This document shows positions 1 to 64,000 of a stretch of DNA of 64,000 bases, piece after piece. Below the pieces are notes generated by a model. The model worked only from the letters and a program-made list of their open reading frames with translations. It was not told where the DNA came from and searched no databases. Both the position numbers and the translations under genes were made by a program. Location of the stretch: assembly GCF_044647545.1 (NCBI RefSeq), contig NZ_CP172818.1. One strand, given 5' to 3'. Within the stretch, counting starts at the first letter, position 1. Each line of letters starts with the position of its first letter. Source of the stretch: Escherichia coli (GTDB taxonomy: Bacteria; Pseudomonadota; Gammaproteobacteria; Enterobacterales; Enterobacteriaceae).

Positions 1-157
1 TCCGCTGGCATCACTACTACCGTGCGATAACGTCTTTGCCATCGAAAGCCGCTGGTATCGCGACAACCCGCTGGTGATCCGCGGGCCAGGTGCAGGGCGC
101 GATGTCACCGCCGGGGCGATTCAGTCGGATATTAACCGTCTGGCGCAGTTGTTGTAA
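1..157 (+). CDS. metL: Bifunctional aspartokinase/homoserine dehydrogenase II, C-terminal fragment (window starts inside the gene)
   Basis: Frame beginning at nt 2 translates to ...AIQSDINRLAQLL then TAA at 155-157; position immediately upstream of metF matches metBL-metF synteny. Confidence 0.8.
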   Translation, partial: PLASLLPCDNVFAIESRWYRDNPLVIRGPGAGRDVTAGAIQSDINRLAQLL

Positions 158-178
158 TTTCAGTACTCTAAAATGCCC

Positions 179-227
<49 letters not shown>

Positions 228-390
228 GCATGTATTTGAACGGCGTTTAAAATGGTTTTAAATGAAACTATAATGCGGTAACGATAGGTATTGAAACGCG
301 TGATGAAATTAAATGCTACAACGTTATACGACGAACTCAAAGGCAAGGTGATTTGACTTCCTGATCACGAAGTGTTCCGGCCCGGCAGCC

Positions 391-928
391 AAAAGGGGGG
401 AAAAAGCGGCGCGGAAAAAAAAAAAGCGGGAGGGGAAAGGGGGGATAACCGGGGAGCAAAGGCGGCGAAAGCGAAAAACAAAACGCAAACCCACAAACGG
501 AGGGGGGCGAAAGGAGAACAAAAAGAAAAGGCGAAAGAAAAAAACGCAAAACCAACGCGACGAGGAAGGCCCAACCGGCAAAAAAAAAAGCAACGACGGA
601 AAAAAAAGTGAGAAGTGGCAACAAACGGCGCGCAACGCGAAAAAACGTCAGGAACGCCCCAGGAAGGGGTGAGCGGGGCGGGGGGGAAAAACCACCACGC
701 AACAGCGCGGGAGCCGGGGGGGAGAGGCGCCACACAAACGAAGAAGAAGGGAAAAAAAAAAGGAGGGGGGAGAAAGGAAAAGGGAAAAAAGAACGACACA
801 ACGGGGGCGGGGAAACAAGAACCAAAGAGCGCCAAAACAGGAAGGACACAAGGAAAGCGCGTAAACAAGGGCGGATACAAACAAACGGAAACCACAGAGA
901 ACAGACAAGGAGGAAAAAAAAACCAATA
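391..928. repeat. T-depleted purine-rich low-complexity tract (about 8 T in ~540 nt) with several G-run clusters
   Basis: Direct count on the + strand: whole 60-nt lines with zero T (481-600, 721-840); A roughly half, G about 30 percent, C under 20 percent. Minus strand is correspondingly A-free. Confidence 0.95.
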
Positions 929-1199
929 AAGTACGTGTTGAGTTGATTTTCATTTGTTTGTTACCCAGTTGATTTTGCATATCCAGTATTCGGCCTACGC
1001 GAGGGCGCAGGCCGAATCAGATGTCTTACAACAACAATCCGGTGCGACACGTTGTTTTTCGAAGAAGCCCAGGGTCCGTGTTCAGAATAACAGCAAAAAG
1101 GGGGAGGGGATGCGGCACAAAAAAAATCTTTTATCGCCTCTAATTAAGATGAAGTTTTTTCAACTTCCCTGATTTTTCCTCACCATCATTGGTCATTTT

Positions 1200-1262
1200 T
1201 CGGTTGACGCCCCTCGGCTTTTCCTTCATCTTTACATCTGGACGTCTAAATGGATAGATGTT
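1200..1262 (+). promoter_or_regulatory. metF promoter region with tandem MetJ-box-like octamers
   Basis: ttgacg at 1204-1209; tandem 8-mers acatctgg/acgtctaa/atggatag/atgttcac around 1230-1262 resemble the AGACGTCT met-box consensus, ~45 nt upstream of the metF ATG. Confidence 0.55.
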
Positions 1263-1301
1263 CACAACACAACATATAACTACAAGCGATTGATGAGGTA
1301 A

Positions 1302-2195
<894 letters not shown>

Positions 2196-2469
2196 ATAGT
2201 GTGGCTTTTGTGAAAATCACACAGTGATCACAAATTTTAAACAGAGCACAAAATGCTGCCTCGAAATGAGGGCGGGAAAATAAGGTTGTCAGCCTTGTTT
2301 TCTCCCTCATTACTTGACGGATATGAAGCTAAAACCCTTTTTTATAAAGCATTTGTCCGAATTCGGACATAATCAAAAAAGCTTAATTACGATCAATTTG
2401 ATCTACATCTCTTTAACCAACAATATGTAAGATCTCAACTATCGCATCCGTGGATTAATTCAATTATAA

Positions 2470-4704
<2,235 letters not shown>

Positions 4705-4713
4705 TCTGACCTT

Positions 4714-4753
4714 CTTCAGCGACTGCCTTTCAGGCAGTCGCTGAAGTTTCTTT
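4714..4753 (+). terminator. Intrinsic terminator downstream of katG
   Basis: Perfect hairpin cttcagcgactgcc/ggcagtcgctgaag followed by tttcttt. Confidence 0.7.
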
Positions 4754-4797
4754 ACCGGCGTATAGTGTCCACAGGAAAACTACACACTGGATCTCTC

Positions 4798-5703
4798 ATG
4801 TCTGCCGCAGGAAAGAGCAACCCACTGGCAATCAGTGGCCTGGTTGTGCTCACACTTATCTGGAGTTATAGCTGGATTTTCATGAAGCAAGTCACCAGCT
4901 ACATCGGTGCCTTCGACTTTACCGCCTTACGCTGCATTTTCGGCGCTCTCGTTTTATTCATCGTCCTTTTATTACGTGGTCGCGGAATGCGCCCGACACC
5001 GTTTAAATACACCTTAGCCATTGCCCTGTTACAAACCTGCGGGATGGTCGGCCTGGCGCAGTGGGCGCTGGTCAGCGGAGGAGCGGGGAAGGTGGCAATC
5101 CTGAGCTATACCATGCCGTTCTGGGTGGTGATTTTCGCCGCGTTGTTTCTCGGTGAACGCCTGCGACGTGGGCAATATTTCGCGATTCTGATTGCCGCTT
5201 TCGGCTTATTTTTGGTGTTGCAGCCGTGGCAACTCGATTTCTCTTCGATGAAAAGCGCCATGCTGGCAATCCTCTCCGGTGTGAGTTGGGGGGCGAGCGC
5301 GATTGTTGCTAAACGTCTGTATGCCCGCCATCCGCGCGTGGATTTATTGTCGCTAACATCCTGGCAGATGCTGTATGCGGCGCTGGTGATGAGCGTGGTC
5401 GCTTTACTGGTGCCGCAACGTGAAATTGACTGGCAACCCACCGTGTTCTGGGCGCTGGCCTACAGTGCGATTCTGGCGACAGCGCTGGCGTGGAGCTTAT
5501 GGTTGTTTGTATTGAAAAACTTGCCTGCCAGTATTGCCAGCTTAAGCACACTGGCCGTTCCCGTTTGCGGCGTACTCTTTTCCTGGTGGCTGCTCGGTGA
5601 GAATCCGGGGGCCGTTGAAGGTAGCGGTATTGTGCTGATTGTGCTGGCACTGGCGCTGGTGAGCCGTAAGAAAAAAGAAGCTGTCAGTGTAAAAAACATC
5701 TGA
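4798..5703 (+). CDS. yijE: EamA/DMT-family inner membrane transporter
   Basis: 301 aa from internal Met ([15 protein letters not shown]...); multi-pass hydrophobic profile; synteny after katG. Confidence 0.85.
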
Positions 5704-5729
5704 ATTTTTTCTTCATGTGGGGCGATCGC

Positions 5730-6347
5730 TTATTTAACAAAATACCGATAGTGCCCCACCATCCGCCAGCTAAACAGCACGTCTTCTTCCTGCGCGCCTG
5801 CGCCAATGTTATGTATCACCAGCGGCGTACCGTCGCGGGCGAAGCCATCTGACACCACCCCAATATGTGCCAGCCCGTTATCTAATCGCCAGGAGACAAT
5901 ATCGCCCGATTGATAGTCACTGGGGTTCTTGCTGGTGGGGCGTGTTTTATCGTGGCGGGTAAACCAGGTTTCCAGATTAGGCACCCGACGGTGATCGATG
6001 TTGCTGTCCGGGCGCTTTAACTGCCATTTTTGCGGGTACGCAGCAAAATTCTTCGCCATATCTTCGTGCACCAGTTTCTGCAAATCGACCTTCTGGCTGC
6101 GCAATGCACGGATCACCACATCGGAACATACGCCGCGTTCTTGCGGGACATCACCGCCAGGATAGGTAAGCTGCACATACGCCGGATCGTAAAATAGCGT
6201 GCTGCCGATTTGCTGTCTGGCACCGTCTGCGATGGCAAGGTTGGTGTTGGCCTGGATCTGTACCACGGTTGGTGGAACGGCGGGAGATTTTAAGGAGTGG
6301 CTGGTAAATGCCGTTAGCAGGCTGACCAGCACCAGTGAAGCTTTCAT
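5730..6347 (-). CDS. yijF: Conserved periplasmic protein of unknown function (DUF1287 family)
   Basis: 205-aa ORF with N-terminal signal-peptide-like segment (MKASLVLVSLLTAFTSHS); synteny. Confidence 0.85.
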   Translation of the reverse strand: MKASLVLVSLLTAFTSHSLKSPAVPPTVVQIQANTNLAIADGARQQIGSTLFYDPAYVQLTYPGGDVPQERGVCSDVVIRALRSQKVDLQKLVHEDMAKNFAAYPQKWQLKRPDSNIDHRRVPNLETWFTRHDKTRPTSKNPSDYQSGDIVSWRLDNGLAHIGVVSDGFARDGTPLVIHNIGAGAQEEDVLFSWRMVGHYRYFVK

Positions 6348-6492
6348 CTGGTTCGTCCGTGAAAATAAGAGTCACAGATTCGACCTTCCGGGCTAACGAT
6401 TGTTCTGTAGAGAAAATGTCCAGAAGCGGATAAAAAATTCCTGAACAACGTGGGAGTTTCAGACATAACTATAAAAATCTCAACACCCCTTT

Positions 6493-6585
6493 GGGAGAGA
6501 GTCAGGGTGAGGAGGAACAGGCCAGCTCCGGGGCGAATAATCACCCTCACCCCGACCCTCTCCCTGAAAGGGCGAGGGGGAAAAA
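6493..6585. repeat. Intergenic palindromic repeat unit (long imperfect inverted repeat)
   Basis: gggagagagtcagggtgagg ... cctcaccccgaccctctccc forms a ~20-bp-arm inverted repeat; resembles a recurring enterobacterial intergenic palindrome family. Confidence 0.5.
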
Positions 6586-6657
6586 CATGCCCGCAGTGAC
6601 GAGTGAGCCACTTTGCCTGATCTCAAACTCCCGGACAAGCCGGGAGTTTGGAGTAGG

Positions 6658-7761
6658 TTATTCCCATTCTTGCAGGAAACGCTGGCCATACTGGTCGGCT
6701 ACCAGCAGTGCGGCGTAAACCTGATCTGGCGTTGCACCGCCTGGCATGTTGTGAATGGTTTCACCTTCTGCACATGCCGCTTCTGCCACAATTCGCATTT
6801 TCGCCGGGACATCTTCTTTAATATCCAGTTGAGCGAGCGTTATTGGCAAACCTACCGCATGGCTAAGCGCAGCTACGGTTTCGATTTCCTCCACCGGCGC
6901 GTTTTCCAGAACCAGCTGCGTCAGCGTACCGAATGCCACTTTTTCACCATGATAATAGTGATGCGCGTCCGGGATAGCGGTCAGGCCGTTATGTACCGCG
7001 TGTGCCGCCGCCAGCCCGCCGCTTTCAAAACCAACACCGCTCAAATAGGTGTTCGCTTCAATCACGCGTTCCAGCGCCGGAGTCACTACATGCTGTTCGG
7101 CGGCAAGCATCGCTTTTTCGCCTTCTTCCAGCAGAGTGTTGTAGCACAGTTCTGCCAGTGCCAGCGCCGCCTGGGTGCACTTGCCGCCCGCCATGGTGGT
7201 CGCGCCGCTACGAGAGCAAGCACGCGCTTCAAACCAGGTTGCCAGCGCATCGCCGATACCCGCCGCTAACAGACGTGCAGGTGCGCCAGCGACGATTTTG
7301 GTGTCGACAATGACCATATTCGGGTTATTTGGCAACAGCAGATAGCGGTCAAACTCACCCTCATCGGTGTAGATAACAGACAATGCGCTGCATGGTGCAT
7401 CGGTAGAGGCGATAGTCGGTGCGATCGCTACCGGAACACCCATGAAATGTGCCAGTGCTTTGGCAGTATCGAGGGTTTTTCCGCCACCGATACCGAGAAT
7501 TGCGCCACACTGCGCAGTCTCCGCGATGCCACGCAGACGGTCGATCTCATTTTGCGAACATTCACCGCCAAACGGCGCAATTTCTACTACCAGTCCAGCA
7601 TCTTTAAAACTTTTCTCGACAGTGGATTGAGCAAAACCTAAAACAAATTTGTCACCCACCACTAACCAGCGTTCTGCCAGCGGCTTCAGGTATTCGCCCA
7701 GACGATTAATCACATCAGCGCCCTGGATGTATTTACCCGGTGATTGAATAATGCGGTCCAT
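6658..7761 (-). CDS. gldA: Glycerol dehydrogenase
   Basis: 367 aa from internal Met ([17 protein letters not shown]...); iron-containing alcohol dehydrogenase family. Confidence 0.95.
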
Positions 7762-7771
7762 AATTGCTCCT

Positions 7772-8434
7772 TTAGAGATGAGTAGTGCCAAATGCGGCAT
7801 TCCAGTCGTTTTCGAACTTCTCTATAGCTGACTCTACCGCAGGGGTGTTGAGCATTTGTTGCGCTACATCTAAGGGCAGGGTGATGGATTCACATCCTGC
7901 CAGTAAACAGTCCAGCGCCTGACGCGGCGTTTTAAAGCTGGCTGCCAGCACCATGCTTTCTGGCGCGTGCATTTCCAACAGCGCTTGCAGCTCCTGAACC
8001 GTACGAATGCCGTCCCCGCCCTGGGCGTCGACGCGGTTAACATACGGAGCAACATATTTTGCCCCTGCCAGCGCGGCTAATAACCCTTGTGCGGCGCTAT
8101 ATACAGCGGTGCCAAGTGTAGTAATACCCTCTTTTTTCAGCATTTTAATGGCGGCAAGACCTTCGGAAGTTACCGGGATTTTCACCACAATGCCCGGAAT
8201 GGCGTCGCGCAGGCGCTTCGCTTCTTCCACCATACCCTGCGCGTCACGACTCATGGTCTGAGCAAACAAAATACCCTCATCACCAATCGCTTTTTGCAAA
8301 CGCGGCAGCACTTCCCAGATGGACTCCTTGCTGGCCGCGATAATGCTCGGGTTAGTTGTCACCCCGGCAATCGGGAATATGCGTGCCAGACGTTCGACTT
8401 CTGCGACGTTAGCGGTGTCCAGATACAGTTCCAT
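7772..8434 (-). CDS. fsaB: Fructose-6-phosphate aldolase 2
   Basis: 220-aa [33 protein letters not shown]..., transaldolase-like fold. Confidence 0.9.
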
Positions 8435-8445
8435 GATGTTTCCTT

Positions 8446-10947
8446 TTACAGTTCCAGTTCATGTTGCAGCAGGCTGGCGATAGCGTCGGCAGAGGCGGCG
8501 TTAACCAGCGCGTTACGGAATTCTTCGTGCATGATGCGACGAGCGAGGCGCGAGAAAATGCGCATGTGCTGATCGCCCGCAGCGTGTTTGTTCAGGGTTA
8601 ACATAATGATGAATTGCGCTTCATCATCGCCCCAGCGCACCGGCGCTGCCAGACGCGCCACGCTGATGGTGGATTGCTCAATGTGTTCTGATTTGCTGTG
8701 GGGAATGGCAAAACTAAAGCCCAGACCGGTAGAGAAAACGGCCTCGCGCGCCCACAAGTCGGCTTCCAGTTTACGCGGATAGCGACAGCGGCCCGCCAGC
8801 AGCAGGTTATCGGTCATGCCTTTGAGCACTTCTTCTTTGCTGCGCCAGTCGCTTTCCAGTGTGATGCACTCGGCGGTGACCAGCGGGGCGTCCTGTTGGG
8901 TCATGCGGAATTGCGCCAGCAGGTGTTCCACTTCTAGCGAAGTACGGCAGGCCATTGCCTGGTTGAGCAACTGGCGGCACTCACGGCTATCAAGTTGCGC
9001 CATTCGCGCTTTCGCCGCCGGAATTGACGGTGCGCTCATGCTCAGCTCATCCAGCCCTAAACCGACCAGCAATGGCAGCACGGAACCTTTCGCTCCCAGT
9101 TCACCGCACAGACCAATCCATTTGCCCTGGCGATGCACCGCCTGCACGGCGTAATCGAGCGCCCGCAAGAATGCTGGATTCAGGCTGTTATAGTGACGAG
9201 TAACCTTAGCGTTATCGCGATCCACTGCTAGCAGATATTGCGTCAGGTCATTACTACCGATACTAAAGAAATCAATCTCTTCGCAGCATTGATCGATGAT
9301 GAACATCACCGACGGCACTTCCAGCATGATGCCGAGCTGGATCTTCTCATCAAACGGAATGTGTTCGTTACGCAGTTGCTGTTTGGCTTCCGCCAGTTTT
9401 TCTTTTACCCATAAGATCTCTTCCATTGAAGAGATCATCGGGATCATAATTTTCAGGCTGCCGTGAGCGGAGGCACGGAGAATCGACCGTAGTTGTGTGG
9501 TAAATAACGACGCGTACTCTTCATAAATACGCACGGCGCGATAACCGAGGAACGGGTTTGCCTCTGCGGGAATGTTCAGATAATCAACGGGTTTGTCACC
9601 GCCAATATCCATAGTGCGCACAATAATGCTGCGTCCGTTGGCGGACTCCAGCGCCTGACAAAAAATGTTGTACAGCTCGCTTTCGCCCGGTGCACTGGTG
9701 CGATCCATATAGAGCATTTCAGTGCGGAATAAACCAACGCCTTCCGCACCATTGCCGAATGCGGCCTGCGCTTCCACGGAGTGAGCGATGTTAGCAGCAA
9801 TTTCAATGCGGATACCGTCAGCAGTACGGGCTTGTTGGGTCAGCCAGACACGCTGTTGCTCACGCAGAGCGTCCTGTACGCGGGCTTCTTGCTGATAATA
9901 ACGGGCCACGGATTCCCCTGGCTCAACCACAATCGCCCCTGCGTTGCCGTCGATATAAATCGTTTGATGCTGCCACGGAGTGAGGGCATCAATATCCACA
10001 CCAACCAGCGTCGGAATGTTGAACGAACGGGCAAGGATCACCGTATGTGAGGTGGTGCCGCCGCTTTTGAGCAACAATCCTTTGAGGTGATTTTTATCCA
10101 GTTCGAGGAACTGGCTGGGGGTCAGTTCATCAGCCATACAAATGGCGGGCTGCGTCAGTTTGCCCGGTGCCGGGAAGCGTTGCTCACCGTAGATTTGCTG
10201 GAGTAACTGGAAGCAGACGTCGCGTACGTCCAGGGCACGTTCTTGCAGGTAGCTGCTGCTGGAACGGGCGAACTCTTCGCAGAAGTGGTGTGCACTGGCA
10301 ACAATCGCTTCGGCACAGCTTAATCCGGCGCTGACACCTGCCAGTAAATGTTCGCGCAGGGAAGTATCGCCAGCCAGGGATCGGTGCGCTTCCAGAATCG
10401 CGCTGGTAGCACCGTCGCTATCCAGCAGACGAAACTCTATGTTTTTCAGTACCAGCGTCAGACCGTTTTCCAGTGCGGATTGTTCGGCGTCAACGCCTTT
10501 GGCTGCGGGAAGATTACCCAGCGCATTGAGATCTAAAGAAGAGATCGGCGTCAGAATGCCGCCTGCGCTACCGCTGCACACGGTGCGGGCACGGATAATT
10601 TGCGGATTCAGATTGGTCAGTGAAACCGGCAGTGGTTCCAGTTCGTCAGATTTTACTTCCGCCAGCGGTGCGTCGCAGTGGGGGAATTCATCGCGCAGCC
10701 ATTGGCTTAAACGCTGGTGCGCTTCCTGTTCGTCGGCCCCGGAAATCAGTAACTGGCAGTTATCGCCCACCAGCGTATCGGTGCCAATCAGCGCAAGGGC
10801 GCTTTTGGCGTTGCCCTTGCGGTCAGTGCGCAGGTTATGCCACTCAATTTGTGATGAAAAAGTATTACACAGCGTTTCAACGTGGCTTGCCGGACGCGCA
10901 TGGACGCCGTTAGGTAGCTCACAAATAAATTCCACAATCAGGGCCAT
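8446..10947 (-). CDS. ptsA: Multidomain PTS protein of the fructose-like frw system (EI / HPr / EIIA domains)
   Basis: 833-aa ORF; PEP-utilising enzyme signatures; synteny with frwC/frwB. Confidence 0.9.
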
Positions 10948-11255
10948 TGCCTTTCTCCCGGTACGGTTTTCTGTTTACAGGATAAGAGCGCACGGCAACG
11001 GCCTACCATGTGACAAATCTGCCAAAAGCTGGACAAATGTAATGTAACCGTCAATTTGCGACGCGTCTCACAAGACGCCGTTTTGCGGTGTACTTCCGGA
11101 TTATCGCAAGTTATGAGGCGGATCGCATTTTTGTACTGATATTACAAAAGTCCAGTAAATGGCCTTTTTATCCACTGTTTGCTCCGCCTGCGATTGCCTA
11201 TTGTTTCTTCCATCAAAAATATGGACATGGGCTTTCGCAAGCCCGGGAGCAGCTT

Positions 11256-12335
11256 ATGAATGAGTTGGTGCAGATCCTGAAAAATACTCGTCAGCATTTA
11301 ATGACGGGCGTTTCACACATGATTCCCTTCGTGGTATCGGGCGGTATTTTGCTGGCGGTTTCCGTCATGTTGTATGGCAAAGGCGCAGTGCCGGATGCCG
11401 TCGCCGATCCGAATCTGAAAAAACTGTTTGATATCGGCGTTGCAGGTTTGACGCTGATGGTGCCTTTCCTCGCCGCTTACATCGGTTATTCCATTGCAGA
11501 GCGTTCTGCGCTGGCTCCGTGCGCTATCGGTGCCTGGGTTGGTAACAGCTTTGGTGCGGGCTTCTTTGGTGCACTGATCGCCGGGATTATCGGCGGCATC
11601 GTGGTGCATTACCTGAAGAAAATTCCGGTGCATAAAGTTCTGCGCTCGGTGATGCCCATCTTCATCATTCCGATCGTCGGCACACTGATTACCGCAGGCA
11701 TCATGATGTGGGGTCTGGGCGAGCCTGTAGGGGCGTTGACCAACAGCCTGACTCAGTGGCTTCAGGGGATGCAGCAGGGCAGCATTGTTATGCTGGCGGT
11801 GATCATGGGTCTGATGCTGGCGTTCGATATGGGTGGTCCGGTTAACAAAGTGGCCTATGCCTTCATGCTGATTTGCGTTGCTCAGGGTGTATATACCGTG
11901 GTGGCCATTGCTGCCGTGGGTATTTGTATCCCGCCGCTGGGGATGGGGTTGGCGACGCTGATTGGTCGTAAAAATTTCTCCGCAGAAGAGCGCGAAACCG
12001 GCAAAGCGGCGCTGGTGATGGGGTGCGTTGGGGTTACTGAAGGGGCGATTCCTTTCGCCGCTGCCGATCCGTTACGTGTCATTCCTTCCATCATGGTCGG
12101 TTCTGTTTGTGGTGCGGTAACTGCGGCACTGGTCGGTGCACAGTGCTATGCAGGCTGGGGTGGTCTGATTGTGCTGCCGGTGGTTGAAGGCAAGCTGGGT
12201 TATATCGCAGCAGTGGCTGTCGGAGCAGTGGTGACGGCTGTTTGTGTGAACGTGCTGAAAAGTCTGGCGCGTAAAAATGGGTCTTCGACTGATGAAAAAG
12301 AAGACGACCTGGATTTGGATTTTGAAATTAATTAA
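11256..12335 (+). CDS. frwC: Fructose-like PTS permease EIIC component
   Basis: 359 aa from internal Met (MNELVQILKNTRQHL...); polytopic membrane protein. ORF-track start 11088 rejected. Confidence 0.9.
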   Translation: MNELVQILKNTRQHLMTGVSHMIPFVVSGGILLAVSVMLYGKGAVPDAVADPNLKKLFDIGVAGLTLMVPFLAAYIGYSIAERSALAPCAIGAWVGNSFGAGFFGALIAGIIGGIVVHYLKKIPVHKVLRSVMPIFIIPIVGTLITAGIMMWGLGEPVGALTNSLTQWLQGMQQGSIVMLAVIMGLMLAFDMGGPVNKVAYAFMLICVAQGVYTVVAIAAVGICIPPLGMGLATLIGRKNFSAEERETGKAALVMGCVGVTEGAIPFAAADPLRVIPSIMVGSVCGAVTAALVGAQCYAGWGGLIVLPVVEGKLGYIAAVAVGAVVTAVCVNVLKSLARKNGSSTDEKEDDLDLDFEIN

Positions 12336-12349
12336 TTGAGGAACGAGCC

Positions 12350-12670
12350 ATGACGAAAATTATTGCAGTAACCGCGTGTCCATCTGGTGTTGCCCATACC
12401 TATATGGCGGCAGAGGCGCTGGAAAGTGCCGCGAAAGCGAAAGGCTGGGAAGTGAAAGTAGAAACCCAGGGCTCGATTGGTCTGGAAAATGAACTGACTG
12501 CGGAAGACGTGGCGAGCGCCGATATGGTGATTCTGACCAAAGATATCGGCATCAAGTTTGAAGAGCGTTTTGCTGGCAAGACCATCGTGCGCGTCAACAT
12601 CAGCGACGCGGTAAAACGCGCTGATGCCATTATGAGCAAAATTGAAGCTCACCTGGCACAAACCGCTTAA
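12350..12670 (+). CDS. frwB: Fructose-like PTS EIIB component
   Basis: 106 aa, MTKIIAVTACPSGVAHTYMAAEALE..., conserved Cys in the CPSGVAHT motif. Confidence 0.9.
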   Translation: MTKIIAVTACPSGVAHTYMAAEALESAAKAKGWEVKVETQGSIGLENELTAEDVASADMVILTKDIGIKFEERFAGKTIVRVNISDAVKRADAIMSKIEAHLAQTA

Positions 12671-12720
12671 GTTCTTATCCCGCCCGTAAGGGCGGGTTCG
12701 CTTTCCCACAGGAGTTCCTC

Positions 12721-15018
12721 ATGACGAATCGTATCTCTCGCCTCAAAACTGCACTGTTTGCCAATACCCGTGAAATCTCGCTGGAGCGGGCGCTGCTTTA
12801 TACCGCCAGCCATCGGCAAACCGAAGGCGAACCGGTGATATTGCGCCGGGCGAAAGCAACAGCGTATATCCTTGAACATGTTGAAATTTCGATTCGTGAT
12901 GAAGAACTGATTGCCGGTAACCGCACCGTAAAACCACGCGCCGGGATTATGTCGCCGGAAATGGACCCTTACTGGCTGCTGAAAGAGCTGGATCAATTCC
13001 CGACGCGTCCGCAGGACCGCTTTGCTATCAGCGAAGAAGATAAACGTATCTACCGCGAAGAGTTGTTCCCGTACTGGGAAAAACGTTCGATGAAAGATTT
13101 CATTAACGGGCAGATGACGGATGAAGTAAAAGCCGCGACCAGCACGCAGATTTTCAGCATCAACCAGACGGATAAAGGCCAGGGGCACATTATTATTGAT
13201 TACCCGCGCCTGCTGAATCACGGGCTGGGTGAGCTGGTAGCGCAAATGCAGCAACATTGTCAGCAACAGCCGGAGAATCACTTTTATCAGGCCGCGTTGT
13301 TACTGCTGGAAGCCTCGCAGAAACACATTTTGCGTTACGCCGAACTGGCGGAAACGATGGCGGCAAACTGCACAGATGCCCAGCGTCGCGAAGAGCTGCT
13401 GACTATTGCGGAGATCTCCCGCCATAACGCGCAACATAAGCCGCAGACGTTCTGGCAGGCGTGCCAGTTATTCTGGTACATGAACATCATTCTGCAATAC
13501 GAATCCAACGCCAGTTCGCTGTCTTTAGGGCGCTTCGACCAGTATATGTTGCCGTTCTATCAGGCATCTTTAACCCTGGGCGAAGATCCGGCGTTCCTGA
13601 AAGAACTGCTCGAATCTTTATGGGTGAAATGCAACGACATCGTGCTGTTGCGCTCCACCAGCAGCGCGCGTTATTTCGCCGGTTTCCCGACCGGCTATAC
13701 CGCACTGCTCGGCGGTTTAACCGAGAATGGACGTAGCGCGGTGAACGTGCTTTCGTTCCTCTGCCTCGATGCTTATCAAAGCGTGCAATTACCGCAACCG
13801 AACCTCGGCGTGCGCACTAACGCCTTGATCGACACGCCGTTCCTGATGAAAACCGCAGAAACCATTCGCCTCGGCACCGGTATTCCGCAAATCTTTAACG
13901 ATGAAGTGGTAGTGCCAGCGTTCCTCAACCGTGGCGTTTCGCTGGAAGATGCGCGCGACTATTCCGTAGTGGGCTGTGTGGAATTATCTATTCCCGGCAG
14001 AACCTACGGTCTGCATGACATTGCGATGTTTAACTTGCTGAAAGTGATGGAAATCTGCCTGCATGAAAATGAAGGCAATGCTGCGCTGACTTATGAAGGT
14101 TTACTGGAGCAGATCCGCGCCAAGATCAGCCACTACATCACCCTGATGGTTGAGGGCAGCAATATTTGTGATATCGGCCATCGCGACTGGGCACCTGTAC
14201 CGCTACTCTCGTCTTTTATCAGCGATTGTCTGGAAAAAGGCCGCGATATTACCGATGGCGGTGCGCGTTATAACTTCTCCGGCGTACAGGGGATCGGTAT
14301 CGCCAACCTGAGCGATTCTCTCCATGCGTTGAAAGGTATGGTTTTTGAGCAACAGCGTTTAAGTTTTGACGAATTGCTGTCGGTATTAAAAGCCAACTTC
14401 GCAACGCCAGAAGGCGAAAAAGTCCGTGCTCGCTTAATTAACCGCTTCGAGAAATACGGTAACGATATCGACGAGGTGGATAACATCAGCGCCGAACTGT
14501 TGCGCCACTACTGCAAAGAAGTGGAAAAATACCAGAACCCGCGCGGCGGTTACTTCACGCCGGGATCGTATACCGTTTCTGCTCACGTCCCGTTGGGATC
14601 GGTGGTTGGCGCGACGCCAGACGGTCGTTTTGCCGGAGAACAGCTGGCAGACGGCGGCTTGTCACCCATGCTGGGCCAGGACGCACAAGGGCCAACGGCG
14701 GTACTGAAGTCAGTCAGTAAGCTCGATAATACGCTGCTGTCTAACGGTACGTTGCTGAACGTGAAATTCACTCCGGCGACCCTGGAAGGTGAAGCGGGAT
14801 TACGCAAACTGGCCGACTTCTTACGGGCGTTTACCCAGCTTAAGTTGCAGCATATTCAGTTTAACGTGGTGAACGCCGACACGTTGCGGGAAGCGCAACA
14901 GCGCCCACAAGATTATGCCGGGCTGGTGGTGCGCGTTGCCGGATACAGCGCCTTCTTTGTCGAATTGTCGAAGGAGATCCAGGATGACATCATCCGCCGG
15001 ACAGCGCATCAGCTGTAA
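12721..15018 (+). CDS. pflD: Pyruvate formate-lyase-like glycyl radical enzyme
   Basis: 765-aa ORF; C-terminal glycyl radical motif (RVAGYSAFF). Confidence 0.9.
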   Translation: MTNRISRLKTALFANTREISLERALLYTASHRQTEGEPVILRRAKATAYILEHVEISIRDEELIAGNRTVKPRAGIMSPEMDPYWLLKELDQFPTRPQDRFAISEEDKRIYREELFPYWEKRSMKDFINGQMTDEVKAATSTQIFSINQTDKGQGHIIIDYPRLLNHGLGELVAQMQQHCQQQPENHFYQAALLLLEASQKHILRYAELAETMAANCTDAQRREELLTIAEISRHNAQHKPQTFWQACQLFWYMNIILQYESNASSLSLGRFDQYMLPFYQASLTLGEDPAFLKELLESLWVKCNDIVLLRSTSSARYFAGFPTGYTALLGGLTENGRSAVNVLSFLCLDAYQSVQLPQPNLGVRTNALIDTPFLMKTAETIRLGTGIPQIFNDEVVVPAFLNRGVSLEDARDYSVVGCVELSIPGRTYGLHDIAMFNLLKVMEICLHENEGNAALTYEGLLEQIRAKISHYITLMVEGSNICDIGHRDWAPVPLLSSFISDCLEKGRDITDGGARYNFSGVQGIGIANLSDSLHALKGMVFEQQRLSFDELLSVLKANFATPEGEKVRARLINRFEKYGNDIDEVDNISAELLRHYCKEVEKYQNPRGGYFTPGSYTVSAHVPLGSVVGATPDGRFAGEQLADGGLSPMLGQDAQGPTAVLKSVSKLDNTLLSNGTLLNVKFTPATLEGEAGLRKLADFLRAFTQLKLQHIQFNVVNADTLREAQQRPQDYAGLVVRVAGYSAFFVELSKEIQDDIIRRTAHQL

Positions 15019-15862
15019 CGTTGTGGAAACGCGCCGCGATGATGTGGCGCGCATTTTCAACATTCAGCGTTATTCACTGAATGACGGCGAGGGCATTCGT
15101 ACGGTGGTCTTTTTTAAAGGCTGTCCGCATCTTTGCCCGTGGTGTGCTAATCCGGAGTCGATCTCCGGCAAAATCCAGACTGTACGCAGAGAGGCGAAAT
15201 GTCTGCACTGTGCGAAATGTTTGCGTGATGCGGATGAATGCCCCTCCGGTGCGTTTGAACGGATTGGTCGCGATATCAGCCTTGACGCTCTGGAACGGGA
15301 AGTGATGAAAGATGACATTTTCTTTCGCACGTCCGGCGGCGGCGTCACGCTTTCTGGCGGCGAAGTGTTAATGCAGGCGGAGTTTGCTACCCGTTTTTTA
15401 CAGCGGCTGCGGTTGTGGGGCGTGTCATGCGCCATTGAAACCGCCGGAGACGCGCCAGCCAGCAAGCTGTTACCGCTGGCGAAATTGTGCGATGAAGTGT
15501 TGTTCGATTTAAAAATTATGGACGCGACTCAGGCGCGGGATGTGGTGAAGATGAACCTGCCACGCGTGCTGGAGAATCTGCGTTTGCTGGTGAGTGAGGG
15601 CGTCAACGTGATCCCGCGTTTACCGCTGATCCCTGGTTTCACGCTCAGCCGGGAGAATATGCAGCAGGCGCTGGACGTGCTGATCCCGCTGAATATCAGG
15701 CAGATCCATCTGTTACCGTTTCATCAGTACGGCGAACCGAAATACCGCCTGCTGGGGAAAACATGGTCGATGAAAGAGGTGTCTGCGCCGTCGTCAGCCG
15801 ATGTGACAACGATGCGCGAAATGGCAGAACGGGCCGGATTTCAGGTTACCGTGGGAGGTTAA
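14984..15862 (+). CDS. pflC: Glycyl-radical enzyme activating protein (radical SAM)
   Basis: 292 aa from internal Met (MTSSAGQRISCNVVE...); Cys-rich motifs CPHLCPWCANPE and CLHCAKC; overlaps the pflD 3' end. Confidence 0.9.
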   Translation: MTSSAGQRISCNVVETRRDDVARIFNIQRYSLNDGEGIRTVVFFKGCPHLCPWCANPESISGKIQTVRREAKCLHCAKCLRDADECPSGAFERIGRDISLDALEREVMKDDIFFRTSGGGVTLSGGEVLMQAEFATRFLQRLRLWGVSCAIETAGDAPASKLLPLAKLCDEVLFDLKIMDATQARDVVKMNLPRVLENLRLLVSEGVNVIPRLPLIPGFTLSRENMQQALDVLIPLNIRQIHLLPFHQYGEPKYRLLGKTWSMKEVSAPSSADVTTMREMAERAGFQVTVGG

Positions 15863-15863
15863 A

Positions 15864-16205
15864 ATGGCATACCTGGTGGCAGTAACCGCCTGCGTAAGCG
15901 GCGTGGCGCATACTTATATGGCGGCGGAACGGCTGGAAAAGTTGTGCCAGTTAGAGAAGTGGGGCGTCAGCATTGAAACTCAGGGCGCGCTGGGAACGGA
16001 GAATCGTTTAGCGGACGAGGATATCCGTCGGGCGGATGTTGCTCTGTTGATTACGGATATCGAGCTTGCCGGTGCCGAGCGATTTGAACATTGCCGCTAC
16101 GTGCAATGCAGCATCTACGCTTTCCTGCGTGAGCCGCAGCGGGTGATGAGCGCGGTACGCAAAGTGCTTTCTGCGCCGCAGCAAATCCATCTTATTCTGG
16201 AGTAG
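15864..16205 (+). CDS. frwD: Fructose-like PTS EIIB component 2
   Basis: 113 aa, paralogous to frwB (VTACVSGVAHTYMAAE). Confidence 0.9.
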   Translation: MAYLVAVTACVSGVAHTYMAAERLEKLCQLEKWGVSIETQGALGTENRLADEDIRRADVALLITDIELAGAERFEHCRYVQCSIYAFLREPQRVMSAVRKVLSAPQQIHLILE

Positions 16206-17043
16206 TCGGTTTTTCTGTCAGTTGGCTGTGGTACTGCCGACGATATTCCGACGGTGAGCGTTCGGTATTTTTACGAAACAGACGGCAGAAGTAGTTGCTG
16301 TCGACAAAGCCGCAGGCGTGCGCCACTTCTTTTACCTTCAGGTCATAGCCTTTCAATAACGTCTTAGCGTGCTCCAGTCGCGTGTGATTCAGGTATTCGT
16401 TAAAACCAATGGCCCCCGTTTTTTGAAACAGGTGCGAGAGGTAATTTGGCGAAATATAGAATGCCTGTGCGACAGATTCGCGGGTAAGCGCGGAGGCATA
16501 GCGTTCGTCGATATAATCGCGAATAGCTTCGAATAGAGCCTGGCTACGTGAGGCGGTCTGGATTTGGCTGCCGAGCAAATCGCGGCAGTGGCTAAGCAGG
16601 CTGGCGACGATAAGCCTTGCCGTTTGCTGCTCCTGCGACTGCATTTGCATTTCATTGAGCGTTTGTAGCAGAAAAGAACCTATGCGTGGGCCGCGTCGGG
16701 CGACGTGTTGCTTCGCCAGATTTTGATATTGTTTGCCATCCCATTGCACGACGCTGAAGCCGAGTTGCTGTTTGCCAAACAGCACGCTAAAGGTCGTGGC
16801 GGGGGCTTGCCATTGTGGAAAATTCCAGCCACCAGCGGGAACGTACAGCACATCGCCGGGAACTAACGTTGCTCCAGCGCCGGTATCAACAAACTCACCT
16901 TCCAGCACAATTTCCAGTCGTGGAAAATCGACCTGATACGCAAGATCGGGCACCGGGCCGTTGCTGCTGGCAAAGTAAATCTGGCGCAGGGACAGCGGGC
17001 CGTTGATCAGGCGGGAGAGCAGATAGCTGACGTCGTGATACAT
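16192..17043 (-). CDS. yijO: AraC/XylS-family transcriptional regulator
   Basis: 283-aa ORF with C-terminal AraC-type HTH region (...YLSHLFQKTGAIGFNEYLNHTRLEHAKTLL...). Confidence 0.85.
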   Translation of the reverse strand: MYHDVSYLLSRLINGPLSLRQIYFASSNGPVPDLAYQVDFPRLEIVLEGEFVDTGAGATLVPGDVLYVPAGGWNFPQWQAPATTFSVLFGKQQLGFSVVQWDGKQYQNLAKQHVARRGPRIGSFLLQTLNEMQMQSQEQQTARLIVASLLSHCRDLLGSQIQTASRSQALFEAIRDYIDERYASALTRESVAQAFYISPNYLSHLFQKTGAIGFNEYLNHTRLEHAKTLLKGYDLKVKEVAHACGFVDSNYFCRLFRKNTERSPSEYRRQYHSQLTEKPTTPE

Positions 17044-17090
17044 GTTATTCCCTTAGCTATGTAGACGGGAAAACAGTAACTGGCATTATG

Positions 17091-17117
17091 AAAAAAGGCC
17101 ACCTGAAAAGTGTGGCC
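17091..17117 (-). terminator. Intrinsic terminator downstream of eptC
   Basis: Minus-strand hairpin ggccacacttttcaggtggcc followed by U-run (plus strand aaaaaaggccacctgaaaagtgtggcc). Confidence 0.65.
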
Positions 17118-17190
17118 TGAGGGGAGTGCGATGTAAACATTGCGGCAGATCGCATCCGGCAAATAGCGCCAGACGCGATACAAAGGTCAT

Positions 17191-18924
17191 TTACTGATTA
17201 CCTACCTGATCGCCATACGGCAGAGTGTCGTAATCGATCAGCGCATTTTTCTTGTACGGATTACCAATCCAGCGGGTGGTTTCTTTGAACTGCGGGTTCA
17301 CCACTGAACGGGTTGGATCGTAACCGTCGTAAGATAAGCCCGCCAAATCTGACCAGGTGTGGATCAGTTCCGCAAGGCTGTATTTACGATCAACATCCTG
17401 CGAGAAATCACGCGGATGAGTCGCTTGCCATTTTTCTGACGTCCACAGCAGGAACGGAATGGTGTACATATGACGCGTCGGGTTGTCCTCATTACGCCCC
17501 TGGGTTTTATGCGGCGGCGTGTCGTAAACCTCTTCACCGTGGTCAGAGAAGTAAACCAGGAATCCGTTCGGGTCTGCCGCTTTAAAGTCTTTAATCAGGC
17601 TGGCAACCACATGATCGTTATACAGGTTAGCGTTGTCATAATCGTTATATGACTCCAGCTCTTCCGCGTTTAACCCCGGCGGGACATGATCGGTATTGCC
17701 ATCAAACTTGCCCTGATTTTCCGGGTAGCGGTATTTGTATTTGATATGCGTACCCAGCAGATGAACGATGATCAGTTTCTTCGGTGCCGGGTCCTTCAGC
17801 ACTTCCTGGAACGGCTTCAGCACGTTGGTGTCGTATTCACGCGCACTCTGCGTACGTTGCTGGTTCATGTAGTACTGCTTGTCGGTCTGGCGCGAAAATA
17901 CCGTCAGCATGGTATTGCGGGCGGTCATCGTCTGCTGGTTGGTGATCCAGAAGGTTTTATACCCCGCCTGTTTCATCATGTTCATCAGCGACGGCTGTGT
18001 CAGGTACAGGTCCGGGTTCTTTTCATTGGCAAAGGTCAGCGCCTGTTGCAGGATTTCAATGGTGTACGGACGAGACGTAACCACGTTATTAAACACGGTC
18101 AGATTCGGATCGGTTTTATGCAGTGCATCCAGCTCCGGCGTGGTTTCACGCGGATAACCGTACAGACTCATGCGGCCACGCTGGGTCGACTCGCCAATCA
18201 CCAGCACTAAAGTGCGCGGTTCGTTACCCGATTCATCTTTGAAATTCGCCAGCGGCGGCAAGGCATTATTTTCATTCAGTAGCTTTGTTAGCGAGTTTAG
18301 TTGCTGACGATACTGATAATAGCCGGTCAGGAATTGCCACGGTGCGGCAGGCTCCATACGCGATGCCAGGTTATCCAACGCTTTCTCAAATGGCTTGTTT
18401 TTGATAAACGTATTCATGGCGATCGGATGCAGAATCAAGCCATAAAGTAGGGCAAAAGAGACAACATAACGCCACGGCTTTGGAATATAGACCGGGCGCA
18501 GGCGTGTCCACAGCAGAACTGCCACCGCCGTATAGGCCAGCGCGATAAGCACAATTTTCAGGCTGAAATACTGGCTTAAATACTCGCTGGCTTCGTTGGT
18601 GTTGGTTTCAAACATCACAAACAGAACGCTCTGCGAGAACTCCTGACCGTAGATGACGTAGTAGCACAGCGCCGCCAGAGAGGCCGCCCATAGCACCACG
18701 CCGATCACTGCGGCAATAATTTTAATCCGCTTCGGAAAGAGGAATGCCGGGATCAACCACAGCGAACTGAATAACAGCGAGTCGCGAATGCCGTTAGTGC
18801 CACTATAACCACTGATGTAAATAATGGCCTGTAGCAGAGTAGAGAAAAACCAAAAGTAGAGCAGTGCCCAACCCAAGGCTTTCCAGCTAAAAAGGGGTTT
18901 AGCCTGGACTTCTGTGGAATGCAT
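17191..18924 (-). CDS. eptC: Phosphoethanolamine transferase (LPS core modification)
   Basis: 577 aa from internal Met (MHSTEVQAKPLFSWKA...); N-terminal membrane segments plus sulfatase-like domain. Confidence 0.9.
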   Translation of the reverse strand: MHSTEVQAKPLFSWKALGWALLYFWFFSTLLQAIIYISGYSGTNGIRDSLLFSSLWLIPAFLFPKRIKIIAAVIGVVLWAASLAALCYYVIYGQEFSQSVLFVMFETNTNEASEYLSQYFSLKIVLIALAYTAVAVLLWTRLRPVYIPKPWRYVVSFALLYGLILHPIAMNTFIKNKPFEKALDNLASRMEPAAPWQFLTGYYQYRQQLNSLTKLLNENNALPPLANFKDESGNEPRTLVLVIGESTQRGRMSLYGYPRETTPELDALHKTDPNLTVFNNVVTSRPYTIEILQQALTFANEKNPDLYLTQPSLMNMMKQAGYKTFWITNQQTMTARNTMLTVFSRQTDKQYYMNQQRTQSAREYDTNVLKPFQEVLKDPAPKKLIIVHLLGTHIKYKYRYPENQGKFDGNTDHVPPGLNAEELESYNDYDNANLYNDHVVASLIKDFKAADPNGFLVYFSDHGEEVYDTPPHKTQGRNEDNPTRHMYTIPFLLWTSEKWQATHPRDFSQDVDRKYSLAELIHTWSDLAGLSYDGYDPTRSVVNPQFKETTRWIGNPYKKNALIDYDTLPYGDQVGNQ

Positions 18925-19057
18925 AGTAAGAACCTGTCTTGAAAAAAATATCGCCGAATGTAACGACAATTCCTTAAGGATATCTGAAGGTGTATTCAGA
19001 ATTTGAATAAAATGCAGACAGAAATATATTGAAAACGAAGGTGTTAGAACAGAAGTA

Positions 19058-19092
19058 TTTCAGAAAACCCTCGCGCAAAAGCACGAGGGTTT
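19058..19092 (-). terminator. Intrinsic terminator downstream of ppc
   Basis: Hairpin accctcg...cgagggt next to an A-run on the plus strand (U-run on the minus-strand transcript). Confidence 0.65.
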
Positions 19093-19106
19093 GCAGGAGA
19101 GGAAGA

Positions 19107-21758
19107 TTAGCCGGTATTACGCATACCTGCCGCAATCCCGGCAATAGTGACCATTAACGCCTGCTCGACGCGAGGATCCGGCTCATGGCCTTCTTTTTCT
19201 GCCTGGCGGGAGCGGTGCAGCAACTCGGCCTGCAATACGTTCAGCGGGTCGGTGTAAATATTCCGTAGCTGAATAGACTCTGCAATCCACGGCAGATCGG
19301 CCATCAGATGGGAATCGTTGGCAATCGCCAGCACCACTTTGATGTCTTCTTCTTGCAGATTGCGTAACTCTTTACCTAACGGCCACAGTGCTTTGTCTAC
19401 CAGACGTTGATCATAGTATTCCGCCAGCCACAGGTCTGCTTTGGCGAAGACCATCTCCAGCATGCCGAGACGCGTCGAGAAGAATGGCCAATCGCGGCAC
19501 ATGGCTTCCAGTTCGCTCTGCTTGCCATCTTCGACCACTTTTTGCAGCGCCGTACCTGCACCCAGCCAGGCGGGGAGCATCAGGCGGTTTTGTGTCCAGG
19601 CAAAAATCCACGGAATGGCGCGCAGTGACTCGACGCCGCCGGTCGGGCGACGTTTCGCCGGACGTGAACCCAACGGCAGTTTGCCCAGCTCTTGTTCCGG
19701 CGTAGCGGAGCGGAAGTACGGCACAAAATCTTTGTTTTCACGTACGTAGCCACGGTAGAGATCGCAGGAGATGACTGACAGTTCATCCATAATGCGACGC
19801 CAGCTCTCTTTCGGCTCAGGTGGTGGCAGCAGGTTGGCTTCCAGAATCGCCCCGGTGTACAGCGACAGGCTGCTGACGGTGATTTCTGGCAGACCATATT
19901 TAAAGCGGATCATCTCGCCCTGTTCAGTCACGCGCAGGCCACCTTTCAGGCTTCCTGGCGGTTGTGACAGCAGCGCCGCATGGGCAGGTGCGCCGCCGCG
20001 ACCAATGGAACCGCCGCGACCGTGGAACAACGTCAGCTCAATACCCGCTTTTTCGCAGGTTTTGATTAATGCATCCTGTGCCTGATATTGCGCCCAGGAA
20101 GCTGCCATCACCCCCGCATCTTTTGCTGAGTCGGAATAGCCAATCATCACCATCTGTTTGCCCTGAATCAGGCCGCGATACCAGTCGATATTCAGCAGCT
20201 GGGTCATGACATCGTTGGCGTTGTTCAGGTCATCGAGGGTTTCAAACAGCGGAGCAACCGGCATCGCAAACCCGATACCCGCTTCTTTCAGCAGCAGGTG
20301 GACAGCCAGCACGTCGGACGGCGTTTTCGCCATCGAGATCACGTAGGCGGCAATGGAGCCTTGCGGCGCTTCGGCAATCACCTGGCAGGTATCGAGCACT
20401 TCGCGCGTTTCGGCGCTTGGTTGCCAGTTGCGCGGCAGAAGCGGACGTTTGGAGTTCAGTTCGCGGATCAGGAACGCCTGTTTGTCGGCCTCTGACCAGC
20501 TTTCGTAGTCGCCGATACCGAGGTAGCGGGTCAGCTCGCCCAGCGCTTCGGTATGGCGGGTGCTCTCCTGACGGATATCAATACGGACCAGCGGTACGCC
20601 GAAACATTTCACGCGGCGCAGGGTGTCGAGCAGATCGCCGTTGGCGATAATACCCATGCCACACGCCTGAAGTGACTGGTAGCAAGCGTAGAGCGGTTCC
20701 CACAGTTCTTCGTTTTGTGTCAGCAGGCCTTCTGGTTTTGGCAGTTCTTCGCCTTTCAGGCGCGCTTCCAGCCATGCCTGTGTCGCCATCAGGCGAGAAC
20801 GCAGGTTTTTCATCAGATAGCGATACGGTTCTGCGGCACCTTCTTCGCCAACCAGCGCCAGCAGTTCAGGGGTCGCTTCAACCATCGACAGTTCAGAAAC
20901 CAGCACCTGAATATCTTTCAGGAACAGATCGGTGGCTTTCCAGCGACTGAGCAGCAGGACGTGGCGGGTGATATCGGCAGTGACGTTCGGGTTGCCGTCG
21001 CGGTCACCGCCCATCCACGAGGTAAAACGGACCGGAACAAATTCGACGGGCAGTTTGTAGCCGAGATTCTCTTCCAGTTGTTCGTTCAGTTCGCGCAGGT
21101 AATTCGGTACGCCTTGCCACAGGCTGTTTTCTACTACGGCAAAGCCCCATTTGGCTTCATCTACCGGGCTTGGACGCAGCTTACGGATTTCATCGGTATG
21201 CCATGACTGGGCGATCAACTGGCGCAGGCGGCGCATCAGCTGGTTGTGTTCGTAGTCAGCGATATCTTTGTTATCGAGCTGTTTTAAGCAGGCGTTCACT
21301 TCCACCATTTTGTGGATCAGTGTACGACGGGTAATTTCGGTTGGGTGAGCCGTGAGGACCAGTTCCAGCGACAGCGATTCCACTGCTTTTTTGATGGTGT
21401 CTTCGCTCAGTTCCGGCTGGTTTTTCAGTTTACGCAGGGTGCGGGCGATCACTTCCGGGTTGCTGGCAGCTTCGCCTTTCGGCGAAATGCTGTGGTATTG
21501 CTCGGCGGTGTTGGCCAGGTTCAGGAATTGACTAAACGCACGCGCAACGGGCAGCAGCTCGTCGTTCGACAAATTTTGTAAGGTGGTGAGCAACTCCTGG
21601 CGGTTAGCATCATTGCCAGCGCGTGAAGATTTGGACAACTTACGGATAGTTTCTACGCGTTCAAGAATGTGTTCTCCTAACGCATCCTTGATGGTTTCTC
21701 CCAGCACTTTGCCGAGCATACTGACATTACTACGCAATGCGGAATATTGTTCGTTCAT
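19107..21758 (-). CDS. ppc: Phosphoenolpyruvate carboxylase
   Basis: 883-aa [33 protein letters not shown]...; length and sequence match Ppc. Confidence 0.97.
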
Positions 21759-22006
21759 ATTACCCCAGACACCCCATCTTATCGTTTGATAGCCCTGTAT
21801 CCTTCACGTCGCATTGGCGCGAATATGCTCGGGCTTTGCTTTTCGTCGTCTTTTATAAAGCCACGTAAAAGCGGTGACGTCAAATGCTGCGAAATCGCTT
21901 CAGCAAACGAATAAATAGCAGGAATTTACGCCATTAAATTCACGACGCTTTAAATAAGCGTAACTTATGGGAATGTTAAAAAATCGCCTCGAGTAACACC
22001 AAAGGT

Positions 22007-22049
22007 GTAGGTCGGATAAGATGCGCAAGCATCGCATCCGATGGCCTAC
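22007..22049. repeat. REP-like palindromic element
   Basis: gtaggtcggataagatgcgcaagcatcgcatccgatggcctac imperfect palindrome in the ppc-argE spacer. Confidence 0.55.
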
Positions 22050-22052
22050 GTT

Positions 22053-23204
22053 TTAATGCCAGCAAAAATGGTGAATCACCTGGGTGATCAGTTCGCGGGT
22101 GGGCTTGATAAACCGTGTTTCCAGATATTCATCAGGTTGATGAGCCTGATTAATTGAGCCAGGGCCCAGAACCAGCGTCGGGCATAACGTTTGAATAAAC
22201 GGCGCTTCGGTACAGTAATTCACCACTTCGGTCTTTGCTCCTAGCAATTTCTCAACTACTTCAACCAGTTGATGATTTGGCGGGCATTCATAGCCAGGGA
22301 TCGGTGGATGCAGCTCGTCGACCGTCAGACGACCCGGCCAGCGTTCGCTCACCGGAGCCAGCGCATCGTTGAGTAGGCCATTAAGTTCATTGAGTGTCAT
22401 GCCCGGCAGCGGACGAATATCCATATGCAACTCACAGCAAGCACAAATACGGTTAGAAGCGTCGCCACCGTGAATATGCCCGAGGTTGAGCGTGGGGTAT
22501 GGCACGGTAAACGCTTCATAGTGATAGCGTTCTTTCAGGTTATCGCGCAATTGCAAAATATGCCCGATGGCGTCGTGCATCAGTTCGATAGCGTTAACTC
22601 CGCGTGCTGGATCGCTGGAGTGGCCCGACTGGCCCATAATTCGAATGGCATTTGAGATGTGACCTTTATGCGCGCGTACCGGTTGCAGCGACGTTGGCTC
22701 GCCAATGATGGCGCAATCCGGGCGCAGGGCGGTAGTTTCGGCAAAATAACGCGCTCCGGCCATACTGGTTTCTTCATCGGCAGTCGCCAGAATGTAGAGC
22801 GGTTTTGCAAGCTTCGTGACGTCGACATCGCGTAGCGCATCAAGGATAAACGCAAAAAAGCCTTTCATGTCGGCGGTGCCTAAGCCGTAAAGCTTGCCGT
22901 CATGCTCCGTCAGTGTAAACGGATCGCGCGTCCAGCGTCCGTCATCAAATGGCACCGTATCGGTATGCCCCGCCAGCAACAAACCGCCAGCCCCCTGTCC
23001 GGTACTTGCCAGCATATTAAATTTGTTGCGAGTTCCTGGCACAGGCTGCACTTCCACATTGAAGCCTAAATCTTTAAACCAGTCCGCCAGCAGAGTGATT
23101 AAATCTGCATTGCTTTGATCGAGTGCCTCTTCCGTGGCGCTTATTGAAGGTGTGGCAATCAGAGCACGGTAAATCTCGATAAATGGCGGTAATTTGTTTT
23201 TCAT
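22053..23204 (-). CDS. argE: Acetylornithine deacetylase
   Basis: 383 aa from internal Met ([15 protein letters not shown]...); M20 peptidase family. Confidence 0.93.
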
Positions 23205-23357
23205 TGTTGACACACCTCTGGTCATGATAGTATCAATATTCATGCAGTATTTATGAATAAAAATACACTAACGTTGAGCGTAATAAAACCCACCAGCCGT
23301 AAGGTGAATGTTTTACGTTTAACCTGGCAACCAGACATAAGAAGGTGAATAGCCCCG
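23205..23357. promoter_or_regulatory. Divergent argE / argCBH control region with ARG-box-like palindromes
   Basis: AT-rich motif tatcaatattcatgcagtatttatgaataaaaat matches the ArgR operator pattern between the divergent genes. Confidence 0.6.
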
Positions 23358-24362
23358 ATGTTGAATACGCTGATTGTGGGTGCCAGCGGCTACGCTGGCG
23401 CAGAGCTAGTGACCTATGTAAATCGCCATCCGCATATGAACATAACCGCTTTGACTGTTTCAGCGCAAAGCAATGATGCGGGAAAGTTAATCTCCGATTT
23501 GCATCCGCAGCTAAAAGGCATCGTTGATCTGCCGTTGCAGCCGATGTCGGATATCAGCGAGTTTAGCCCAGGGGTGGACGTGGTGTTTCTCGCCACCGCC
23601 CATGAAGTTAGCCACGATTTAGCGCCGCAATTTCTTGAAGCCGGCTGCGTGGTGTTCGACCTTTCCGGCGCGTTTCGTGTTAACGACGCCGCCTTCTATG
23701 AAAAATATTACGGCTTTACCCATCAATACCCGGAACTGCTGGAACAGGCAGCCTACGGTCTGGCGGAGTGGTGCGGTAATAAATTAAAAGAAGCGAACTT
23801 GATTGCGGTGCCAGGCTGTTATCCGACGGCAGCACAGCTGGCGCTGAAACCGTTGATTGATGCCGATCTTCTTGACCTCATTCAGTGGCCGGTGATCAAC
23901 GCTACCAGCGGCGTGAGCGGTGCAGGACGTAAGGCAGCGATTTCAAATAGTTTTTGTGAAGTTAGCCTGCAACCGTATGGCGTCTTTACCCATCGTCATC
24001 AACCAGAGATCGCCACACACCTCGGTGCTGACGTTATCTTCACCCCGCATCTGGGCAATTTCCCGCGCGGCATTCTCGAAACCATTACCTGCCGCCTGAA
24101 ATCGGGTGTGACCCAGGCGCAAGTCGCGCAAGTGTTACAGCAGGCGTATGCCCATAAACCGCTGGTGCGGCTGTATGACAAAGGCGTTCCGGCGCTGAAA
24201 AATGTCGTTGGGCTGCCATTTTGCGATATCGGGTTTGCCGTTCAGGGCGAGCATCTGATTATTGTGGCGACCGAAGACAACTTACTGAAAGGCGCGGCGG
24301 CACAAGCGGTACAGTGCGCCAATATTCGTTTCGGCTATGCGGAAACGCAGTCTCTTATTTAA
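23358..24362 (+). CDS. argC: N-acetyl-gamma-glutamyl-phosphate reductase
   Basis: 334-aa [24 protein letters not shown]... Confidence 0.95.
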
Positions 24363-24369
24363 GGGTGCA

Positions 24370-25146
24370 ATGATGAATCCATTAATTATCAAACTGGGCG
24401 GCGTACTGCTGGATAGTGAAGAGGCGCTGGAACGTCTGTTTAGCGCCCTGGTGAATTATCGTGAGTCACATCAGCGTCCGCTGGTGATTGTCCACGGTGG
24501 CGGCTGCGTAGTGGATGAGTTGATGAAAGGGCTGAATCTGCCGGTGAAAAAGAAAAATGGCCTGCGGGTGACGCCAGCGGATCAGATAAACATTATCACC
24601 GGAGCACTGGCGGGAACGGCAAATAAAACCCTGCTGGCATGGGCGAAGAAACATCAGATTGCGTCCGTAGGTTTGTTTCTCGGTGACGGCGACAGCGTCA
24701 AAGTGACCCAGCTTGATGAAGAGTTAGGCCATGTTGGACTGGCGCAGCCAGGTTCGCCTAAGCTTATCAACTCCTTGCTGGAGAACGGTTATCTGCCGGT
24801 GGTCAGCTCCATTGGCGTAACAGACGAAGGGCAACTGATGAACGTCAATGCCGATCAGGCGGCAACGGCGCTGGCGGCAACGCTGGGCGCGGATCTGATT
24901 TTGCTCTCCGACGTCAGCGGCATTCTCGACGGCAAAGGGCAACGTATTGCCGAAATGACCGCCGCGAAAGCAGAACAACTGATTGAGCAGGGCATTATTA
25001 CTGACGGCATGATAGTGAAAGTGAACGCGGCGCTGGATGCTGCGCGCACGCTGGGCCGTCCGGTAGATATCGCCTCCTGGCGTCATGCGGAACAGCTTCC
25101 GGCACTGTTTAACGGTATGCCGATGGGTACGCGGATTTTAGCTTAA
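24370..25146 (+). CDS. argB: Acetylglutamate kinase
   Basis: 258 aa from internal Met ([24 protein letters not shown]...). Confidence 0.95.
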
Positions 25147-25206
25147 GTTTTGTTAGCCGGAGGCGCAGCTTTCCGGCATTGAATTTCAAAATAAGGAAAC
25201 AGAGTT

Positions 25207-26580
25207 ATGGCACTTTGGGGCGGGCGTTTTACCCAGGCAGCAGATCAACGGTTCAAACAATTCAACGACTCACTGCGCTTTGATTACCGTCTGGCGGAGC
25301 AGGATATTGTTGGCTCTGTGGCCTGGTCCAAAGCCCTGGTAACGGTCGGCGTGTTAACCGCAGAAGAGCAGGCGCAACTGGAAGAGGCGCTGAACGTGCT
25401 GCTGGAAGATGTTCGCGCCAGGCCACAACAAATCCTTGAAAGCGACGCCGAAGATATCCATAGCTGGGTGGAAAGCAAACTGATCGACAAAGTGGGTCAG
25501 TTAGGCAAAAAGCTGCATACCGGGCGTAGCCGTAATGATCAGGTAGCGACTGACCTGAAACTGTGGTGCAAAGATACCGTTAGCGAGTTGCTGACGGCTA
25601 ACCGGCAGTTACAATCCGCTCTGGTCGAGACCGCGCAGAACAATCAGGACGCGGTAATGCCAGGTTACACCCACCTGCAACGTGCTCAACCGGTGACGTT
25701 CGCGCACTGGTGCCTGGCTTACGTGGAGATGCTGGCGCGTGATGAAAGCCGCTTGCAGGATGCGCTTAAGCGTCTGGATGTCAGTCCGTTAGGCTGTGGC
25801 GCGCTGGCGGGAACGGCTTATGAAATCGACCGTGAACAGTTAGCTGGCTGGCTGGGCTTTGCTTCAGCGACCCGTAACAGTCTCGACAGCGTTTCTGACC
25901 GTGACCACGTGCTGGAACTGCTTTCTGCTGCCGCTATCGGCATGGTGCATCTGTCGCGTTTTGCTGAAGATCTGATTTTCTTTAACACCGGCGAAGCGGG
26001 GTTTGTCGAGCTTTCTGACCGTGTGACTTCCGGTTCATCATTAATGCCGCAGAAGAAAAACCCGGATGCGCTGGAGCTGATTCGCGGTAAATGCGGTCGG
26101 GTGCAGGGGGCGTTAACCGGCATGATGATGACGCTGAAAGGTTTGCCGCTGGCTTACAACAAAGATATGCAGGAAGACAAAGAAGGTCTGTTCGACGCGC
26201 TCGATACCTGGCTGGACTGCCTGCATATGGCGGCGCTGGTGCTGGATGGCATTCAGGTGAAACGTCCGCGTTGCCAGGAAGCGGCGCAGCAGGGTTACGC
26301 CAACGCCACTGAACTGGCGGATTACCTGGTGGCGAAAGGCGTACCGTTCCGCGAGGCGCACCATATTGTTGGTGAAGCGGTGGTGGAAGCCATTCGTCAG
26401 GGCAAACCGCTGGAAGAACTACCGCTCAGTGAGTTGCAGAAATTCAGTCAGGTGATTGGCGAAGATGTCTATCCGATTCTGTCGCTACAATCGTGCCTCG
26501 ACAAGCGTGCGGCAAAAGGCGGCGTCTCACCGCAGCAGGTGGCGCAGGCGATTGCTTTTGCGCAGGCTCGGTTAGAGTAA
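25207..26580 (+). CDS. argH: Argininosuccinate lyase
   Basis: 457-aa [29 protein letters not shown]... Confidence 0.97.
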
Positions 26581-26589
26581 GAAATTTTC

Positions 26590-28955
26590 ATCTACTAAAT
26601 TTGATCACCAACCAAAAATAGCACTTCCATATTCATTAATACCGTAAAATCAAGACCGACACGTTTACCAACAACACCAGATATTCAAAACATCAAAAAA
26701 AACATGGCAGAAGTAATTGAAAATAACCAAGGACGAAATCTCGGCACATTTAAAATGATTAATGCAATCGGATATGGGAGAATTAACATGCCATATTAAA
26801 TATTCTCGAAAAGTAGTCCGCTGCTTATCTAAAAGATCATTTCTCTTCAGAAGAAATTTTCAGCGATAACAGGAGCATGGAAGAATAATGGCAACTCCTC
26901 TCTTGAATGTAGAAGGGGACAAGACCCGTCAAGAGGTTAGCTATAACAGACAATAATATAATAATGAAAAATATTAAAGCAAAGTTTGATATTGACCAGA
27001 ACAAAATTTCGGTACCTTACAATAAACACCGTAAGCGGATATTGCCAAATCAGAGAGCGCACAATAAATGAACCGAAGAAGACTACGCAAATCATCAGAA
27101 AAATCAATTTAATCCAAAACTAATTCACCGCGATGCACCCCGTATCCAAAACATTTATCAATTCTGAAGAAAGAAGCATACTCGCGACGACCCCCAACCA
27201 AGAGGTCGGGCACGGAAGACCAGGAGAGGCGTCATAAAAGTATAAAGATAAAACACCAAATATACCAGAATATCAACGTATTAAGTGCGCTTCTAACGAA
27301 CATCTGATGCATGATATCCACAACCCCCGGACCCCGATCGAAGAGGCCCGTGAAGAGAAGAGCAAGACGACACATCCTCTTTAAGATGAAACATGCGAAG
27401 CGCGCTGTAACCCAGAAATGAATCAGTTTTGTTCGGCGAAGACTAAAAGACCGATCGGAACCGGAAATCTAAAACCTTACTCGGAATACAAGCAGTTGAT
27501 CGAAGAAAAGTATATCGATTTTATACCGAAGATGATTAAACCGCAGGCAATAATATCGGGATGAAACAAAATCCCGATCATGACACGCATCATCACCTAA
27601 CTCCCACGCACAGCCCTTCAGATATAACCACTGAGGATTATCCCCGTTCTTGAAGGTAGATCTCACGCTTCCAAACATACGGAATGTTATCGGCGGATTC
27701 ACAATATATGAAGTCATCCCGAATACCTGCCGCGCGAGGAAAACATATCACCAAGGCAAGCAATTAAGCGAAGAGCAGCCTATCAACAAAAATCGCACGA
27801 CGAATATCCATATAACCCGGATTACCTCCACGTACACAATCCAATATGGCATATCTTGGAAAGGACATAACAGTTCGCATAATCATTCACTTCAAACGCA
27901 TCTAATCCATTCATTCCCCTAAATATTTAAAAATGGATGCCGAACTTTCAACTACAGGAGCACAAGGAATAGCAACAAAAAAGGCTTGATCCGACACTAA
28001 TACCTGGCGCATCAATGAAGGTGGGAATCATCAATTCCATCGACCGTTCCTCAGTAATCCTTCAATCAAAAAGATCGTCGAAAGATACGAATGACCCCGA
28101 CTGAATTCCCCTCTCACCACTCGGAGATGGCACTTTTCCGTACACGGAATAACAGAACGCCCAACCAGTATCTGGATAGACAGCTTATCCACAAGAATAC
28201 TTAAAGACCCAAAAATAGAATTCGGGGCATTAATCCGTGCAGCAACAAAAAAACTGCAATCGATTAGCCGTATTATTACAATAACTATCGGTTTATTAAT
28301 TATGGAGGCGACAGTTAATTCCCCCGACCGAACCTAACACAGACTGGTAGGCGAAAAGAAAATTGGAGAGGAAGGATTATCGGAGATTTAACTCAGCGAC
28401 TGTTATCTCTGCGGTTATTCTGTCCCCATCGTTTTTAATAACGCATTTCGCTTTTTTCCTACACCCATTTGTCCCACTAATAGTTTTGGGCGGGGGCCTT
28501 TTATTCTCGGCAGCGATGCAGACATGAACAGAAATGATTAATGCTGATCGCCACGCTATTTAGACGCCGACCGGGCGGAGAAGCGGAGAACCGCCATTTA
28601 TTCCGGTGGGAGGAAGACCGAACAACGAACGGTATGGGCAGAAAGAACCCCCCCCACGGCCCAGGGGGTATTTTACACATCAATCGTGATCTGCCGCGCG
28701 CATGCCCCTGCAACACCTGTATTGAGATAGCTGCCGTTGATCTGGCTCGAAATATTGTCACACCTCGATTCCTTCCCCCATTAACTATTTTCACCCGAAA
28801 CTACGACCCGAAACCGTAAAACTATTCTTTAACCATTACACGTCTTCGTCAATCCCCCCCACCCACTTACTTTATCTCAACCTTTCTGCATTTTCCGGAA
28901 ACCAGGGGATTGCAGATTAACAAAATGGCTTCCATCGCCGGGATTCAAAACTTTG
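26590..28955. other. ~2.3-kb ORF-free, A-rich / G-poor block of unknown origin between argH and oxyS
   Basis: No ORF of 60 aa or more with a plausible start/RBS on either strand (only four overlapping 82-97 aa frames); sampled 100 nt at 27001-27100 counts A44 C22 G17 T17; the K-12 argH-oxyS spacer is ~60 bp from memory. Boundaries approximate. Confidence 0.85.
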
Positions 28956-28964
28956 GCAAAAAAA

Positions 28965-29074
28965 AGCGGATCCTGGAGATCCGCAAAAGTTCACGTTGGC
29001 TTTAGTTATTCGAGTTGAGAAACTCTCGAAACGGGCAGTGACTTCAAGGGTTAAAAGAGGTGCCGCTCCGTTTC
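28965..29074 (-). ncRNA. oxyS: OxyS small regulatory RNA (oxidative-stress sRNA)
   Basis: Minus strand reads GAAACGGAGCGGCACCUCUUUUAACCCUUGAAGUCACUGCCCGUUUCGAGAGUUUCUCAACUCGAAUAACUAAAGCCAACGUGAACUUUUGCGGAUCUCCAGGAUCCGCU, ending in the terminator hairpin plus U-run; divergent from oxyR. Confidence 0.9.
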
Positions 29075-29169
29075 TGTGAGCAATTATCAGTCAGAATGCT
29101 TGATAGGGATAATCGTTCATTGCTATTCTACCTATCGCCATGAACTATCGTGGCGATGGAGGATGGATA

Positions 29170-30087
29170 ATGAATATTCGTGATCTTGAGTACCTGGTGG
29201 CATTGGCTGAACACCGCCATTTTCGGCGTGCGGCAGATTCCTGCCACGTTAGCCAGCCGACGCTTAGCGGGCAAATTCGTAAGCTGGAAGATGAGCTGGG
29301 CGTGATGTTGCTGGAGCGGACCAGCCGTAAAGTGTTATTCACCCAGGCGGGAATGCTGCTGGTGGATCAGGCGCGTACCGTGCTGCGTGAGGTGAAAGTC
29401 CTTAAAGAGATGGCAAGCCAGCAGGGCGAGACGATGTCCGGACCGCTGCATATTGGTTTGATTCCCACGGTTGGACCGTACCTGCTACCGCATATTATCC
29501 CGATGCTGCACCAGACCTTTCCAAAGCTGGAAATGTATCTGCATGAAGCACAGACCCACCAGTTACTGGCGCAACTGGACAGCGGCAAGCTCGATTGCGT
29601 GATCCTCGCGCTGGTGAAAGAGAGCGAAGCATTCATTGAAGTGCCGTTGTTTGATGAGCCAATGTTGCTGGCTATCTATGAAGATCACCCGTGGGCGAAC
29701 CGCGAATGCGTACCGATGGCCGATCTGGCAGGAGAAAAACTGCTGATGCTGGAAGATGGTCACTGTTTGCGCGATCAGGCAATGGGGTTCTGTTTTGAAG
29801 CCGGGGCGGATGAAGATACACACTTCCGCGCGACCAGCCTGGAGACGCTGCGCAACATGGTGGCGGCAGGTAGCGGGATCACTTTATTGCCAGCGCTGGC
29901 TGTGCCGCCGGAGCGCAAACGCGATGGGGTTGTTTATCTGCCGTGCATTAAGCCGGAACCACGCCGCACTATTGGCCTGGTTTATCGTCCTGGCTCACCA
30001 CTGCGCAGCCGCTATGAGCAGCTGGCAGAGGCCATCCGCGCAAGAATGGATGGCCATTTCGATAAAGTGTTAAAACAGGCGGTTTAA
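29170..30087 (+). CDS. oxyR: LysR-family hydrogen-peroxide-responsive transcriptional regulator
   Basis: 305 aa from internal Met ([40 protein letters not shown]...); redox cysteines present. Confidence 0.97.
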
Positions 30088-31470
30088 GCCATTTAGCGCA
30101 GCTACCCGATAGGCTTCCGCCATCGTCGGGTAGTTAAAGGTGGTGTTGACGAAGTACTCAATAGTGTTGCCGCCACCTTTCTGTTCCATAATCGCCTGAC
30201 CGATATGAATAATTTCGGCAGCGCGCTCGCCAAAGCAGTGAATACCCAGAATCTCTTTTGTTTCCCGATGGAACAAAATTTTCAGCGTGCCCACGTTCAT
30301 GCCGACGATTTGTGCACGTGCCAGATGTTTAAACTGGGCGCGGCCCACTTCATATGGCACTTTCATCGCGGTTAGCTGCTGTTCGGTTTTGCCCACAGAG
30401 CTGATTTCCGGGATGGTGTAAATGCCGGTAGGGATATCTTCAATCAGATGTGCGTTGGCTTCACCTTTCACCAGCGCTTGCGCGGCAATGCGCCCCTGGT
30501 CATAGGCTGCCGACGCCAGGCTCGGATAACCAATCACGTCGCCCACCGCGTAAACGTGCGGCTGTGCGGTCTGATACATGCTGTTGACCTTCAGCTGTCC
30601 GCGACTGTCAGTTTCCAGCCCAATGTTCTGTAACGCCAGCGAATCGGTATTACCGGTGCGACCGTTGGCATAGAGCAGACAGTCAGCTTTCAGTTTTTTA
30701 CCCGACTTCAGATGCATGATCACACCGTCGTCACAGCCTTCGATCTTCTCGTACTCTTCGTTGTGACGAATCACTACGCCACTGTTCCAGAAGTGATAGG
30801 AGAGAGAATCTGACATCTCTTGATCGAGAAACGCCAACAGCCGATCGCGGGTGTTGATCAGATCCACTTTTACATCCATACCGCGGAAGATCGACGCATA
30901 TTCACAGCCGATCACTCCAGCACCATAGATAAGTACATGGCGCGGTTCGTGGTGCATGCTAAGAATTGAGTCGCTGTCGTAAATGCGTGGATGGGTGAAA
31001 TCAACATCTGTTGGATGATATGGACGAGAGCCGCAGGCAATAACAAATTTTTCAGCGGTTAGTGTTTCAACGCTGCCGTCCGGGCAATCCAGCGCCAACG
31101 TATGCTCGTCAACAAAGCGAGCGTTCCCCTGCAATATTTCACAGTGATTACGTTCGTAAAATCCCTGACGCATGCGCGTTTGTTGGTTAATCACGTTATC
31201 GGCATGGTTAAGGATATCGGCAAAAGAAGAGCGGAGCAGTCGGGAATGGTCGCTGTATAGTGGGTTTTGATTAAATTCTATAATGCGGCTGACGGCGTGA
31301 CGGAGAGCTTTCGACGGGATGGTGCCCCAGTGGGTGCAACCGCCGCCAACATTTTGATAACGCTCGATAACTGCGACGCGCGCACCTTGCTTAACCAGGC
31401 CCATTGCAGCGCCTTCGCCGCCGGGGCCGGAACCTATTACTATGGCATCGTAATCGTAGGAATGTGGCAT
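30070..31470 (-). CDS. sthA: Soluble pyridine nucleotide transhydrogenase
   Basis: 466-aa [27 protein letters not shown]..., FAD/NAD-binding GxGxxG motifs. Confidence 0.95.
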
Positions 31471-31804
31471 GGTAGGGCTTACCTGTTCTTATACATAAAA
31501 GCAACAGAATGGTAACATTTTATCGCGGGTAAGCCAATTGATCCCCGTCATTTATCTGGCTATATCGTGAGCGGCCTTTGCTTTGTCTGTTTCTTACTTT
31601 TGACCTGAACGTTTTATTGGATTTTTATCGACGATACTCTCCGTTTAAGCGGCAGGTTTCCGTTGTACGTAAAAGAACCGGCCAAAGAATTGCAGTAAAT
31701 ATGTTTTATTGCGTTACCGTTCATTCACAACACTGGAGCAATCCAGTATGTTCATTCTCTGGTATAGTGCCAGCAGTACTTTTGGCAAGGATTCAGACAT
31801 CGTG

Positions 31805-32452
31805 ATGGGCGTAAGAGCGCAACAAAAAGAAAAAACCCGCCGTTCGCTGGTGGAAGCCGCATTTAGCCAATTAAGTGCTGAACGCAGCTTCGCCAGCCTG
31901 AGTTTGCGTGAAGTGGCGCGTGAAGCGGGCATTGCTCCCACCTCTTTTTATCGGCATTTCCGCGACGTAGACGAACTGGGTCTGACCATGGTTGATGAGA
32001 GCGGTTTAATGCTACGCCAACTCATGCGCCAGGCGCGTCAGCGTATCGCCAAAGGCGGGAGTGTGATCCGCACCTCGGTCTCCACATTTATGGAGTTCAT
32101 CGGTAATAATCCTAACGCCTTCCGGTTATTATTGCGGGAACGCTCCGGCACCTCCGCTGCGTTTCGTGCCGCCGTTGCGCGTGAAATTCAGCACTTCATT
32201 GCGGAACTTGCGGACTATCTGGAACTCGAAAACCATATGCCGCGTGCGTTTACTGAAGCGCAAGCCGAAGCCATGGTGACGATTGTCTTCAGTGCGGGTG
32301 CCGAGGCGTTGGACGTCGGCGTTGAACAACGTCGGCAATTAGAAGAGCGACTGGTACTGCAACTGCGAATGATTTCGAAAGGGGCTTATTACTGGTATCG
32401 CCGTGAACAAGAGAAAACCGCAATTATTCCGGGAAATGTGAAGGACGAGTAA
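31805..32452 (+). CDS. fabR: TetR-family repressor of unsaturated fatty-acid biosynthesis
   Basis: 215 aa from internal Met ([20 protein letters not shown]...); TetR-type HTH. Confidence 0.9.
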
Positions 32453-32811
32453 TGAAACAAGCAAATCAAGATAGAGGTACGCTGCTGCTGGCGCTGGTGG
32501 CTGGCTTATCGATTAATGGTACTTTCGCAGCGCTGTTTAGCTCCATTGTGCCATTTTCTGTATTCCCGATTATTTCCCTGGTGCTGACAGTTTACTGCCT
32601 GCATCAACGTTATCTTAATCGCACTATGCCGGTAGGCTTGCCGGGTCTGGCTGCTGCTTGTTTTATTCTCGGCGTACTGCTGTACAGCACGGTAGTTCGT
32701 GCGGAATATCCGGATATCGGCTCTAACTTCTTCCCGGCAGTACTGTCCGTCATTATGGTGTTCTGGATTGGCGCGAAGATGCGTAACCGTAAGCAGGAAG
32801 TTGCTGAGTAA
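32452..32811 (+). CDS. yijD: Small inner-membrane protein of unknown function
   Basis: 119-aa hydrophobic ORF immediately following fabR. Confidence 0.85.
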
Positions 32812-32819
32812 TCGGTATC

Positions 32820-32845
32820 ATGCCGGATGCTGGCGCATCCGGCAT
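32820..32845. repeat. REP (repetitive extragenic palindrome) unit
   Basis: gccggatgctggcgcatccggc palindrome between the convergent yijD and trmA 3' ends. Confidence 0.65.
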
Positions 32846-32850
32846 AGGTT

Positions 32851-33951
32851 TTACTTCGCGGTCAGTAATACGCCGCACTCCATATGGTGCGTGTAGGGGA
32901 ACTGATCAAACAGAGCCAGACGTTCAACCTTGTGCGTCTGGCTTAATGTTTCCAGATTCTTGCATAACGTTTCCGGATTGCAGGAGATATACAGAATACG
33001 TGGATACGCCTGCACCATTTTCTCGGTTTCACTGTCCAGACCGCTGCGCGGTGGGTCGACAAAAATGGTTTCGCACTGATAACTCTTCAAGTCGATCCCT
33101 TGCAGGCGATGAAACTCGCGCACACCATTCATCGCCTGAGTAAATTCTTCTGCCGCCATACGAATAATTTGGACGTTATCAATATGGTTAGCGGCAATGT
33201 TGTATTGCGCGGCAGCGACCGAAGGCTTGGCGATTTCGGTGGCTAATACCCGATCAAAATTGCGCGCCAGGGCTAATGAGAAGTTACCGTTGCCGCAGTA
33301 CAGCTCCAGTAAATCGCCTTTTGAGCCTTTGGTGACGTCCAGCGCCCATTCCAGCATCTGAATATTCATCGCCGCGTTCGGTTGGGTAAAGCTGTTTTCT
33401 ACCTGACGGTAGATCATCTCTTTCCCTGCGACCGGCAGACGTTCATCGATGTAATCTTGGTCCAGCTCGATTTTGGTTTTCGTTGCCCGACCAATCAGAT
33501 GCACATTCAGATTCTGCGCGCGCAGTGCATCGCGCAGGGCTTCCGCTTCCTGACGCCACTCATCATCCAGCTTCTTATGGTACAGCAGGGAAACCACCGC
33601 CTGATTACTCAGCGTGGTGAGGTAATCAATCTGGAACAACTTGTGGCGCAGAACGGGATTATTACGCACACCCGCAATCATCGCCGTCATCAACTGGTTG
33701 ATAAGTTCACTGGCGGCGGGGAAGCTATCCACGCGGATGCGGCTTTTGGTTTGTTGATCGAAAATGATGTGGTACAGGTCATCGCCATCGTGCCAGATGC
33801 GGAACTCCGCACGCATCCGGTAATGACTGACCGGCGAGCGAAACACTTCCGGAACCAGGTCAGAAAACGGTGCCATCATACTTTGCAAACGTACCACTTT
33901 TTCGGCTAACTGCGCTTCATACTGTTCTGTTGGAAGGTGTTCGGGGGTCAT
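32851..33951 (-). CDS. trmA: tRNA (uracil54-C5)-methyltransferase
   Basis: 366-aa [29 protein letters not shown]... Confidence 0.95.
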
Positions 33952-34069
33952 GATGTATCCTGAAAAATTAAAGTACGCGGCGATTGTAGGGATTGCTCAT
34001 CAGATGTCCAGATCTTGATGAATTCCTATTTGTGAGCTACGTCTGGACAGTAACTTGTTACAACCTGTA

Positions 34070-34300
34070 GCATCCACTTGCCGGTCCTGTGAGTTAATAG
34101 GGAATCCAGTGCGAATCTGGAGCTGACGCGCAGCGGTAAGGAAAGGTGCGATGATTGCGTTATGCGGACACTGCCATCCGGTGGGAAGTCATCATCTCTT
34201 AGTATCTTAGATACCCCTCCAAGCCCGAAGACCTGCCGGCTAACGTCGCATCTGGTTCTCATCATCGCGTAATATTGATGAAACCTGCGGCATCCTTCTT
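34070..34300 (+). promoter_or_regulatory. Cobalamin (adenosylcobalamin) riboswitch in the btuB leader
   Basis: btuB 5' leader with conserved B12-element-like segment (...gcggacactgccatccggtgggaagtcatc...) directly upstream of the btuB start. Confidence 0.8.
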
Positions 34301-34319
34301 CTATTGTGGATGCTTTACA

Positions 34320-36164
34320 ATGATTAAAAAAGCTTCGCTGCTGACGGCGTGTTCTGTCACAGCCTTTTCTGCTTGGGCACAGGATACCAGCCCGGATACT
34401 CTCGTCGTTACTGCTAACCGTTTTGAACAGCCGCGCAGCACTGTGCTTGCACCAACCACCGTTGTGACCCGTCAGGATATTGACCGCTGGCAGTCGACCT
34501 CGGTCAATGATGTGCTGCGCCGTCTTCCGGGTGTCGATATCACCCAAAACGGCGGTTCAGGTCAGCTCTCATCTATTTTTATTCGCGGTACAAATGCCAG
34601 TCATGTGCTGGTGTTAATTGATGGCGTCCGCCTGAATCTGGCGGGAGTGAGTGGTTCTGCCGACCTTAGCCAGTTCCCTATTGCGCTTGTCCAGCGTATT
34701 GAATATATCCGTGGACCGCGCTCCGCTGTTTATGGTTCCGATGCAATAGGCGGGGTGGTGAATATCATCACGACGCGCGATGAACCCGGAACGGAAATTT
34801 CAGCAGGGTGGGGAAGCAATAGTTATCAGAACTATGATGTCTCCACGCAGCAACAACTGGGGGATAAGACACGGGTAACGCTGTTGGGCGATTATGCCCA
34901 TACTCATGGTTATGATGTTGTTGCCTATGGTAATACCGGAACGCAAGCGCAGACAGATAACGATGGTTTTTTAAGTAAAACGCTTTATGGCGCGCTGGAG
35001 CATAACTTTACTGATGCCTGGAGCGGCTTTGTGCGCGGCTATGGCTATGATAACCGTACCAATTATGACGCGTATTATTCTCCCGGCTCACCGTTGCTCG
35101 ATACCCGTAAACTCTATAGCCAAAGTTGGGACGCCGGGCTGCGCTATAACGGCGAACTGATTAAATCACAACTCATTACCAGCTATAGCCATAGCAAAGA
35201 TTACAACTACGATCCCCATTATGGTCGTTATGATTCGTCCGCGACGCTGGATGAGATGAAGCAATACACCGTCCAGTGGGCAAACAATGTCATCGTTGGT
35301 CACGGTAGTATTGGTGCGGGTGTCGACTGGCAGAAACAGACTACGACGCCGGGTACAGGTTATGTTGAGGATGGATATGATCAACGTAATACCGGCATCT
35401 ATCTGACCGGGCTGCAACAAGTCGGCGATTTTACCTTTGAAGGCGCAGCACGCAGCGACGATAACTCACAGTTTGGTCGTCATGGAACCTGGCAAACGAG
35501 TGCCGGTTGGGAATTCATCGAAGGCTATCGTTTTATCGCTTCTTATGGCACGTCGTACAAGGCACCTAATCTTGGGCAACTGTATGGTTTCTACGGAAAT
35601 CCGAATCTGAATCCTGAGAAAAGCAAACAGTGGGAAGGCGCGTTTGAAGGCTTAACCGCTGGGGTGAACTGGCGTATTTCCGGATATCGTAACGATGTCA
35701 GTGATTTGATCGATTATGATGATCACACCCTGAAATATTACAACGAAGGGAAAGCGCGGATTAAGGGGGTCGAGGCGACCGCCAATTTTGATACCGGACC
35801 ACTGACGCATACTGTGAGTTATGATTATGTCGATGCGCGTAATGCGATTACCGACGTGCCGTTGTTACGCCGTGCTAAACAGCAGGTGAAATACCAGCTC
35901 GACTGGCAATTGTATGACTTCGACTGGGGTATTACTTATCAGTATTTAGGCACTCGCTATGATAAGGATTACTCATCTTATCCTTATCAAACCGTTAAAA
36001 TGGGCGGTGTGAGCTTGTGGGATCTTGCGGTTGCGTATCCGGTCACCTCTCATCTGACAGTTCGTGGTAAAATAGCCAACCTGTTCGACAAAGATTATGA
36101 GACAGTCTATGGCTACCAAACTGCAGGACGGGAATACACCTTGTCTGGCAGCTACACCTTCTGA
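34320..36164 (+). CDS. btuB: TonB-dependent outer-membrane vitamin B12 receptor
   Basis: 614 aa from internal Met ([38 protein letters not shown]...); TonB box DTLVVTA; terminal Phe. Confidence 0.97.
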
Positions 36165-36966
36165 ACCACGTCCCACCGTGCTGGTGTTTGACTCCGGCGT
36201 CGGTGGGTTGTCGGTCTATGACGAGATCCGGCATCTCTTACCGGATCTCCATTACATTTATGCTTTCGATAACGTCGCTTTCCCGTATGGCGAAAAAAGC
36301 GAAGCGTTTATTGTTGAGCGAGTGGTGGCAATTGTCACCGCAGTGCAAAAACGTTATCCCCTTGCGCTGGCTGTGGTCGCTTGCAACACTGCCAGTACCG
36401 TTTCACTTCCTGCATTACGCGAAAAGTTCGACTTCCCGGTTGTTGGTGTCGTGCCGGCGATTAAACCTGCTGCACGTCTGACGGCAAATGGCATTGTCGG
36501 ATTACTGGCAACCCGCGGAACAGTTAAACGTTCTTATACTCATGAGCTGATCGCGCGTTTCGCTAATGAATGCCAGATAGAAATGCTGGGCTCGGCAGAG
36601 ATGGTTGAGTTGGCTGAAGCGAAGCTGCATGGCGAAGATGTTTCTCTGGATGCGCTAAAACGTATCTTGCGTCCGTGGTTAAGAATGAAAGAGCCGCCAG
36701 ATACCGTTGTATTGGGTTGCACCCATTTCCCTCTACTACAAGAAGAACTCTTACAGGTGCTGCCAGAGGGAACCCGGCTGGTGGATTCTGGCGCAGCGAT
36801 TGCTCGCCGAACGGCCTGGCTGTTAGAACATGAAGCCCCGGATGCAAAATCTGCCGATGCGAATATTGCCTTTTGTATGGCAATGACGCCAGAAGCTGAA
36901 CAATTATTGCCCGTTTTACAGCGTTACGGCTTCGAAACGCTCGAAAAACTGGCAGTTTTAGGCTGA
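36109..36966 (+). CDS. murI: Glutamate racemase
   Basis: 285 aa from internal Met ([13 protein letters not shown]...[14 protein letters not shown]...); overlaps the btuB 3' end. Confidence 0.93.
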
Positions 36967-37011
36967 TTTGGTTGAATGTTGCGCGGTCAGAAAATTATTT
37001 TAAATTTCCTC

Positions 37012-37039
37012 TTGTCAGGCCGGAATAACTCCCTATAAT
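37012..37039 (+). promoter_or_regulatory. rRNA operon promoter P1 (-35 ttgtca, 16-nt spacer, -10 tataat) with upstream A/T-rich UP element
   Basis: cttgtcaggccggaataactccctataatgcgccacc; AT-rich aaaattattttaaatttcct just upstream. Confidence 0.85.
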
Positions 37040-37129
37040 GCGCCACCACTGACACGGAACAACGGCAAACACGCCGCCGGGTCAGCGGGGTTCTCCTGAG
37101 AATCTCAACAGAGAAAAGCAAAAAAATGC

Positions 37130-37157
37130 TTGACTCTGTAGCGGGAAAGCGTATTAT
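37130..37157 (+). promoter_or_regulatory. rRNA operon promoter P2 (-35 ttgact, 16-nt spacer, -10 tattat)
   Basis: ttgactctgtagcgggaaagcgtattatgcacacc. Confidence 0.8.
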
Positions 37158-37338
37158 GCACACCCCGCACCGCTGAGAAAAAGCGAAGCGGCACTGCTCT
37201 TTAACAATTTATCAGACAATCTGTGTGGGCACTCGAAGATACGGATTCTTAACGTCGCAAGACGAAAAATGAATACCAAGTCTCAAGAGTGAACACGTAA
37301 TTCATTACGAAGTTTAATTCTTTGAGCATCAAACTTTT

Positions 37339-38880
<1,542 letters not shown>

Positions 38881-38958
38881 CCTTAAAGAAGCGTACTTTG
38901 AAGTGCTCACACAGATTGTCTGATAGAAAGTGAAAAGCAAGGCGTAAGCAGACGATAC

Positions 38959-39034
38959 GTCCCCTTCGTCTAGAGGCCCAGGACACCGCCCTTTCACGGC
39001 GGTAACAGGGGTTCGAATCCCCTAGGGGACGCCA
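38959..39034 (+). tRNA. gltT: tRNA-Glu (anticodon UUC) in the 16S-23S spacer
   Basis: gtccccttcgtctagaggcccaggacaccgccctttcacggcggtaacaggggttcgaatcccctaggggacgcca, 76 nt. Confidence 0.95.
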
Positions 39035-39229
39035 CTTGCTGGTTTGTGAGTGAAAGTCACCTGCCTTAATATCTCAAAACTCATCTTCGGGTGACGTTTG
39101 AGATATTTGCTCTTTAAAAATCTGGATCAAGCTGAAAATTGAAACACTGAATAGTCGAAAGATTATTCGTGAGTCTCTCAAATTTTCGCAACACGATGAT
39201 GAATCGAAAGAAACATCTTCGGGTTGTGA

Positions 39230-42134
<2,905 letters not shown>

Positions 42135-42225
42135 ACAACGCCGAAGATGTTTTGGCGGATGAGAGAAGATTTTCAGCCTGATACAGATTAAATCAGAACG
42201 CAGAAGCGGTCTGATAAACAGAATT

Positions 42226-42345
42226 TGCCTGGCGGCCTTAGCGCGGTGGTCCCACCTGACCCCATGCCGAACTCAGAAGTGAAACGCCGTAGCGCCGATG
42301 GTAGTGTGGGGTCTCCCCATGCGAGAGTAGGGAACTGCCAGGCAT
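42226..42345 (+). rRNA. rrfB: 5S ribosomal RNA
   Basis: tgcctggcggcc...gagagtagggaactgccaggcat, 120 nt. Confidence 0.95.
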
Positions 42346-42355
42346 CAAATTTAGC

Positions 42356-42395
42356 AGAAGGCCCAGTCGGAAGACTGGGCCTTTTTGCGTTTCTA
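42356..42395 (+). terminator. rRNA operon intrinsic terminator (single hairpin)
   Basis: agaaggcccagtcggaagactgggcctttttgcg: GC stem plus U-run immediately after the 5S gene. Confidence 0.8.
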
Positions 42396-42479
42396 CAAAC
42401 ACTCCCTGTCGTCATAACTACAAGCCATCCCCCCACAGATACGGTAAACTAGCCTCGTTTTTGCATCAGGAAAGCAGCT

Positions 42480-43508
42480 ATGAACCACTCCTTAAAACCC
42501 TGGAACACATTTGGCATTGATCATAATGCTCAGCACATTGTATGTGCCGAAGACGAACAACAACTACTCAATGCCTGGCAGCATGCAACCGCAAAAGGAC
42601 AATCCGTTCTTATTCTGGGTGAAGGAAGTAATGTACTTTTTCTGGAAGACTATCGCGGTACGGTGATCATCAACCGGATCAAAGGTATCGAAATTCATGA
42701 TGAACCTGATGCGTGGTATTTACATGTAGGAGCCGGAGAAAACTGGCATCGCCTGGTAAAATACACTTTGCAGGAAGGTATGCCTGGTCTGGAAAATCTG
42801 GCATTAATTCCTGGTTGTGTCGGCTCATCACCTATCCAGAATATTGGTGCTTATGGCGTAGAATTACAGCGAGTTTGCGCTTATGTTGACTGTGTTGAAC
42901 TGGCGACAGGCAAGCAAGTGCGCTTAACTGCCAAAGAGTGCCGTTTTGGCTATCGCGACAGTGTTTTTAAACATGAATACCAGGACCGCTTCGCCATTGT
43001 AGCCGTAGGTCTGCGTCTGCCAAAAGAGTGGCAACCTGTACTAACGTATGGTGACTTAACTCGTCTGGATCCTACAACCGTAACGCCACAGCAAGTATTT
43101 AATGCGGTGTGTCATATGCGCACCACCAAACTCCCTGATCCAAAAGTGAATGGCAATGCCGGTAGTTTCTTCAAAAACCCTGTTGTATCTGCCGAAACGG
43201 CTAAAGCATTACTGGCACAATTTCCAACAGCACCAAATTATCCCCAGGCGGATGGTTCAGTAAAACTGGCAGCAGGTTGGCTTATCGATCAGTGCCAGCT
43301 AAAAGGGATGCAAATGGGTGGGGCTGCGGTGCACCGTCAACAGGCGTTAGTCCTCATTAATGAAGACAATGCAAAAAGCGAAGATGTGGTGCAACTGGCA
43401 CATCATGTAAGACAAAAAGTGGGTGAAAAATTTAATGTCTGGCTTGAGCCTGAAGTTCGCTTTATTGGTGCATCAGGTGAAGTTAGCGCAGTGGAGACGA
43501 TTTCATGA
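42480..43508 (+). CDS. murB: UDP-N-acetylenolpyruvoylglucosamine reductase
   Basis: 342-aa [24 protein letters not shown]... Confidence 0.95.
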
Positions 43509-44470
43509 AGGATAATACCGTTCCGCTGAAATTAATCGCGCTGTTAGCGAATGGCGAATTTCACTCTGGTGAGCAGTTGGGTGAAACGTTAGGAATGAGC
43601 CGGGCGGCTATTAATAAACACATTCAGACACTGCGTGACTGGGGCGTTGATGTCTTTACCGTTCCGGGTAAAGGATACAGCCTGCCTGAGCCTATCCAGT
43701 TACTTAATGCTGAACAGATATTGGGTCAGCTGGATGGCGGTAGTGTAACTGTGCTACCCGTTATTGACTCCACGAATCAGTACCTTCTTGATCGTATCGG
43801 AGAGCTTAAATCGGGCGATGCCTGTGTTGCAGAATACCAGCAGGCTGGCCGTGGTCGCCGGGGTCGGAAATGGTTTTCGCCTTTTGGCGCAAACTTATAT
43901 TTGTCGATGTTCTGGCGTCTGGAACAAGGCCCGGCGGCGGCGATTGGTTTAAGTCTGGTTATCGGTATCGTGATGGCGGAAGTATTACGCAAGCTGGGTG
44001 CAGATAAAGTTCGTGTTAAATGGCCTAATGACCTCTATCTGCAGGATCGCAAGCTGGCAGGCATTCTTGTGGAGCTGACTGGTAAAACCGGCGATGCGGC
44101 GCAAATAGTCATTGGAGCCGGGATCAACATGGCAATGCGTCGTGTTGAAGAGAGTGTCGTTAATCAGGGGTGGATCACGCTGCAGGAAGCGGGGATCAAT
44201 CTCGATCGTAATACGTTGGCGGCCATGCTAATACGTGAATTACGCGCGGCGCTGGAACTCTTCGAACAAGAAGGATTGGCACCTTATCTTTCGCGCTGGG
44301 AAAAGCTGGATAATTTTATTAATCGCCCAGTGAAACTTATCATTGGTGATAAAGAAATATTTGGCATTTCACGCGGAATAGACAAACAGGGCGCTTTATT
44401 GCTTGAGCAGGATGGAATAATAAAACCCTGGATGGGCGGTGAAATATCCCTGCGTAGTGCAGAAAAATAA
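43505..44470 (+). CDS. birA: Biotin--[acetyl-CoA-carboxylase] ligase / biotin operon repressor
   Basis: 321-aa [53 protein letters not shown]...; 4-nt overlap with murB. Confidence 0.95.
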
Positions 44471-44498
44471 GAAAGGGGAGCATTAGCTCCCCTGCAAA

Positions 44499-45449
44499 TT
44501 ATTTGCGTAGTCTGACCTCTTCTACCGCATGATTAGCACTTTTCGTCAGGATTAAACTGGCGCGCTCACGAGTAGGTAGAATATTTTGCTTTAAGTTCAG
44601 CCAGTTGATCTCTTTCCACAACGTCATGGCAGTCTTAATAGCTTCTTCTTTAGTTAATTTCGCGTAGTTATGAAAATAGGAATCCGGGTCTGTAAAAGCC
44701 CCTTCGCGGAATTTCAGAAAACGGTTGATATACCATGTCTGAAGTAAGTCTTCCGGAGCATCAACATATATCGAAAAATCGACAAAATCAGAAACAAATA
44801 CATGATGTGGATCGTGTGGATAATCCATCCCGCTCTGTAAGACATTTAACCCTTCAAGAATTAAAATATCAGGCTGAACAACCGTTTTATCTCCATCCGG
44901 GATCACATCATAAATAAGATGCGAGTAAACAGGGGCTGTAACGTTTGGCACGCCGGACTTGAGATCGGAAACAAACTTCACCAGGCGATGCATATCATAC
45001 GATTCCGGGAAGCCTTTCTTCTTCATCAGACCTCGTTCTTTCAGAACCTGATTAGGGTGAAGGAAGCCATCTGTAGTGATCAGTTCAACACGACGATGTT
45101 CCGGCCAACGGCTTAATAGCGCCTGCAATACACGGGCGGTTGTACTTTTCCCCACCGCGACACTACCAGCAATACTGATAATGTAAGGAATGCGTTGCCC
45201 GTTGGTACCAAGAAACTGTTCCAGAACTGCCTGACGGCGCAGATTCGAGCTTATATAGAAGTTCAGCAAACGTGACAGAGGTAAATAGATCTCGGCAACT
45301 TCTTCTAACGAGAGATCTTCATTAATACCTTTGAGACGGGCGATCTCATCTTCCGATAACGTCATAGGTACGGAATCACGCAGAGCTGCCCACTGGTTGC
45401 GGTCAAACTGTAGGTAAGGCGTCATTAACGTTTGCTCTTTTATACTCAT
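44499..45449 (-). CDS. coaA: Pantothenate kinase
   Basis: 316 aa from internal Met ([20 protein letters not shown]...); P-loop GSVAVGKST. Confidence 0.93.
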
Positions 45450-45810
45450 AAGCATGTTTCTGGCGGTCATAGCTCTATCGGCAAAGCGATATTTGCCATG
45501 GCGCGTCACAGTTCTGTTGAATGGGTTAATGGGCAGGAGGGTAACACCAGATGGGGAGGAATAATAAGAAAAAATCTCTCCCAGGAAGCTATCGTTGAAA
45601 AGCAATGTGACAGATATTCCATCTGATAAAAAGAATTATGGTTTAGCAGGAGCGCATTGTTGAGCACAATGATGTTGAAAAAGTGTGCTAATCTGCCCTC
45701 CATTCGGCTGTTTCTTCATCGTGTCGCATAAAATGTGACCAATAAAACAAATTATGCAATTTTTTAGTTGCATGAACTCGCATGTCTCCATAGAATGCGC
45801 GCTACTTGAT

Positions 45811-45886
<76 letters not shown>

Positions 45887-45894
45887 TCAAGTCC

Positions 45895-45979
<85 letters not shown>

Positions 45980-46095
45980 ATTTCGGCCACGCGATGGCGT
46001 AGCCCGAGACGATAAGTTCGCTTACCGGCTCGAATAAAGAGAGCTTCTCTCGATATTCAGTGCAGAATGAAAATCAGGTAGCCGAGTTCCAGGAT

Positions 46096-46170
<75 letters not shown>

Positions 46171-46176
46171 AGATGT

Positions 46177-46252
46177 GCTGATATAGCTCAGTTGGTAGAG
46201 CGCACCCTTGGTAAGGGTGAGGTCGGCAGTTCGAATCTGCCTATCAGCACCA
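46177..46252 (+). tRNA. thrT: tRNA-Thr (anticodon GGU)
   Basis: gctgatatagctcagttggtagagcgcacccttggtaagggtgaggtcggcagttcgaatctgcctatcagcacca. Confidence 0.93.
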
Positions 46253-46330
46253 CTTCTTTTCTCCTCCCTGTTTTTTCCTTCTGTTTATTGCATTCAACAA
46301 GTCGGGCATGTTGCCTGGTTGATGTGGTGA

Positions 46331-47551
<1,221 letters not shown>

Positions 47552-47581
47552 TTGCCGATAACATTTGACGCAATGCGCACT

Positions 47582-47612
47582 AAAAGGGCATCATTTGATG
47601 CCCTTTTTGCAC
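47582..47612 (+). terminator. Intrinsic terminator downstream of tufB
   Basis: aaaagggcatcatttgatgccctttttg hairpin plus U-run. Confidence 0.75.
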
Positions 47613-47780
47613 GCTTTCGTACCAGAACCTGGCTCATCAGTGATTTTCTTTGTCATAATCATTGCTGAGACAGGCTCTGTTGAGGGCGTATAATCCGAAA
47701 AGCTAATACGCGTTTCGATTTGGTTTGCCTCGCGATCGCGGGGTGAAAATGTTTGTAGAAAACTTCTGACAGGTTGGTTT

Positions 47781-48164
47781 ATGAGTGCGAATACCGAAGC
47801 TCAAGGAAGCGGGCGCGGCCTGGAAGCGATGAAGTGGGTCGTTGTGGTGGCATTGCTCCTGGTGGCGATTGTCGGCAACTATCTTTATCGCGACATTATG
47901 CTGCCGCTGCGTGCGCTGGCCGTAGTAATTCTGATTGCTGCAGCGGGTGGTGTCGCGCTGTTAACGACAAAAGGTAAAGCTACCGTTGCTTTTGCCCGTG
48001 AAGCGCGTACCGAAGTCCGTAAGGTCATTTGGCCGACTCGCCAGGAAACATTGCACACCACGCTGATTGTGGCTGCGGTTACCGCAGTAATGTCACTGAT
48101 CCTGTGGGGACTGGATGGTATTCTGGTTCGCCTGGTATCCTTTATCACTGGCCTGAGGTTCTGA
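47781..48164 (+). CDS. secE: Protein translocase subunit SecE
   Basis: 127-aa [38 protein letters not shown]... Confidence 0.95.
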
Positions 48165-48165
48165 G

Positions 48166-48711
48166 ATGTCTGAAGCTCCTAAAAAGCGCTGGTACGTCGT
48201 TCAGGCGTTTTCCGGTTTTGAAGGCCGCGTAGCAACGTCGCTGCGTGAGCATATCAAATTACACAACATGGAAGATTTGTTTGGTGAAGTCATGGTACCA
48301 ACCGAAGAAGTGGTTGAAATCCGTGGCGGTCAGCGTCGCAAAAGCGAACGTAAATTCTTCCCTGGCTACGTCCTCGTTCAGATGGTGATGAACGACGCGA
48401 GCTGGCACCTGGTGCGCAGCGTACCGCGTGTGATGGGCTTCATCGGCGGTACTTCCGATCGTCCTGCACCAATCAGCGATAAAGAAGTCGATGCGATTAT
48501 GAACCGCCTGCAGCAGGTTGGTGATAAGCCGCGTCCGAAAACGCTGTTTGAACCGGGTGAAATGGTCCGTGTTAATGATGGTCCGTTCGCTGACTTCAAC
48601 GGTGTTGTTGAAGAAGTGGATTACGAGAAATCTCGTCTGAAAGTGTCTGTTTCTATCTTCGGTCGTGCGACCCCGGTAGAGCTGGACTTCAGCCAGGTTG
48701 AAAAAGCCTAA
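48166..48711 (+). CDS. nusG: Transcription termination/antitermination factor NusG
   Basis: 181-aa [36 protein letters not shown]... Confidence 0.97.
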
Positions 48712-48806
48712 CCCAGCGATCAAAAAAGCGGCGATTTAATCGTTGCACAAGGCGCGAGATTGGAATACAATTTCGCGCCTTTTGTTTTTATGGGCCTTGC
48801 CCGTAA

Positions 48807-50006
<1,200 letters not shown>

Positions 50007-50297
50007 TGCCTTTACGTGGGCGGTGATTTTGTCTACAATCTTACCCCCACGTATGCTAACGAAAGTTAGCAGCTAAAAAGATTTGTTCGTTGGAGCCTGG
50101 CCTATCCAGGCCTCCGTCGAAGACCGCAGGAGTTTCGCAAGAAACTTAATCCCCTGCGTAGACGGTGACAGAACGCTAAGATTATTCTTTTATATTCTGG
50201 CTTGTTTCTGCTCACCGTAATTAAGACGCTCTCTCCGTTTGGAGGAGTGAAGTGAGTTCCAGAGATTTTCTCTGGCAAACATCCAGGAGCAAAGCTA
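50007..50297 (+). promoter_or_regulatory. rplJ leader (site of L10-L12 translational autoregulation)
   Basis: Long untranslated leader between rplA and rplJ at the position of the known L10 operator; assigned by position, structure not verified. Confidence 0.55.
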
Positions 50298-50795
50298 ATG
50301 GCTTTAAATCTTCAAGACAAACAAGCGATTGTTGCTGAAGTCAGCGAAGTAGCCAAAGGCGCGCTGTCTGCAGTAGTTGCGGATTCCCGTGGCGTAACTG
50401 TAGATAAAATGACTGAACTGCGTAAAGCAGGTCGCGAAGCTGGCGTATACATGCGTGTTGTTCGTAACACCCTGCTGCGCCGTGCTGTTGAAGGTACTCC
50501 GTTCGAGTGCCTGAAAGACGCGTTTGTTGGTCCGACCCTGATTGCATACTCTATGGAACACCCGGGCGCTGCTGCTCGTCTGTTCAAAGAGTTCGCGAAA
50601 GCGAATGCAAAATTTGAGGTCAAAGCCGCTGCCTTTGAAGGTGAGCTGATCCCGGCGTCTCAGATCGACCGCCTGGCAACTCTGCCGACCTACGAAGAAG
50701 CAATTGCACGCCTGATGGCAACCATGAAAGAAGCTTCGGCTGGCAAACTGGTTCGTACTCTGGCTGCTGTACGCGATGCGAAAGAAGCTGCTTAA
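50298..50795 (+). CDS. rplJ: 50S ribosomal protein L10
   Basis: 165-aa [67 protein letters not shown]... Confidence 0.98.
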
Positions 50796-50861
50796 TCGCA
50801 GTTATCTTTTTAACGCATTCGCTTACGTATAAACTTATTCTGATATTCAGGAACAATTTAA

Positions 50862-51227
<366 letters not shown>

Positions 51228-51244
51228 GCCAACCCTTCCGGTTG

Positions 51245-51300
51245 CAGCCTGAGAAATCAGGCTGATGGCTGGTGACTTTTTAGTCACCAGCCTTTTTGCG
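51245..51300 (+). terminator. rplL-rpoB attenuator (partial intrinsic terminator)
   Basis: Two hairpins (cagcctgagaaatcaggctg; gctggtgactttttagtcaccagc) followed by cctttttg. Confidence 0.75.
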
Positions 51301-51546
51301 CTGTAAGGCGCCAGTAGCGTTTCACACTGTTTGACTACTGCTGTGCCTTTCAATGCTTGTTTCTATCGACGACTTAATATACTGCGACAGGACGTCCGTT
51401 CTGTGTAAATCGCAATGAAATGGTTTAAGCGTGATAGCAACAGGCATTGCGGAAAGTGTTCCATTTTCCGGTCAACAAAATAGTGTTGCACAAACTGTCC
51501 GCTCAATGGACAGATGGGTCGACTTGTCAGCGAGCTGAGGAACCCT

Positions 51547-54500
51547 ATGGTTTACTCCTATACCGAGAAAAAACGTATTCGTAAGGATTTTGGTAAACGT
51601 CCACAAGTTCTGGATGTACCTTATCTCCTTTCTATCCAGCTTGACTCGTTTCAGAAATTTATCGAGCAAGATCCTGAAGGGCAGTATGGTCTGGAAGCTG
51701 CTTTCCGTTCCGTATTCCCGATTCAGAGCTACAGCGGTAATTCCGAGCTGCAATACGTCAGCTACCGCCTTGGCGAACCGGTGTTTGACGTCCAGGAATG
51801 TCAAATCCGTGGCGTGACCTATTCCGCACCGCTGCGCGTTAAACTGCGTCTGGTGATCTATGAGCGCGAAGCGCCGGAAGGCACCGTAAAAGACATTAAA
51901 GAACAAGAAGTCTACATGGGCGAAATTCCGCTCATGACAGACAACGGTACCTTTGTTATCAACGGTACTGAGCGTGTTATCGTTTCCCAGCTGCACCGTA
52001 GTCCGGGCGTCTTCTTTGACTCCGACAAAGGTAAAACCCACTCTTCGGGTAAAGTGCTGTATAACGCGCGCATTATCCCTTACCGTGGTTCCTGGCTGGA
52101 CTTCGAATTCGATCCGAAGGACAACCTGTTCGTACGTATCGACCGTCGCCGTAAACTGCCTGCGACCATCATTCTGCGCGCCCTGAACTACACCACAGAG
52201 CAGATCCTCGACCTGTTCTTTGAAAAAGTTATCTTTGAAATCCGTGATAACAAGCTGCAGATGGAACTGGTGCCGGAACGCCTGCGTGGTGAAACCGCAT
52301 CTTTTGACATCGAAGCTAACGGTAAAGTGTACGTAGAAAAAGGCCGCCGTATCACTGCGCGCCACATTCGCCAGCTGGAAAAAGACGACGTCAAACTGAT
52401 CGAAGTCCCGGTTGAGTACATCGCAGGTAAAGTGGTTGCTAAAGACTATATTGATGAGTCTACCGGCGAGCTGATCTGCGCAGCGAACATGGAGCTGAGC
52501 CTGGATCTGCTGGCTAAGCTGAGCCAGTCTGGTCACAAGCGTATCGAAACGCTGTTCACCAACGATCTGGATCACGGCCCATATATCTCTGAAACCTTAC
52601 GTGTCGACCCAACTAACGACCGTCTGAGCGCACTGGTAGAAATCTACCGTATGATGCGCCCTGGCGAGCCGCCGACTCGTGAAGCAGCTGAAAGCCTGTT
52701 CGAGAACCTGTTCTTCTCCGAAGACCGTTATGACTTGTCTGCGGTTGGTCGTATGAAGTTCAACCGTTCTCTGCTGCGCGAAGAAATCGAAGGTTCCGGT
52801 ATCCTGAGCAAAGACGACATCATTGATGTTATGAAAAAGCTCATTGATATCCGTAACGGTAAAGGCGAAGTCGATGATATCGACCACCTCGGCAACCGTC
52901 GTATCCGTTCCGTTGGCGAAATGGCGGAAAACCAGTTCCGCGTTGGCCTGGTACGTGTAGAGCGTGCGGTGAAAGAGCGTCTGTCTCTGGGCGATCTGGA
53001 TACCCTGATGCCTCAGGATATGATCAACGCCAAGCCGATTTCTGCAGCAGTGAAAGAGTTCTTCGGTTCCAGCCAGCTGTCTCAGTTTATGGACCAGAAC
53101 AACCCGCTGTCTGAGATTACGCACAAACGTCGTATCTCCGCACTCGGCCCAGGTGGTCTGACCCGTGAACGTGCAGGCTTCGAAGTTCGAGACGTACACC
53201 CGACTCACTACGGTCGCGTATGTCCAATCGAAACCCCTGAAGGTCCGAACATCGGTCTGATCAACTCTCTGTCCGTGTACGCACAGACTAACGAATACGG
53301 CTTCCTTGAGACTCCGTATCGTAAAGTGACCGACGGTGTTGTAACTGACGAAATTCACTACCTGTCTGCTATCGAAGAAGGCAACTACGTTATCGCCCAG
53401 GCGAACTCCAACCTGGATGAAGAAGGCCACTTCGTAGAAGACCTGGTAACTTGCCGTAGCAAAGGCGAATCCAGCTTGTTCAGCCGCGACCAGGTTGACT
53501 ACATGGACGTATCCACCCAGCAGGTGGTATCCGTCGGTGCGTCCCTGATCCCGTTCCTGGAACACGATGACGCCAACCGTGCATTGATGGGTGCGAACAT
53601 GCAACGTCAGGCCGTTCCGACTCTGCGTGCTGATAAGCCGCTGGTTGGTACGGGTATGGAACGTGCTGTTGCCGTTGACTCCGGTGTAACTGCGGTTGCT
53701 AAACGTGGTGGTGTCGTTCAGTACGTGGATGCTTCCCGTATCGTTATCAAAGTTAACGAAGATGAGATGTATCCGGGTGAAGCAGGTATCGACATCTACA
53801 ACCTGACCAAGTACACCCGTTCTAACCAGAACACCTGTATCAACCAGATGCCGTGTGTGTCTCTGGGTGAACCGGTTGAACGTGGCGACGTGCTGGCAGA
53901 CGGTCCGTCCACCGACCTCGGTGAACTGGCGCTTGGTCAGAACATGCGCGTAGCGTTCATGCCGTGGAATGGTTACAACTTCGAAGACTCCATCCTCGTA
54001 TCCGAGCGTGTTGTTCAGGAAGACCGTTTCACCACCATCCACATTCAGGAACTGGCGTGTGTGTCCCGTGACACCAAGCTGGGGCCGGAAGAGATCACCG
54101 CTGACATCCCGAACGTGGGTGAAGCTGCTCTCTCCAAACTGGATGAATCCGGTATCGTTTACATTGGTGCGGAAGTGACCGGTGGCGACATTCTGGTTGG
54201 TAAGGTAACGCCGAAAGGTGAAACTCAGCTGACCCCAGAAGAAAAACTGCTGCGTGCGATCTTCGGTGAGAAAGCGTCTGACGTTAAAGACTCTTCTCTG
54301 CGCGTACCAAACGGTGTATCCGGTACGGTTATCGACGTTCAGGTCTTTACTCGCGATGGCGTAGAAAAAGACAAACGTGCGCTGGAAATCGAAGAAATGC
54401 AGCTCAAACAGGCGAAGAAAGACCTGTCTGAAGAACTGCAAATCCTCGAAGCGGGTCTGTTCAGCCGTATCCGTGCTGTGCTGGTAGCTGGTGGCGTTGA

Positions 54501-55575
54501 AGCTGAGAAGCTCGACAAACTGCCGCGCGATCGCTGGCTGGAGCTGGGCCTGACCGACGAAGAGAAACAAAATCAGCTGGAACAGCTGGCTGAGCAGTAT
54601 GACGAACTGAAACACGAGTTCGAGAAGAAACTCGAAGCGAAACGCCGCAAAATCACCCAGGGCGACGATCTGGCACCGGGCGTGCTGAAGATTGTTAAGG
54701 TATATCTGGCGGTTAAACGCCGTATCCAGCCTGGTGACAAGATGGCAGGTCGTCATGGTAACAAGGGTGTAATTTCTAAGATCAACCCGATCGAAGATAT
54801 GCCTTACGATGAAAACGGTACGCCGGTAGACATCGTACTGAACCCGCTGGGCGTACCGTCTCGTATGAACATTGGTCAGATCCTCGAAACCCACCTGGGT
54901 ATGGCTGCGAAAGGTATCGGCGACAAGATCAACGCCATGCTGAAACAGCAGCAAGAAGTCGCGAAACTGCGCGAATTCATCCAGCGTGCGTACGATCTGG
55001 GCGCTGATGTTCGTCAGAAAGTTGACCTGAGTACCTTCAGCGATGAAGAAGTTATGCGTCTGGCTGAAAACCTGCGCAAAGGTATGCCAATCGCAACGCC
55101 GGTGTTCGACGGTGCGAAAGAAGCAGAAATTAAAGAGCTGCTGAAACTTGGCGACCTGCCGACTTCTGGTCAGATCCGCCTGTACGACGGTCGCACTGGT
55201 GAACAGTTCGAGCGTCCGGTAACCGTTGGTTACATGTACATGCTGAAACTGAACCACCTGGTCGACGACAAGATGCACGCGCGTTCCACCGGTTCTTACA
55301 GCCTGGTTACTCAGCAGCCGCTGGGTGGTAAGGCACAGTTCGGTGGTCAGCGTTTCGGGGAGATGGAAGTGTGGGCGCTGGAAGCATACGGCGCAGCATA
55401 CACCCTGCAGGAAATGCTCACCGTTAAGTCTGATGACGTGAACGGTCGTACTAAGATGTATAAAAACATCGTGGACGGCAACCATCAGATGGAGCCGGGC
55501 ATGCCAGAATCCTTCAACGTATTGTTGAAAGAGATTCGTTCGCTGGGTATCAACATCGAACTGGAAGACGAGTAA
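51547..55575 (+). CDS. rpoB: DNA-directed RNA polymerase beta subunit
   Basis: 1342 aa from internal Met ([38 protein letters not shown]...). Confidence 0.98.
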
Positions 55576-55651
55576 TTCTCGCTCAAACAGGTCACTGCTG
55601 TCGGGGTAAAACCCGGCAGCGGATTGTGCTAACTCCGACGGGAGCAAATCC

Positions 55652-58600
55652 GTGAAAGATTTATTAAAGTTTCTGAAAGCGCAGACTAAAACCGAAGAGT
55701 TTGATGCGATCAAAATTGCTCTGGCTTCGCCAGACATGATCCGTTCATGGTCTTTCGGTGAAGTTAAAAAGCCGGAAACCATCAACTACCGTACGTTCAA
55801 ACCAGAACGTGACGGCCTTTTCTGCGCCCGTATCTTTGGGCCGGTAAAAGATTACGAGTGCCTGTGCGGTAAGTACAAGCGCCTGAAACACCGTGGCGTC
55901 ATCTGTGAGAAGTGCGGCGTTGAAGTGACCCAGACTAAAGTACGCCGTGAGCGTATGGGCCACATCGAACTGGCTTCCCCGACTGCGCACATCTGGTTCC
56001 TGAAATCGCTGCCGTCCCGTATCGGCCTGCTGCTCGATATGCCGCTGCGCGATATCGAACGCGTACTGTACTTCGAATCCTATGTGGTTATCGAAGGCGG
56101 TATGACCAACCTGGAACGTCAGCAGATCCTGACTGAAGAGCAGTATCTGGACGCGCTGGAAGAGTTCGGTGACGAATTCGACGCGAAGATGGGTGCGGAA
56201 GCAATCCAGGCTCTACTGAAGAGCATGGATCTGGAGCAAGAGTGCGAACAGCTGCGTGAAGAGCTGAACGAAACCAACTCCGAAACCAAGCGTAAAAAGC
56301 TGACCAAGCGTATCAAACTGCTGGAAGCGTTCGTTCAGTCTGGTAACAAACCAGAGTGGATGATCCTGACCGTTCTGCCGGTACTGCCGCCAGATCTGCG
56401 TCCGCTGGTTCCGCTGGATGGTGGTCGTTTCGCGACTTCTGACCTGAACGATCTGTATCGTCGCGTCATTAACCGTAACAACCGTCTGAAACGTCTGCTG
56501 GATCTGGCTGCGCCGGACATCATCGTACGTAACGAAAAACGTATGCTGCAGGAAGCGGTAGACGCCCTGCTGGATAACGGTCGTCGCGGTCGTGCAATCA
56601 CCGGTTCTAACAAGCGTCCTCTGAAATCTTTGGCCGACATGATCAAAGGTAAACAGGGTCGTTTCCGTCAGAACCTGCTCGGTAAGCGTGTTGACTACTC
56701 CGGTCGTTCTGTAATCACCGTAGGTCCATACCTGCGTCTGCATCAGTGCGGTCTGCCGAAGAAAATGGCGCTGGAGCTGTTCAAACCGTTCATCTACGGC
56801 AAGCTGGAACTGCGTGGTCTTGCTACCACCATCAAAGCTGCGAAGAAAATGGTTGAGCGCGAAGAAGCTGTCGTTTGGGATATCCTGGACGAAGTTATCC
56901 GCGAACACCCGGTACTGCTGAACCGTGCACCGACTCTGCACCGTCTGGGTATCCAGGCATTTGAACCGGTACTGATCGAAGGTAAAGCTATCCAGCTGCA
57001 CCCGCTGGTTTGTGCGGCATATAACGCCGACTTCGATGGTGACCAGATGGCTGTTCACGTACCGCTGACGCTGGAAGCCCAGCTCGAAGCGCGTGCGCTG
57101 ATGATGTCTACCAACAACATCCTGTCCCCGGCGAACGGCGAACCAATCATCGTTCCGTCTCAGGACGTTGTACTGGGTCTGTACTACATGACCCGCGACT
57201 GTGTTAACGCCAAAGGCGAAGGCATGGTGCTGACTGGCCCGAAAGAAGCAGAACGTCTGTATCGCTCTGGTCTGGCTTCTCTGCATGCGCGCGTTAAAGT
57301 GCGTATCACCGAGTATGAAAAAGATGCTAACGGTGAATTAGTGGCGAAAACCAGCCTGAAAGACACGACTGTTGGCCGTGCCATTCTGTGGATGATTGTA
57401 CCGAAAGGTCTGCCTTACACCATCGTCAACCAGGCGCTGGGTAAAAAAGCAATCTCCAAAATGCTGAACACCTGCTACCGCATTCTCGGTCTGAAACCGA
57501 CCGTTATTTTTGCGGACCAGATCATGTATACCGGCTTTGCATATGCAGCGCGTTCTGGTGCATCTGTTGGTATCGATGACATGGTCATCCCGGAGAAGAA
57601 ACACGAAATCATCTCCGAGGCAGAAGCAGAAGTTGCTGAAATTCAGGAGCAGTTCCAGTCTGGTCTGGTAACTGCGGGCGAACGCTACAACAAAGTTATC
57701 GATATCTGGGCTGCGGCGAACGATCGTGTATCCAAAGCGATGATGGATAACCTGCAAACTGAAACCGTTATTAACCGTGACGGTCAGGAAGAGAAGCAGG
57801 TTTCCTTCAACAGCATCTACATGATGGCCGACTCCGGTGCGCGTGGTTCTGCGGCACAGATTCGTCAGCTTGCTGGTATGCGTGGTCTGATGGCGAAGCC
57901 GGATGGCTCCATCATCGAAACGCCAATCACCGCGAACTTCCGTGAAGGTCTGAACGTACTCCAGTACTTCATCTCCACCCACGGTGCTCGTAAAGGTCTG
58001 GCGGATACCGCACTGAAAACTGCGAACTCCGGTTACCTGACTCGTCGTCTGGTTGACGTGGCGCAGGACCTGGTGGTTACCGAAGACGATTGTGGTACCC
58101 ATGAAGGTATCATGATGACTCCGGTTATCGAAGGTGGTGACGTTAAAGAGCCGCTGCGCGATCGCGTACTGGGTCGTGTAACTGCTGAAGACGTTCTGAA
58201 GCCGGGTACTGCTGATATCCTCGTTCCGCGCAACACGCTGCTGCACGAACAGTGGTGTGACCTGCTGGAAGAGAACTCTGTCGACGCGGTTAAAGTACGT
58301 TCTGTTGTATCTTGTGACACCGACTTTGGTGTATGTGCGCACTGCTACGGTCGTGACCTGGCGCGTGGCCACCTCATCAACAAAGGTGAAGCAATCGGTG
58401 TTATCGCGGCACAGTCCATCGGTGAACCGGGTACACAGCTGACCATGCGTACGTTCCACATCGGTGGTGCGGCATCTCGTGCGGCTGCTGAATCCAGCAT
58501 CCAGGTGAAAAACAAAGGTAGCATCAAGCTCAGCAACGTGAAGTCGGTTGTGAACTCCAGCGGTAAACTGGTTATCACTTCCCGTAACACCGAACTGAAA

Positions 58601-59875
58601 CTGATCGACGAATTCGGTCGTACCAAAGAAAGCTACAAAGTACCTTACGGTGCGGTACTGGCGAAAGGCGATGGCGAACAGGTTGCTGGCGGCGAAACCG
58701 TTGCAAACTGGGACCCGCACACCATGCCGGTTATCACCGAAGTAAGCGGTTTTGTACGCTTTACTGACATGATCGACGGCCAGACCATTACTCGTCAGAC
58801 CGACGAATTGACCGGTCTGTCTTCGCTGGTGGTTCTGGATTCCGCAGAACGTACCGCAGGTGGTAAAGATCTGCGTCCGGCACTGAAAATCGTTGATGCT
58901 CAGGGTAACGACGTTCTGATCCCGGGTACCGATATGCCTGCGCAGTACTTCCTGCCGGGTAAAGCGATTGTTCAGCTGGAAGATGGCGTACAGATCAGCT
59001 CTGGTGACACCCTGGCGCGTATTCCGCAGGAATCCGGCGGTACCAAGGACATCACCGGTGGTCTGCCGCGCGTTGCGGACCTGTTCGAAGCACGTCGTCC
59101 GAAAGAGCCGGCAATCCTGGCTGAAATCAGCGGTATCGTTTCCTTCGGTAAAGAAACCAAAGGTAAACGTCGTCTGGTTATCACCCCGGTAGACGGTAGC
59201 GATCCGTACGAAGAGATGATTCCGAAATGGCGTCAGCTCAACGTGTTCGAAGGTGAACGTGTAGAACGTGGTGACGTAATTTCCGACGGTCCGGAAGCGC
59301 CGCACGACATTCTGCGTCTGCGTGGTGTTCATGCTGTTACTCGTTACATCGTTAACGAAGTACAGGACGTATACCGTCTGCAGGGCGTTAAGATTAACGA
59401 TAAACACATCGAAGTTATCGTTCGTCAGATGCTGCGTAAAGCTACCATCGTTAATGCGGGCAGCTCCGACTTCCTGGAAGGCGAACAGGTTGAATACTCT
59501 CGCGTCAAGATCGCAAACCGCGAACTGGAAGCGAACGGCAAAGTGGGTGCAACTTACTCCCGCGATCTGCTGGGTATCACCAAAGCGTCTCTGGCAACCG
59601 AGTCCTTCATCTCCGCGGCATCGTTCCAGGAGACCACTCGCGTGCTGACCGAAGCAGCCGTTGCGGGCAAACGCGACGAATTGCGCGGCCTGAAAGAGAA
59701 CGTTATCGTGGGTCGTCTGATCCCGGCAGGTACCGGTTACGCGTACCACCAGGATCGTATGCGTCGCCGTGCTGCGGGTGAAGCTCCGGCTGCACCGCAG
59801 GTGACTGCAGAAGACGCATCTGCCAGCCTGGCAGAACTGCTGAACGCAGGTCTGGGCGGTTCTGATAACGAGTAA
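55652..59875 (+). CDS. rpoC: DNA-directed RNA polymerase beta-prime subunit
   Basis: 1407-aa ORF starting at GTG ([33 protein letters not shown]...); NADFDGD catalytic motif present. Confidence 0.98.
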
Positions 59876-59896
59876 TCGTTAATCCGCAAATAACGT

Positions 59897-59922
59897 AAAA
59901 ACCCGCTTCGGCGGTTTTTTTA
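59897..59922 (+). terminator. Intrinsic terminator downstream of rpoC
   Basis: aaaaacccgcttcggcggttttttt: short GC stem with ttcg loop and U-run. Confidence 0.75.
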
Positions 59923-60108
59923 AACAAATCCAGACTTTGCTTCACGGGAAATATTAAGAAAGGCAGGGCGAAACGAGGAAGAAGCTTTTCGCCCTGGACA
60001 ACATTCCTGCTGACGGCACTACCATAAAAAAACACAACGCTTTCAACAACCTTGCGTTTTTCATCTTCCGTAGCGGCTCGGAATAAATTTACGTTGTTAC
60101 ATTCTGTT

Positions 60109-61242
60109 TCATGGCCTTTGCGAGGCGCGTCCCAGATAGCTGTCCCAGTCTTTCCATACCGGCTGCAAACCCTGAGCAGTTAACGCGGCAGCAACCGCTT
60201 CCGGTCTGCGATCGTCGTGCGGTGAGAACTGTTCCAGCTCGGGGTGATTGTCGGCATAGCCACCTGGCTGCGTTTTCGAAAAAGCGCTGACGTTATTAAT
60301 TGCCAGCGGAATCACGCGATCGCGAAACCACGGTGATTCCCGCGTGGAGAGTGACAGTTCAATCTCCGGTGCAAGCAGTCGGAAGGCGCAGATGGTTTGC
60401 ACTAACTGGCGTTCATCCATAATCGACGCAGGCTCAATGCCGCCAGTACATGGACGCAGGCGTGGGAAGGAGACAGAGTAGCGGCTTTGCCAGTAATGCT
60501 GTTGCAGCCATAGCAAATGTTCTGCAACCATATAGCAGTCAACGCGCCAGCTGTCGGAAAGGCCAATTAGCGCGCCGAGGCCTATCTTATCAATCCCCGC
60601 ACGGCCCAGCCGATCCGGCGTTTCCAGCCGCCAGAAGAAGTCCTGTTTTTTGCCTTTCAGATGATGGCGGGCATAAGTCGCCTCGTGATATGTCTCCTGA
60701 TAAACCATCACGCCATCGAGACCCAGCTGTTTTAGCTCGGCATATTCCGCCTCCGCCAGCGGTTGCACTTCCATCTGTAGTGAAGAGAACTGTTCACGCA
60801 GGGCAGGGAGATGACGACGAAAGTAATCCATCCCCACTTTCGCCTGATGTTCACCAGTGACTAAAAGCAGATGTTCAAAGCCCATCTCCCGTATAGCGGC
60901 GCTTTCCCTGGCAATATCCGCTTCATCCAGTGTTTTGCGCTTGATGCGATTGCTCATGGAAAATCCGCAGTACGTGCAGTCGTTAGCGCAAAGATTGGAA
61001 AGATAAAGCGGGACGTAGAAACTAACTGTGTTGCCAAATCGCTGACGGGTCAGACGCTGCGCTCGCTGGGCCAGTGGTTCCAGATAGCCACTGGCGGCGG
61101 GTGATAGCAATGCCATCATGTCGTCGCGGGTGAGTTGCGAGGCATTTAGCGCCCGCTCTACGTCAGCAGCCGTTTTGCCGTTGATACGCAGGCGGATGTC
61201 GTCCCAGTCCAGTTGTCGCCAGCGATCGCTGAAGGTTTTCAT
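60109..61242 (-). CDS. thiH: 2-iminoacetate synthase (thiazole biosynthesis, radical SAM)
   Basis: 377-aa [35 protein letters not shown]...; CANDCTYC radical-SAM motif. Confidence 0.95.
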
Positions 61243-62009
61243 GCAGATGCCTCCAGAAATCCAGTCAGCGGGCTGGTGGCATGAGCAAAATGACTGCGGC
61301 TGCCCGGTCCGGACTGACGTGCCAGCAGGCCTGCTTCTACCGCCAGACGAAATGCCTTCGCCATGTTGACGGGATCGTCCGCGACGGCAATCGCCGTATT
61401 CACTAACACCGCGTCGGCCCCCATTTCCAGCGCCTGCGCGGCATGGCTGGGAACGCCGATGCCAGCATCGACAACCACCGGAACCGTGGCCTGCTGGATA
61501 ATAATCTCCAGCATGGCGCGGGTTTCCAGTCCCTGATTCGAGCCAATCGGCGCGCCGAGCGGCATCACCGCTGCACAGCCGACTTCTTCCAGACGTTTAC
61601 ACAATACCGGATCGGCCCCGCAGTAAGGCAGCACGACAAATCCCTGTTGTACCAGCGTTTCGGCGGCTTTCAGGGTTTCGATGGGATCGGGCAACAGCCA
61701 GCGGGCGTCAGGGTGAATCTCCAATTTTAGCCAGTTTGCGCCTAACGCTTCACGTGCCAGATGGGCAGCAAAGATCGCTTCTTCCGCAGTTTTCGCTCCG
61801 GAAGTATTCGGCAGCAGTGTTACACCCGCCGCGATAAGTGGTTCGAGGATAGCGTCGTTGTGCTGGCGCAAGTCGACACGTTTCATCGCCAGCGTCACCA
61901 GTTGGCTGCCGGAAGCGCGAATAGACTCCACCATCAGTTGTGAAGAGGCGAATTTTCCGGTGCCAGTAAACAGATGTGAATCAAACGTTTTGTCCGCAAT
62001 ATGTAACAT
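61239..62009 (-). CDS. thiG: Thiazole synthase
   Basis: 256 aa from internal Met ([20 protein letters not shown]...). Confidence 0.93.
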
Positions 62010-62010
62010 C

Positions 62011-62211
62011 TCAACCCCCTGCAATAACCTGAAAAAGCAGGATCTGGTCGCCATCCTGCACGATATGTTGCGCCCACTGCTCACGCGGGACGATTTGCTG
62101 ATTAATCGCCAGAGCCGCGCCCGCTTGTCGTTGGTCGAGTTGCTCCAGCAGTTCGTGAACCGTTTGCCCGGCGGCGCACTGCATCGGTTGATCGTTAAAC
62201 AGGATCTGCAT
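62011..62211 (-). CDS. thiS: Sulfur carrier protein ThiS
   Basis: 66 aa from internal Met ([25 protein letters not shown]...) ending in GG. Confidence 0.9.
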
Positions 62212-62950
62212 TGCTTCCTCCGCATACCGGGCAACCACTGGCGCGGCGCAAAGCCAGGCTGCGCCACTGGCTCGACTTACCGTCGAACAGTCGGAGTTCT
62301 CCCGCAGGCGTCTCTATACCGCTTAATAACTTAATGGCTTCCAGGGCCTGCAAAGTGCCCATAACCCCGACCACCGGGCCAACCACGCCCGCCGTGCGGC
62401 AGTTGCGTTCAGGCTCCTGGTTATCTGGCCACAGGCAGCGGTAACACCCCTGCTCCCAGGGCGGCGTCAGTACCATCAACTGACCGCCAAATCCGACCGC
62501 GCTGGCGGTGATAAGCGGTGTGTTGAGTGCCACGCAGGCGGCATTAATCTCCTGGCGAGTCGCCATATTGTCGGTACAGTCGAGCACCACATCGGCTTGT
62601 GCAACCGCATCTTTTAACGTCTCACCCGTTAATCGTTGTTGTAATGCCATCAGTTGAATGTCGGGATTCAACTGTGTCAGTCGCTGATGGCTGACCTGTG
62701 ATTTCGGGCGATCGATATCTTCAGTGGTAAAGAGGATTTGTCGTTGCAGATTGCTTAAATGCACATCGTCGTCATCTGCCAGTACCAGCGTCCCGACGCC
62801 AGCCCCCGCCAGGTATAGCGCAGCAGGTGTACCCAGCCCGCCAAGACCAATAATCAGCACCTGGCTGTCGAGCAGTTTTTGCTGCCCGTCCAGAGCGATA
62901 TCGTCGAGCAGGATTTGGCGGCTATAACGCATAAAGTCACGGTCATTCAT
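62195..62950 (-). CDS. thiF: ThiS adenylyltransferase
   Basis: 251 aa from internal Met ([27 protein letters not shown]...); E1-like fold with C-terminal CPVCG. Confidence 0.93.
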
Positions 62951-63577
62951 CGCCAGCTCCTGCAATTTCCAGCAACTGTGCCGTTGCCAAACGCCAGTCT
63001 GCGGCTTGAGTAATGGCGCTGACGACGGCGATACTGCCGACACCCGTTGCTATCACCTCAGGCGCGCGCGCCAGACTGATACCGCCAATCGCCACGGTGG
63101 GATAATCCACCAGGCGCTCAACATGCCGTGCCAGCTGTTCCAGCCCCTGCGGTGCGGAAGGCATCTGTTTGGTTTGTGTCGGAAACACATGTCCCAGCGC
63201 GATATAAGAAGGATGTGCCGCCAGCGCGACGTCGATTTCCATATCATCATGTGTCGAAACGCCCAGTCGCAGACCTGCCGCGCGGATGGCGCTGAGATCG
63301 GTGGCTTGCAAATCTTCCTGCCCCAAATGGACGCCGTATGCTTGATGCTTGATCGCCAGCCGCCAGTAATCATTAATAAACAATCGCGCGTTATAGCGGC
63401 GGCCCAGCGCAATTGCCGCCACCACATCGGCTTCTACCTCTTCATCGCGCCGATCTTTGATGCGTAGCTGGAGAGTACGTACGCCTGCATCCAACAGACG
63501 TTCGATCCACTGTACGCTGTCAACCACCGGGTACAGCCCTAAACGAAAGGGTACAGGAGGAAACTCAGGCTGATACA

Positions 63578-63578
<1 letters not shown>
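62943..63578 (-). CDS. thiE: Thiamine-phosphate synthase
   Basis: 211 aa ([29 protein letters not shown]...). Confidence 0.93.

Positions 63579-64000
<422 letters not shown>

What the first reader, a model, noticed from the sequence alone, without database searches (positions are those of the whole stretch)
391..928. ~540-bp tract almost devoid of T (purine-rich A/G/C-only DNA)
I count about 8 T in ~540 nt on the + strand, including 60-nt lines with none, so the minus strand is essentially A-free. Such extreme single-base depletion over this length is not expected from mutation and selection in an enterobacterial chromosome and matches no repeat family I know (REP, ERIC, IS, CRISPR, Rhs). Because every stop codon contains T (A on the opposite strand), all six frames are open here by composition alone, so the K/R/G/E-rich and F/P/L/S-rich ORFs in the ORF track are artefacts. 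If real, the tract would be a long polypurine/polypyrimidine mirror-like region able to form triplex or other non-B DNA, sitting in the metL 3' flank upstream of metF.
Basis: seen in the sequence. Interest (0 to 1): 0.65.

Follow-up and report, generated by a model that had tools for sequence, protein, structure and literature searches.

The report
Garbled gene copy, a sequence artefact
The T-free stretch is a corrupted copy of the second half of an ordinary E. coli 5'-nucleotidase gene with almost every T (and many C and G) dropped, and it is one of several garbled patches in this record, so it is an error in the sequence rather than unusual DNA.

Summary
In detail: window 391-928 holds 8 T in 538 nt (P about 1e-50), which is unique in the 64 kb. 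It is not a novel element. The window is ordinary E. coli, 100% identical to ST648-type genomes in metL and from 1155 onward. Those genomes carry a hypothetical gene and a 517-aa metallophosphatase/5'-nucleotidase gene between metL and metF. The tract is colinear with the last ~900 nt of that gene but has lost 96% of its T, 51% of C, 28% of G and none of its A; 90% of the tract can be derived from the intact gene by deletions alone. It is the worst part of a garbled zone, 159-1154: a hybrid junction found in no genome, then A43, then progressively degraded gene sequence. The same one-directional spectrum (bases deleted or turned into A, A never changed) recurs in a second destroyed accessory block (26581-28958) and in small intergenic patches. 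Meanwhile 49,699 nt of core coding sequence show zero differences from the reference. Nothing like the tract exists in 5,426 complete E. coli genomes, species-representative genomes, metagenome contigs or 15 billion proteins. Verdict: an artefact of how the record was produced (uncorrected noisy draft, or computational reconstruction), not biology. Low interest.

The parts
1..158 (+). 3' end of metL (stop 155-157); intact left anchor
   Evidence: 100% identical to L005/L002/L012
159..181 (.). Hybrid junction. It has the frame of the island-less allele (TTTCAG...ATGCCCGGTA directly after the metL stop) with the core TACTCTAAAATGCCCG, which island-bearing strains carry 396 nt further in
   Evidence: The 26-mer is absent from species-representative genomes and metagenome contigs and from every locus fetched
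182..224 (.). A43 homopolymer. Together with 159-181 and 225-286 it stands in for about 1.7 kb of the intact allele (the hypothetical gene plus the first ~550 nt of the 5'-nucleotidase gene)
225..286 (+). Heavily garbled remnant of the 5'-nucleotidase gene (about L005 2510-2605)
   Evidence: Alignments
287..388 (+). Moderately degraded middle of the 5'-nucleotidase gene: 85-88% identity, differences mostly single-base deletions (L005 2606-2716)
389..927 (+). The T-poor tract: a colinear copy of the last ~900 nt of the 5'-nucleotidase gene (L005 2717-3618) with base-specific dropout (A 251->249, G 250->181, C 205->101, T 196->8)
   Evidence: z=24 for the T-stripped reference; LCS 483/539 vs 430+-4 shuffled and ~408 unrelated
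928..1154 (+). Right flank of the island, partly degraded. All 35 differences from L005 in 928-5800 lie here, including a second T-loss patch at about 1064-1125
   Evidence: The island-less and island-bearing alleles re-converge at window ~1150
1155..2195 (+). metF promoter region and metF (ATG 1305); intact right anchor
   Evidence: 100% identical to L005 from 1155 to 5800; 296-aa ORF; exact MetF protein found in about 27,000 collection blocks
26581..28958 (+). Second garbled block of the same kind: a degraded colinear copy of the accessory manD and MFS-transporter genes, flanked by remnants of the island-less argH-oxyS spacer
6464..6620 (.). Small garbled patch in the yijF-gldA spacer; every G is dropped over about 40 nt (6464-6492)
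   Evidence: (best identity to any complete genome 95%)

Best explanation
The tract is not a property of the organism's DNA. It is a corrupted rendering of the 3' half of an ordinary accessory gene (a 517-aa bifunctional metallophosphatase/5'-nucleotidase), which ST648-type E. coli carry intact between metL and metF. SHOWN: the tract is colinear with that gene. The corruption is base-specific dropout (T 96%, C 51%, G 28%, A 0% lost) plus occasional replacement by A. The garbled zone fills exactly the strain-variable segment between the metL stop and the point ~150 nt upstream of metF where the island-bearing and island-less alleles become homologous again. The same one-directional spectrum recurs in a second accessory block and in small spacer patches, while all core coding sequence is error-free. 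INFERRED: the corruption arose when the record was made. Wherever the sequence could not be anchored or corrected by conserved single-copy sequence, a very low-quality draft or decoding was left in place, with missing signal rendered as a deletion or as the default letter A (hence A43). I consider two production routes about equally likely and cannot separate them from sequence alone. (i) A noisy long-read draft that was corrected only where correction data could be placed: short reads or homologous genomes lacking the islands, and multi-copy REP/rRNA repeats. (ii) A computational reconstruction or generation of the sequence (model-decoded or edited in silico) that is faithful where E. coli genomes agree and degenerates where they differ.
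For: Identity of the tract: the T-stripped reference aligns at z=24, against z about 11-15 for the unmodified and T-substituted versions; colinear alignments; LCS 483/539 vs 430+-4 shuffled and ~408 unrelated; composition A251/G250/C205/T196 -> A249/G181/C101/T8. Host background is essentially identical to genomes with the intact gene: 1-158 is 100% identical, 1155-5800 is 100% identical to L005, and all 35 differences lie in 937-1154. All 10 loci encoding the identical MetF have the intact gene pair, and 1,841 of 5,426 complete genomes carry the gene. Non-biological spectrum: A->other 2 vs other->A 48 in block 1, 20 vs 189 in block 2, with deletions dominant. Whole-window pattern: 0 differences in 49,699 nt of CDS vs 98 in 6,059 nt of intergenic sequence, Fisher p=1.7e-95; second destroyed accessory block; G-dropout patch and REP/terminator patches. 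Hybrid junctions blending two alleles in both blocks. Absent elsewhere: no complete E. coli genome, no species-representative genome or metagenome contig, no exact ORF or homologue among 15 billion proteins. Residual errors where short reads cannot be placed are a documented property of polished long-read assemblies (Polypolish, PMC8812927, abstract). Generated genomes are reported to deviate from natural k-mer and repeat composition, with particular difficulty at repetitive elements (PMC12871140).
Against: No reads, quality values or provenance are available, so lack of read support is inferred, not shown. For route (i): 35-40% error and 96% loss of one base far exceed usual long-read consensus error, and the islands are single-copy and should be polishable with the strain's own short reads. 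For route (ii): 49.7 kb of lineage-specific coding sequence reproduced without a single error is more than free generation would be expected to give, so the process would have to be conditioned on the real sequence. Absence from databases is also what a unique real mutant would show.
Confidence: 0.92

Rival explanations
1. A specific sub-type of artefact: consensus of a mixed population. Reads from island-bearing and island-less strains are piled up together, so each island column is a near-tie between a base and a gap, and systematic per-base weighting decides which bases are dropped.
For: It would explain colinearity with deletions, boundaries that coincide with the island junctions, and junctions that blend two alleles.
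Against: A second strain abundant enough to out-vote the island columns should also leave minority alleles among core-gene SNPs, since other E. coli lineages are only 97-98% identical here. Yet there are 0 differences in 49,699 nt of CDS from the ST648-type reference. It does not explain A43, the substitutions towards A, or the G-dropout patch in a spacer.
Confidence: 0.05
2. Real DNA: a locally hypermutated pseudogene. An unknown strand-specific process would have resynthesised this segment while skipping template A, for example error-prone repair or reverse transcription under dTTP starvation, leaving a T-less plus strand.
For: The changes are confined to one locus and one strand and are colinear with the parent gene. 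The segment is dispensable: the island is absent from most E. coli.
Against: No known mutational process deletes about 190 individual T's in 900 nt while leaving every A. The same window shows a different base hierarchy in other patches (G and T lost in block 2, G only at 6464-6492), so several distinct base-specific processes would be needed, all avoiding 49.7 kb of core CDS. Flanks are 100% identical to strains with the intact gene, so there has been no time for gradual decay. A 43-nt A run would be expected to be unstable to replication slippage (general knowledge, not tested). Found in no other isolate.
Confidence: 0.03
3. Real DNA of foreign or de novo origin: a purine-rich non-B-DNA (triplex/H-DNA) element or unknown repeat inserted upstream of metF.
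For: 80% purine, with one 54-nt uninterrupted purine run at 740-793.
Against: Colinearity with the resident gene shows it is not an insertion. There is no mirror symmetry and no tandem periodicity, and 99 C's interrupt the purine strand.
Confidence: 0.005

Closest known systems
Residual-error patches in long-read bacterial assemblies after short-read or homology-based polishing
   Same: Perfect sequence over most of the replicon, with errors left in places where correcting data cannot be placed (repeats such as REP elements and rRNA operons, or regions missing from the correcting data). Errors are dominated by deletions and homopolymer miscalls (Polypolish paper, PMC8812927). Here the small patches sit in REP-like hairpins, a boxC-like repeat, the rRNA operon and a terminator.
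   Different: The severity is far greater than usual: about 40% of reference positions are lost over 900 nt, with near-total loss of one base. Two single-copy accessory islands are affected, and the junctions blend two alleles.
Degenerate output of sequence-generating or decoding models (low-complexity drift, default-symbol runs)
   Same: Fidelity tracks how conserved a segment is across E. coli. Failure starts exactly where alleles diverge (after the metL and argH stop codons) and ends where they re-converge. There are blended alleles at the junctions, self-reinforcing loss of one letter, and a run of the first-alphabet letter A. Generated genomes are reported to violate natural k-mer and repeat composition (PMC12871140).
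   Different: 49.7 kb of lineage-specific coding sequence is reproduced without error, so this would have to be reconstruction conditioned on a real genome rather than free generation. I have no provenance to test it.
Homopurine-homopyrimidine mirror repeats (H-DNA / intramolecular triplex)
   Same: Strand-asymmetric purine richness; one 54-nt pure purine run.
   Different: No mirror symmetry, and 18% C on the purine-rich strand. The composition is explained by dropout from a normal gene.
Diversity-generating retroelement (adenine-specific mutagenesis)
   Same: The change is specific to one base on one strand.
   Different: DGRs substitute at template adenines and preserve length. They need a reverse transcriptase and a template/variable repeat pair. 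Here the affected base is deleted, A is the one base that is conserved on the sense strand, and there is no RT gene and no second copy in the window.

Membership tests
Sequence-production artefact (uncorrected or mis-decoded segment) | Colinear with a genuine sequence that near-identical genomes carry at the same locus | tested here: met
   flanks 100% identical to L005
Sequence-production artefact (uncorrected or mis-decoded segment) | Error spectrum unlike mutation: directional, deletion-dominated, base-specific | tested here: met
   Retention A~100%, G 72%, C 49%, T 4%; A->other 2 vs other->A 48
Sequence-production artefact (uncorrected or mis-decoded segment) | Other patches of the same kind elsewhere in the same record, independent of gene function | tested here: met
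   Block 26581-28958; patches at 6464-6620, 17148, 22041 and 59912-59939. 0/49,699 CDS vs 98/6,059 intergenic differences
Sequence-production artefact (uncorrected or mis-decoded segment) | Not reproduced in independent isolates or assemblies | tested here: met
Sequence-production artefact (uncorrected or mis-decoded segment) | No support from raw reads or an independent method | not testable with these tools
   No reads, qualities or provenance available
H-DNA / triplex-forming homopurine-homopyrimidine mirror repeat | Long uninterrupted purine strand | tested here: not met
   The tract as a whole is 80% purine with 99 C; only 740-793 (54 nt) is uninterrupted
H-DNA / triplex-forming homopurine-homopyrimidine mirror repeat | Mirror symmetry of the purine tract | tested here: not met
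   No all-purine mirror repeat with arms >=10 nt and spacer <=8
H-DNA / triplex-forming homopurine-homopyrimidine mirror repeat | S1 or chemical sensitivity under supercoiling | not testable with these tools
   Experimental
Diversity-generating retroelement | Reverse transcriptase gene and a template/variable repeat pair nearby | tested here: not met
   The gene content of the window is fully accounted for by core E. coli genes. There is only one copy of the 5'-nucleotidase sequence in the window
Diversity-generating retroelement | Length-preserving substitutions at template adenines | tested here: not met
   Changes are deletions (902 -> 539 nt), and A is the conserved base on the sense strand
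Ordinary pseudogene decay | Scattered frameshifts, nonsense mutations or IS insertions with normal base composition, shared by related isolates | tested here: not met
   Composition is extreme, the flanks show zero divergence, and no other genome has it

The most novel reading that the evidence does not exclude
The tract is real chromosomal DNA: a segment of an accessory gene resynthesised in vivo by a polymerase or reverse transcriptase that skipped template adenines (for instance under severe dTTP limitation). This would leave a T-less strand next to a 43-nt A run and would be a previously undescribed base-skipping mutational process.
Probability: 0.03. Interest if true: 0.85.

Novelty: not a real feature. 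Interest (0 to 1): 0.07.

Why it matters
As biology it does not matter: there is no new element, no triplex-forming tract and no real ORFs. It matters as quality control. This record contains at least two destroyed accessory-gene blocks (about 3.0 kb collapsed to 1.0 kb between metL and metF; 2.8 kb degraded to 2.4 kb between argH and oxyR) and several corrupted spacers. Any gene-content, pseudogene, promoter or repeat call from its non-core regions is therefore unreliable. Other odd observations from the same window should first be checked against a near-identical reference genome. Had the tract been real, a base-skipping mutational process would have been a major surprise.

Tried and rejected
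1. A position-by-position transformation of the E. coli sequence anchored at the right junction: rejected, identity about 25%.
2. T replaced by A, G or C: these alignments are much weaker than T deleted (z about 11-15 vs 24).
3. Reverse-complement origin: no signal.
4. The window being another Escherichia species (suggested by 92.8% identity for 928-1400): rejected. The flanks are 100% identical to E. coli ST648-type genomes, and the low identity is due to errors concentrated in 937-1154.
5. Block 26581-28958 as a different natural island: rejected. It is colinear with manD/MFS (score 739 vs 3+-2 for shuffles), has no ORF over 97 aa, and occurs in no complete genome.
6. Finding the source record or a second isolate: exact 40-mer and junction 26-mer scans of species-representative genomes and metagenome contigs, exact look-up of eight tract ORFs, and a homology search with the 176-aa ORF all returned nothing. 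CP142526.1 is not in the complete-genome collection.
7. Tandem or mirror repeat structure: none apart from A43.
8. I could not identify the sequencing platform or software responsible.

Full report
OBSERVATION. Window 391-928 holds A250, G181, C99 and T8. The T-poor interval runs from 377 to 926. Given the window's 23.6% T, P(T<=8 of 538) is 2.5e-50. It is the only place in the 64 kb where any base falls to <=12 per 200 nt, and its entropy is far below the rest of the window (1.58 vs 1.99 bits). metL ends at 157 and metF starts at 1305. All six frames are open in the tract purely because stop codons need T on the plus strand or A on the minus strand.

WHAT ORGANISM AND LOCUS. A first search suggested only 92.8% identity to E. 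coli for 928-1400. That was misleading. Window 1-158 is 100% identical to several E. coli loci, 1155-5800 is 100% identical to L005 (CP142526.1), and all 35 differences in 928-5800 are packed into 937-1154. The closest complete genomes are ST648-type strains such as FDAARGOS_497. Between metL and metF these strains carry a 376-aa hypothetical gene (minus strand) and a 517-aa bifunctional metallophosphatase/5'-nucleotidase gene (plus strand; Pfam Metallophos + 5_nucleotid_C). All ten loci that encode exactly the window's MetF have this intact pair. The gene is present in 1,841 of 5,426 complete genomes, so it is an accessory island. K-12-type genomes lack it.

WHAT THE TRACT IS. Window 287-400 is about 86% identical to the middle of the 5'-nucleotidase gene, and homology resumes at the gene's stop codon at window 928. 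So the tract sits where about 900 nt of the gene's 3' half should be.
- A position-by-position comparison gave random identity.
- The reference with all T deleted aligns to the tract at z=24 over shuffles, against z about 11-15 for the unmodified and T-substituted versions and no signal for the reverse complement.
- The alignments are colinear throughout.
- The reference segment (902 nt) is A251 G250 C205 T196 and the tract (539 nt) is A249 G181 C101 T8.
- The longest common subsequence is 483 of 539, against 430+-4 for shuffled tracts and about 408 for unrelated E. coli DNA.
So about 90% of the tract is obtainable from the intact gene by deletions alone, with losses of T 96%, C 51%, G 28% and A about 0%.

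THE WIDER GARBLED ZONE (159-1154). About 3.0 kb of the intact allele (L005 841-3845) is represented by about 1.0 kb.
- 159-181 is a junction that blends two alleles. It has the frame of the island-less allele (TTGTAA TTTCAG ... ATGCCCG GTA) with the core TACTCTAAAATGCCCG, which island-bearing strains carry 396 nt further in. This junction occurs in no fetched locus, no species-representative genome and no metagenome contig.
- 182-224 is the A43 run.
- 225-286 is heavily garbled gene sequence.
- 287-388 is 85-88% identical, with single-base deletions.
- 389-927 is the T-less tract.
- 928-1154 is the partly degraded right flank, with a second T-loss patch at about 1064-1125.
The window returns to perfect identity at 1155. 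That is where the island-less and island-bearing alleles become homologous again (window ~1150). The garbled zone therefore coincides with the strain-variable segment.

THE REST OF THE WINDOW. Against FDAARGOS_497 the window aligns in three blocks. Window 26581-28958 stands in for 2,813 nt that hold the accessory manD and MFS-transporter genes.
- It is colinear with them (global score 739 vs 3+-2 for shuffles, with ordered tblastn fragments of 25-45% identity).
- It has no ORF over 97 aa, and its composition shifted from T854/G727/A637/C595 to A831/C577/T537/G433.
- No complete genome has it.
- Its ends resemble the island-less argH-oxyS spacer, in slightly garbled form.
Smaller patches also occur:
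- In the yijF-gldA spacer every G is dropped over about 40 nt; the best identity to any complete genome is 95%.
- There are a 1-nt and a 7-nt deletion in REP-like hairpins (17148, 22041) and a scrambled stretch after the rpoC terminator (59912-59939).
- There are a few differences in the rRNA operon.
In total there are 0 differences in 49,699 aligned nt of protein-coding sequence, 98 in 6,059 nt of intergenic sequence and 14 in 5,138 nt of RNA genes (Fisher p=1.7e-95).

ERROR SPECTRUM. In both large blocks, reference A is almost never altered (A->C/G/T = 0/2/0 in block 1 and 6/10/4 in block 2). C, G and T are deleted or replaced by A (other->A = 48 and 189), and inserted bases are mostly A. 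The base that suffers most differs by patch: T in 377-926 and 1064-1125, G and T in block 2, G only at 6464-6492. This looks like missing signal rendered as a gap or as a default letter, not like mutation.

IS IT ANYWHERE ELSE? No.
- No complete E. coli genome covers the tract in near or distant mode.
- A 40-mer from its most complex part is absent from 100,044 species-representative genomes and from the metagenome contigs.
- Eight ORFs from the zone are absent from a 15-billion-protein collection that includes assemblies of public sequencing runs.
- The 176-aa ORF has no homologue there.

INTERPRETATION. SHOWN: the tract is a base-dropout copy of a normal gene; it is embedded in a wider garbled zone that fills a pan-genome-variable segment; the same corruption recurs elsewhere in non-core sequence; and core coding sequence is flawless. 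INFERRED: the corruption arose when the record was produced. No known mutational process removes about 190 individual T's from 900 nt while conserving every A, changes its preferred base between patches, starts at the stop codons of core genes, and spares 49.7 kb of coding sequence in a lineage whose flanks show zero divergence from strains with the intact gene. I see two plausible production routes.
(i) A very noisy long-read draft corrected only where correcting data could be placed. Residual errors in repeats after short-read polishing are well documented (PMC8812927) and fit the REP and rRNA patches. The islands would stay uncorrected if the correcting reads or genomes lacked them, which could also explain junction bases pulled towards the island-less allele. 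Against this route: the error level is extreme.
(ii) A computational reconstruction or generation that is faithful where E. coli genomes agree and degenerates where they differ. This fits the blended alleles, the self-reinforcing loss of a letter and the default-A runs, and generated genomes are reported to deviate from natural k-mer and repeat composition (PMC12871140). Against this route: the flawless lineage-specific coding sequence implies conditioning on a real genome.
I cannot separate the two from sequence alone and weight them about equally. A mixed-strain consensus is less likely because core genes show no minority alleles.

COMPARISON WITH KNOWN THINGS. The triplex/H-DNA reading fails its defining tests: the tract is 80% purine with 99 C, has one 54-nt purine run, and has no mirror repeat. 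DGR-type adenine mutagenesis fails too: there is no RT and no template/variable pair, the changes are deletions rather than substitutions, and A is the conserved base. Ordinary pseudogene decay fails on composition, on the zero flank divergence and on uniqueness. The features of a sequence-production artefact that can be tested here are all met. Read support cannot be tested.

VERDICT. This is not a real biological feature. Interest is low, apart from the quality warning it raises for every non-core region of this record. Residual probability that the tract is real is about 3%; if it were real, it would be a remarkable base-skipping mutational process.

Noticed in passing
window 182-224: A perfect 43-nt A homopolymer directly after the hybrid junction. 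With its neighbours it replaces about 1.7 kb of the intact allele. It is by far the longest homopolymer in the window; the next longest are 9-11 nt, all inside the T-poor tract.
   Followed up: yes
window 26581-28958: A second garbled accessory block between argH and oxyR. It is a degraded colinear copy of manD and an MFS-transporter gene (A 35%, G 18%, no ORF over 97 aa), flanked by slightly garbled remnants of the island-less argH-oxyS spacer. No complete E. coli genome has it.
   Followed up: yes
window 6464-6620: In the yijF-gldA spacer every G is dropped over about 40 nt (6464-6492), followed by further small errors in a boxC/REP-like repeat. The best identity to any of 5,426 genomes is 95%, although the flanking genes are identical.
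   Followed up: partly
window 1064-1125: A second short T-loss patch downstream of the main tract, inside the otherwise nearly correct right flank of the island (for example GTCAAAACGTGCGAGGTGGATTGC becomes G-CAAAAAGGGGGAGG-GGA-TGC).
   Followed up: yes
window 59912-59939: About 28 nt immediately after the rpoC terminator hairpin are scrambled relative to the reference: mixed substitutions and deletions, and one G missing from the hairpin stem.
   Followed up: partly
window 17148 and 22041: A 1-nt (T) deletion and a 7-nt (CATTGTT) deletion, each next to or within a REP-like hairpin, in the yijO-eptC and ppc-argE spacers.
   Followed up: partly
window 38345-38360 (16S), 38945-39165 (spacers), 40399-40439, 40649, 41870 (23S): Clusters of differences from the reference rRNA operon, including two single-G insertions in 23S. 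These could be natural operon-to-operon heterogeneity or further uncorrected errors in a 7-copy repeat. I did not resolve this.
   Followed up: no
L002-L008, L011 coordinates 803-839: In island-bearing strains the 376-aa hypothetical gene (minus strand, no Pfam hit) overlaps the 3' end of metL by 37 nt. Its function is unknown and it was not examined.
   Followed up: no
L010 coordinates 1-573: One E. coli assembly (GCA_022996565.1) has a second, inverted 516-aa metallophosphatase/5'-nucleotidase paralogue where metL lies in the other loci, which suggests a rearrangement or duplication at this island.
   Followed up: no

What the first reader, a model, noticed from the sequence alone, without database searches (positions are those of the whole stretch)
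6493..6585. Long imperfect inverted repeat in the yijF-gldA spacer
gggagagagtcagggtgagg...cctcaccccgaccctctccc followed by tgaaagggcgaggggg forms a ~20-bp-arm hairpin or cruciform. It resembles a recurring enterobacterial intergenic palindromic family rather than a simple REP, and lies between convergent 3' ends, where such elements typically act as mRNA stabilisers or terminators.
Basis: seen in the sequence. Interest (0 to 1): 0.15.

Follow-up and report, generated by a model that had tools for sequence, protein, structure and literature searches.

The report
Inverted pair of BoxC repeats
The palindrome is real, but it is an ordinary copy of a known enterobacterial repeat, BoxC (also called PIT or TMECO): two units in inverted orientation, one intact and one decayed, filling a slot where most E. 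coli carry a REP/BIME element.

Summary
The inverted repeat exists as described: arms 6493-6512 and 6545-6564, 18 of 20 bases complementary, 32-nt gap. It is the only repeat of that quality in the 64-kb window, and none appeared in shuffled sequence. It is not a REP, an ERIC or a canonical terminator. It is a head-to-head pair of BoxC / PIT / TMECO units, the potential intrastrand-triplex repeats of Holder et al. 2015. The minus-strand unit (6544-6578) matches the published consensus exactly. The plus-strand unit (about 6479-6515) has lost its pyrimidine block. The pair and its conserved central spacer match paired BoxC composites at four other K-12 loci. The slot is polymorphic: 4592 of 5426 complete E. 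coli genomes and four other Escherichia species carry a two-REP BIME there, and 630 carry an intact BoxC pair. According to Holder et al., earlier work found no promoter or terminator activity for this family, only an association with local instability. Here almost all differences from the intact allele fall in one unit. Known family; low interest.

The parts
6544..6578 (-). Intact BoxC/TMECO unit, type B with one mismatched triplet: CCCTCGCCC-TTTCA-GGGAGAGGG-TCG-GGGTGAGGG. On the plus strand, block 3 is 6544-6552, loop 2 is 6553-6555, block 2 is 6556-6564, loop 1 is 6565-6569 and block 1 is 6570-6578.
   Evidence: Exact match to the published consensus CCCTCNCCC-N3-6-GGGNGAGGG-N3-GGGNGAGGG (regex scan; consensus from PMC4666352). 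It differs by one loop base from K-12 TMECO no. 10. It is 36/36 identical to the intact allele of strain FDAARGOS_497.
6479..6515 (+). Decayed type-A BoxC unit. The remnant of the pyrimidine block is CACCCC (6484-6489), loop 1 is TTT, block 2 is GGGAGAGAG (6493-6501), loop 2 is TCA (6502-6504) and block 3 is GGGTGAGGA (6505-6513).
   Evidence: It fails the consensus regex and has 10 mismatches to the type-A 36-mer. The pairwise alignment with the intact allele shows a 9-nt deletion of the CCCTCT block, several 1-nt deletions, one 1-nt insertion and 2 substitutions.
6516..6543 (.). Central spacer of the pair (AACAGGCCAGCTCCGGGGCGAATAATCA), which forms the loop of the large hairpin.
   Evidence: It is conserved between this locus and the K-12 pairs at ygfF-gcvP, alx-sstT and fepB-entC (alignment A2). 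It has 2 substitutions relative to the intact allele.
6493..6564 (.). These are the G-blocks of the A unit pairing with the complement of the G-blocks of the B unit.
6465..6622 (.). The whole composite cassette: A-side flank remnant, A unit, spacer, B unit and B-side flank. This is the segment that differs from the BIME allele.
   Evidence: Positions 110-300 of the intact allele's spacer match the K-12 ygfF-gcvP intergenic region at 84.8% over 191 nt. The alignment with the K-12 BIME allele shows the replaced segment.
6579..6598 (-). Type-B-specific 5' flank (minus strand ...GGGCATGTTTTTCC), the extension that makes up the classical 56-bp BoxC.
   Evidence: It is conserved upstream of type-B units at yijF-gldA, ygfF-gcvP, alx-sstT and yagA-yagE.
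6624..6650 (-). Hairpin directly after the gldA stop codon (CAAACTCCCGG-loop-CCGGGAGTTTG). It is not part of the BoxC element and is the better candidate for a gldA 3'-end structure.
   Evidence: Perfect 11-bp stem. RNA fold -23.5 kcal/mol, z = -4.6. Present in all E. coli alleles examined and in five other Escherichia species; the stem is unchanged in three of these and altered in two. It has no T-run, so the terminator scan does not call it.
6435..6459 (.). Decayed direct copy of the same hairpin on the yijF side of the cassette (AAATTCCTGAACAACGTGGGAGTTT).
   Evidence: 76% identical to 6625-6649 (family D1). In E. whittamii and in the GTDB species represented by strain SCPM-O-B-8794, both copies are good hairpins.

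Best explanation
The palindrome is a composite of two BoxC units (synonyms: PIT element, TMECO) in inverted, head-to-head orientation. A type-A unit lies on the plus strand and a type-B unit on the minus strand, separated by a conserved spacer of about 28 nt. BoxC is a dispersed, chromosomal, intergenic repeat family of E. coli and its relatives.

Each intact unit reads pyrimidine block - loop - purine block - loop - purine block. As single-stranded DNA it folds into a hairpin with a third strand laid on top, giving a purine-motif intrastrand triplex. The inverted repeat arises only because two such units face each other.

In this window the B unit is intact. The A unit has lost its pyrimidine block, so only the long hairpin remains possible.

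The composite replaced an ancestral two-REP BIME in the slot between the gldA 3' hairpin and the yijF upstream region. Most likely it has no dedicated regulatory role. It persists as a neutral or selfish structured repeat, and its main consequence is local sequence instability when the strands are unwound during replication or repair.

What is shown and what is inferred:
- Shown here: identity, architecture, family membership, polymorphism of the slot, and the clustering of changes in one unit.
- Taken from the literature: triplex formation in vitro, the lack of promoter or terminator activity, and the association with variable loci.
- Inferred: that instability, not function, explains this copy.
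For: - Consensus: the published TMECO consensus matches exactly at 6544-6578 on the minus strand, and the intact allele has two matches, A on plus and B on minus (consensus and K-12 table from PMC4666352).
- Architecture: the paper states that all five inverted pairs in MG1655 combine one type A with one type B unit. The same arrangement is seen here.
- Homology to other pairs: alignment of the 125-nt unit with four K-12 pairs has 84% mean column identity, including the central spacer. Homology to ygfF-gcvP extends over 191 nt at 84.8%.
- Copy number: 14151 places in 4354 genomes, of which only 2 are on plasmids.
- Beyond Escherichia: intact units also occur in the Leclercia and Enterobacter loci fetched here.
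- Alleles at this slot: the BIME allele covers at least 80% of the query in 4592 of 5426 genomes, and the intact BoxC pair in 630.
- Ancestral state: E. albertii, E. whittamii, Escherichia sp. E1V33 and strain SCPM-O-B-8794 all carry a two-REP BIME allele of the K-12 type. Escherichia sp. MOD1-EC7003 carries a larger REP cluster. This makes the BoxC allele derived.
- Instability signature: compared with the intact allele, both flanks (117/117 and 35/35) and the B unit (36/36) are identical. About 12 of about 14 differences lie in 6465-6542. The hairpin is weaker than in the intact allele: DNA fold -21 and -27 kcal/mol here against -36 and -34.
- Literature: TMECO single strands form a stable triplex in vitro, and TMECO loci are more variable than control loci. 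At palindromic sites, partial deletions leave a hairpin.
Against: - In vivo DMS footprinting and CD/NMR on the double-stranded form gave no sign of a stable triplex (PMC4666352). The structure-driven mechanism therefore rests on transient single-stranded states.
- The link between BoxC and variability is a correlation. The repeats might simply accumulate in slots that are already variable; this slot also takes up REPs and REP-targeting IS elements.
- No expression data were available, so a role in the gldA 3' UTR or in yijF expression is not excluded.
- The decayed A half was not found in any other assembly. Part of it could be an error in the source sequence.
Confidence: 0.82

Rival explanations
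1. The hairpin is transcribed as part of the gldA 3' UTR. It then acts as a transcription terminator, or as a 3'-exonuclease barrier that stabilises gldA mRNA, as some REP/BIME elements do.
For: On the minus strand (the gldA sense strand) the RNA hairpin is very stable: -63.3 kcal/mol, z = -5.7. It lies 78-179 nt downstream of the gldA stop codon. The hairpin directly after the stop codon has no T-run, so read-through into the element is plausible. The slot holds a BIME in most strains, and BIMEs have documented stabiliser and attenuator roles (background in PMC2267715).
Against: The genes are co-directional, not convergent. No T-run follows the big hairpin closely enough for the terminator scan to call it. 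Holder et al. 2015 report that an earlier study found neither terminator nor promoter activity, and no effect on RNA polymerase, for PIT/BoxC elements. The element is absent at this locus from about 88% of E. coli genomes and from the other Escherichia species examined. The 6624-6650 hairpin, by contrast, is present in all of them.
Confidence: 0.1
2. The roughly 190-bp composite is a discrete non-autonomous mobile or convertible cassette, comparable to a MITE or a REPIN. It entered this slot as a unit, displacing the BIME, either through an unknown recombinase or by ectopic gene conversion from a paralogous composite.
For: The segment that differs between the BoxC and BIME alleles coincides with the segment homologous to the ygfF-gcvP composite. 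At ygfF-gcvP, strains that lack ygfF have their breakpoint exactly at the A-side end of the composite, next to the retained gcvP terminator hairpin. Flank motifs such as GATGACAA on the A side are shared by paired composites and absent from single units.
Against: No terminal inverted repeat or target-site duplication specific to the composite could be defined. The closest K-12 paralogue is only about 85% identical, so there is no sign of recent copying. Holder et al. found no association with transposons, phages or plasmids, and only 2 of 14151 places are on plasmids. No clean empty site was recovered at either locus: one shows replacement of a BIME, the other an indel that includes a gene.
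Confidence: 0.2
3. The element acts on yijF. It lies 132-233 nt upstream of the yijF start codon. Replacing the BIME with a GC-rich palindrome could change promoter context, supercoiling or protein binding, and so change yijF expression.
For: Its position is upstream of yijF. Holder et al. note that TMECOs lie upstream of ORFs more often than downstream.
Against: No sigma-70-like promoter was found anywhere in 6250-6750. The family shows no preferred distance to ORFs and no functional class of neighbouring genes. No promoter activity was reported for it.
Confidence: 0.05
4. The decayed state of the left unit is wholly or partly a sequencing or assembly artefact of the source record, because GC-rich hairpins are error-prone. 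The true allele would then be the intact 330-bp form.
For: Six of the differences are 1-nt indels packed into 50 nt, while the flanks and the B unit are 100% identical to the intact allele. The allele is absent from 5426 complete E. coli genomes (best match 80%) and from the metagenome contigs.
Against: The 9-nt and 5-nt deletions and the substitutions are not typical base-calling errors. Holder et al. describe similar partial deletions at palindromic TMECO sites in finished genomes. The window's lineage appears not to be represented in the collection: the best identity over 6.4 kb is 99.4%. Absence of the allele is therefore weak evidence.
Confidence: 0.1

Closest known systems
BoxC / PIT element / TMECO (Holder et al. 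2015, NAR 43:10126, PMC4666352, which credits the earlier BoxC and PIT descriptions)
   Same: The three-block motif is the same. The minus-strand unit matches the consensus exactly and differs from K-12 copy no. 10 by one loop base. The element is intergenic and chromosomal. It shows the inverted type A + type B pairing with the conserved spacer seen at five MG1655 sites. The partial deletion of one unit that still leaves a hairpin is as described for palindromic sites.
   Different: This locus carries no BoxC in K-12, which has a BIME there. The window's particular decayed allele was not found in any other assembly searched.
REP / BIME elements, including the IHF-site-containing BIME-1/RIP type
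   Same: Both are short GC-rich palindromic intergenic repeats that often occur as inverted pairs with a spacer and lie downstream of genes. A BIME occupies exactly this slot in most E. coli and in other Escherichia species.
   Different: There is no sequence similarity. The REP consensus is absent from the whole window at up to 3 mismatches. BoxC has the triple-block purine/pyrimidine organisation that REP lacks. REP-specific IS elements (IS621, IS1397) hit the BIME allele, and none was seen in the BoxC allele. The assignment of the K-12 allele to the BIME-1/RIP subtype rests on my recollection of the linker motif and was not tested.
REPINs (REP doublets forming hairpins, Bertels & Rainey 2011, PMC3116915) and MITEs
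   Same: Two inverted short repeats plus a spacer form one long hairpin, and this unit behaves as a higher-order repeat dispersed in intergenic DNA.
   Different: No cognate transposase (RAYT or other) is known for BoxC or was found here. No TIR or TSD could be defined. This is a resemblance in architecture only.
ERIC / IRU
   Same: Both are imperfect palindromes of about 100-130 bp found in enterobacterial intergenic regions.
   Different: The ERIC core sequence (the ERIC2 primer site, recalled from memory) is absent from the window at up to 3 mismatches. The sequences are unrelated.

Membership tests
BoxC / PIT / TMECO | Motif CCCTCNCCC-N3-6-GGGNGAGGG-N3-GGGNGAGGG (consensus of Holder et al. 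2015) | tested here: met
   There is an exact match at 6544-6578 on the minus strand. The plus-strand partner at about 6479-6515 does NOT meet it (10 mismatches, pyrimidine block deleted). It is orthologous to an intact type-A unit in the 330-bp allele.
BoxC / PIT / TMECO | Dispersed, multi-copy and strictly intergenic on the chromosome | tested here: met
   The element is intergenic here. The 95-nt pair has homologues in 4354 of 5426 E. coli genomes, median 3 and up to 8 places per genome, with 14149 of 14151 places on chromosomes. Intact units were confirmed at 10 other K-12 loci. The copy number in the window's own genome cannot be tested, because only 64 kb is available and it contains this one locus.
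BoxC / PIT / TMECO | Paired form: one type A (loop 2 TTA) plus one type B (loop 2 CCG-like) unit in inverted orientation | tested here: met
   The right unit has loop 2 TCG (type B). The left unit has TCA, derived from the TTA of the intact allele. The arrangement and spacer align with the K-12 pairs. The rule is stated in PMC4666352.
BoxC / PIT / TMECO | Conserved flank of about 20 nt that extends the 36-nt motif to the classical 56-bp BoxC | tested here: met
   The type-B 5' flank (GGGCATGTTTTTCC) is shared with other type-B copies. The type-A flank is largely deleted in the window.
BoxC / PIT / TMECO | The single strand folds into an intramolecular purine-motif triplex | not testable with these tools
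   The nearest-neighbour folding used here models Watson-Crick hairpins only. CD/NMR evidence exists for K-12 TMECO oligonucleotides (PMC4666352).
REP / BIME / RIP | REP consensus palindrome (GCCGGATGCGGCGTGAACGCCTTATCCGGCCTAC type) | tested here: not met
   No match in the window at up to 3 mismatches. The K-12 allele of the same spacer does contain two inverted REPs.
ERIC / IRU | Conserved ERIC core (ERIC2 primer site AAGTAAGTGACTGGGGTGAGCG, recalled from memory) | tested here: not met
   No match at up to 3 mismatches.
Intrinsic (Rho-independent) terminator | GC-rich hairpin followed within 0-2 nt by a T-run | tested here: not met
   The scan of 6250-6750 returns only a weak 5-bp stem at 6603-6590 on the minus strand, against 0.8 expected by chance, and nothing at the BoxC hairpin.
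Any curated RNA family (Rfam 15) | Score at or above the family's gathering threshold | tested here: not met
   There are only generic long-hairpin hits to eukaryotic miRNA models, at most 29.9 bits against thresholds of 53-105.
MITE / REPIN-like mobile element | Constant termini with a target-site duplication, and precise presence/absence polymorphism | tested here: inconclusive
   The breakpoints at two loci coincide with the ends of the composite. However, no clean empty site, TIR or composite-specific TSD was found.

The most novel reading that the evidence does not exclude
The paired BoxC composite (about 190 bp, with its own flank motifs) would be a discrete cassette that moves or is converted between intergenic slots next to terminator-type hairpins. 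Here it displaced an ancestral BIME inside a slot bracketed by a duplicated 25-nt hairpin. That would give BoxC a mode of spread, which is so far unknown, and would make the yijF-gldA slot a natural 'landing pad' shared by two unrelated repeat families.
Probability: 0.15. Interest if true: 0.4.

Novelty: already known. Interest (0 to 1): 0.1.

Why it matters
It matters little. The finding can be annotated as a BoxC/PIT/TMECO inverted pair rather than as an unknown palindrome, a terminator or a REP.

It has modest value as a clear example of two points:
- One intergenic slot alternates between two unrelated repeat families. It holds a BIME in most Escherichia and a BoxC pair in about 12% of E. 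coli, and it is also hit by the REP-targeting elements IS621 and IS1397.
- Decay of a BoxC pair is concentrated in one unit while everything around it is unchanged. This fits the published association of the family with local instability.

If the composite proved to be mobile as a unit, that would address the open question of how BoxC elements spread.

Tried and rejected
- **Rfam:** only spurious miRNA-type hairpin hits far below threshold, so no known RNA family.
- **REP and ERIC consensus searches:** negative.
- **Terminator and promoter scan:** nothing at the element.
- **Coding potential:** three mechanical ORFs cross the element (49, 68 and 69 aa). None is on record as a called gene anywhere. 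I rejected them as coding, and they also failed to find other assemblies with this allele.
- **Exact-sequence scan of the metagenome contigs for the decayed junction:** no hit.
- **YijF exact-protein look-up:** returned only genomes with the intact 330-bp allele, so the source lineage was not identified.
- **Holder et al. supplements:** no entry by gene name or by the exact unit sequence. The stored file is truncated, so I could not confirm that this locus is one of their 63 TMECO loci.
- **The 'RSA' 152-bp repeat:** I recalled from memory that this K-12 repeat might correspond to the paired composite. A literature search found nothing, so the lead was left untested.
- **Literature search for newer functional work on BoxC/PIT/TMECO:** only the 2015 paper and reviews that cite it.
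- **Chance palindrome:** rejected.

Full report
**Observation.** The repeat finder gives arms 6493-6512 and 6545-6564, with 18 of 20 bases complementary and 32 nt between them, plus a weaker outer extension at 6487-6501 / 6558-6572. This is the only inverted repeat in the 64-kb window with 20-nt arms, at most 2 mismatches and a gap of up to 60 nt. Fifteen dinucleotide-preserving shuffles gave none. Folded as RNA, the 111-nt region reaches -50.6 kcal/mol on the plus strand (z = -3.7) and -63.3 kcal/mol on the minus strand (z = -5.7). Folded as DNA, z = -1.8 and -3.9.

**Context.** The ORF map and the MG1655 annotation show katG(+), yijE(+), yijF(-), gldA(-), fsaB(-). yijF (5730-6347) and gldA (6658-7761) are co-directional. 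A perfect 11-bp hairpin (6624-6650) lies directly after the gldA stop. It is present in every allele and every Escherichia species examined.

**Identity.**
- A literature search led to Holder et al. 2015 (PMC4666352). That paper defines the TMECO motif, earlier called BoxC and PIT element, as CCCTCNCCC-N3-6-GGGNGAGGG-N3-GGGNGAGGG. It lists 23 copies in MG1655. Five sites hold inverted pairs, and each pair combines a type A unit (loop 2 TTA) with a type B unit (loop 2 CCG-like).
- A regex scan finds one exact match in the window, at 6544-6578 on the minus strand: CCCTCGCCC-TTTCA-GGGAGAGGG-TCG-GGGTGAGGG, type B. It differs from K-12 copy no. 10 by one loop base.
- The left arm (about 6479-6515, plus strand) fails the motif.
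- Aligning the 125-nt region with the K-12 pairs at ygfF-gcvP, alx-sstT, fepB-entC and hrpB-mrcB gives 84% mean column identity, including the roughly 28-nt central spacer.
- The 95-nt core has homologues in 4354 of 5426 complete E. coli genomes, median 3 places per genome, almost all chromosomal.
- The ~20-nt 5' flanks specific to type A and type B, which make up the classical 56-bp BoxC, are conserved across 12 loci.
- Intact units also turned up in the Leclercia and Enterobacter loci fetched for another purpose.
- REP and ERIC consensus searches, Rfam and a terminator scan were all negative.

**The slot is polymorphic.**
- The window's 310-bp spacer matches no complete E. coli genome end to end at more than 92%.
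- K-12 and 4592 of 5426 genomes have a 274-bp spacer in which two inverted REPs (a BIME) occupy the same position.
- 630 genomes have a 330-bp spacer with an intact A+B BoxC pair.
- Among the roughly 200 remaining genomes, the four inspected all have IS621 or IS1397 inserted in the BIME allele.
- A pattern scan of one genome per species recovered the gldA 3' end in 34 enterobacterial species. yijF lies next to gldA only in Escherichia (it was detected in four of the five Escherichia loci; the fifth holds only 720 nt of that flank).
- E. albertii, E. whittamii, Escherichia sp. E1V33 and strain SCPM-O-B-8794 all have a two-REP BIME allele of the K-12 type. Escherichia sp. MOD1-EC7003 has a larger REP cluster.
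- By parsimony the BIME is ancestral, and the BoxC composite is a derived replacement within E. coli.

**Asymmetric decay.** I aligned the window with the intact allele of strain FDAARGOS_497. The left flank (117/117), the right flank (35/35) and the B unit (36/36) are identical. The A half (6465-6514) carries deletions of 5, 1, 1, 1, 1, 9 and 1 nt (the 5-nt one at its left boundary, at 6464/6465), one 1-nt insertion and 2 substitutions. The central spacer carries 2 substitutions, and the B flank has two 1-nt gaps. About 12 of about 14 differences therefore fall in 78 of 310 positions. The 9-nt deletion removes the pyrimidine block, so the A unit can no longer form the small hairpin or triplex, although the long hairpin survives in weakened form: DNA fold -21 and -27 kcal/mol, against -36 and -34 in the intact allele. 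Holder et al. describe this pattern for palindromic TMECO sites. The plus strand has positive GC skew throughout the window. The decayed G-rich unit therefore lies on the lagging-strand template. This fits a structure-induced slippage model, but it is a single case and an inference.

The decayed allele was not found in the 5426 genomes (best match 80%) or in the metagenome contigs. No ORF called across it is on record. The window's lineage seems to be outside the collection, since the best identity over 6.4 kb is 99.4%. I cannot exclude that part of the decay is a sequencing artefact.

**How it most likely works.**
- From the literature: TMECO single strands form a stable triplex in vitro. The duplex form and in vivo DMS footprinting show no stable triplex. 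PIT elements blocked DNA polymerase in vitro but had no promoter or terminator activity and no in vivo effects. TMECO loci are more variable than control intergenic loci.
- From this work: the element is absent from this locus in most E. coli and in sister species, and the gldA-proximal hairpin, not the BoxC pair, is what all of them share.
- Conclusion: I read the element as a neutral or selfish structured repeat whose main effect is local instability, not as a terminator or stabiliser.
- Caveat: a role in the gldA 3' UTR remains possible, because the hairpin after the stop codon has no T-run and read-through would produce a -63 kcal/mol RNA hairpin. This is untested and runs against the published negative assays.

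**A possible extension.**
- Homology between paired composites reaches beyond the 56-bp units: 191 nt at 84.8% between the yijF-gldA and ygfF-gcvP composites.
- The segment that differs from the BIME allele coincides with that homologous segment.
- At ygfF-gcvP, about 2400 genomes lack the K-12 arrangement. In the two I inspected, ygfF is absent, and in the one whose junction I read the breakpoint lies exactly at the A-side end of the composite, next to the retained gcvP terminator hairpin.
- This is compatible with the composite behaving as a cassette, but I found no TIR, TSD or clean empty site. The paralogues are only about 85% identical. I rate the idea at about 0.15-0.2.

**Verdict.** The family guess was right: it is Box C. 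The gene orientation and the proposed function were wrong. The element is a member of an already described family in an already described arrangement, so interest is low.

Noticed in passing
window 6435-6459 and 6625-6649; also L017 and L030: The variable cassette is bracketed by two direct copies of one 25-nt hairpin (AAACTCCCGG-loop-CCGGGAGTTT). The copy on the gldA side is intact. The copy on the yijF side has decayed in E. coli but is a good hairpin in E. whittamii and in strain SCPM-O-B-8794, where the two copies share the same changed stem. This looks like an ancient duplication of the gldA 3' hairpin around the inserted repeat. Its origin is unexplained.
   Followed up: partly
L003 (NZ_CP074756.1), L013 (NZ_CP074914.1), L012 (NZ_LT903847.1), L014 (NZ_CP200346.1): In other E. 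coli strains the BIME allele of this same spacer carries insertions of IS621 (IS110 family) or IS1397 (IS3 family). From memory, both are known to target REP/BIME sequences. No such insertion was seen in the BoxC allele.
   Followed up: partly
L005 (K-12 ygfF-gcvP) compared with L049 and L050 (bglA-gcvP): About 2400 complete E. coli genomes lack the K-12 ygfF-plus-BoxC arrangement; in the two inspected, bglA directly abuts gcvP. In L049, the one whose junction was read, the indel breakpoint lies exactly at the A-side end of the BoxC composite, beside the retained gcvP terminator hairpin. In K-12 the composite ends about 35-40 nt upstream of the ygfF start codon.
   Followed up: partly
L037 (Leclercia adecarboxylata LR590464.1), locus coordinates 4656-4975: A type-B and a type-A TMECO unit flank a tandem array of about five 45-nt partial units (CCCTCTTCCCAGAGGAGCGAGGAAGGAAAACAGCGCCGGGCCGTA-like). 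This arrangement is not seen in the E. coli loci examined.
   Followed up: no
window 6590-6603, minus strand: This is the only terminator-like consensus hit in the spacer: a 5-bp stem (CTCGTCACTGCGGG) followed by CATGTTTTTC. Its T-run is the conserved 5' flank of the type-B BoxC unit. The hit is weak, with 0.8 such hits expected by chance.
   Followed up: no
window 1-6400: The flanking 6.4 kb is at best 99.4% identical, with 88% coverage in two pieces, to any of the 5426 complete E. coli genomes. Only 82 genomes reach 99% or more. The best matches carry about 2 kb of extra DNA in this stretch. The window therefore comes from an Escherichia/Shigella-type lineage that is not represented in that collection.
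   Followed up: no

Follow-up and report, generated by a model that had tools for sequence, protein, structure and literature searches.

Two glycyl radical enzymes of Escherichia coli, PflD and YbiW, provide the closest described systems for the locus analyzed here. As summarized in a review of 'anhydroglycolysis' (PMC12441222, citing Ma et al., JACS 2024, PMID 39283600), 1,5-anhydromannitol (AM) is phosphorylated by a PTS, after which PflD cleaves 1,5-anhydromannitol-6-phosphate (AM-6-P) to 1-deoxyfructose-6-phosphate in a glycyl-radical, strictly anaerobic reaction, while YbiW performs the equivalent cleavage of 1,5-anhydroglucitol-6-phosphate. PDB crystal structures exist for both PflD (8yjo) and YbiW (8yjn and 8id7). 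The neighboring genes ptsA-fsaB-gldA form a single operon that is induced anaerobically (PMC6643234), and YijO appears among the transcription factors without a known function in PMC9308461.

We analyzed a 64-kb stretch of an E. coli chromosome (GCF_044647545.1, NZ_CP172818.1; hereafter the window) that carries these genes in a compact arrangement (Table 1). Two other stretches of the window, at about 160-927 and 26581-28958, are abnormal and appear corrupted or synthetic. The region from 8000 to 17000 occurs with 100% identity in at least 10 RefSeq E. coli chromosomes and was detected in 5425 of 5426 complete genomes, with at least 80% of it at a single place in 5390. Synteny of PtsA, FrwC, FrwB, PflD, PflC, FrwD and YijO extends beyond Escherichia to Vibrio, Gilliamella and Necropsobacter, with FsaB present in most such loci. 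The first-pass annotation had laid out a fructose-like PTS around a glycyl radical enzyme and its activase, and every gene that it named is intact and where it had been placed. It had rightly called this known gene content, and its deduction that the cluster serves an anaerobic pathway dedicated to a sugar derivative, with FsaB and GldA taking part, was sound. Its statement that the substrate is still undefined, which it would have given up for a published substrate and function, is out of date: the literature check found both (Ma et al., JACS 2024, as summarized in PMC12441222).

The function of ptsA-fsaB-gldA and frwCB-pflDC-frwD is already known, having been published in 2024, and the locus is very probably the AM branch, in E. 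coli, of anhydroglycolysis, the published radical-mediated pathway, organized as two divergent operons and a regulator. This reading is anchored by PflD, which matches 760 of the 765 residues of 8yjo ('Probable dehydratase PflD') over its full length. The five differences (window residue first) are S141N, A283T, L286Q, P290A and L385F, and this near-identity to the crystallized enzyme points to PflD as the published AM-6-P C-O lyase.

Table 1. Genes and predicted regulatory features of the locus, in window coordinates
Feature	Coordinates	Strand	Description
gldA	6658-7761	-	NAD-dependent glycerol / L-1,2-propanediol dehydrogenase; NF047954, 752.6 bits (cutoff 700)
fsaB	7772-8434	-	Fructose-6-phosphate aldolase 2; TIGR00875, 349.8 bits (cutoff 246)
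ptsA (frwA)	8446-10947	-	833 aa; fused HPr-EI-EIIA (Fru-type) multiphosphoryl transfer protein
Candidate ptsA -10, TATCCT	10979-10984	-	Conserved ACAGGATAA block in intergenic alignment
Left operator (ptsA side)	11003-11046	+	Predicted YijO site; matrix score 57.2
CRP-like site, TGCGA-N6-TCACA	11057-11072		Centre ~92.5 bp upstream of inferred ptsA start
Second CRP/FNR-family-like site, TATGA-N6-TCGCA	11112-11127		Centre ~91.5 bp upstream of inferred frwC start
Right operator (frwC side)	11138-11181	-	Predicted YijO site, inverted copy of left operator; matrix score 58.3
Candidate frwC -10, TATTGT	11199-11204	+	Conserved CTATTGT block; T252, A253 and T257 invariant in intergenic alignment
frwC	11256-12335	+	359 aa; Fru-family PTS EIIC permease, presumed AM transporter
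frwB	12350-12670	+	Fru-type PTS EIIB, Cys10; NF007783, 210 bits (cutoff 135); PF02302
pflD	12721-15018	+	765 aa; PFL-like and Gly_radical domains; PFL2/glycerol-dehydratase subfamily glycyl radical enzyme
pflC	14984-15862	+	292 aa; radical-SAM activase of PflD; 35-bp overlap with pflD
frwD	15864-16205	+	Second EIIB paralogue, Cys10; NF007747, 224 bits
yijO	16192-17043	-	AraC/XylS-family regulator; 14-bp overlap with frwD, convergent to it

The frw genes encode a complete Fru-family PTS, with EI, HPr, EIIA, EIIB and EIIC modules all present and the HPr and EIIA histidines and EIIB cysteines found. In PtsA, the Pfam domains follow the order HPr (residues 7-84), EI (123-653) and EIIA_2 (690-829), with phosphorylatable His16 within GVHARPA of HPr and His750 within FAIPHS of EIIA_2. 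A simple pattern gave no match to the active-site histidine of EI, yet the protein reaches 481 bits with the EI model TIGR01417 (cutoff 342). FrwC matches NF007787 ('PTS fructose transporter subunit EIIC'; 720.4 bits, cutoff 426) and TIGR01427 (300 bits, above cutoff), with no Pfam match at 1e-3. Both EIIB proteins are PTS_IIB members that share 44% identity and keep the N-terminal Cys10 in VTAC; FrwD diverges faster than FrwB, and its gene adjoins yijO even in most rearranged loci. On the other strand, fsaB and gldA lie directly downstream of ptsA with gaps of 11 and 10 bp, gldA being the last gene of the operon. Linkage of fsaB to pflD recurs in most of 80 related loci, and the NCBIfam name of GldA is 'bifunctional L-1,2-propanediol dehydrogenase/glycerol dehydrogenase'. 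Because of the shared operon and shared operators, we infer that AM is carried specifically by the frw PTS. The part of PMC12441222 that covers AM phosphorylation speaks merely of 'a PTS', without naming frw, so a different PTS could phosphorylate AM.

We further investigated how the two operons might be controlled. Between ptsA and frwC lie two operators in mirror image, made of TGGAY-type half-sites 20 bp apart, the left one comprising the direct half-sites TGTGACAAA and CTGGACAAA. Spacing to the candidate -10 elements is mirrored as well (18 bp on the ptsA side, 17 bp on the frwC side). Among 69 orthologous intergenic regions, the left CTGGA-N5-GTA core is found in 68 and the right core in 67, with a constant spacing of about 127 bp between the two, and 66 regions have one core on each strand. 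A position weight matrix built from the operators was scanned over the window and about 3.34 million positions of related loci. It recovered only the two operators in the window, where the next best match scores -15, and scored above zero at 156 of the 3.34 million positions. All loci with other than two matches were checked, and every extra or single match lies upstream of a pflD-linked gene. Outside the matrix-building set, Kluyvera and Edwardsiella piscicida, which retain only pflD-pflC-yijO, have matches upstream of pflD. Between the operators, the CRP-like site is marked by conserved alignment columns (T110, G111, G113, T121, C122, A123, C124, A125), and its Gilliamella counterpart is a perfect TGTGA-N6-TCACA. 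The second site reads TTTGA-N6-TCGCA in most genera, with invariant columns G168, G174, T176, C177, C179, A180 and T182-184, and its assignment to CRP or FNR is ambiguous. A consensus sigma-70 scan of 10800-11400 found no promoter, which fits activator dependence.

The candidate activator is YijO. The earlier description of the cluster ended at 16205 and so omitted yijO, though the gene appears to be part of the system: it accompanies pflD-pflC in 75 of the 80 related loci, including six whose surroundings yielded no frw PTS gene, and the operators co-occur with it across genera. YijO carries HTH_18 (PF12833) and HTH_AraC (PF00165) matches at residues 192-270. Its AlphaFold2 model (pLDDT 86) has two domains, including a beta-rich N-terminal domain (22-115), and its full-length Foldseek matches include CsvR, Rns and ToxT (E 7e-9 to 1e-6). 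On this comparative evidence we take the operators to be predicted YijO sites, and YijO probably controls the locus as a predicted activator dedicated to the two divergent operons, a role that is new here. Co-occurrence would also be compatible with another factor acting at these sites. YijO would occupy both 44-bp operators, which would span about -30 to -73 relative to each of the divergent promoters, and the CRP/FNR-type sites would lie near -92. A fuller model is tentative, and we hold it with slightly less than even confidence: YijO would be an AraC-type activator that responds to AM(-6-P) and governs a compact regulon, acting through the two operators and the CRP/FNR-type sites; FrwD may link the activity of YijO to transport flux; and a PhyH-type dioxygenase would have been recruited to the regulon in Klebsiella, Kluyvera, Yersinia and Vibrio, where it could offer another, oxygen-dependent way of using the same anhydro-sugar.

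Other readings of the locus start from its annotated names. RefSeq and NCBIfam call PflD 'formate C-acetyltransferase', and its PFL-like fold (PF02901, 703 bits; PF01228, 108 bits) would suit a spare pyruvate (or 2-ketoacid) formate-lyase, with the frw PTS merely feeding ordinary fermentation. The earlier label 'pyruvate-formate-lyase-like' stands for the fold but fails for the active site, whose residues are of the dehydratase/eliminase type. The PflD sequence contains no Cys-Cys dipeptide, the dyad of pyruvate formate-lyase; its lone Cys419 lies, with Glu421, in a GCVE motif common to glycerol and diol dehydratases, which aligns with the GCVE of 1r8w and 5i2a, and the RVAGY motif around Gly741 likewise aligns with B12-independent dehydratases. 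Against the true-PFL model TIGR01255, PflD reaches 119 bits (cutoff 994) through its C-terminal part only, with no full-length match, whereas the PFL2/glycerol-dehydratase subfamily model TIGR01774 gives 1348.6 bits (cutoff 678). Structure matches agree, with E = 1e-194 for glycerol dehydratase and a weak E = 3.5e-33 for PflB, and the PDB depositors named the protein a dehydratase. With a different substrate given in the review's account as well, the formate-lyase reading of PflD is effectively refuted already, and we give it next to no probability.

That every PTS part belongs to the Fru family would instead suit anaerobic uptake of fructose or a fructose-like ketose, in which FsaB converts fructose-6-phosphate to dihydroxyacetone and glyceraldehyde-3-phosphate, GldA reduces dihydroxyacetone to glycerol, and the PflD substrate is unrelated. 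PtsA has indeed been cited as part of a putative PTS for anaerobic fructose catabolism, and FsaB and GldA are able to act on dihydroxyacetone (PMC6643234). However, this leaves unexplained why pflD-pflC sits inside the PTS operon, under operators shared with ptsA-fsaB-gldA, and why pflD-pflC-yijO persists without the PTS in Kluyvera. The PflD substrate given in the review's account is, moreover, a PTS-type 6-phosphate, and its product an FSA substrate, making the fructose pathway very unlikely. A closer variant takes a related anhydro- or deoxy-sugar, such as one derived from 1,5-anhydrofructose or another C2 epimer or analogue, as the true physiological substrate, with AM-6-P only the best in-vitro surrogate so far. 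AM is termed a 'non-physiological polyol' for humans (PMC12441222), and Vibrio operons contain an additional RmlD/epimerase-type NAD(P) reductase gene. The PhyH-type Fe(II)/2-oxoglutarate dioxygenase gene that is added under the same operator in several genera hints at a broader substrate network. Weighing against a different sugar, the product of the AM pathway matches FsaB and GldA exactly, and the primary work reportedly includes substrate-containing crystal structures and growth data. We therefore regard it as unlikely that another sugar is the true substrate, and retain AM.

If the locus is the AM branch, PEP would phosphorylate the EI domain of PtsA, and the phosphoryl group would pass through its HPr and EIIA domains to Cys10 of FrwB and/or FrwD, so that AM imported via FrwC would be released as AM-6-P. 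PflC, identified by NF007483 (629 bits) and TIGR02494 (261 bits, cutoff 174) and carrying CX3CX2C at residues 47-54 and one extra four-cysteine motif (C73, C76, C79, C86), would generate the radical at Gly741 of PflD. A thiyl radical at Cys419 would then abstract the C2 hydrogen and, with Glu421 acting as the base, the C1-O5 bond of the ring would be eliminated, opening the ring to give 1-deoxyfructose-6-phosphate. FsaB would split this product into glyceraldehyde-3-phosphate, which enters glycolysis, and hydroxyacetone, which GldA would reduce to 1,2-propanediol, using up the NADH made downstream. These roles of FsaB and GldA are proposed in part on what the abstract of the primary work is said to report.

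Altogether, the locus would represent an oxygen-sensitive fermentation route for 1,5-anhydro-sugars in E. coli and many gut Enterobacterales. Its published discovery fills two old gaps: what PflD/PflC and the frw PTS do, and which physiological task FsaB and GldA serve. The product names 'formate C-acetyltransferase' and 'fructose transporter' in RefSeq and NCBIfam mislead and could now be revised, and the candidate regulator and operator coordinates supplied here make regulation testable.

Compared with known systems, the locus is the same as ptsA-fsaB-gldA / frwCB-pflDC-frwD of K-12 (b3945-b3953), another E. coli strain, with identical gene order and only strain-level substitutions. At the enzyme level, PflD belongs to the subfamily of the B12-independent glycerol dehydratase of Clostridium butyricum (1r8w; E = 1.4e-194, 651.6 bits) and the related diol dehydratase (5i2a), with conserved Cys-x-Glu and Gly motifs. 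Glycerol dehydratase and PflD both eliminate a C-O bond beside a hydroxyl-bearing carbon, but the leaving group in PflD is the ring ether oxygen of a sugar phosphate, which results in ring opening rather than the loss of water.

The regulatory layout recalls araC-araBAD as an analogue in architecture only: an AraC-family regulator, direct half-sites at about -30 to -73, a CRP-type site near -92 and divergent promoters, binding being predicted here. Unlike araC-araBAD, both the ptsA and frwC promoters have a full operator, in mirror symmetry, and yijO lies outside the divergent units, convergent to frwD. The nearest relative in metabolism is ybiY-ybiW/fsaA, the 1,5-anhydroglucitol-6-phosphate branch. 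Unlike pflD, ybiW has no adjoining dedicated PTS, gldA or AraC-type regulator, and its locus holds no YijO-type operator (best matrix score -22.6). Like the AM locus, it places a glycyl radical enzyme, an activase and an FSA-type aldolase side by side in K-12. FsaA and FsaB share 70% identity and YbiW and PflD 37%; YbiW has GCxE and RVAGY motifs as in PflD, acts on the C2 epimer of its substrate and, in the published account as reviewed, yields the same product, 1-deoxyfructose-6-phosphate.

The locus that joins the frw PTS to pflD and pflC is an already known E. coli system, because its function was published in 2024 (Ma et al., doi 10.1021/jacs.4c07718), and the first-pass annotation, which had called its substrate undefined, is out of date on this point. 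A review (PMC12441222) describes the anaerobic breakdown of 1,5-anhydroglucitol and 1,5-anhydromannitol by gut bacteria, with PTS phosphorylation as the first step for both; E. coli PflD then converts 1,5-anhydromannitol-6-P to 1-deoxyfructose-6-P by glycyl-radical cleavage, and YbiW forms the same product from 1,5-anhydroglucitol-6-P, also by glycyl-radical cleavage. Both enzymes have PDB entries (8yjo, 'Probable dehydratase PflD'; 8yjn and 8id7, 'Probable dehydratase YbiW'), and the PflD of the window is identical to 8yjo at 760 of 765 residues. In the primary 2024 report, FsaA or FsaB reportedly splits 1-deoxyfructose-6-P into glyceraldehyde-3-P and hydroxyacetone, the latter being reduced, it is said, to 1,2-propanediol by GldA. 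The NCBIfam name of GldA ('bifunctional L-1,2-propanediol dehydrogenase/glycerol dehydrogenase') and the anaerobic induction of the ptsA-fsaB-gldA operon (PMC6643234) are consistent with these FsaB and GldA steps.

Describing PflD as pyruvate-formate-lyase-like holds for its fold but not for its active site, which has a single Cys (Cys419, in a G-C-V-E motif with Glu421) and no Cys-Cys dyad; Gly741 lies in an RVAGY motif. GCVE and RVAGY line up in alignments with B12-independent glycerol dehydratase and with diol dehydratase. Against the PFL2/glycerol-dehydratase model PflD reaches 1348 bits, but against the true PFL model, where the cutoff is 994, it reaches 119 bits. Active site and model scores together exclude a spare pyruvate formate-lyase, a reading to which we give almost no credence. 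Prediction of substrate class from active-site residues, suggested in the first-pass annotation, places PflD in the class expected for C-O elimination beside a hydroxyl-bearing carbon. Alternatively, the locus could encode a fructose PTS, with FsaB and GldA acting on fructose-6-P and dihydroxyacetone; this seems very improbable, as it leaves unexplained a radical enzyme that is embedded in the locus and co-regulated with it. A third possibility is that 1,5-anhydromannitol is a mere surrogate substrate. The review terms this sugar non-physiological for humans (PMC12441222), which speaks for such a role, and we consider it unlikely. With 1,5-anhydromannitol-6-P as the substrate, PflD would abstract the C2 hydrogen, upon which the anhydro-hexitol ring would open at C1-O5, a mechanism that the active-site class fits.

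The gene content and layout given in the first-pass annotation are borne out by the ORF listing, annotated genomes and domain scans (see table). At least 10 RefSeq chromosomes match the region 8000-17000 with 100% identity, and of 5426 complete E. coli genomes 5425 contain it. By domain scan, PtsA is a fused HPr-EI-EIIA (Fru type) protein, in that order, FrwC is a Fru-family EIIC, PflD combines PFL-like and Gly_radical domains, and PflC is a radical-SAM activase. FrwB and FrwD are EIIB paralogues that share 44% identity and both keep Cys10. A simple pattern search did not locate the EI active-site His of PtsA, and no Rfam family was found within 6658-17043. PflC adds to its radical-SAM CX3CX2C motif a single four-Cys motif (C73, C76, C79, C86); activases of its clade usually have two auxiliary-cluster motifs.

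Features of the frw-pflD locus, of related loci in other genomes (L numbers, with coordinates in those loci) and of the rest of the window
Feature	Coordinates	Strand	Remarks
gldA	6658-7761	-	downstream of fsaB, 10-bp gap
fsaB	7772-8434	-	directly downstream of ptsA, 11-bp gap
ptsA	8446-10947	-	ORF listing and annotated E. coli genomes
candidate -10 TATCCT	10979-10984	-	17-18 bp outside operator
predicted operator	11003-11046		44-bp element, inverted relative to the 11138-11181 copy
CRP-like site TGCGA-N6-TCACA	11057-11072		between operators; intergenic alignment
CRP/FNR-like site TATGA-N6-TCGCA	11112-11127		between operators; TTTGA in most genera
predicted operator	11138-11181		44-bp element, inverted relative to the 11003-11046 copy
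candidate -10 TATTGT	11199-11204	+	17-18 bp outside operator
frwC	11256-12335	+	ORF listing and annotated E. coli genomes
frwB	12350-12670	+	ORF listing and annotated E. coli genomes
pflD	12721-15018	+	ORF listing and annotated E. coli genomes
pflC	14984-15862	+	ORF listing and annotated E. coli genomes
frwD	15864-16205	+	ORF listing and annotated E. coli genomes
yijO	16192-17043	-	AraC-family; outside the 8446-16205 of the first-pass annotation; 14-bp overlap with frwD (16192-16205)
OxyS	28965-29074	-	RNA family match
btuB cobalamin riboswitch	34065-34254	+	RNA family match
one rRNA operon and five tRNAs	37339-42343	+	RNA family matches
PhyH-family gene	L032 13237-14115	-
PhyH-family gene	L044 ~14516-15382	-
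PhyH-family gene	L078 16271-17026	+
RmlD/epimerase-type reductase gene	L078 13192-14046	+	also L079-L081

A genome scan with PflD gave 80 loci, from Escherichia to Vibrio, Gilliamella and Necropsobacter (74-99% identity), at which gene linkage was assessed by tblastn with the window proteins. Conservation of the core arrangement of PtsA and FrwC-FrwB-PflD-PflC is wide; most loci also have a linked FsaB, whereas linkage of GldA is seen mainly in Enterobacteriaceae. The most faithful partner of pflD-pflC is yijO, which accompanies them in 75 of these 80 loci, rearranged ones included. In Kluyvera it occurs in four of five loci (the fifth does not extend far enough to include its position), and it is found in Edwardsiella piscicida as well; no frw PTS genes were found near pflD-pflC in either. 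Where frwD and yijO both occur, the gap between them is under 300 bp in 61 of 69 loci. The literature searched mentions YijO in two places only: as a transcription factor whose function is unknown and whose N-terminal domain is unusually divergent (PMC9308461), and through frwD-yijO in a list of convergent 'excludon' transcript overlaps (PMC12288877). Its AlphaFold2 model (pLDDT 86) has a beta-rich N-terminal domain and a double helix-turn-helix, with CsvR, Rns and ToxT as full-length structural matches. frwD and yijO converge, and most loci of Escherichia, Citrobacter and Enterobacter keep their overlap (tblastn match overlap 7 bp), so that transcription reading through from the frw operon could dampen the expression of yijO.

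Alignment of the 308-bp ptsA-frwC intergenic region (10948-11255 in the window) across 15 genera revealed four conserved blocks: two predicted operators, each with two direct half-sites TGGAY(A/T)n spaced 20 bp, and two CRP/FNR-like sites read from this alignment and the sequence itself, although strict CRP/FNR patterns matched just 29 and 24 of 66 intergenic regions. A CTGGA-N5-GTA core occurs once per strand, at fixed spacing, in 66 of 69 intergenic regions; in the window the two CTGGA cores are at 11029-11033 and 11151-11155. Given the spacing of the candidate -10 elements, the operator of each promoter would span about -30 to -73 and its CRP/FNR-type site would lie near -92, a predicted mirror-symmetric layout that resembles araBAD. 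The transcription starts are predicted near 10972 (-) and 11211 (+). A sigma-70 consensus scan of 10800-11400 found no promoter, which fits activator dependence rather than promoter absence. A matrix built from the operator sites picked out just the two operators across the 64-kb window, scoring 57 and 58 against -15 for the next best position. At loci outside the set from which the matrix was made, the top match in Kluyvera preceded pflD by about 70 bp (24-27 versus -14); in E. piscicida it was likewise upstream of pflD (36.7), and in Vibrio it fell in the ptsA-frwC intergenic region. Scores above 0 were reached at 156 of 3.34 million positions in 81 loci: 69 loci had two matches, as the pair of ptsA-frwC operators gives, and in the ten loci with one or three, each match inspected was upstream of a pflD-linked gene. 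By standard comparative reasoning, we infer that YijO would bind these predicted operators.

Further genes accompany the locus in other genera. A gene for a PhyH-family (PF05721) Fe(II)/2-oxoglutarate dioxygenase adjoins yijO and is conserved in 14 loci, in Kluyvera, Klebsiella/Raoultella-type genomes, Yersinia, one Enterobacterales MAG and Vibrio. It has its own predicted operator copy in Yersinia (L044, L046) and Vibrio variabilis (L078). In Kluyvera, two small plus-strand ORFs between pflC and yijO belong to no family and were set aside, the real gene there being the PhyH-family ORF on the opposite strand. In Vibrio, an RmlD/NAD-epimerase-type reductase gene lies between pflC and an fsa-like aldolase gene. 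Both types of gene are absent from the E. coli window. Speculatively, the dioxygenase may provide an oxygen-dependent alternative route for the same anhydro-sugar, with mannose or mannose-6-P as its predicted product, and the Vibrio enzyme may supply the pathway by reducing 1,5-anhydrofructose(-6-P).

Elsewhere in the window, differences from the closest RefSeq genome are concentrated in intergenic regions. Against E. coli FDAARGOS_497, small indels and substitutions cluster at 937-1154, 6464-6620, 17148, 22041 and 59912-59939, mostly between annotated genes, genes elsewhere being identical; further differences fall in the rRNA operon (38345-41870). After a coding region ending at ~156, presumably metL, a run of more than 40 A (~181-223) is followed by T-depleted, purine-rich low-complexity sequence up to metF (A 41%, G 29%, C 20%, T 10% over 1-927); this stretch (~160-927) does not align to the closest RefSeq genome, which has a 5'-nucleotidase gene there. 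In the argH-OxyS interval, 26581-28958 (2.4 kb) is a nearly gap-free copy, at ~60-65% identity, of a manD and MFS-transporter island from sister E. coli strains that are otherwise ~99.9% identical. It is A-enriched (GC 34-45%, AT skew up to +0.4) and has no ORF above 97 aa; none of 5426 complete E. coli genomes contains a near match. A diverged orthologue was rejected on equal mismatches across codon positions 1, 2 and 3 (0.39, 0.39, 0.35) and the lack of an ORF, and a diversity-generating retroelement on mismatches at all bases and the 2.4-kb length. Both stretches look corrupted, synthetic or hypermutated rather than products of normal or selection-shaped divergence, and they leave the frw-pflD region unaffected. 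The RNA features are ordinary, as expected for that part of the E. coli chromosome.

Three things were not found in the literature searched and are new here: the predicted YijO regulon with the coordinates of its operators, the linkage of FrwD to YijO, and the accessory gene of PhyH type. E. coli K-12 has ybiY-ybiW, divergent from fsaA, a paralogous set in which YbiW is 37% identical to PflD and FsaA 70% identical to FsaB. The operator matrix found no site around K-12 ybiW-fsaA, where the best score was -22.6, so the predicted operator would be specific to the locus of pflD. A radical enzyme paired with an FSA aldolase is thus a duplicated arrangement. That one product can come from two enzymes is explained by their substrates, those of PflD and YbiW being C2 epimers.

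What the first reader, a model, noticed from the sequence alone, without database searches (positions are those of the whole stretch)
26590..28955. ~2.3-kb ORF-free, A-rich block between argH and oxyS
The spacer between the argH stop (26580) and the oxyS 3' end (28965) is ~2.4 kb here, versus ~60 bp in E. coli K-12 as I recall it. The extra DNA has no credible gene in any frame: only four overlapping 82-97 aa frames, none with an RBS. It is strongly strand-asymmetric (A44 C22 G17 T17 in the 100 nt I counted at 27001-27100) against a ~50 percent GC host. I see no terminal inverted repeats, no transposase or integrase, no CRISPR-like periodic repeats and no motif of a known large RNA. Candidates, in my order of likelihood: non-native DNA (engineered insert, assembly or synthetic-sequence artefact), horizontally acquired noncoding DNA, or a novel long noncoding RNA locus. 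I cannot decide between these from sequence alone.
Basis: partly seen in the sequence, partly recalled or inferred. Interest (0 to 1): 0.7.

Follow-up and report, generated by a model that had tools for sequence, protein, structure and literature searches.

The report
Corrupted copy of manD–MFS island
The 2.4-kb gene-free, A-rich block between argH and oxyS is a scrambled, dead copy of two ordinary genes (manD and an MFS transporter) that sit intact at this spot in the closest E. coli relatives, and its error pattern points to a sequence-data artefact, not to new biology.

Summary
Window 26581-28958 has no ORF longer than 97 aa, is A-rich and G-poor on the + strand, and gives no Rfam hit. It is not foreign or novel DNA.

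- **Flanks:** they are 100% identical to ST648-type (phylogroup F) E. coli.
- **What normally sits here:** in those genomes this slot holds manD plus an MFS transporter gene.
- **Homology:** the block is colinear with that island, intergenic parts included, at only about 63% identity (E 3e-62). At sites that separate the F and B2 alleles it carries the F base 52 to 7.
- **The differences do not look like evolution:** Ts/Tv is 0.6, against 4.0 for natural alleles. All three codon positions are hit equally. Complementary changes differ 2-5 fold between strands. Changes are independent from site to site. Identity drops in a step exactly after the argH stop codon. One stretch has nearly every G deleted.
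- **A second block of the same kind:** window 159-1155 holds a 43-nt poly(A) run and about 540 nt almost free of T.
- **Not found elsewhere:** no complete E. coli genome, metagenome contig or protein collection holds the block.
- **A related public record:** assembly CP092703.1, of the same lineage, is N-masked over exactly this interval.

Verdict: a corrupted (assembly, consensus or in-silico) rendering of the manD-MFS island, and not a real feature. Low interest.

The parts
25207..26580 (+). argH, intact. This is the last undamaged DNA on the left; corruption starts at the base after its TAA stop.
   Evidence: 100% identical over 1374 nt to IMT16316, ST648, ECONIH1 and others. The alignment is perfect up to 26580.
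26581..26963 (+). Degenerate copy of the argH-manD intergenic region of the F-type island (L001 2890-3290). The first 84 nt of that region (L001 2806-2889), which include a GC-rich hairpin (GCTCCCC...GGGGAGC) that I read as the argH terminator, are missing.
   Evidence: Colinear alignment at about 0.60 identity. The first 24 nt can be derived from L001 2890-2924 by deletions of mostly G and T.
26964..28149 (+). Degenerate manD (D-mannonate dehydratase) remnant. It has no reading frame.
   Evidence: Maps to L001 3291-4505. Identity at codon positions 1/2/3 is 0.605/0.613/0.654. tblastn with ManD gives fragments in all three frames at 23-44% aa identity, best E 6e-21, and there are 33-37 stops per + frame over the block.
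28150..28214 (+). Degenerate manD-MFS intergenic spacer.
   Evidence: Maps to L001 4506-4571.
28215..28928 (+). Degenerate MFS-transporter remnant. The last part, 28767-28925, is the F-type sequence with nearly every G deleted.
   Evidence: Maps to L001 4572-5400. Window 28767-28925 gives 139 matches in 148 aligned positions against L001 5132-5397 with all G removed; removing A, C or T instead gives 100-107 matches. G content is 6% at 28781-28880.
28929..28958 (+). Undamaged 30-nt internal fragment of the MFS gene (L001 5401-5430). It is joined directly to the oxyS terminator tail, and 188 nt of the F-type sequence (L001 5431-5618) are missing. It overlaps the piece of the MFS gene that has a recognisable relic in the K-12 spacer.
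   Evidence: 30 of 30 identical. My estimate of the chance under the block's error rate is about 0.62^30, or 6e-7, using the mismatch fraction. The K-12 relic TGGCTT--ATCGCCGGGCTT matches this site with 0 of 200 shuffles scoring as well. No complete genome has the junction, and neither does any metagenome contig.
28959..29074 (-). oxyS small RNA with its terminator tail, intact.
   Evidence: Rfam RF00035 at 28965-29074, 139.5 bits. Terminator-like hairpin at 28984-28966 followed by a T-run. 100% identical to ST648-type genomes from 28959 onward.
29170..30087 (+). oxyR, intact. This is the right-hand context.
   Evidence: Aligns 100% to the annotated oxyR of IMT16316.
159..1155 (+). Second block of the same kind, outside the finding. 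It is a collapsed and corrupted copy of the metL-metF accessory island (a hypothetical protein plus a 5'-nucleotidase/metallophosphatase gene). It contains a 43-nt poly(A) run at 182-224 and a nearly T-free stretch at 385-925.
   Evidence: The T-free stretch gives 467 matches over its 541 nt to the reference CDS with all T removed; the shuffled control has a mean of 394 and a maximum of 408.

Best explanation
The block is the manD-MFS transporter accessory island that normally occupies the argH-oxyS slot in phylogroup F (ST648-type) and B2 E. coli. Here it is written in a heavily corrupted form: about 37% of positions are changed, there are about 35 small deletions, and it is truncated at both edges. 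It encodes nothing and is not an element in its own right.

The corruption is most likely not biological. I read it as an error-laden rendering of DNA that is absent from K-12-like references. That could be an assembly or consensus artefact, such as an insertion filled from uncorrected noisy data, or a deliberate in-silico mutation. All DNA shared with K-12 is rendered perfectly.

**Shown:** homology to the F-allele island, loss of all coding signal, a non-evolutionary error spectrum, step-like edges, and absence from every collection searched.

**Inferred:** that the cause is computational or technical rather than a cellular process. Which pipeline produced it is unknown.
For: 1. **Flanks.** argH and the 25 kb to its left, and everything from 28959 to 64000, are 99.9-100% identical to ST648-type genomes.

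2. **Normal content of the slot.** Those genomes hold manD and an MFS gene exactly in this position. Nissle 1917 (B2) has the same arrangement.

3. **Colinear homology.** It runs end to end at 64.8% identity, E 3e-62, in 139 genomes. Identity is flat at 0.55-0.73 per 100 nt, with steps from and to 1.0 at 26580/26581 and 28928/28929.

4. **Derivation from the F allele.** At the 76 sites where the F and B2 alleles differ, the window carries the F base at 52, the B2 base at 7 and neither at 17.

5. **The spectrum is not evolutionary.**
   - There are 294 transitions and 493 transversions (0.6). The natural F-versus-B2 pair has 72 and 18 (4.0).
   - Codon-position identity is 0.605/0.613/0.654, against 1.0/0.993/0.938 for the natural pair.
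   - Reference A is kept at 87%, C at 66%, and G and T at 52%.
   - T>A is 19.5% but A>T is 3.6%. G>C is 17.7% but C>G is 3.4%.

6. **A memoryless process.** Lag-1 autocorrelation is r=0.03. Five of six neighbour-context tests are null and one is marginal (p=0.012). Match runs are geometric, with a mean of 1.62 observed and 1.62 expected, and 7 runs of at least 10 against 6.6 expected.

7. **Single-base dropout.** Nearly every G is deleted in 28767-28925. Almost every T is lost in window 385-925 of the second block, which also holds a 43-nt poly(A) run. Such base-depleted 100-nt windows occur nowhere else in the 64 kb.

8. **Link to K-12.** Apart from ordinary rrn-copy variants, every difference between the window and ST648-type genomes lies in DNA that does not align to K-12, or at a structural breakpoint against K-12.

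9. **Absent from public data.** The block has no megablast match beyond 40 nt in 5,426 complete genomes. Its junctions are not found. Exact k-mers give no hits in metagenome or genome contigs. None of 19 ORF products from the two blocks is in a collection of 15 billion proteins.

10. **A masked public record.** CP092703.1 has the same ArgH and is nucleotide-identical on both flanks apart from N. It is N-masked over exactly the interval from the argH stop to the oxyS A-run, and also at the ppc-argE site where the window has a 7-nt deletion.
Against: - I cannot see reads or the provenance of the window, so 'artefact' is an inference from pattern and not a demonstration.
- A saturated neutral decay would also look independent from site to site, and the drift in composition is towards lower GC, which is the usual direction for bacterial pseudogenes.
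- The source is not simply a corrupted IMT16316. The right junction has the same architecture as the K-12 relic spacer. A small patch at 59912-59939 shares a 10-mer with K-12 and not with ST648. So some genuine lineage-specific structure may underlie the block.
- I know of no specific software whose failure mode gives exactly this mixture of biased substitution and single-base dropout.
- The two blocks have different biases: A/C-rich here and A/G-rich in block 1.
Confidence: 0.8

Rival explanations
1. It is a genuine biological relic. On this view the manD-MFS island was inactivated and then eroded in the cell, either by long neutral decay or by a localised, strand-specific hypermutation process, while the flanks stayed clonal.
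For: - The block is colinear with the island and has lost all coding signal, as a pseudogene would.
- Deletions outnumber insertions, about 35 small ones against 4, which is the usual bacterial bias.
- GC has fallen.
- K-12's 54-nt spacer really does contain a decayed relic of the same MFS fragment with the same right-hand junction, so this island has been lost by decay and deletion in nature.
Against: - 37% observed difference corresponds to about 0.5 substitutions per site (my Jukes-Cantor estimate). Next to it are more than 60 kb of flanks with no substitution in any protein-coding gene relative to ST648-type genomes.
- Ts/Tv is 0.6, and complementary changes are 2-5 fold asymmetric between strands.
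- One base is deleted wholesale from one strand in sub-stretches.
- There is a 43-nt poly(A) run in the sister block.
- The edges are steps, one exactly after a stop codon, and a perfect 30-mer abuts 37% divergence.
- The two blocks have different biases.
- No intermediate exists in 5,426 genomes.
Confidence: 0.12
2. It is engineered or foreign non-native DNA, such as a vector, a cassette or horizontally acquired noncoding DNA, inserted between argH and oxyS.
For: The block is absent from K-12. Its composition is unusual for the host.
Against: - The entire length from 26581 to 28958 is accounted for by colinear homology to the native island, leaving no room for an insert.
- The only 'plasmid' hits are Mb-sized E. 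coli records carrying the same manD-MFS locus at 69% identity, which I take to be chromosomes filed as plasmids. There are no phage hits.
- There are no inverted terminal repeats and no transposase- or integrase-sized ORF.
Confidence: 0.03
3. It is a novel long noncoding RNA locus, or another functional noncoding element.
For: About 2.4 kb has no ORF and a strong strand asymmetry. It lies next to a known small-RNA gene.
Against: - No Rfam family matches at E<=1.
- Mean folding z-score is +0.04 on the + strand and -0.06 on the - strand over 30 windows each, no better than the argCBH coding control.
- There are 8 promoter-like sites against 5.6 +/- 2.8 in shuffles. There are 8 terminator-like sites against 3.5 +/- 2.0, most of them overlapping variants of one hairpin, plus oxyS's own terminator.
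- No homologue exists on which covariation could be tested.
- The sequence is explained by descent from protein-coding genes.
Confidence: 0.02

Closest known systems
manD (D-mannonate dehydratase) + MFS transporter accessory island in the argH-oxyS slot of E. coli phylogroups F and B2 (for example IMT16316 NZ_CP023815.1 and Nissle 1917 NZ_CP022686.1)
   Same: It has the same chromosomal slot, the same order and orientation, and colinear nucleotide homology through both genes and both intergenic regions. It carries F-allele-specific bases.
   Different: Identity is about 63% instead of the 97-100% seen between natural alleles. There is no ORF and no codon-position pattern. Segments of 84 nt and 188 nt next to the core genes are missing, and the substitution pattern is strand-asymmetric.
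The 54-nt argH-oxyS spacer of E. coli K-12, a natural relic left after loss of the island
   Same: The right-hand junction has the same architecture: an internal MFS fragment (TGGCTT..ATCGCCGGG...GGC) is fused directly to the A8/T8 tail of the oxyS terminator.
   Different: K-12 keeps only 54 nt, and its relic has itself diverged. The window keeps 2.4 kb, and its copy of the fragment is 100% F-type.
Ordinary bacterial pseudogenes (neutral decay with deletion bias)
   Same: The reading frame is lost, deletions outnumber insertions, and GC is lower.
   Different: Natural decay is transition-rich, nearly strand-symmetric, and accompanied by divergence of the neighbouring synonymous sites. None of these holds here.
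Localised hypermutation systems (diversity-generating retroelements, deaminase-type clustered mutation)
   Same: The change is dense, confined to a delimited tract and strand-biased.
   Different: From my general knowledge, DGRs change template adenines over roughly 100-200 nt and need a reverse transcriptase and a template repeat, and deaminases give C>T or G>A in a motif context. Here A is the best-preserved base and all 12 substitution types occur. Five of six context tests are null. There are no repeats. Deletions of a single base type dominate in places.
Unresolved or low-quality stretches in public assemblies, such as CP092703.1 (GCA_022488285.1), which is N-masked at this locus
   Same: Same lineage and identical flanks. 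The trouble is confined to exactly the interval from the argH stop to the oxyS tail and to the ppc-argE breakpoint.
   Different: That record writes N over 298 nt. The window writes 2,378 definite but wrong-looking letters.

Membership tests
manD-MFS accessory island of E. coli (as a remnant) | Located between argH and oxyS/oxyR, in the same orientation | tested here: met
manD-MFS accessory island of E. coli (as a remnant) | Significant colinear nucleotide homology across both genes and the intergenic parts | tested here: met
   89% of the block is covered at 64.8% identity with E 3e-62. The window carries the F-allele base at 52 sites against 7 for the B2 base.
manD-MFS accessory island of E. 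coli (as a functional locus) | Intact ORFs for ManD (404 aa) and the MFS transporter (335-427 aa) | tested here: not met
   The longest ORF is 97 aa. There are 33-37 stops per + frame, and tblastn fragments are scattered over three frames. There is no period-3 signal.
Natural bacterial pseudogene | A substitution spectrum like that of natural alleles: transition-rich and close to strand-symmetric | tested here: not met
   Ts/Tv is 0.6 against 4.0 for the natural F/B2 pair. Complementary changes differ 2-5 fold.
Natural bacterial pseudogene | Divergence of neighbouring neutral sites commensurate with that of the pseudogene, with gradual rather than step-like edges | tested here: not met
   The flanks are 100% identical in all protein-coding genes. 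Identity steps at 26580/26581 and 28928/28929.
Natural bacterial pseudogene | Presence of the same or intermediate states in related genomes | tested here: not met
   None in 5,426 complete genomes, in metagenome or genome contigs, or in the protein collection.
Structured large noncoding RNA | Match to a described family, or thermodynamic stability beyond shuffled sequence | tested here: not met
   Rfam gives only OxyS. Mean z is about 0 on both strands.
Structured large noncoding RNA | Covariation among homologues | not testable with these tools
   No homologue of the block as such exists in any collection searched.
Mobile element or integrated island (IS, transposon, integrative element) | Terminal inverted or direct repeats and a transposase or integrase gene | tested here: not met
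   Only short, imperfect two-copy repeats that look like chance matches, none at the block's ends. No ORF longer than 97 aa. No phage or true plasmid matches.
Diversity-generating retroelement variable region | Adenine-specific differences relative to a template repeat, with a reverse transcriptase nearby | tested here: not met
   A is the least-changed base, at 13.5%. There is no repeat partner within 26400-29200. Outside the two corrupted blocks the window aligns throughout with the IMT16316 record, whose annotation there lists no reverse transcriptase.
Sequence-data artefact (uncorrected, mis-called or synthetic sequence) | An error pattern independent of biological context: memoryless, context-free, blind to codon position, with abrupt boundaries | tested here: met
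   Single-base dropout. Poly(A)43.
Sequence-data artefact (uncorrected, mis-called or synthetic sequence) | Not supported by raw reads or PCR across the junctions | not testable with these tools
   No reads and no provenance are available for the window.

The most novel reading that the evidence does not exclude
The block and its sister at 159-1155 are real DNA. On this reading an otherwise clonal ST648-type E. coli has subjected two accessory islands, and only DNA absent from the K-12-like core, to an intense, strand-specific erosion. That process would substitute or delete particular bases on the coding strand and would amount to a bacterial genome-defence or gene-silencing mechanism by targeted hypermutation, loosely analogous to fungal RIP.
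Probability: 0.03. Interest if true: 0.9.

Novelty: not a real feature. Interest (0 to 1): 0.08.

Why it matters
As biology it matters little. The locus is the well-known variable slot between argH and oxyS, and its normal content in this lineage, manD plus an MFS transporter, is already annotated in thousands of genomes.

It matters as quality control. A scan for gene-free DNA of odd composition will flag corrupted renderings of accessory DNA as candidate novel RNAs or foreign inserts.

A quick way to dismiss them is to run a low-stringency nucleotide search of the block against the genomes whose flanks are identical, and then check codon position, Ts/Tv and strand symmetry.

Only if reads confirmed the sequence would it become important. 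It would then be evidence for an unknown targeted hypermutation process.

Tried and rejected
- **Rfam at permissive threshold**: only OxyS matched.
- **Megablast of the block**: this found nothing beyond 40 nt. Taken alone it would have suggested an orphan sequence. The lower-stringency blastn revealed the homology.
- **Vector, phage or plasmid origin**: rejected.
- **Mobile element**: rejected.
- **Structured RNA**: rejected.
- **Derivation from the B2 allele or from a foreign ortholog:** rejected by the 52:7 allele-specific sites and by the flat codon-position profile.
- **Deaminase-like or DGR-like mutagenesis:** rejected by the spectrum and the lack of sequence context.
- **A K-12-type origin for the first 24 nt of the block:** considered. 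The similarity is marginal (8 of 200 shuffles score as well), and the stretch is equally well derived from the F island by deletions of G and T.
- **Identifying the source assembly** by exact look-up of 19 ORF products and by exact k-mer scans: nothing found.
- **Literature search for CP092703 / GCA_022488285**: nothing found.
- **A majority vote with alphabetical tie-break (A<C<G<T) as the cause of the A>C>G~T bias:** it fits block 2 but not block 1, where G exceeds C, so I do not claim it.
- **Small intergenic differences as the same corruption:** I first read the differences at 6465-6500, 17148, 22041 and 59912-59939 this way. The last shares a 10-mer with K-12, so at least part of these may be genuine variation at hot spots. 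None is found in any complete genome.
Full report
**Observation**

- OxyS is the Rfam match RF00035 at 28965-29074 on the minus strand, at 139.5 bits.
- The longest ORFs are 82, 90, 92 and 97 aa.
- Bases 27001-27100 count exactly A44 C22 G17 T17.
- GC is 0.33-0.47 against 0.50-0.60 in the flanks, with a strong excess of A over T and of C over G on the + strand.
- There are no terminal inverted repeats, periodic repeats or tandem arrays in the block, and no coding periodicity.
- The K-12 spacer is 54 nt.

**What the DNA is**

argH is 100% identical to several complete genomes of the ST648 type, including IMT16316, ST648 and ECONIH1. The 25 kb to the left are 99.9% identical to those genomes, and the 35 kb from 28959 to 64000 are 99.9% identical to IMT16316. 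All differences lie outside protein-coding genes.

A high-stringency search of the block against 5,426 complete E. coli genomes found only a 40-nt match at its right end. A low-stringency search found 139 genomes that cover at least 80% of it in one colinear place, about 89% at 64.8% identity in the best hits (E 3e-62). The features under the match are manD (D-mannonate dehydratase) and an MFS transporter.

In IMT16316 these two genes fill exactly the slot between argH and oxyR. Nissle 1917 has the same arrangement, and so do most contigs that encode this exact ArgH protein.

A global alignment shows 100% identity up to the argH stop codon. About 63% identity follows through the upstream intergenic region, manD, the manD-MFS spacer and the MFS gene. 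A perfect 30-mer follows at 28929-28958, and identity is 100% again from the oxyS terminator tail onward.

The mapping is:
- upstream intergenic remnant, 26581-26963
- manD remnant, 26964-28149
- manD-MFS spacer, 28150-28214
- MFS remnant, 28215-28958

Relative to the F-type island, three things are missing: 84 nt just after argH, 188 nt just before oxyS, and many short pieces.

At the 76 aligned sites where the F-type and B2-type islands differ, the window has the F base at 52, the B2 base at 7 and neither at 17. The block therefore descends from the island of its own lineage and not from a foreign homologue.

**Why the divergence is not ordinary evolution**

The two natural alleles, F and B2, serve as a control. 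They are 97.0% identical, with 72 transitions and 18 transversions. Identity at manD codon positions 1, 2 and 3 is 1.000, 0.993 and 0.938.

The block against the F allele looks quite different:
- It has 294 transitions and 493 transversions.
- Codon-position identities are 0.605, 0.613 and 0.654, and the intergenic part diverges just as much.
- The fate of a base depends on which strand it is on. Reference A is kept at 87%, C at 66%, and G and T at 52%.
- T>A is 19.5% but A>T is 3.6%. G>C is 17.7% but C>G is 3.4%. T>G is 13.3% but A>C is 3.9%.

Changes are independent from site to site: lag-1 r is 0.03, and the lengths of matching runs are exactly geometric. Five of six neighbour tests are null, and one is marginal at p=0.012. 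The error rate is flat along the block with step edges.

In the last 160 nt the process changes character. Window 28767-28925 is the F sequence with nearly every G deleted, giving 139 matches in 148 aligned positions to the G-less reference.

An observed difference of 37% corresponds to about 0.5 substitutions per site (my Jukes-Cantor estimate). That cannot be reconciled with zero substitutions in the protein-coding genes of more than 60 kb of flanks, except by a mutation process confined to the block. I know of no cellular process that substitutes all four bases at base-specific, strand-specific rates and removes one base type from one strand.

**A second block and the link to K-12**

Comparing the whole window with IMT16316 shows a second block of the same kind at 159-1155, in the accessory island between metL and metF.
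- It begins right after the metL stop codon.
- It keeps an exact 21-mer from 396 nt further into the island.
- It then has a 43-nt poly(A) run.
- It then holds about 540 nt that are almost free of T yet still colinear with the 5'-nucleotidase gene. There are 467 matches over 541 nt to the T-less reference, against a maximum of 408 for shuffles.

100-nt windows depleted of one base occur only in these two blocks.

Aligning the window and the ST648 reference to K-12 shows a pattern. Apart from ordinary rrn-copy variants, every place where the window departs from ST648-type genomes is DNA that K-12 lacks, or a structural breakpoint against K-12: 183-1149, 6464-6622, 17149, 22042, 26605-28925 and 59922-59930.

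The short pieces of island that have a recognisable relic in K-12's spacers are rendered well. These are the 21-mer at 159-179 and the 30-mer at 28929-28958.

The right-hand junction of the block, an MFS fragment fused to the oxyS tail, has the architecture of the K-12 relic spacer. No complete genome and no metagenome contig has that junction with the F-type sequence.

**Absence from public data, and a telling neighbour**

- Exact k-mers of the block are absent from the metagenome and genome contig collections.
- None of 19 ORF products of the two blocks is in the 15-billion-protein collection.
- Plasmid and phage collections give nothing except Mb-sized E. coli records filed as plasmids that carry the same manD-MFS locus.

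Among contigs encoding this exact ArgH there is one unusual record, CP092703.1 (4.68 Mb). It is nucleotide-identical to the window on both flanks apart from N. It is masked with N over exactly the interval from the argH stop to the oxyS A-run. It also has N at CCNGG sites and at the ppc-argE breakpoint where the window has a 7-nt deletion.

So a public assembly of this lineage could not resolve these same spots. This supports a technical cause, but it does not identify one.

**Rival readings**

- **Functional noncoding RNA.** Nothing supports it: no Rfam match, mean folding z of +0.04 and -0.06, promoter- and terminator-like sites at shuffle level, and no homologues for covariation.
- **Foreign or engineered insert.** This is excluded, because the native island accounts for the whole length.
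- **A genuine in-cell decay or hypermutation.** I cannot formally exclude this without reads. The block looks like a pseudogene in outline, and this island has decayed to a relic in K-12. But the spectrum, the strand asymmetry, the single-base dropout, the poly(A) run, the step edges, the different biases of the two blocks and the lack of any intermediate all argue against it. I give it about 0.12 in total, of which the exciting version, a targeted erosion mechanism, gets about 0.03.

**Verdict**

The finding is a correct observation of an incorrect-looking sequence. It is a corrupted, non-functional rendering of the manD-MFS transporter island of ST648-type E. coli. The most probable cause is an assembly, consensus or synthetic artefact confined to DNA that is absent from K-12-like references.

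It is not a new element. Interest is low. The useful follow-up is to check the reads or run one PCR.

Noticed in passing
window 159-1155: A second corrupted block in the metL-metF accessory island. It starts right after the metL stop codon and has an exact 21-mer at 159-179, a 43-nt poly(A) run at 182-224, and a nearly T-free A/G-rich stretch at 385-925 that is still colinear with the 5'-nucleotidase/metallophosphatase gene of IMT16316. The stretch 928-1155 is only lightly damaged (about 88-93% identical), and identity is 100% from 1156. About 3 kb of island is collapsed to about 1 kb.
   Followed up: partly
window 6465-6510 and 6619-6620 (yijF-gldA intergenic region): A patch that differs from all best-matching ST648-type genomes. 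It has a 19-nt gap and scattered changes, mostly losses of G or replacements by A, in a REP-like segment that K-12 lacks. It is not found jointly with the other variants in any complete genome.
   Followed up: partly
window 22041/22042 (ppc-argE intergenic region) and 17148/17149 (yijO-eptC): A 7-nt deletion (CATTGTT) and a 1-nt deletion relative to ST648-type genomes. Each lies exactly at a breakpoint where K-12 has extra REP-type DNA (298 nt and 78 nt). CP092703.1 has 8 N at the first site.
   Followed up: partly
window 59912-59939 (between the rpoC terminator and thiH): A patch that is unique among 5,426 genomes, with a best match of 94.8%. It is part ST648-like and part K-12-like: it shares CAGACTTTGC with K-12, where ST648 has the inverted GCAAAGTC. 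This spot is naturally variable, and ST648-type genomes lack yjaZ and sroH, which K-12 has here.
   Followed up: partly
window 38345-38360, 38945-38953, 40399-40439 (rrn operon: 16S rRNA, the 16S-23S spacer next to tRNA-Glu, and 23S rRNA): Clustered differences from IMT16316. They look like ordinary variation between rRNA operon copies, for example a block of changes in a 16S helix. They do not look like the corruption seen in the two blocks.
   Followed up: no
L001 5132 (IMT16316) versus L007 (Nissle 1917): The F-type MFS transporter gene has an in-frame 276-nt deletion relative to the B2-type gene (335 aa against 427 aa). The transporter may therefore already be impaired in ST648-type strains. 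Another contig with the same ArgH (OW967003.1) has manD cut to 183 aa.
   Followed up: no
L008 28725-28778 (the K-12 argH-oxyS spacer) and L008 2769-2794 (K-12 downstream of metL): The short K-12 spacers contain diverged relics of the islands present in F and B2 strains. One is an MFS-gene fragment that forms part of what looks like the K-12 argH terminator hairpin. The other is a fragment from inside the hypothetical gene next to metL. K-12 therefore appears to have lost both islands by deletion, rather than F and B2 strains having gained them.
   Followed up: partly
L016 (CP092703.1, GCA_022488285.1): A public 4.68-Mb 'complete' E. coli record with N at CCNGG (Dcm-type) sites and N-masked accessory intervals. 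In the 10-kb locus examined, several standard genes (for example ppc, argE and argB) have no gene call on record. It is worth flagging as a low-quality or reference-shaped assembly.
   Followed up: partly

Follow-up and report, generated by a model that had tools for sequence, protein, structure and literature searches.

The T1T2 unit of rrnB is a workhorse terminator of cloning vectors. The tRNA-linked repeat (TLR) is reportedly also treated in the work of Rudd in 1999. The intervals that separate T1 from T2 in the rrnA, rrnB and rrnD operons of Escherichia coli K-12 are TLRs, which encode the sRNAs RrA, RrB and RrF (Stenum et al. 2021, PMC8144298). According to this work, the hallmark of a TLR is an 18–19-bp duplication of the upstream RNA gene's 3′ end, the three sRNAs arise by read-through of T1, bind Hfq and CsrA in vitro and have modest phenotypes only, and the RrA/B/F cassette is conserved across Enterobacterales.

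Comparison of the tails of the seven rrn operons of K-12 distinguishes three with this cassette (rrnA, rrnB and rrnD), two that end in one hairpin (rrnG and rrnE) and two that run into tRNAs (rrnC and rrnH). The cassette (about 166 bp) consists of: (i) the T1 hairpin, (ii) a TLR core of about 107 nt corresponding to the RrA/B/F sRNA, and (iii) an 18-bp duplicate of the 3′ end of 5S, so that AACTGCCAGGCATCAAAT is present in two copies in each of rrnA, rrnB and rrnD. From 5S to TTTTTGC, the cassettes of rrnA and rrnB differ by only 1 nt. In K-12 rrnB, 5S is followed by T1, an interval of about 130 nt ending in the second copy of the 5S end, T2 and then the same leader as in the 64-kb stretch of DNA analyzed here (the window).

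The rRNA operon of the window (Table 1) was identified as rrnB because murB lies directly downstream. Its last gene, rrfB, reads tgcctggcgg...ccaggcat, and direct reading places the mature 3′ end of 5S (...gggaactgccaggcat) at 42345; an rrf gene is annotated by RefSeq at the identical locus of E. coli FDAARGOS_497. The spacer between 5S and murB is 134 nt long in the window versus 300 nt in K-12 MG1655, and alignment with K-12 (the window was also aligned with O157:H7 and CMZE063) reveals a gap of 166 nt relative to the T1-interval-T2 arrangement. The rrnB-specific spacer and murB leader are near-invariant in all E. coli alleles and still recognizable in Citrobacter and Kosakonia. A CAAGCC-(N18-19)-GGTAAACT motif (42420–42452) is shared by E. 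coli, Citrobacter and Kosakonia despite divergence of the spacer around it, and is a possible, perhaps likely, murB promoter; a scan of 42100–42700 for sigma-70 promoters returned nothing at threshold. An antisense ORF (42188–42436, 82 aa) that overlaps 5S and has no RefSeq annotation was taken as spurious. Upstream, Rfam also matches StyR-44 at 39112–39222 in the tRNA-23S spacer; this is an unremarkable hit, as enterobacterial rrn operons commonly carry this 23S leader element.

Table 1. Features of the rrnB operon and of its tail in the window
Feature	Coordinates	Strand	Basis or remark
16S rRNA gene	37339–38880	+	Rfam
tRNA gene	38959–39031	+	Rfam
23S rRNA gene	39230–42134	+	Rfam
5S rRNA gene rrfB, last gene of rrnB	42226–42345	+	mature 5S of 120 nt; Rfam RF00001 match 42228–42343, 93.2 bits
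18-bp motif of the 5S 3′ end, AACTGCCAGGCATCAAAT	42333–42350	+	single copy here; the K-12 copies bracket the TLR/rrB cassette
A/U-rich single-stranded 5′ flank, T2-type, caaatttagcagaa	42346–42359	+	alignment with K-12 tails
Terminator stem-loop (predicted), T1-type sequence	42360–42381	+	perfect 9-bp stem: arms ggcccagtc (42360–42368) and gactgggcc (42373–42381), tetraloop ggaa (42369–42372)
U-tract, T2-type 3′ flank, tttttgcgttt	42382–42392	+	identical to the K-12 rrnB T2 3′ flank tttttgcgtttctacaaac
rrnB-specific spacer and murB leader, 87 nt	42393–42479	+	CAAGCC...GGTAAACT motif; AGGAAA ribosome-binding site
murB (UDP-N-acetylenolpyruvoylglucosamine reductase)	42480–43508	+	ATG at 42480; 342-aa ORF; annotated murB at the identical RefSeq locus

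The hairpin that follows 5S combines the characters of both K-12 terminators. Its stem-loop (GGCCCAGTCGGAAGACTGGGCC) is identical to that of K-12 rrnB T1 at 20 of 22 positions and to those of rrnA and rrnD T1 at 21 of 22, whereas it has only the terminal GGCC...GGCC in common with T2. By contrast, its 5′ flank, of the form caaatt(a/t)agcagaa, is identical to that of K-12 T2 at 13 of 14 positions versus 10 of 14 for T1, and its 3′ flank is identical to that of rrnB T2 over 19/19 nt. Furthermore, the downstream spacer is collinear with that of K-12 up to the murB ATG, which places the hairpin where an ortholog of T2 is expected, but GGCCCAGTCGGAAGACTGGGCC stands there instead of the stem-loop of T2. 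The hairpin, which we named S1, is thus a mosaic in which a T1-type stem-loop is set between flanks of T2 type. An earlier sequence-only reading of this DNA had reported a single hairpin after 5S, and the sequence that it quoted is indeed found at 42346–42479 with one hairpin before murB; its description of a T2-like hairpin with a different but base-paired stem holds for the flanks and fails for the stem-loop, which is of T1 type. In some strains with an S1 allele, such as CMZE063 (locus L002, 336–437), the 23S-5S spacer is longer by about 8 nt (match of 809 nt instead of 801), the 5′ flank is hybrid (CAAATTTAGCGAAA) and the U-tract is U4 instead of U5.

Several features suggest that this hairpin works as an intrinsic terminator: (i) a perfect stem of 9 bp with seven G-C pairs and a 4-nt GGAA loop of the GNRA type, within the range of such hairpins (about 5–14 bp with a short loop), (ii) a U run (TTTTTGCGTTT) that begins at the base right after the stem, and (iii) a location on the + strand 14 nt 3′ of 5S, the last gene of rrnB, i.e. 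at the end of a transcription unit. The predicted fold has an energy of −26.8 kcal/mol (z = −6.4); the 200 shuffled sequences used for comparison all fold less well. The stem-loop occurs only once in the window. In the minimum free energy fold, GCAGAA of the 5′ flank pairs with UUUUGC of the U-tract. A simple terminator scan of 42100–42700 did not flag the hairpin, and the control run on K-12 found T1 but missed T2, which has the same flanks. Since the scan also misses a K-12 terminator with the same tail, its negative result for the window hairpin is uninformative; the miss is likely due to pairing of the A-tract with the U-tract, which extends the stem and uses up the T run. Rfam searches of the K-12 and window-type loci at a permissive E-value did not detect any other RNA in the spacer; weak matches to BSnc120 and RAGATH-30 lie far below the gathering scores and were dismissed.

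The segment 42346–42392 is very probably the intrinsic (Rho-independent) terminator of rrnB, in an allele devoid of the TLR and of the sRNA gene rrB. RNA polymerase would transcribe 16S, tRNA-Glu, 23S and 5S, then the 9-bp G+C-rich hairpin with its GGAA tetraloop and UUUUU, and would release the transcript about 40–45 nt past 5S, the U-tract being the expected release point. This hairpin would be the sole terminator of rrnB in this strain, and murB downstream would be expressed from its own signals. Processing of 9S RNA by RNase E is well established. By analogy with K-12, the 5′ flank may include the 3′ site at which RNase E processes the 9S/5S precursor, and the A/U-rich linker between 5S and the hairpin would be the place where the precursor is trimmed. 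In about 47 nt, the natural S1 hairpin associates the stem of T1 with the uninterrupted U-tract of T2, and it might serve as a compact alternative terminator.

What the window lacks is a described gene. A BLAST search of the window with the 107-nt TLR core found only a chance match of 19 nt elsewhere. The window contains no second copy of the last 18–19 bp of the upstream RNA gene, AACTGCCAGGCATCAAAT having one match in the 64 kb even when up to two mismatches are allowed, and it has one hairpin after 5S instead of two terminators about 170 nt apart. No Rfam 15 family covers TLR/RrB. Since the T1-T2 interval is a TLR encoding RrB and is missing here, the window carries an rrB-less allele of rrnB, which would yield no RrB. 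The sequence-only reading, which described for K-12 a T1, about 170 nt, a T2 and a flanking direct repeat, was right on all these points according to the alignment, including the 18-bp AACTGCCAGGCATCAAAT, but it overlooked that the "missing" segment is the sRNA gene rrB, a TLR (PMC8144298).

The prevalence of this allele was estimated in complete genomes of E. coli. Over 801 nt, the window segment shows 100% identity with FDAARGOS_497 and about 96% with K-12-like genomes, which bears out the earlier statement that the window is not K-12 and reflects natural divergence between strains. The segment matches 5394 of 5426 complete E. coli genomes (at least 80% of its length, about 95–100% identity). 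A probe combining the cassette with the rrnB leader detects the dual form at rrnB in 2517 of these 5426 genomes (46%). On the basis of identity bands and of an evenly spaced sample, S1 accounts for roughly 43% of the alleles at rrnB and S2, i.e. 5S followed by an exact T2, for roughly 10%. A direct probe finds S1-type hairpins in about 2900 genomes, some of which carry it at an operon other than rrnB. The rrB-less tail of rrnB is therefore a common natural allele of a known element, carried by about half of the sequenced E. coli, and represents an ordinary variation that would not surprise a specialist.

The number of RrA/B/F copies varies from zero to three among E. coli strains. At the sensitivity of blastn, the TLR core is present at near full length in 3942 genomes and absent from 1484 (27%). 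Copy number was read with a chimeric probe (window murB joined to the TLR core) in 59 evenly sampled genomes, which carry no copy (n = 20), one copy (n = 14), two copies (n = 11) or three copies (n = 14). No copy is found in W4 (100% identical to the window in the murB region), EC958 and ATCC 25922, and O157:H7 has only one, at rrnD. In FDAARGOS_497, rrnA, rrnB and rrnD are all devoid of the cassette: the rrnA tail consists of 5S and the same S1 hairpin as in the window, and at rrnD the T2 of K-12 rrnD directly follows rrfF, leaving a clean empty site. The S1-type hairpin is found at three places in this genome, two of which are rrnB and rrnA. In a literature search on strain-level variation of the rrnB tail, we found nothing beyond the paper on the K-12 sRNAs, and no report of variation from zero to three copies of RrA/B/F.

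The direction of change was addressed by scanning species-representative genomes with the MurB of the window. This gave 80 loci, among which Salmonella, E. fergusonii and Klebsiella are not represented, and 47 of them show a 5S-type 3′ end upstream of murB. In about 43 of these 47 informative species of Enterobacteriaceae and Erwiniaceae, a true 5S end is followed by one hairpin and then by unique sequence before murB. A TLR is present at rrnB-murB only in Citrobacter portucalensis, Kluyvera genomosp. 3 and possibly Phytobacter diazotrophicus, one locus being ambiguous. Because the single hairpin prevails so widely among the outgroups, it is probably the ancestral state at rrnB-murB and the dual form of K-12 the derived one; this polarity relies on draft outgroup assemblies, in which contigs frequently end close to the rRNA repeat. 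The sequence-only reading had assumed a loss from a K-12-like state, which is probably the reverse of what happened. Among Escherichia lineages, the sole hairpin of E. whittamii is T1-like and bordered by T2-like flanks; one of this kind also opens the E. albertii contig, which is cut just before 5S. A lone hairpin of T2-like type is found in Escherichia sp. E1V33 and in the "E69" lineage. T1-like and T2-like stems are thus mixed in this genus, and the ancestral stem may have been of either type. In Escherichia sp. MOD1-EC7003 (locus L017, about 1–330), about 300 bp are inserted between a terminator tail of the rrnA/rrnG type (ATGGCCTTTTTGCATTGG...REP-like) and the murB leader; the insert contains the start of an ORF (MDEKQLQALANELAKNLKTPEDL...) that may be a transposase fragment.

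Gene conversion most likely carried copies of the K-12 cassette from one rrn operon to another. This is suggested by the identity of its core between genera (96%) together with the near-identity of the rrnA and rrnB cassettes of K-12, which ends at the U-tract. Furthermore, the presence of the same mosaic after rrnA in FDAARGOS_497 argues for a concerted evolution of operon tails. Positions 10–11 of 5S (42235–42236 in the window) read GGCCTTAGC in the window and GGCAGTAGC in K-12 rrfB, and EDL933 and CMZE063 have the variant of the window; this micro-heterogeneity follows the tail allele, a pattern that conversion tracts covering both 5S and the terminator would produce. A REP-like sequence (GCCGGATGCGACGCTGGCGCGTC) follows the U-tract in the rrnA tail of FDAARGOS_497 (locus L093, 4803–4850) as well as in rrnA and rrnG of K-12, and is common to rrnA and rrnG. 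Between rrnA and rrnB, the homology of the operon tails stops at TTTTTGC; between rrnA and rrnG, it extends further downstream. More generally, it is conceivable, although doubtful as a whole, that the RrA/B/F cassette is dispensable and mobile from one rrn operon to another, being spread or erased by gene conversion, and that the window hairpin is a scar of this traffic or a template for it. The mechanism of this traffic, by scar or by conversion, is a conjecture.

The origin of the mosaic itself, with the stem of T1 and the flanks of T2, is not explained by any one simple event. S1 could be a recombinant left by the loss of the cassette, its T1-type stem then being what remains of a TLR once present at rrnB and rrnA. 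We regard this as possible but rather unlikely. The loss could have proceeded by a deletion joining the GGCCTTT end of T1 to that of T2, or by conversion of a short patch of T2 by T1 followed by deletion. A T1 stem followed by the 3′ flank of T2 is what a GGCCTTT-mediated deletion would generate. The T1 hairpin is otherwise always located within a cassette, as in Kluyvera, and a T1-like stem as the sole hairpin is found at this locus only in Escherichia and not in about 40 other genera or species. However, a single deletion at this microhomology would keep the 5′ flank of T1 (CAAATAAAACGAAA), whereas the window has a T2-type flank (CAAATTTAGCAGAA), so that a second event is needed; taken alone, this deletion leaves the 5′ flank unexplained, although it accounts for the stem and the 3′ flank, and was retained only as a component of this explanation. 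In addition, the S1-like single hairpins of E. whittamii and E. albertii imply an old state, and no intermediate was observed.

According to the sequence-only reading, the direct repeat flanking T1 would allow exactly the deletion seen here, i.e. the window allele would derive from a K-12-like T1-TLR-T2 ancestor by one recombination between the 18-bp copies of AACTGCCAGGCATCAAAT. K-12 does have these repeats exactly as that reading stated, and the product expected from such an event does occur at rrnB: from the repeat onwards into murB, the S2 allele of WCHEC035123 matches K-12 at 100% identity. The same clean indel separates FDAARGOS_497 from K-12 at rrnD. Nevertheless, the predicted product is 5S followed by an exact T2, not the allele of the window: the event would leave the T2 stem (GGCCATCCTGACGGATGGCC), whereas the window has GGCCCAGTCGGAAGACTGGGCC, 21/22 identical to T1. 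Moreover, the outgroups point to the single hairpin as ancestral at rrnB-murB, and the window haplotype has diverged by about 4% from K-12 in this region, so that it is no recent derivative. For the window allele, this deletion is therefore very improbable. Although the cassette occurs up to three times per genome and adjoins rRNA repeats that are hard to assemble, an assembly collapse of a real T1-TLR-T2 structure can practically be dismissed, since the same short form with its hairpin is present in thousands of independent complete-level RefSeq assemblies, including O157:H7 EDL933, and since the S1 stem-loop sequence is absent from the K-12-type cassette, so that a collapse could not have made it.

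The window is a non-K-12 E. coli, to which the expectation drawn from K-12 for the rrnB tail (T1, rrB, T2) does not apply. It should also be emphasized that RrA/B/F are naturally absent from more than one quarter of the sequenced E. coli (about 27% of the complete genomes, including the lineage of the window), which thus represent natural knockouts. This natural absence fits the weak deletion phenotypes reported in K-12, where no clear phenotype was found (PMC8144298). The polymorphism of zero to three copies of the RrA/B/F sRNA genes is a modestly useful by-product of this analysis.

Overall, the presence or absence of the TLR/rrA/rrB/rrF element is what separates K-12 from the window, which keeps a single 18-bp motif of the 5S end. 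With T1 of K-12 rrnB, and likewise of rrnA and rrnD, the window hairpin shares a near-identical stem-loop, a GNRA tetraloop and a location 14 nt after the 3′ end of 5S. It differs from T1 by a perfect C-G pair in place of U-G, a continuous U5 tract and the rrnB-specific spacer downstream, whereas the flanks of T1 (AAAACGAAA...TTTCGTTTT) give an extended stem of 20 bp and the TLR/rrB core comes next. With K-12 rrnB T2, it shares both flanks and the same position relative to murB, as the last terminator before this gene. However, the stem-loop of T2 (GGCCATCC-TGAC-GGATGGCC, 8 bp, −22.7 kcal/mol in context) is replaced by a longer one (GGCCCAGTC-GGAA-GACTGGGCC, 9 bp, −26.8 kcal/mol), and T2 is preceded by a pseudo-5S end whereas the window hairpin is preceded by the real 5S. 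In its architecture, i.e. 5S, an A/U-rich linker of about 14 nt, a G+C-rich hairpin and a U-tract, the window tail resembles the ends of K-12 rrnG and rrnE and the rrnB-murB loci of other Enterobacteriaceae, from which it differs by the type of its stem: GGCCATCC/GCCCATCC in rrnG and most other genera, and CCCCGGTCC in rrnE.

What the first reader, a model, noticed from the sequence alone, without database searches (positions are those of the whole stretch)
59876..60108. rpoC-thiH spacer is only ~230 bp; the small gene expected here in K-12 (yjaZ/htrC) is absent
From memory, K-12 carries a ~180-codon gene (yjaZ, historically htrC) on the + strand immediately downstream of rpoC and before the convergent thiH. 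Here the rpoC terminator (59897-59922) is followed within ~190 bp by the thiH stop (60109), and no ORF fits. This may be a strain-specific deletion or an edit; it is a second structural difference from K-12 in the window.
Basis: partly seen in the sequence, partly recalled or inferred. Interest (0 to 1): 0.35.

Follow-up and report, generated by a model that had tools for sequence, protein, structure and literature searches.

The report
Common yjaZ-less rpoC–thiH spacer, garbled junction
The missing yjaZ gene is ordinary: about 31% of complete E. coli genomes, including the lineage this window matches, lack it, and only a 28-base junction stretch is odd, probably a sequence artefact.

Summary
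rpoC ends at 59875, thiH (minus strand) ends at 60109, and the 233-bp spacer holds no yjaZ. The cassette also carries the sRNA sroH, which the window lacks too.

The absence is not a strain-specific deletion or an edit. The cassette is missing from 1,685 of 5,426 complete E. coli genomes (31%), and 1,629 of them show the same contiguous short spacer. Outside the rRNA operon and the garbled stretches listed below, the window is base-for-base identical to ST648-type strains such as FDAARGOS_497, which naturally lack yjaZ.

One thing is unusual. At 59913-59940, 17 differences (net -8 bp) separate the window from every natural short allele. They include the loss of one G from the rpoC terminator stem, which takes the fold from -15.5 to -7.8 kcal/mol. 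This junction occurs in none of the 5,426 genomes and in no metagenome contig, whereas the natural junction was found in 13 contigs.

All other non-rRNA differences from ST648 also fall exactly in segments that have no K-12 counterpart, including poly-A junk and a 64%-identity copy of manD-MFS. The patch is therefore most likely a technical or synthetic corruption. Interest is low.

The parts
55652..59875 (+). rpoC coding sequence (1407 aa), intact; stop codon TAA at 59873-59875
   Evidence: ORF list. Identical to ST648-type genomes, with no differences inside the CDS. Annotated as rpoC in the matching records.
59897..59921 (+). rpoC (rplKAJL-rpoBC) intrinsic terminator in degraded form: A5, stem CCGC/GCGG with a bulged C, TTCG loop, T7. 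Natural alleles have CCCGC-TTCG-GCGGG.
   Evidence: Sequence. The window folds at -7.8 kcal/mol (z -1.3) against -15.5 kcal/mol (z -4.1) for the natural allele. The consensus terminator scan finds this hairpin in FDAARGOS_497 (reported on the - strand because its A/T tracts are symmetric) but finds nothing in the window. GCGGG is invariant in 8 natural alleles.
59913..59940 (.). Aberrant junction patch with 17 differing columns relative to the natural short allele (9 substitutions and 8 deleted bases). Window: GGCGG-TTTTTTT-AAACAAATCCAGACTTTGC-TTCACGG. Natural: GGCGGG-TTTTTTT-ATGGGTGTTATTCAGAGGGCAAAGTC-TTCACGG.
   Evidence: Base-by-base differences and the alignment of 6 natural short alleles. 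The junction is absent from 5,426 complete genomes and from metagenome contigs, with a positive control. It contains CAGACTTTGC, which otherwise occurs in the right flank of the yjaZ-bearing alleles.
59946..59995 (-). Terminator of thiH (thiCEFSGH operon) on the minus strand: 10-bp stem (59964-59973 paired with 59986-59995) followed by GCCUUUCUUAAUAUUUCC. Intact and identical to natural alleles.
   Evidence: Fold of -15 kcal/mol. Invariant in alignments A1 and A2. The same 42-mer is conserved in E. whittamii and in Escherichia sp. MOD1-EC7003.
59996..60108 (-). thiH 3' untranslated region, identical to the ST648 type and nearly invariant among alleles
   Evidence: Alignment A2. No differences from FDAARGOS_497.
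60109..61242 (-). thiH coding sequence (377 aa), intact
   Evidence: ORF list and annotation of the matching records.

Best explanation
The 233-bp spacer is the ordinary 'empty' allele of a variable site between two convergent operons, rplKAJL-rpoBC and thiCEFSGH. K-12-type genomes carry a ~930-bp, low-GC accessory cassette there, made of yjaZ/htrC plus the convergent sRNA gene sroH. About 31% of E. coli genomes carry nothing there, including the ST648-type lineage that the window otherwise reproduces base for base. In those genomes the rpoC terminator is separated from the thiH terminator and 3'UTR by only a ~25-nt linker. On established knowledge of intrinsic termination, the spacer's only evident job is to stop the two converging transcripts (inferred; not measured here). 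The one feature private to this window is a garbled version of that linker, together with the loss of one G from the rpoC terminator stem. It is most likely not biological. It is one of six places where the window departs from the ST648 sequence outside the rRNA operon, and each of them coincides with a segment that has no K-12 counterpart. That pattern fits a computationally reconstructed, generated or otherwise corrupted sequence rather than mutation.
For: Shown by tool results:
- K-12 has yjaZ (179 aa) and sroH (Rfam, 201 bits) between rpoC and thiH. The window has neither.
- The cassette is present in 3,741 of 5,426 complete genomes and absent from 1,685. The contiguous short spacer occurs in 1,629 genomes.
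- Window 42400-64000 is 99.9% identical to FDAARGOS_497, strain ST648 and others. From 41871 to 64000 the only differences are the 17 columns at 59913-59940.
- Six natural short alleles from diverse strains share a conserved linker that the window lacks.
- The window junction has 0 hits in complete genomes and 0 in metagenome contigs. The natural junction has 13 metagenome hits.
- The breakpoints between ST648 and K-12 (reference positions 4024/7035, 12343/12523, 23049/23092, 27946/27951, 32488/35302) coincide with every non-rRNA cluster of window-versus-ST648 differences.
- Window 159-927 contains a ~50-A run and T-depleted junk (7.7% T).
- Within the anomalous segment 26581-28958, window 26678-28760 is a colinear 64%-identity copy of manD-MFS with no ORF longer than 97 aa (shuffled controls score 31 bits or less).
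- The other garbled patches also have no natural match (best 87.6% and 90.4%).
- At the edges of these segments the window follows the K-12-type sequence, noisily, rather than the ST648 sequence.
- The cassette is 41.6% GC against 55% in its flanks.
Against: The collections are not exhaustive. Shigella and draft genomes are not in the E. coli set, so a rare natural allele with this junction cannot be strictly excluded. The artefact reading of the patch rests on pattern (co-location with non-K-12 segments, other clearly unnatural filler), not on read data or provenance. The exact process that produced the corruption is not identified. Reference-anchored reconstruction and generative modelling each explain only part of it. 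Neither readily explains SNP-perfect ST648 core sequence combined with noisy K-12-like edges of the variable segments.
Confidence: 0.85

Rival explanations
1. The 28-bp patch is a genuine rearrangement private to the strain, within the natural short allele. For example, a micro-inversion or template switch near the terminator hairpin that happens to weaken the rpoC terminator.
For: The window 9-mer AGACTTTGC is the reverse complement of GCAAAGTCT in the natural short allele at the same place. Hairpin-adjacent sequence is prone to template switching (general knowledge). The flanks are otherwise perfect.
Against: An inversion alone does not reproduce the window sequence. Extra deletions are needed, and the left part (TGGGTGTT to AACAA) remains unexplained. 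Seventeen changes in 28 bp against none in the adjacent 22 kb is not a mutational pattern. Five other segments of the window show the same kind of damage, some of it plainly non-biological. There is no natural match in 5,426 genomes or in metagenomes.
Confidence: 0.08
2. An independent, recent deletion of the yjaZ-sroH cassette from a yjaZ-bearing ancestor. This is the reader's 'strain-specific deletion', comparable to the shorter allele seen in strain BS-01.
For: The patch contains CAGACTTTGC (TCCAGACTTTGC in strain E69), which in cassette-bearing alleles lies just right of the cassette. Strain BS-01 has K-12-identical RpoC and ThiH proteins but a 224-bp spacer, so independent losses probably do occur.
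Against: Both flanks, including TTCACGGGAAATATT immediately to the right of the patch, are the ST648 short-allele sequence and not the K-12-type sequence. The surrounding 22 kb is identical to genomes that already lack the cassette. The window is only about 97.5% identical to K-12. No cassette remnant is present.
Confidence: 0.04
3. A deliberate engineered deletion or edit of yjaZ in a laboratory strain.
Against: The background is not K-12 but ST648-type, which naturally lacks the gene. There is no scar, FRT site or marker sequence, and the patch is shorter than the natural linker. The same kind of anomaly occurs at five unrelated intergenic or accessory sites.
Confidence: 0.02

Closest known systems
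Natural cassette-less rpoC-thiH spacer of ST648-type and ST131-type E. coli (e.g. FDAARGOS_497 NZ_CP033850.1, strain ST648 NZ_CP008697.1, JJ2434 NZ_CP013835.1)
   Same: Same architecture: rpoC stop, terminator, short linker, thiH terminator, thiH 3'UTR, with no yjaZ and no sroH. The flanks are identical to FDAARGOS_497 over 22 kb.
   Different: The spacer is 233 bp against 239-241 bp. The linker ATGGGTGTTATTCAGAGGGCAAAGTC is replaced by AAACAAATCCAGACTTTGC. One G is lost from the 3' arm of the terminator.
K-12-type spacer carrying yjaZ (htrC) and sroH (RF00372)
   Same: Same rpoC terminator position and the same thiH terminator and 3'UTR. The window patch shares the 10-mer CAGACTTTGC with the right flank of the K-12 cassette.
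   Different: K-12 has about 930 extra bases (41.6% GC) that encode the 179-aa YjaZ and the 161-nt sroH. Both are absent from the window. EcoCyc curators have retracted the original heat-shock designation of yjaZ (PMC11551758).
Strain BS-01 (NZ_CP172816.1) extra-short allele
   Same: Also lacks the cassette and has a shortened linker. It was the best blastn match to the window junction, at 81.7%.
   Different: It has an intact GCGGG terminator, a different linker (ATACACTTC) and K-12-identical RpoC and ThiH proteins. It is a clean deletion, not a noisy patch.
Other occupants of the same site in other Escherichia
   Same: The same bounding elements are present. The thiH terminator 42-mer is conserved exactly.
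   Different: E. whittamii and Escherichia sp. MOD1-EC7003 carry a ~6.6-kb island: a DeoR-PfkB kinase, an NCS1-type permease, an 895-aa protein with no Pfam match and a DUF4867 protein. The divergent strain E69 carries a yjaZ-sroH cassette that is 92% identical to the K-12 cassette.

Membership tests
K-12-type rpoC-thiH spacer (yjaZ/htrC + sroH cassette) | A ~179-codon yjaZ ORF on the + strand downstream of rpoC | tested here: not met
   tblastn of K-12 YjaZ against the window gives a best E of 0.55 at an unrelated position. The largest ORFs in the spacer are 36 and 43 aa.
K-12-type rpoC-thiH spacer (yjaZ/htrC + sroH cassette) | The sroH sRNA (Rfam RF00372) convergent with yjaZ | tested here: not met
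   K-12 scores 201 bits. The window has no match at E<=1 in 59600-60400 and none at gathering score in the whole window.
Natural cassette-less (short) rpoC-thiH spacer allele | A contiguous spacer of ~240 bp between the rpoC and thiH stops, with flanks of a lineage that lacks the cassette | tested here: met
   The spacer is 233 bp. 1,629 genomes align across it in one piece. The flanks are identical to FDAARGOS_497/ST648.
Natural cassette-less (short) rpoC-thiH spacer allele | The conserved linker ATGGGTGTTATTCAGAGGGC(A)AA(G/T)TC between the two terminators | tested here: not met
   There are 17 differing columns at 59913-59940. The window version is absent from 5,426 genomes and from metagenomes.
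Rho-independent (intrinsic) terminator, rpoC | A stable GC-rich hairpin immediately followed by a U-tract | tested here: inconclusive
   The U7 tract is present. The stem is reduced to 4 GC pairs plus a bulge, at -7.8 kcal/mol and z -1.3, against -15.5 kcal/mol and z -4.1 for the natural allele. The consensus scan does not call it but does call the natural hairpin. Function cannot be measured with these tools.
Rho-independent (intrinsic) terminator, thiH | A stable hairpin followed by a U-rich tract on the minus strand | tested here: inconclusive
   There is a 10-bp stem at -15 kcal/mol, z -2.8. The sequence is conserved across Escherichia species.

The most novel reading that the evidence does not exclude
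The 28-bp junction patch is real DNA in a living strain. It would be a private rearrangement of the linker that also removes one G from the rpoC terminator stem and halves its predicted stability. Transcription from the very highly expressed rpoBC operon could then read through, antisense, into the thiH 3'UTR and coding region, and might dampen thiamine-biosynthesis expression.
Probability: 0.07. Interest if true: 0.2.

Novelty: already known. Interest (0 to 1): 0.08.

Why it matters
Biologically it matters little. yjaZ/htrC and sroH are dispensable accessory features whose presence or absence is plain from public annotation, and the window carries the common empty allele of its lineage. The practical value is as a caution in two ways. 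First, differences from K-12 are not evidence of edits, because K-12 is only one of several natural states at this variable site. Second, the window itself is not a faithful natural sequence. Every segment that lacks a K-12 counterpart is garbled. Small anomalies in it, such as the weakened rpoC terminator here, should not be read as biology until its provenance is checked.

Tried and rejected
- **Rfam on the spacer.** The only hit was a sub-threshold rsmX match (24 bits against a gathering score of 56, E=0.023). It merely reflects the terminator hairpin and also appears in K-12, so I rejected it.
- **sroH as the thiH 3'UTR.** I first assumed this from memory. That was wrong: Rfam places sroH directly downstream of yjaZ, inside the cassette.
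- **36-aa minus-strand ORF at 59954-60064.** It runs through the terminator hairpin, and I did not consider it a gene.
- **Micro-inversion as the origin of the patch.** The 9-mer AGACTTTGC is the reverse complement of the natural GCAAAGTCT, but an inversion alone does not regenerate the window sequence.
- **Simple microhomology deletion of the K-12 cassette.** A deletion between ATGG repeats does not give the natural short allele.
- **The first lenient-scoring BLAST of the manD-MFS filler.** I suspected it was spurious. Re-running with standard scoring and shuffled controls showed the 64% colinear match is real.
- **Literature search for yjaZ/htrC/sroH.** It returned almost nothing relevant beyond the note that the htrC designation was retracted.
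- **Not attempted, to spare shared resources.** I did not do a protein-level survey of YjaZ homologues outside Escherichia, and I did not analyse the rRNA-operon differences.

Full report
**1. The observation**

The window has rpoC at 55652-59875 (+, 1407 aa) and thiH at 60109-61242 (-, 377 aa). The spacer 59876-60108 is 233 bp long and holds no ORF longer than 43 aa.

tblastn of K-12 YjaZ against the whole window finds nothing (best E 0.55 at an unrelated site). blastn of the K-12 cassette also finds nothing.

**2. What K-12 has at this site**

In K-12 substr. HMS174 (locus L001), yjaZ (annotated 'heat-shock protein C', 179 aa) starts 213 bp after the rpoC stop. thiH ends 409 bp after yjaZ.

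Alignment shows a ~930-bp block in K-12. It begins just after the rpoC terminator (…GGCGGGTTTTTTTATGGG|) and ends about 40 bp before the thiH terminator.

Rfam places the sRNA sroH (RF00372, 201 bits) on the minus strand directly after yjaZ. The two share a bidirectional hairpin. The block is therefore a two-gene cassette, and the window lacks sroH as well.

The cassette is 41.6% GC, against about 55% in rpoC and thiH. YjaZ has no Pfam domain. The EcoCyc y-ome paper notes that its htrC designation was retracted (PMC11551758). O157 strains carry a copy with an internal 71-bp deletion, annotated as a shorter 'protein HtrC'.

**3. How common the short spacer is**

- The K-12 cassette is found in 3,741 of 5,426 complete E. 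coli genomes, so 1,685 genomes (31%) lack it.
- A 266-bp query spanning the window's spacer aligns in one piece, covering at least 80%, in 1,629 genomes.
- The annotation of these genomes shows rpoC directly followed by thiH.
- They include strain ST648, the ST131 strain JJ2434 and many human, animal and environmental isolates.

**4. Which genome the window resembles**

Window 42400-64000 matches FDAARGOS_497, strain ST648 and many others at 99.9%. A base-by-base comparison with FDAARGOS_497 shows that from 41871 to 64000 the only differences are 17 alignment columns at 59913-59940. These are 9 substitutions and 8 deleted bases.

The window is only about 97-98% identical to K-12. The absence of yjaZ is therefore inherited from a lineage that naturally lacks it. 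It is not an edit of a K-12-like genome.

**5. The anomalous patch**

Six natural short alleles were aligned: ST648 type, JJ2434, JNE23-011, CUVET21-424, AH21F008 and BS-01. The first five share GGCGGGTTTTTTTATGGGTGTTATTCAGAGGGC(A)AA(G/T)TCTTCACGG, and BS-01 has a clean 17-bp further deletion.

The window instead reads GGCGGTTTTTTTAAACAAATCCAGACTTTGCTTCACGGG.

- No complete E. coli genome has this junction. The best match is 81.7%, to BS-01.
- A 32-mer across it has 0 exact matches in the metagenome contig collection.
- As a positive control, the natural junction has 13 exact matches there.

The lost G shortens the terminator stem from CCCGC/GCGGG to CCGC/GCGG with a bulged C. The predicted stability falls from -15.5 kcal/mol (z -4.1) to -7.8 kcal/mol (z -1.3). 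The consensus terminator scan calls the natural hairpin but finds nothing in the window.

The thiH terminator hairpin (-15 kcal/mol) and the 3'UTR are untouched.

The patch contains CAGACTTTGC. In cassette-bearing alleles this 10-mer lies just to the right of the cassette, and strain E69 has the 12-mer TCCAGACTTTGC. The patch therefore looks like a blend of the two natural allele types.

**6. Why the patch is probably not biological**

Comparing the whole window with FDAARGOS_497 gives no differences inside any retained protein-coding gene (annotation). Apart from scattered differences in the rRNA operon, all differences fall in six places:

| Window position | Nature of the difference |
|---|---|
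| 159-1154 | junk, then a noisy patch upstream of metF |
| 6465-6621 | noisy patch between yijF and gldA |
| 17149 | single-base deletion |
| 22042 | 7-bp deletion |
| 26581-28958 | degraded copy of an accessory island |
| 59913-59940 | the junction patch |

I aligned FDAARGOS_497 to K-12. Its structural breakpoints fall at reference positions 4024/7035, 12343/12523, 23049/23092, 27946/27951 and 32488/35302. These coincide exactly with the first five clusters. The sixth cluster is the linker that is specific to the short allele.

The content of these segments is not natural:

- Window 159-927 contains a run of about 50 A followed by T-depleted purine-rich filler (7.7% T). It stands where ST648 strains have two genes.
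- Within 26581-28958, window 26678-28760 is a colinear copy of the manD-MFS transporter island at 64% identity. The segment has no ORF longer than 97 aa and is A-enriched. With standard scoring this match has E=3e-69, whereas shuffled queries scored 31 bits or less against 749 bits for the real query under lenient scoring.
- No complete genome covers this segment.
- The smaller patches also have no natural counterpart. The best full-length identities are 87.6% and 90.4%.
- At the edges of these segments the window noisily follows the K-12-type sequence rather than the ST648 sequence.

Thirty-six percent divergence next to genes that are 100% identical cannot arise by mutation. The window is therefore a corrupted, reconstructed or generated derivative of an ST648-type sequence.

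I could not identify the process. A K-12-anchored reconstruction with noisy insertion sequence, or a generative sequence model, would each explain parts of the pattern. The junction patch belongs to this class of damage, so I do not interpret the weakened terminator biologically. This step is inference from pattern, with a confidence of about 0.8.

**7. The site in a wider context**

The exact 42-mer of the thiH terminator occurs in three GTDB species representatives.

- 'E. coli E69' is a divergent lineage whose rpoC flank is 97.0% identical to K-12. It has a yjaZ-sroH cassette at the same position, 92.1% identical to the K-12 cassette. The cassette is therefore old at this site, and the short allele is more likely a loss. 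This inference is not settled.
- E. whittamii and Escherichia sp. MOD1-EC7003 carry a different ~6.6-kb island there. It encodes a DeoR-PfkB kinase, an NCS1-type permease, an 895-aa protein with no Pfam match and a DUF4867 protein.
- BS-01 has K-12-identical RpoC and ThiH proteins but a 224-bp spacer. This suggests an independent loss.

The gap between the two convergent terminators is thus a small hotspot of variable content in Escherichia.

**8. Verdict**

The spacer is the common empty allele of a known variable site. The only private feature is a 28-bp patch that is most likely an artefact of how this window's sequence was produced. Novelty: already known. Interest: low.

Noticed in passing
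window 159-927: Non-natural filler directly after the metL stop: a few K-12-like bases, a run of about 50 A, then about 700 bp of T-depleted purine-rich low-complexity sequence (A 45.6%, T 7.7%). ST648-type genomes have a hypothetical gene and a 5'-nucleotidase gene here (2.8 kb). Only short degraded colinear fragments of them remain.
   Followed up: partly
window 26581-28958: A 2.4-kb segment between argH and oxyS with no ORF longer than 97 aa. Positions 26678-28760 are a colinear, 64%-identity, A-enriched copy of the manD + MFS transporter island of ST648-type genomes. Its first ~25 and last ~30 bases noisily follow the K-12-type argH-oxyS spacer instead. No complete E. coli genome covers it.
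   Followed up: partly
window 937-1154, 6465-6621, 17149, 22042: Noisy intergenic patches (many single-base deletions and substitutions, plus a 7-bp deletion) relative to FDAARGOS_497. Each lies exactly in a segment where ST648-type sequence has no K-12 counterpart. The two larger patches, 937-1154 and 6465-6621, were searched and have no exact natural match (best 87.6% and 90.4%); the two small differences were not searched. Retained protein-coding genes show no differences at all.
   Followed up: yes
window 38345-41870 (rrnB-type rRNA operon): 26 scattered differing columns (substitutions and small indels) relative to FDAARGOS_497, in the 16S gene (38345-38360), in the spacer around tRNA-Glu (38946-39165) and in the 23S gene (40399-40439, 40649, 41870). 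They could be natural heterogeneity between rrn operons or the same corruption affecting multi-copy sequence.
   Followed up: no
window 59996-60108 (thiH 3'UTR) and 59946-59995 (terminator), minus strand: The ~160 nt between the thiH stop and the end of its terminator are almost invariant among seven E. coli alleles (1 variable column). The last ~25 nt of the thiH coding sequence vary at 5 columns. The terminator 42-mer is identical in E. whittamii. This could reflect selection on the 3'UTR, or simply a small sample.
   Followed up: no
L012 3779-9810 and L013 122-4733 (E. whittamii; Escherichia sp. MOD1-EC7003): These species have a ~6.6-kb island in the rpoC-thiH gap: a DeoR-HTH/PfkB kinase fusion, an NCS1-family permease, an 895-aa protein with no Pfam match and a convergent DUF4867 protein. 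This looks like a nucleoside or sugar utilisation module of unknown specificity.
   Followed up: partly
L004 (E. coli BS-01, NZ_CP172816.1) 1481-1704: A genome with K-12-identical RpoC and ThiH proteins has a 224-bp spacer with no cassette and a linker 17 bp shorter than the common short allele. This suggests an independent loss of yjaZ-sroH.
   Followed up: partly
L003 2189-2632 (O157 AR-0428); H211 (strain 200088): The cassette is decaying in some lineages. O157 strains have a 71-bp internal deletion that truncates yjaZ to a 147-aa 'protein HtrC'. Strain 200088 has an IS1 element inserted in the cassette.
   Followed up: no
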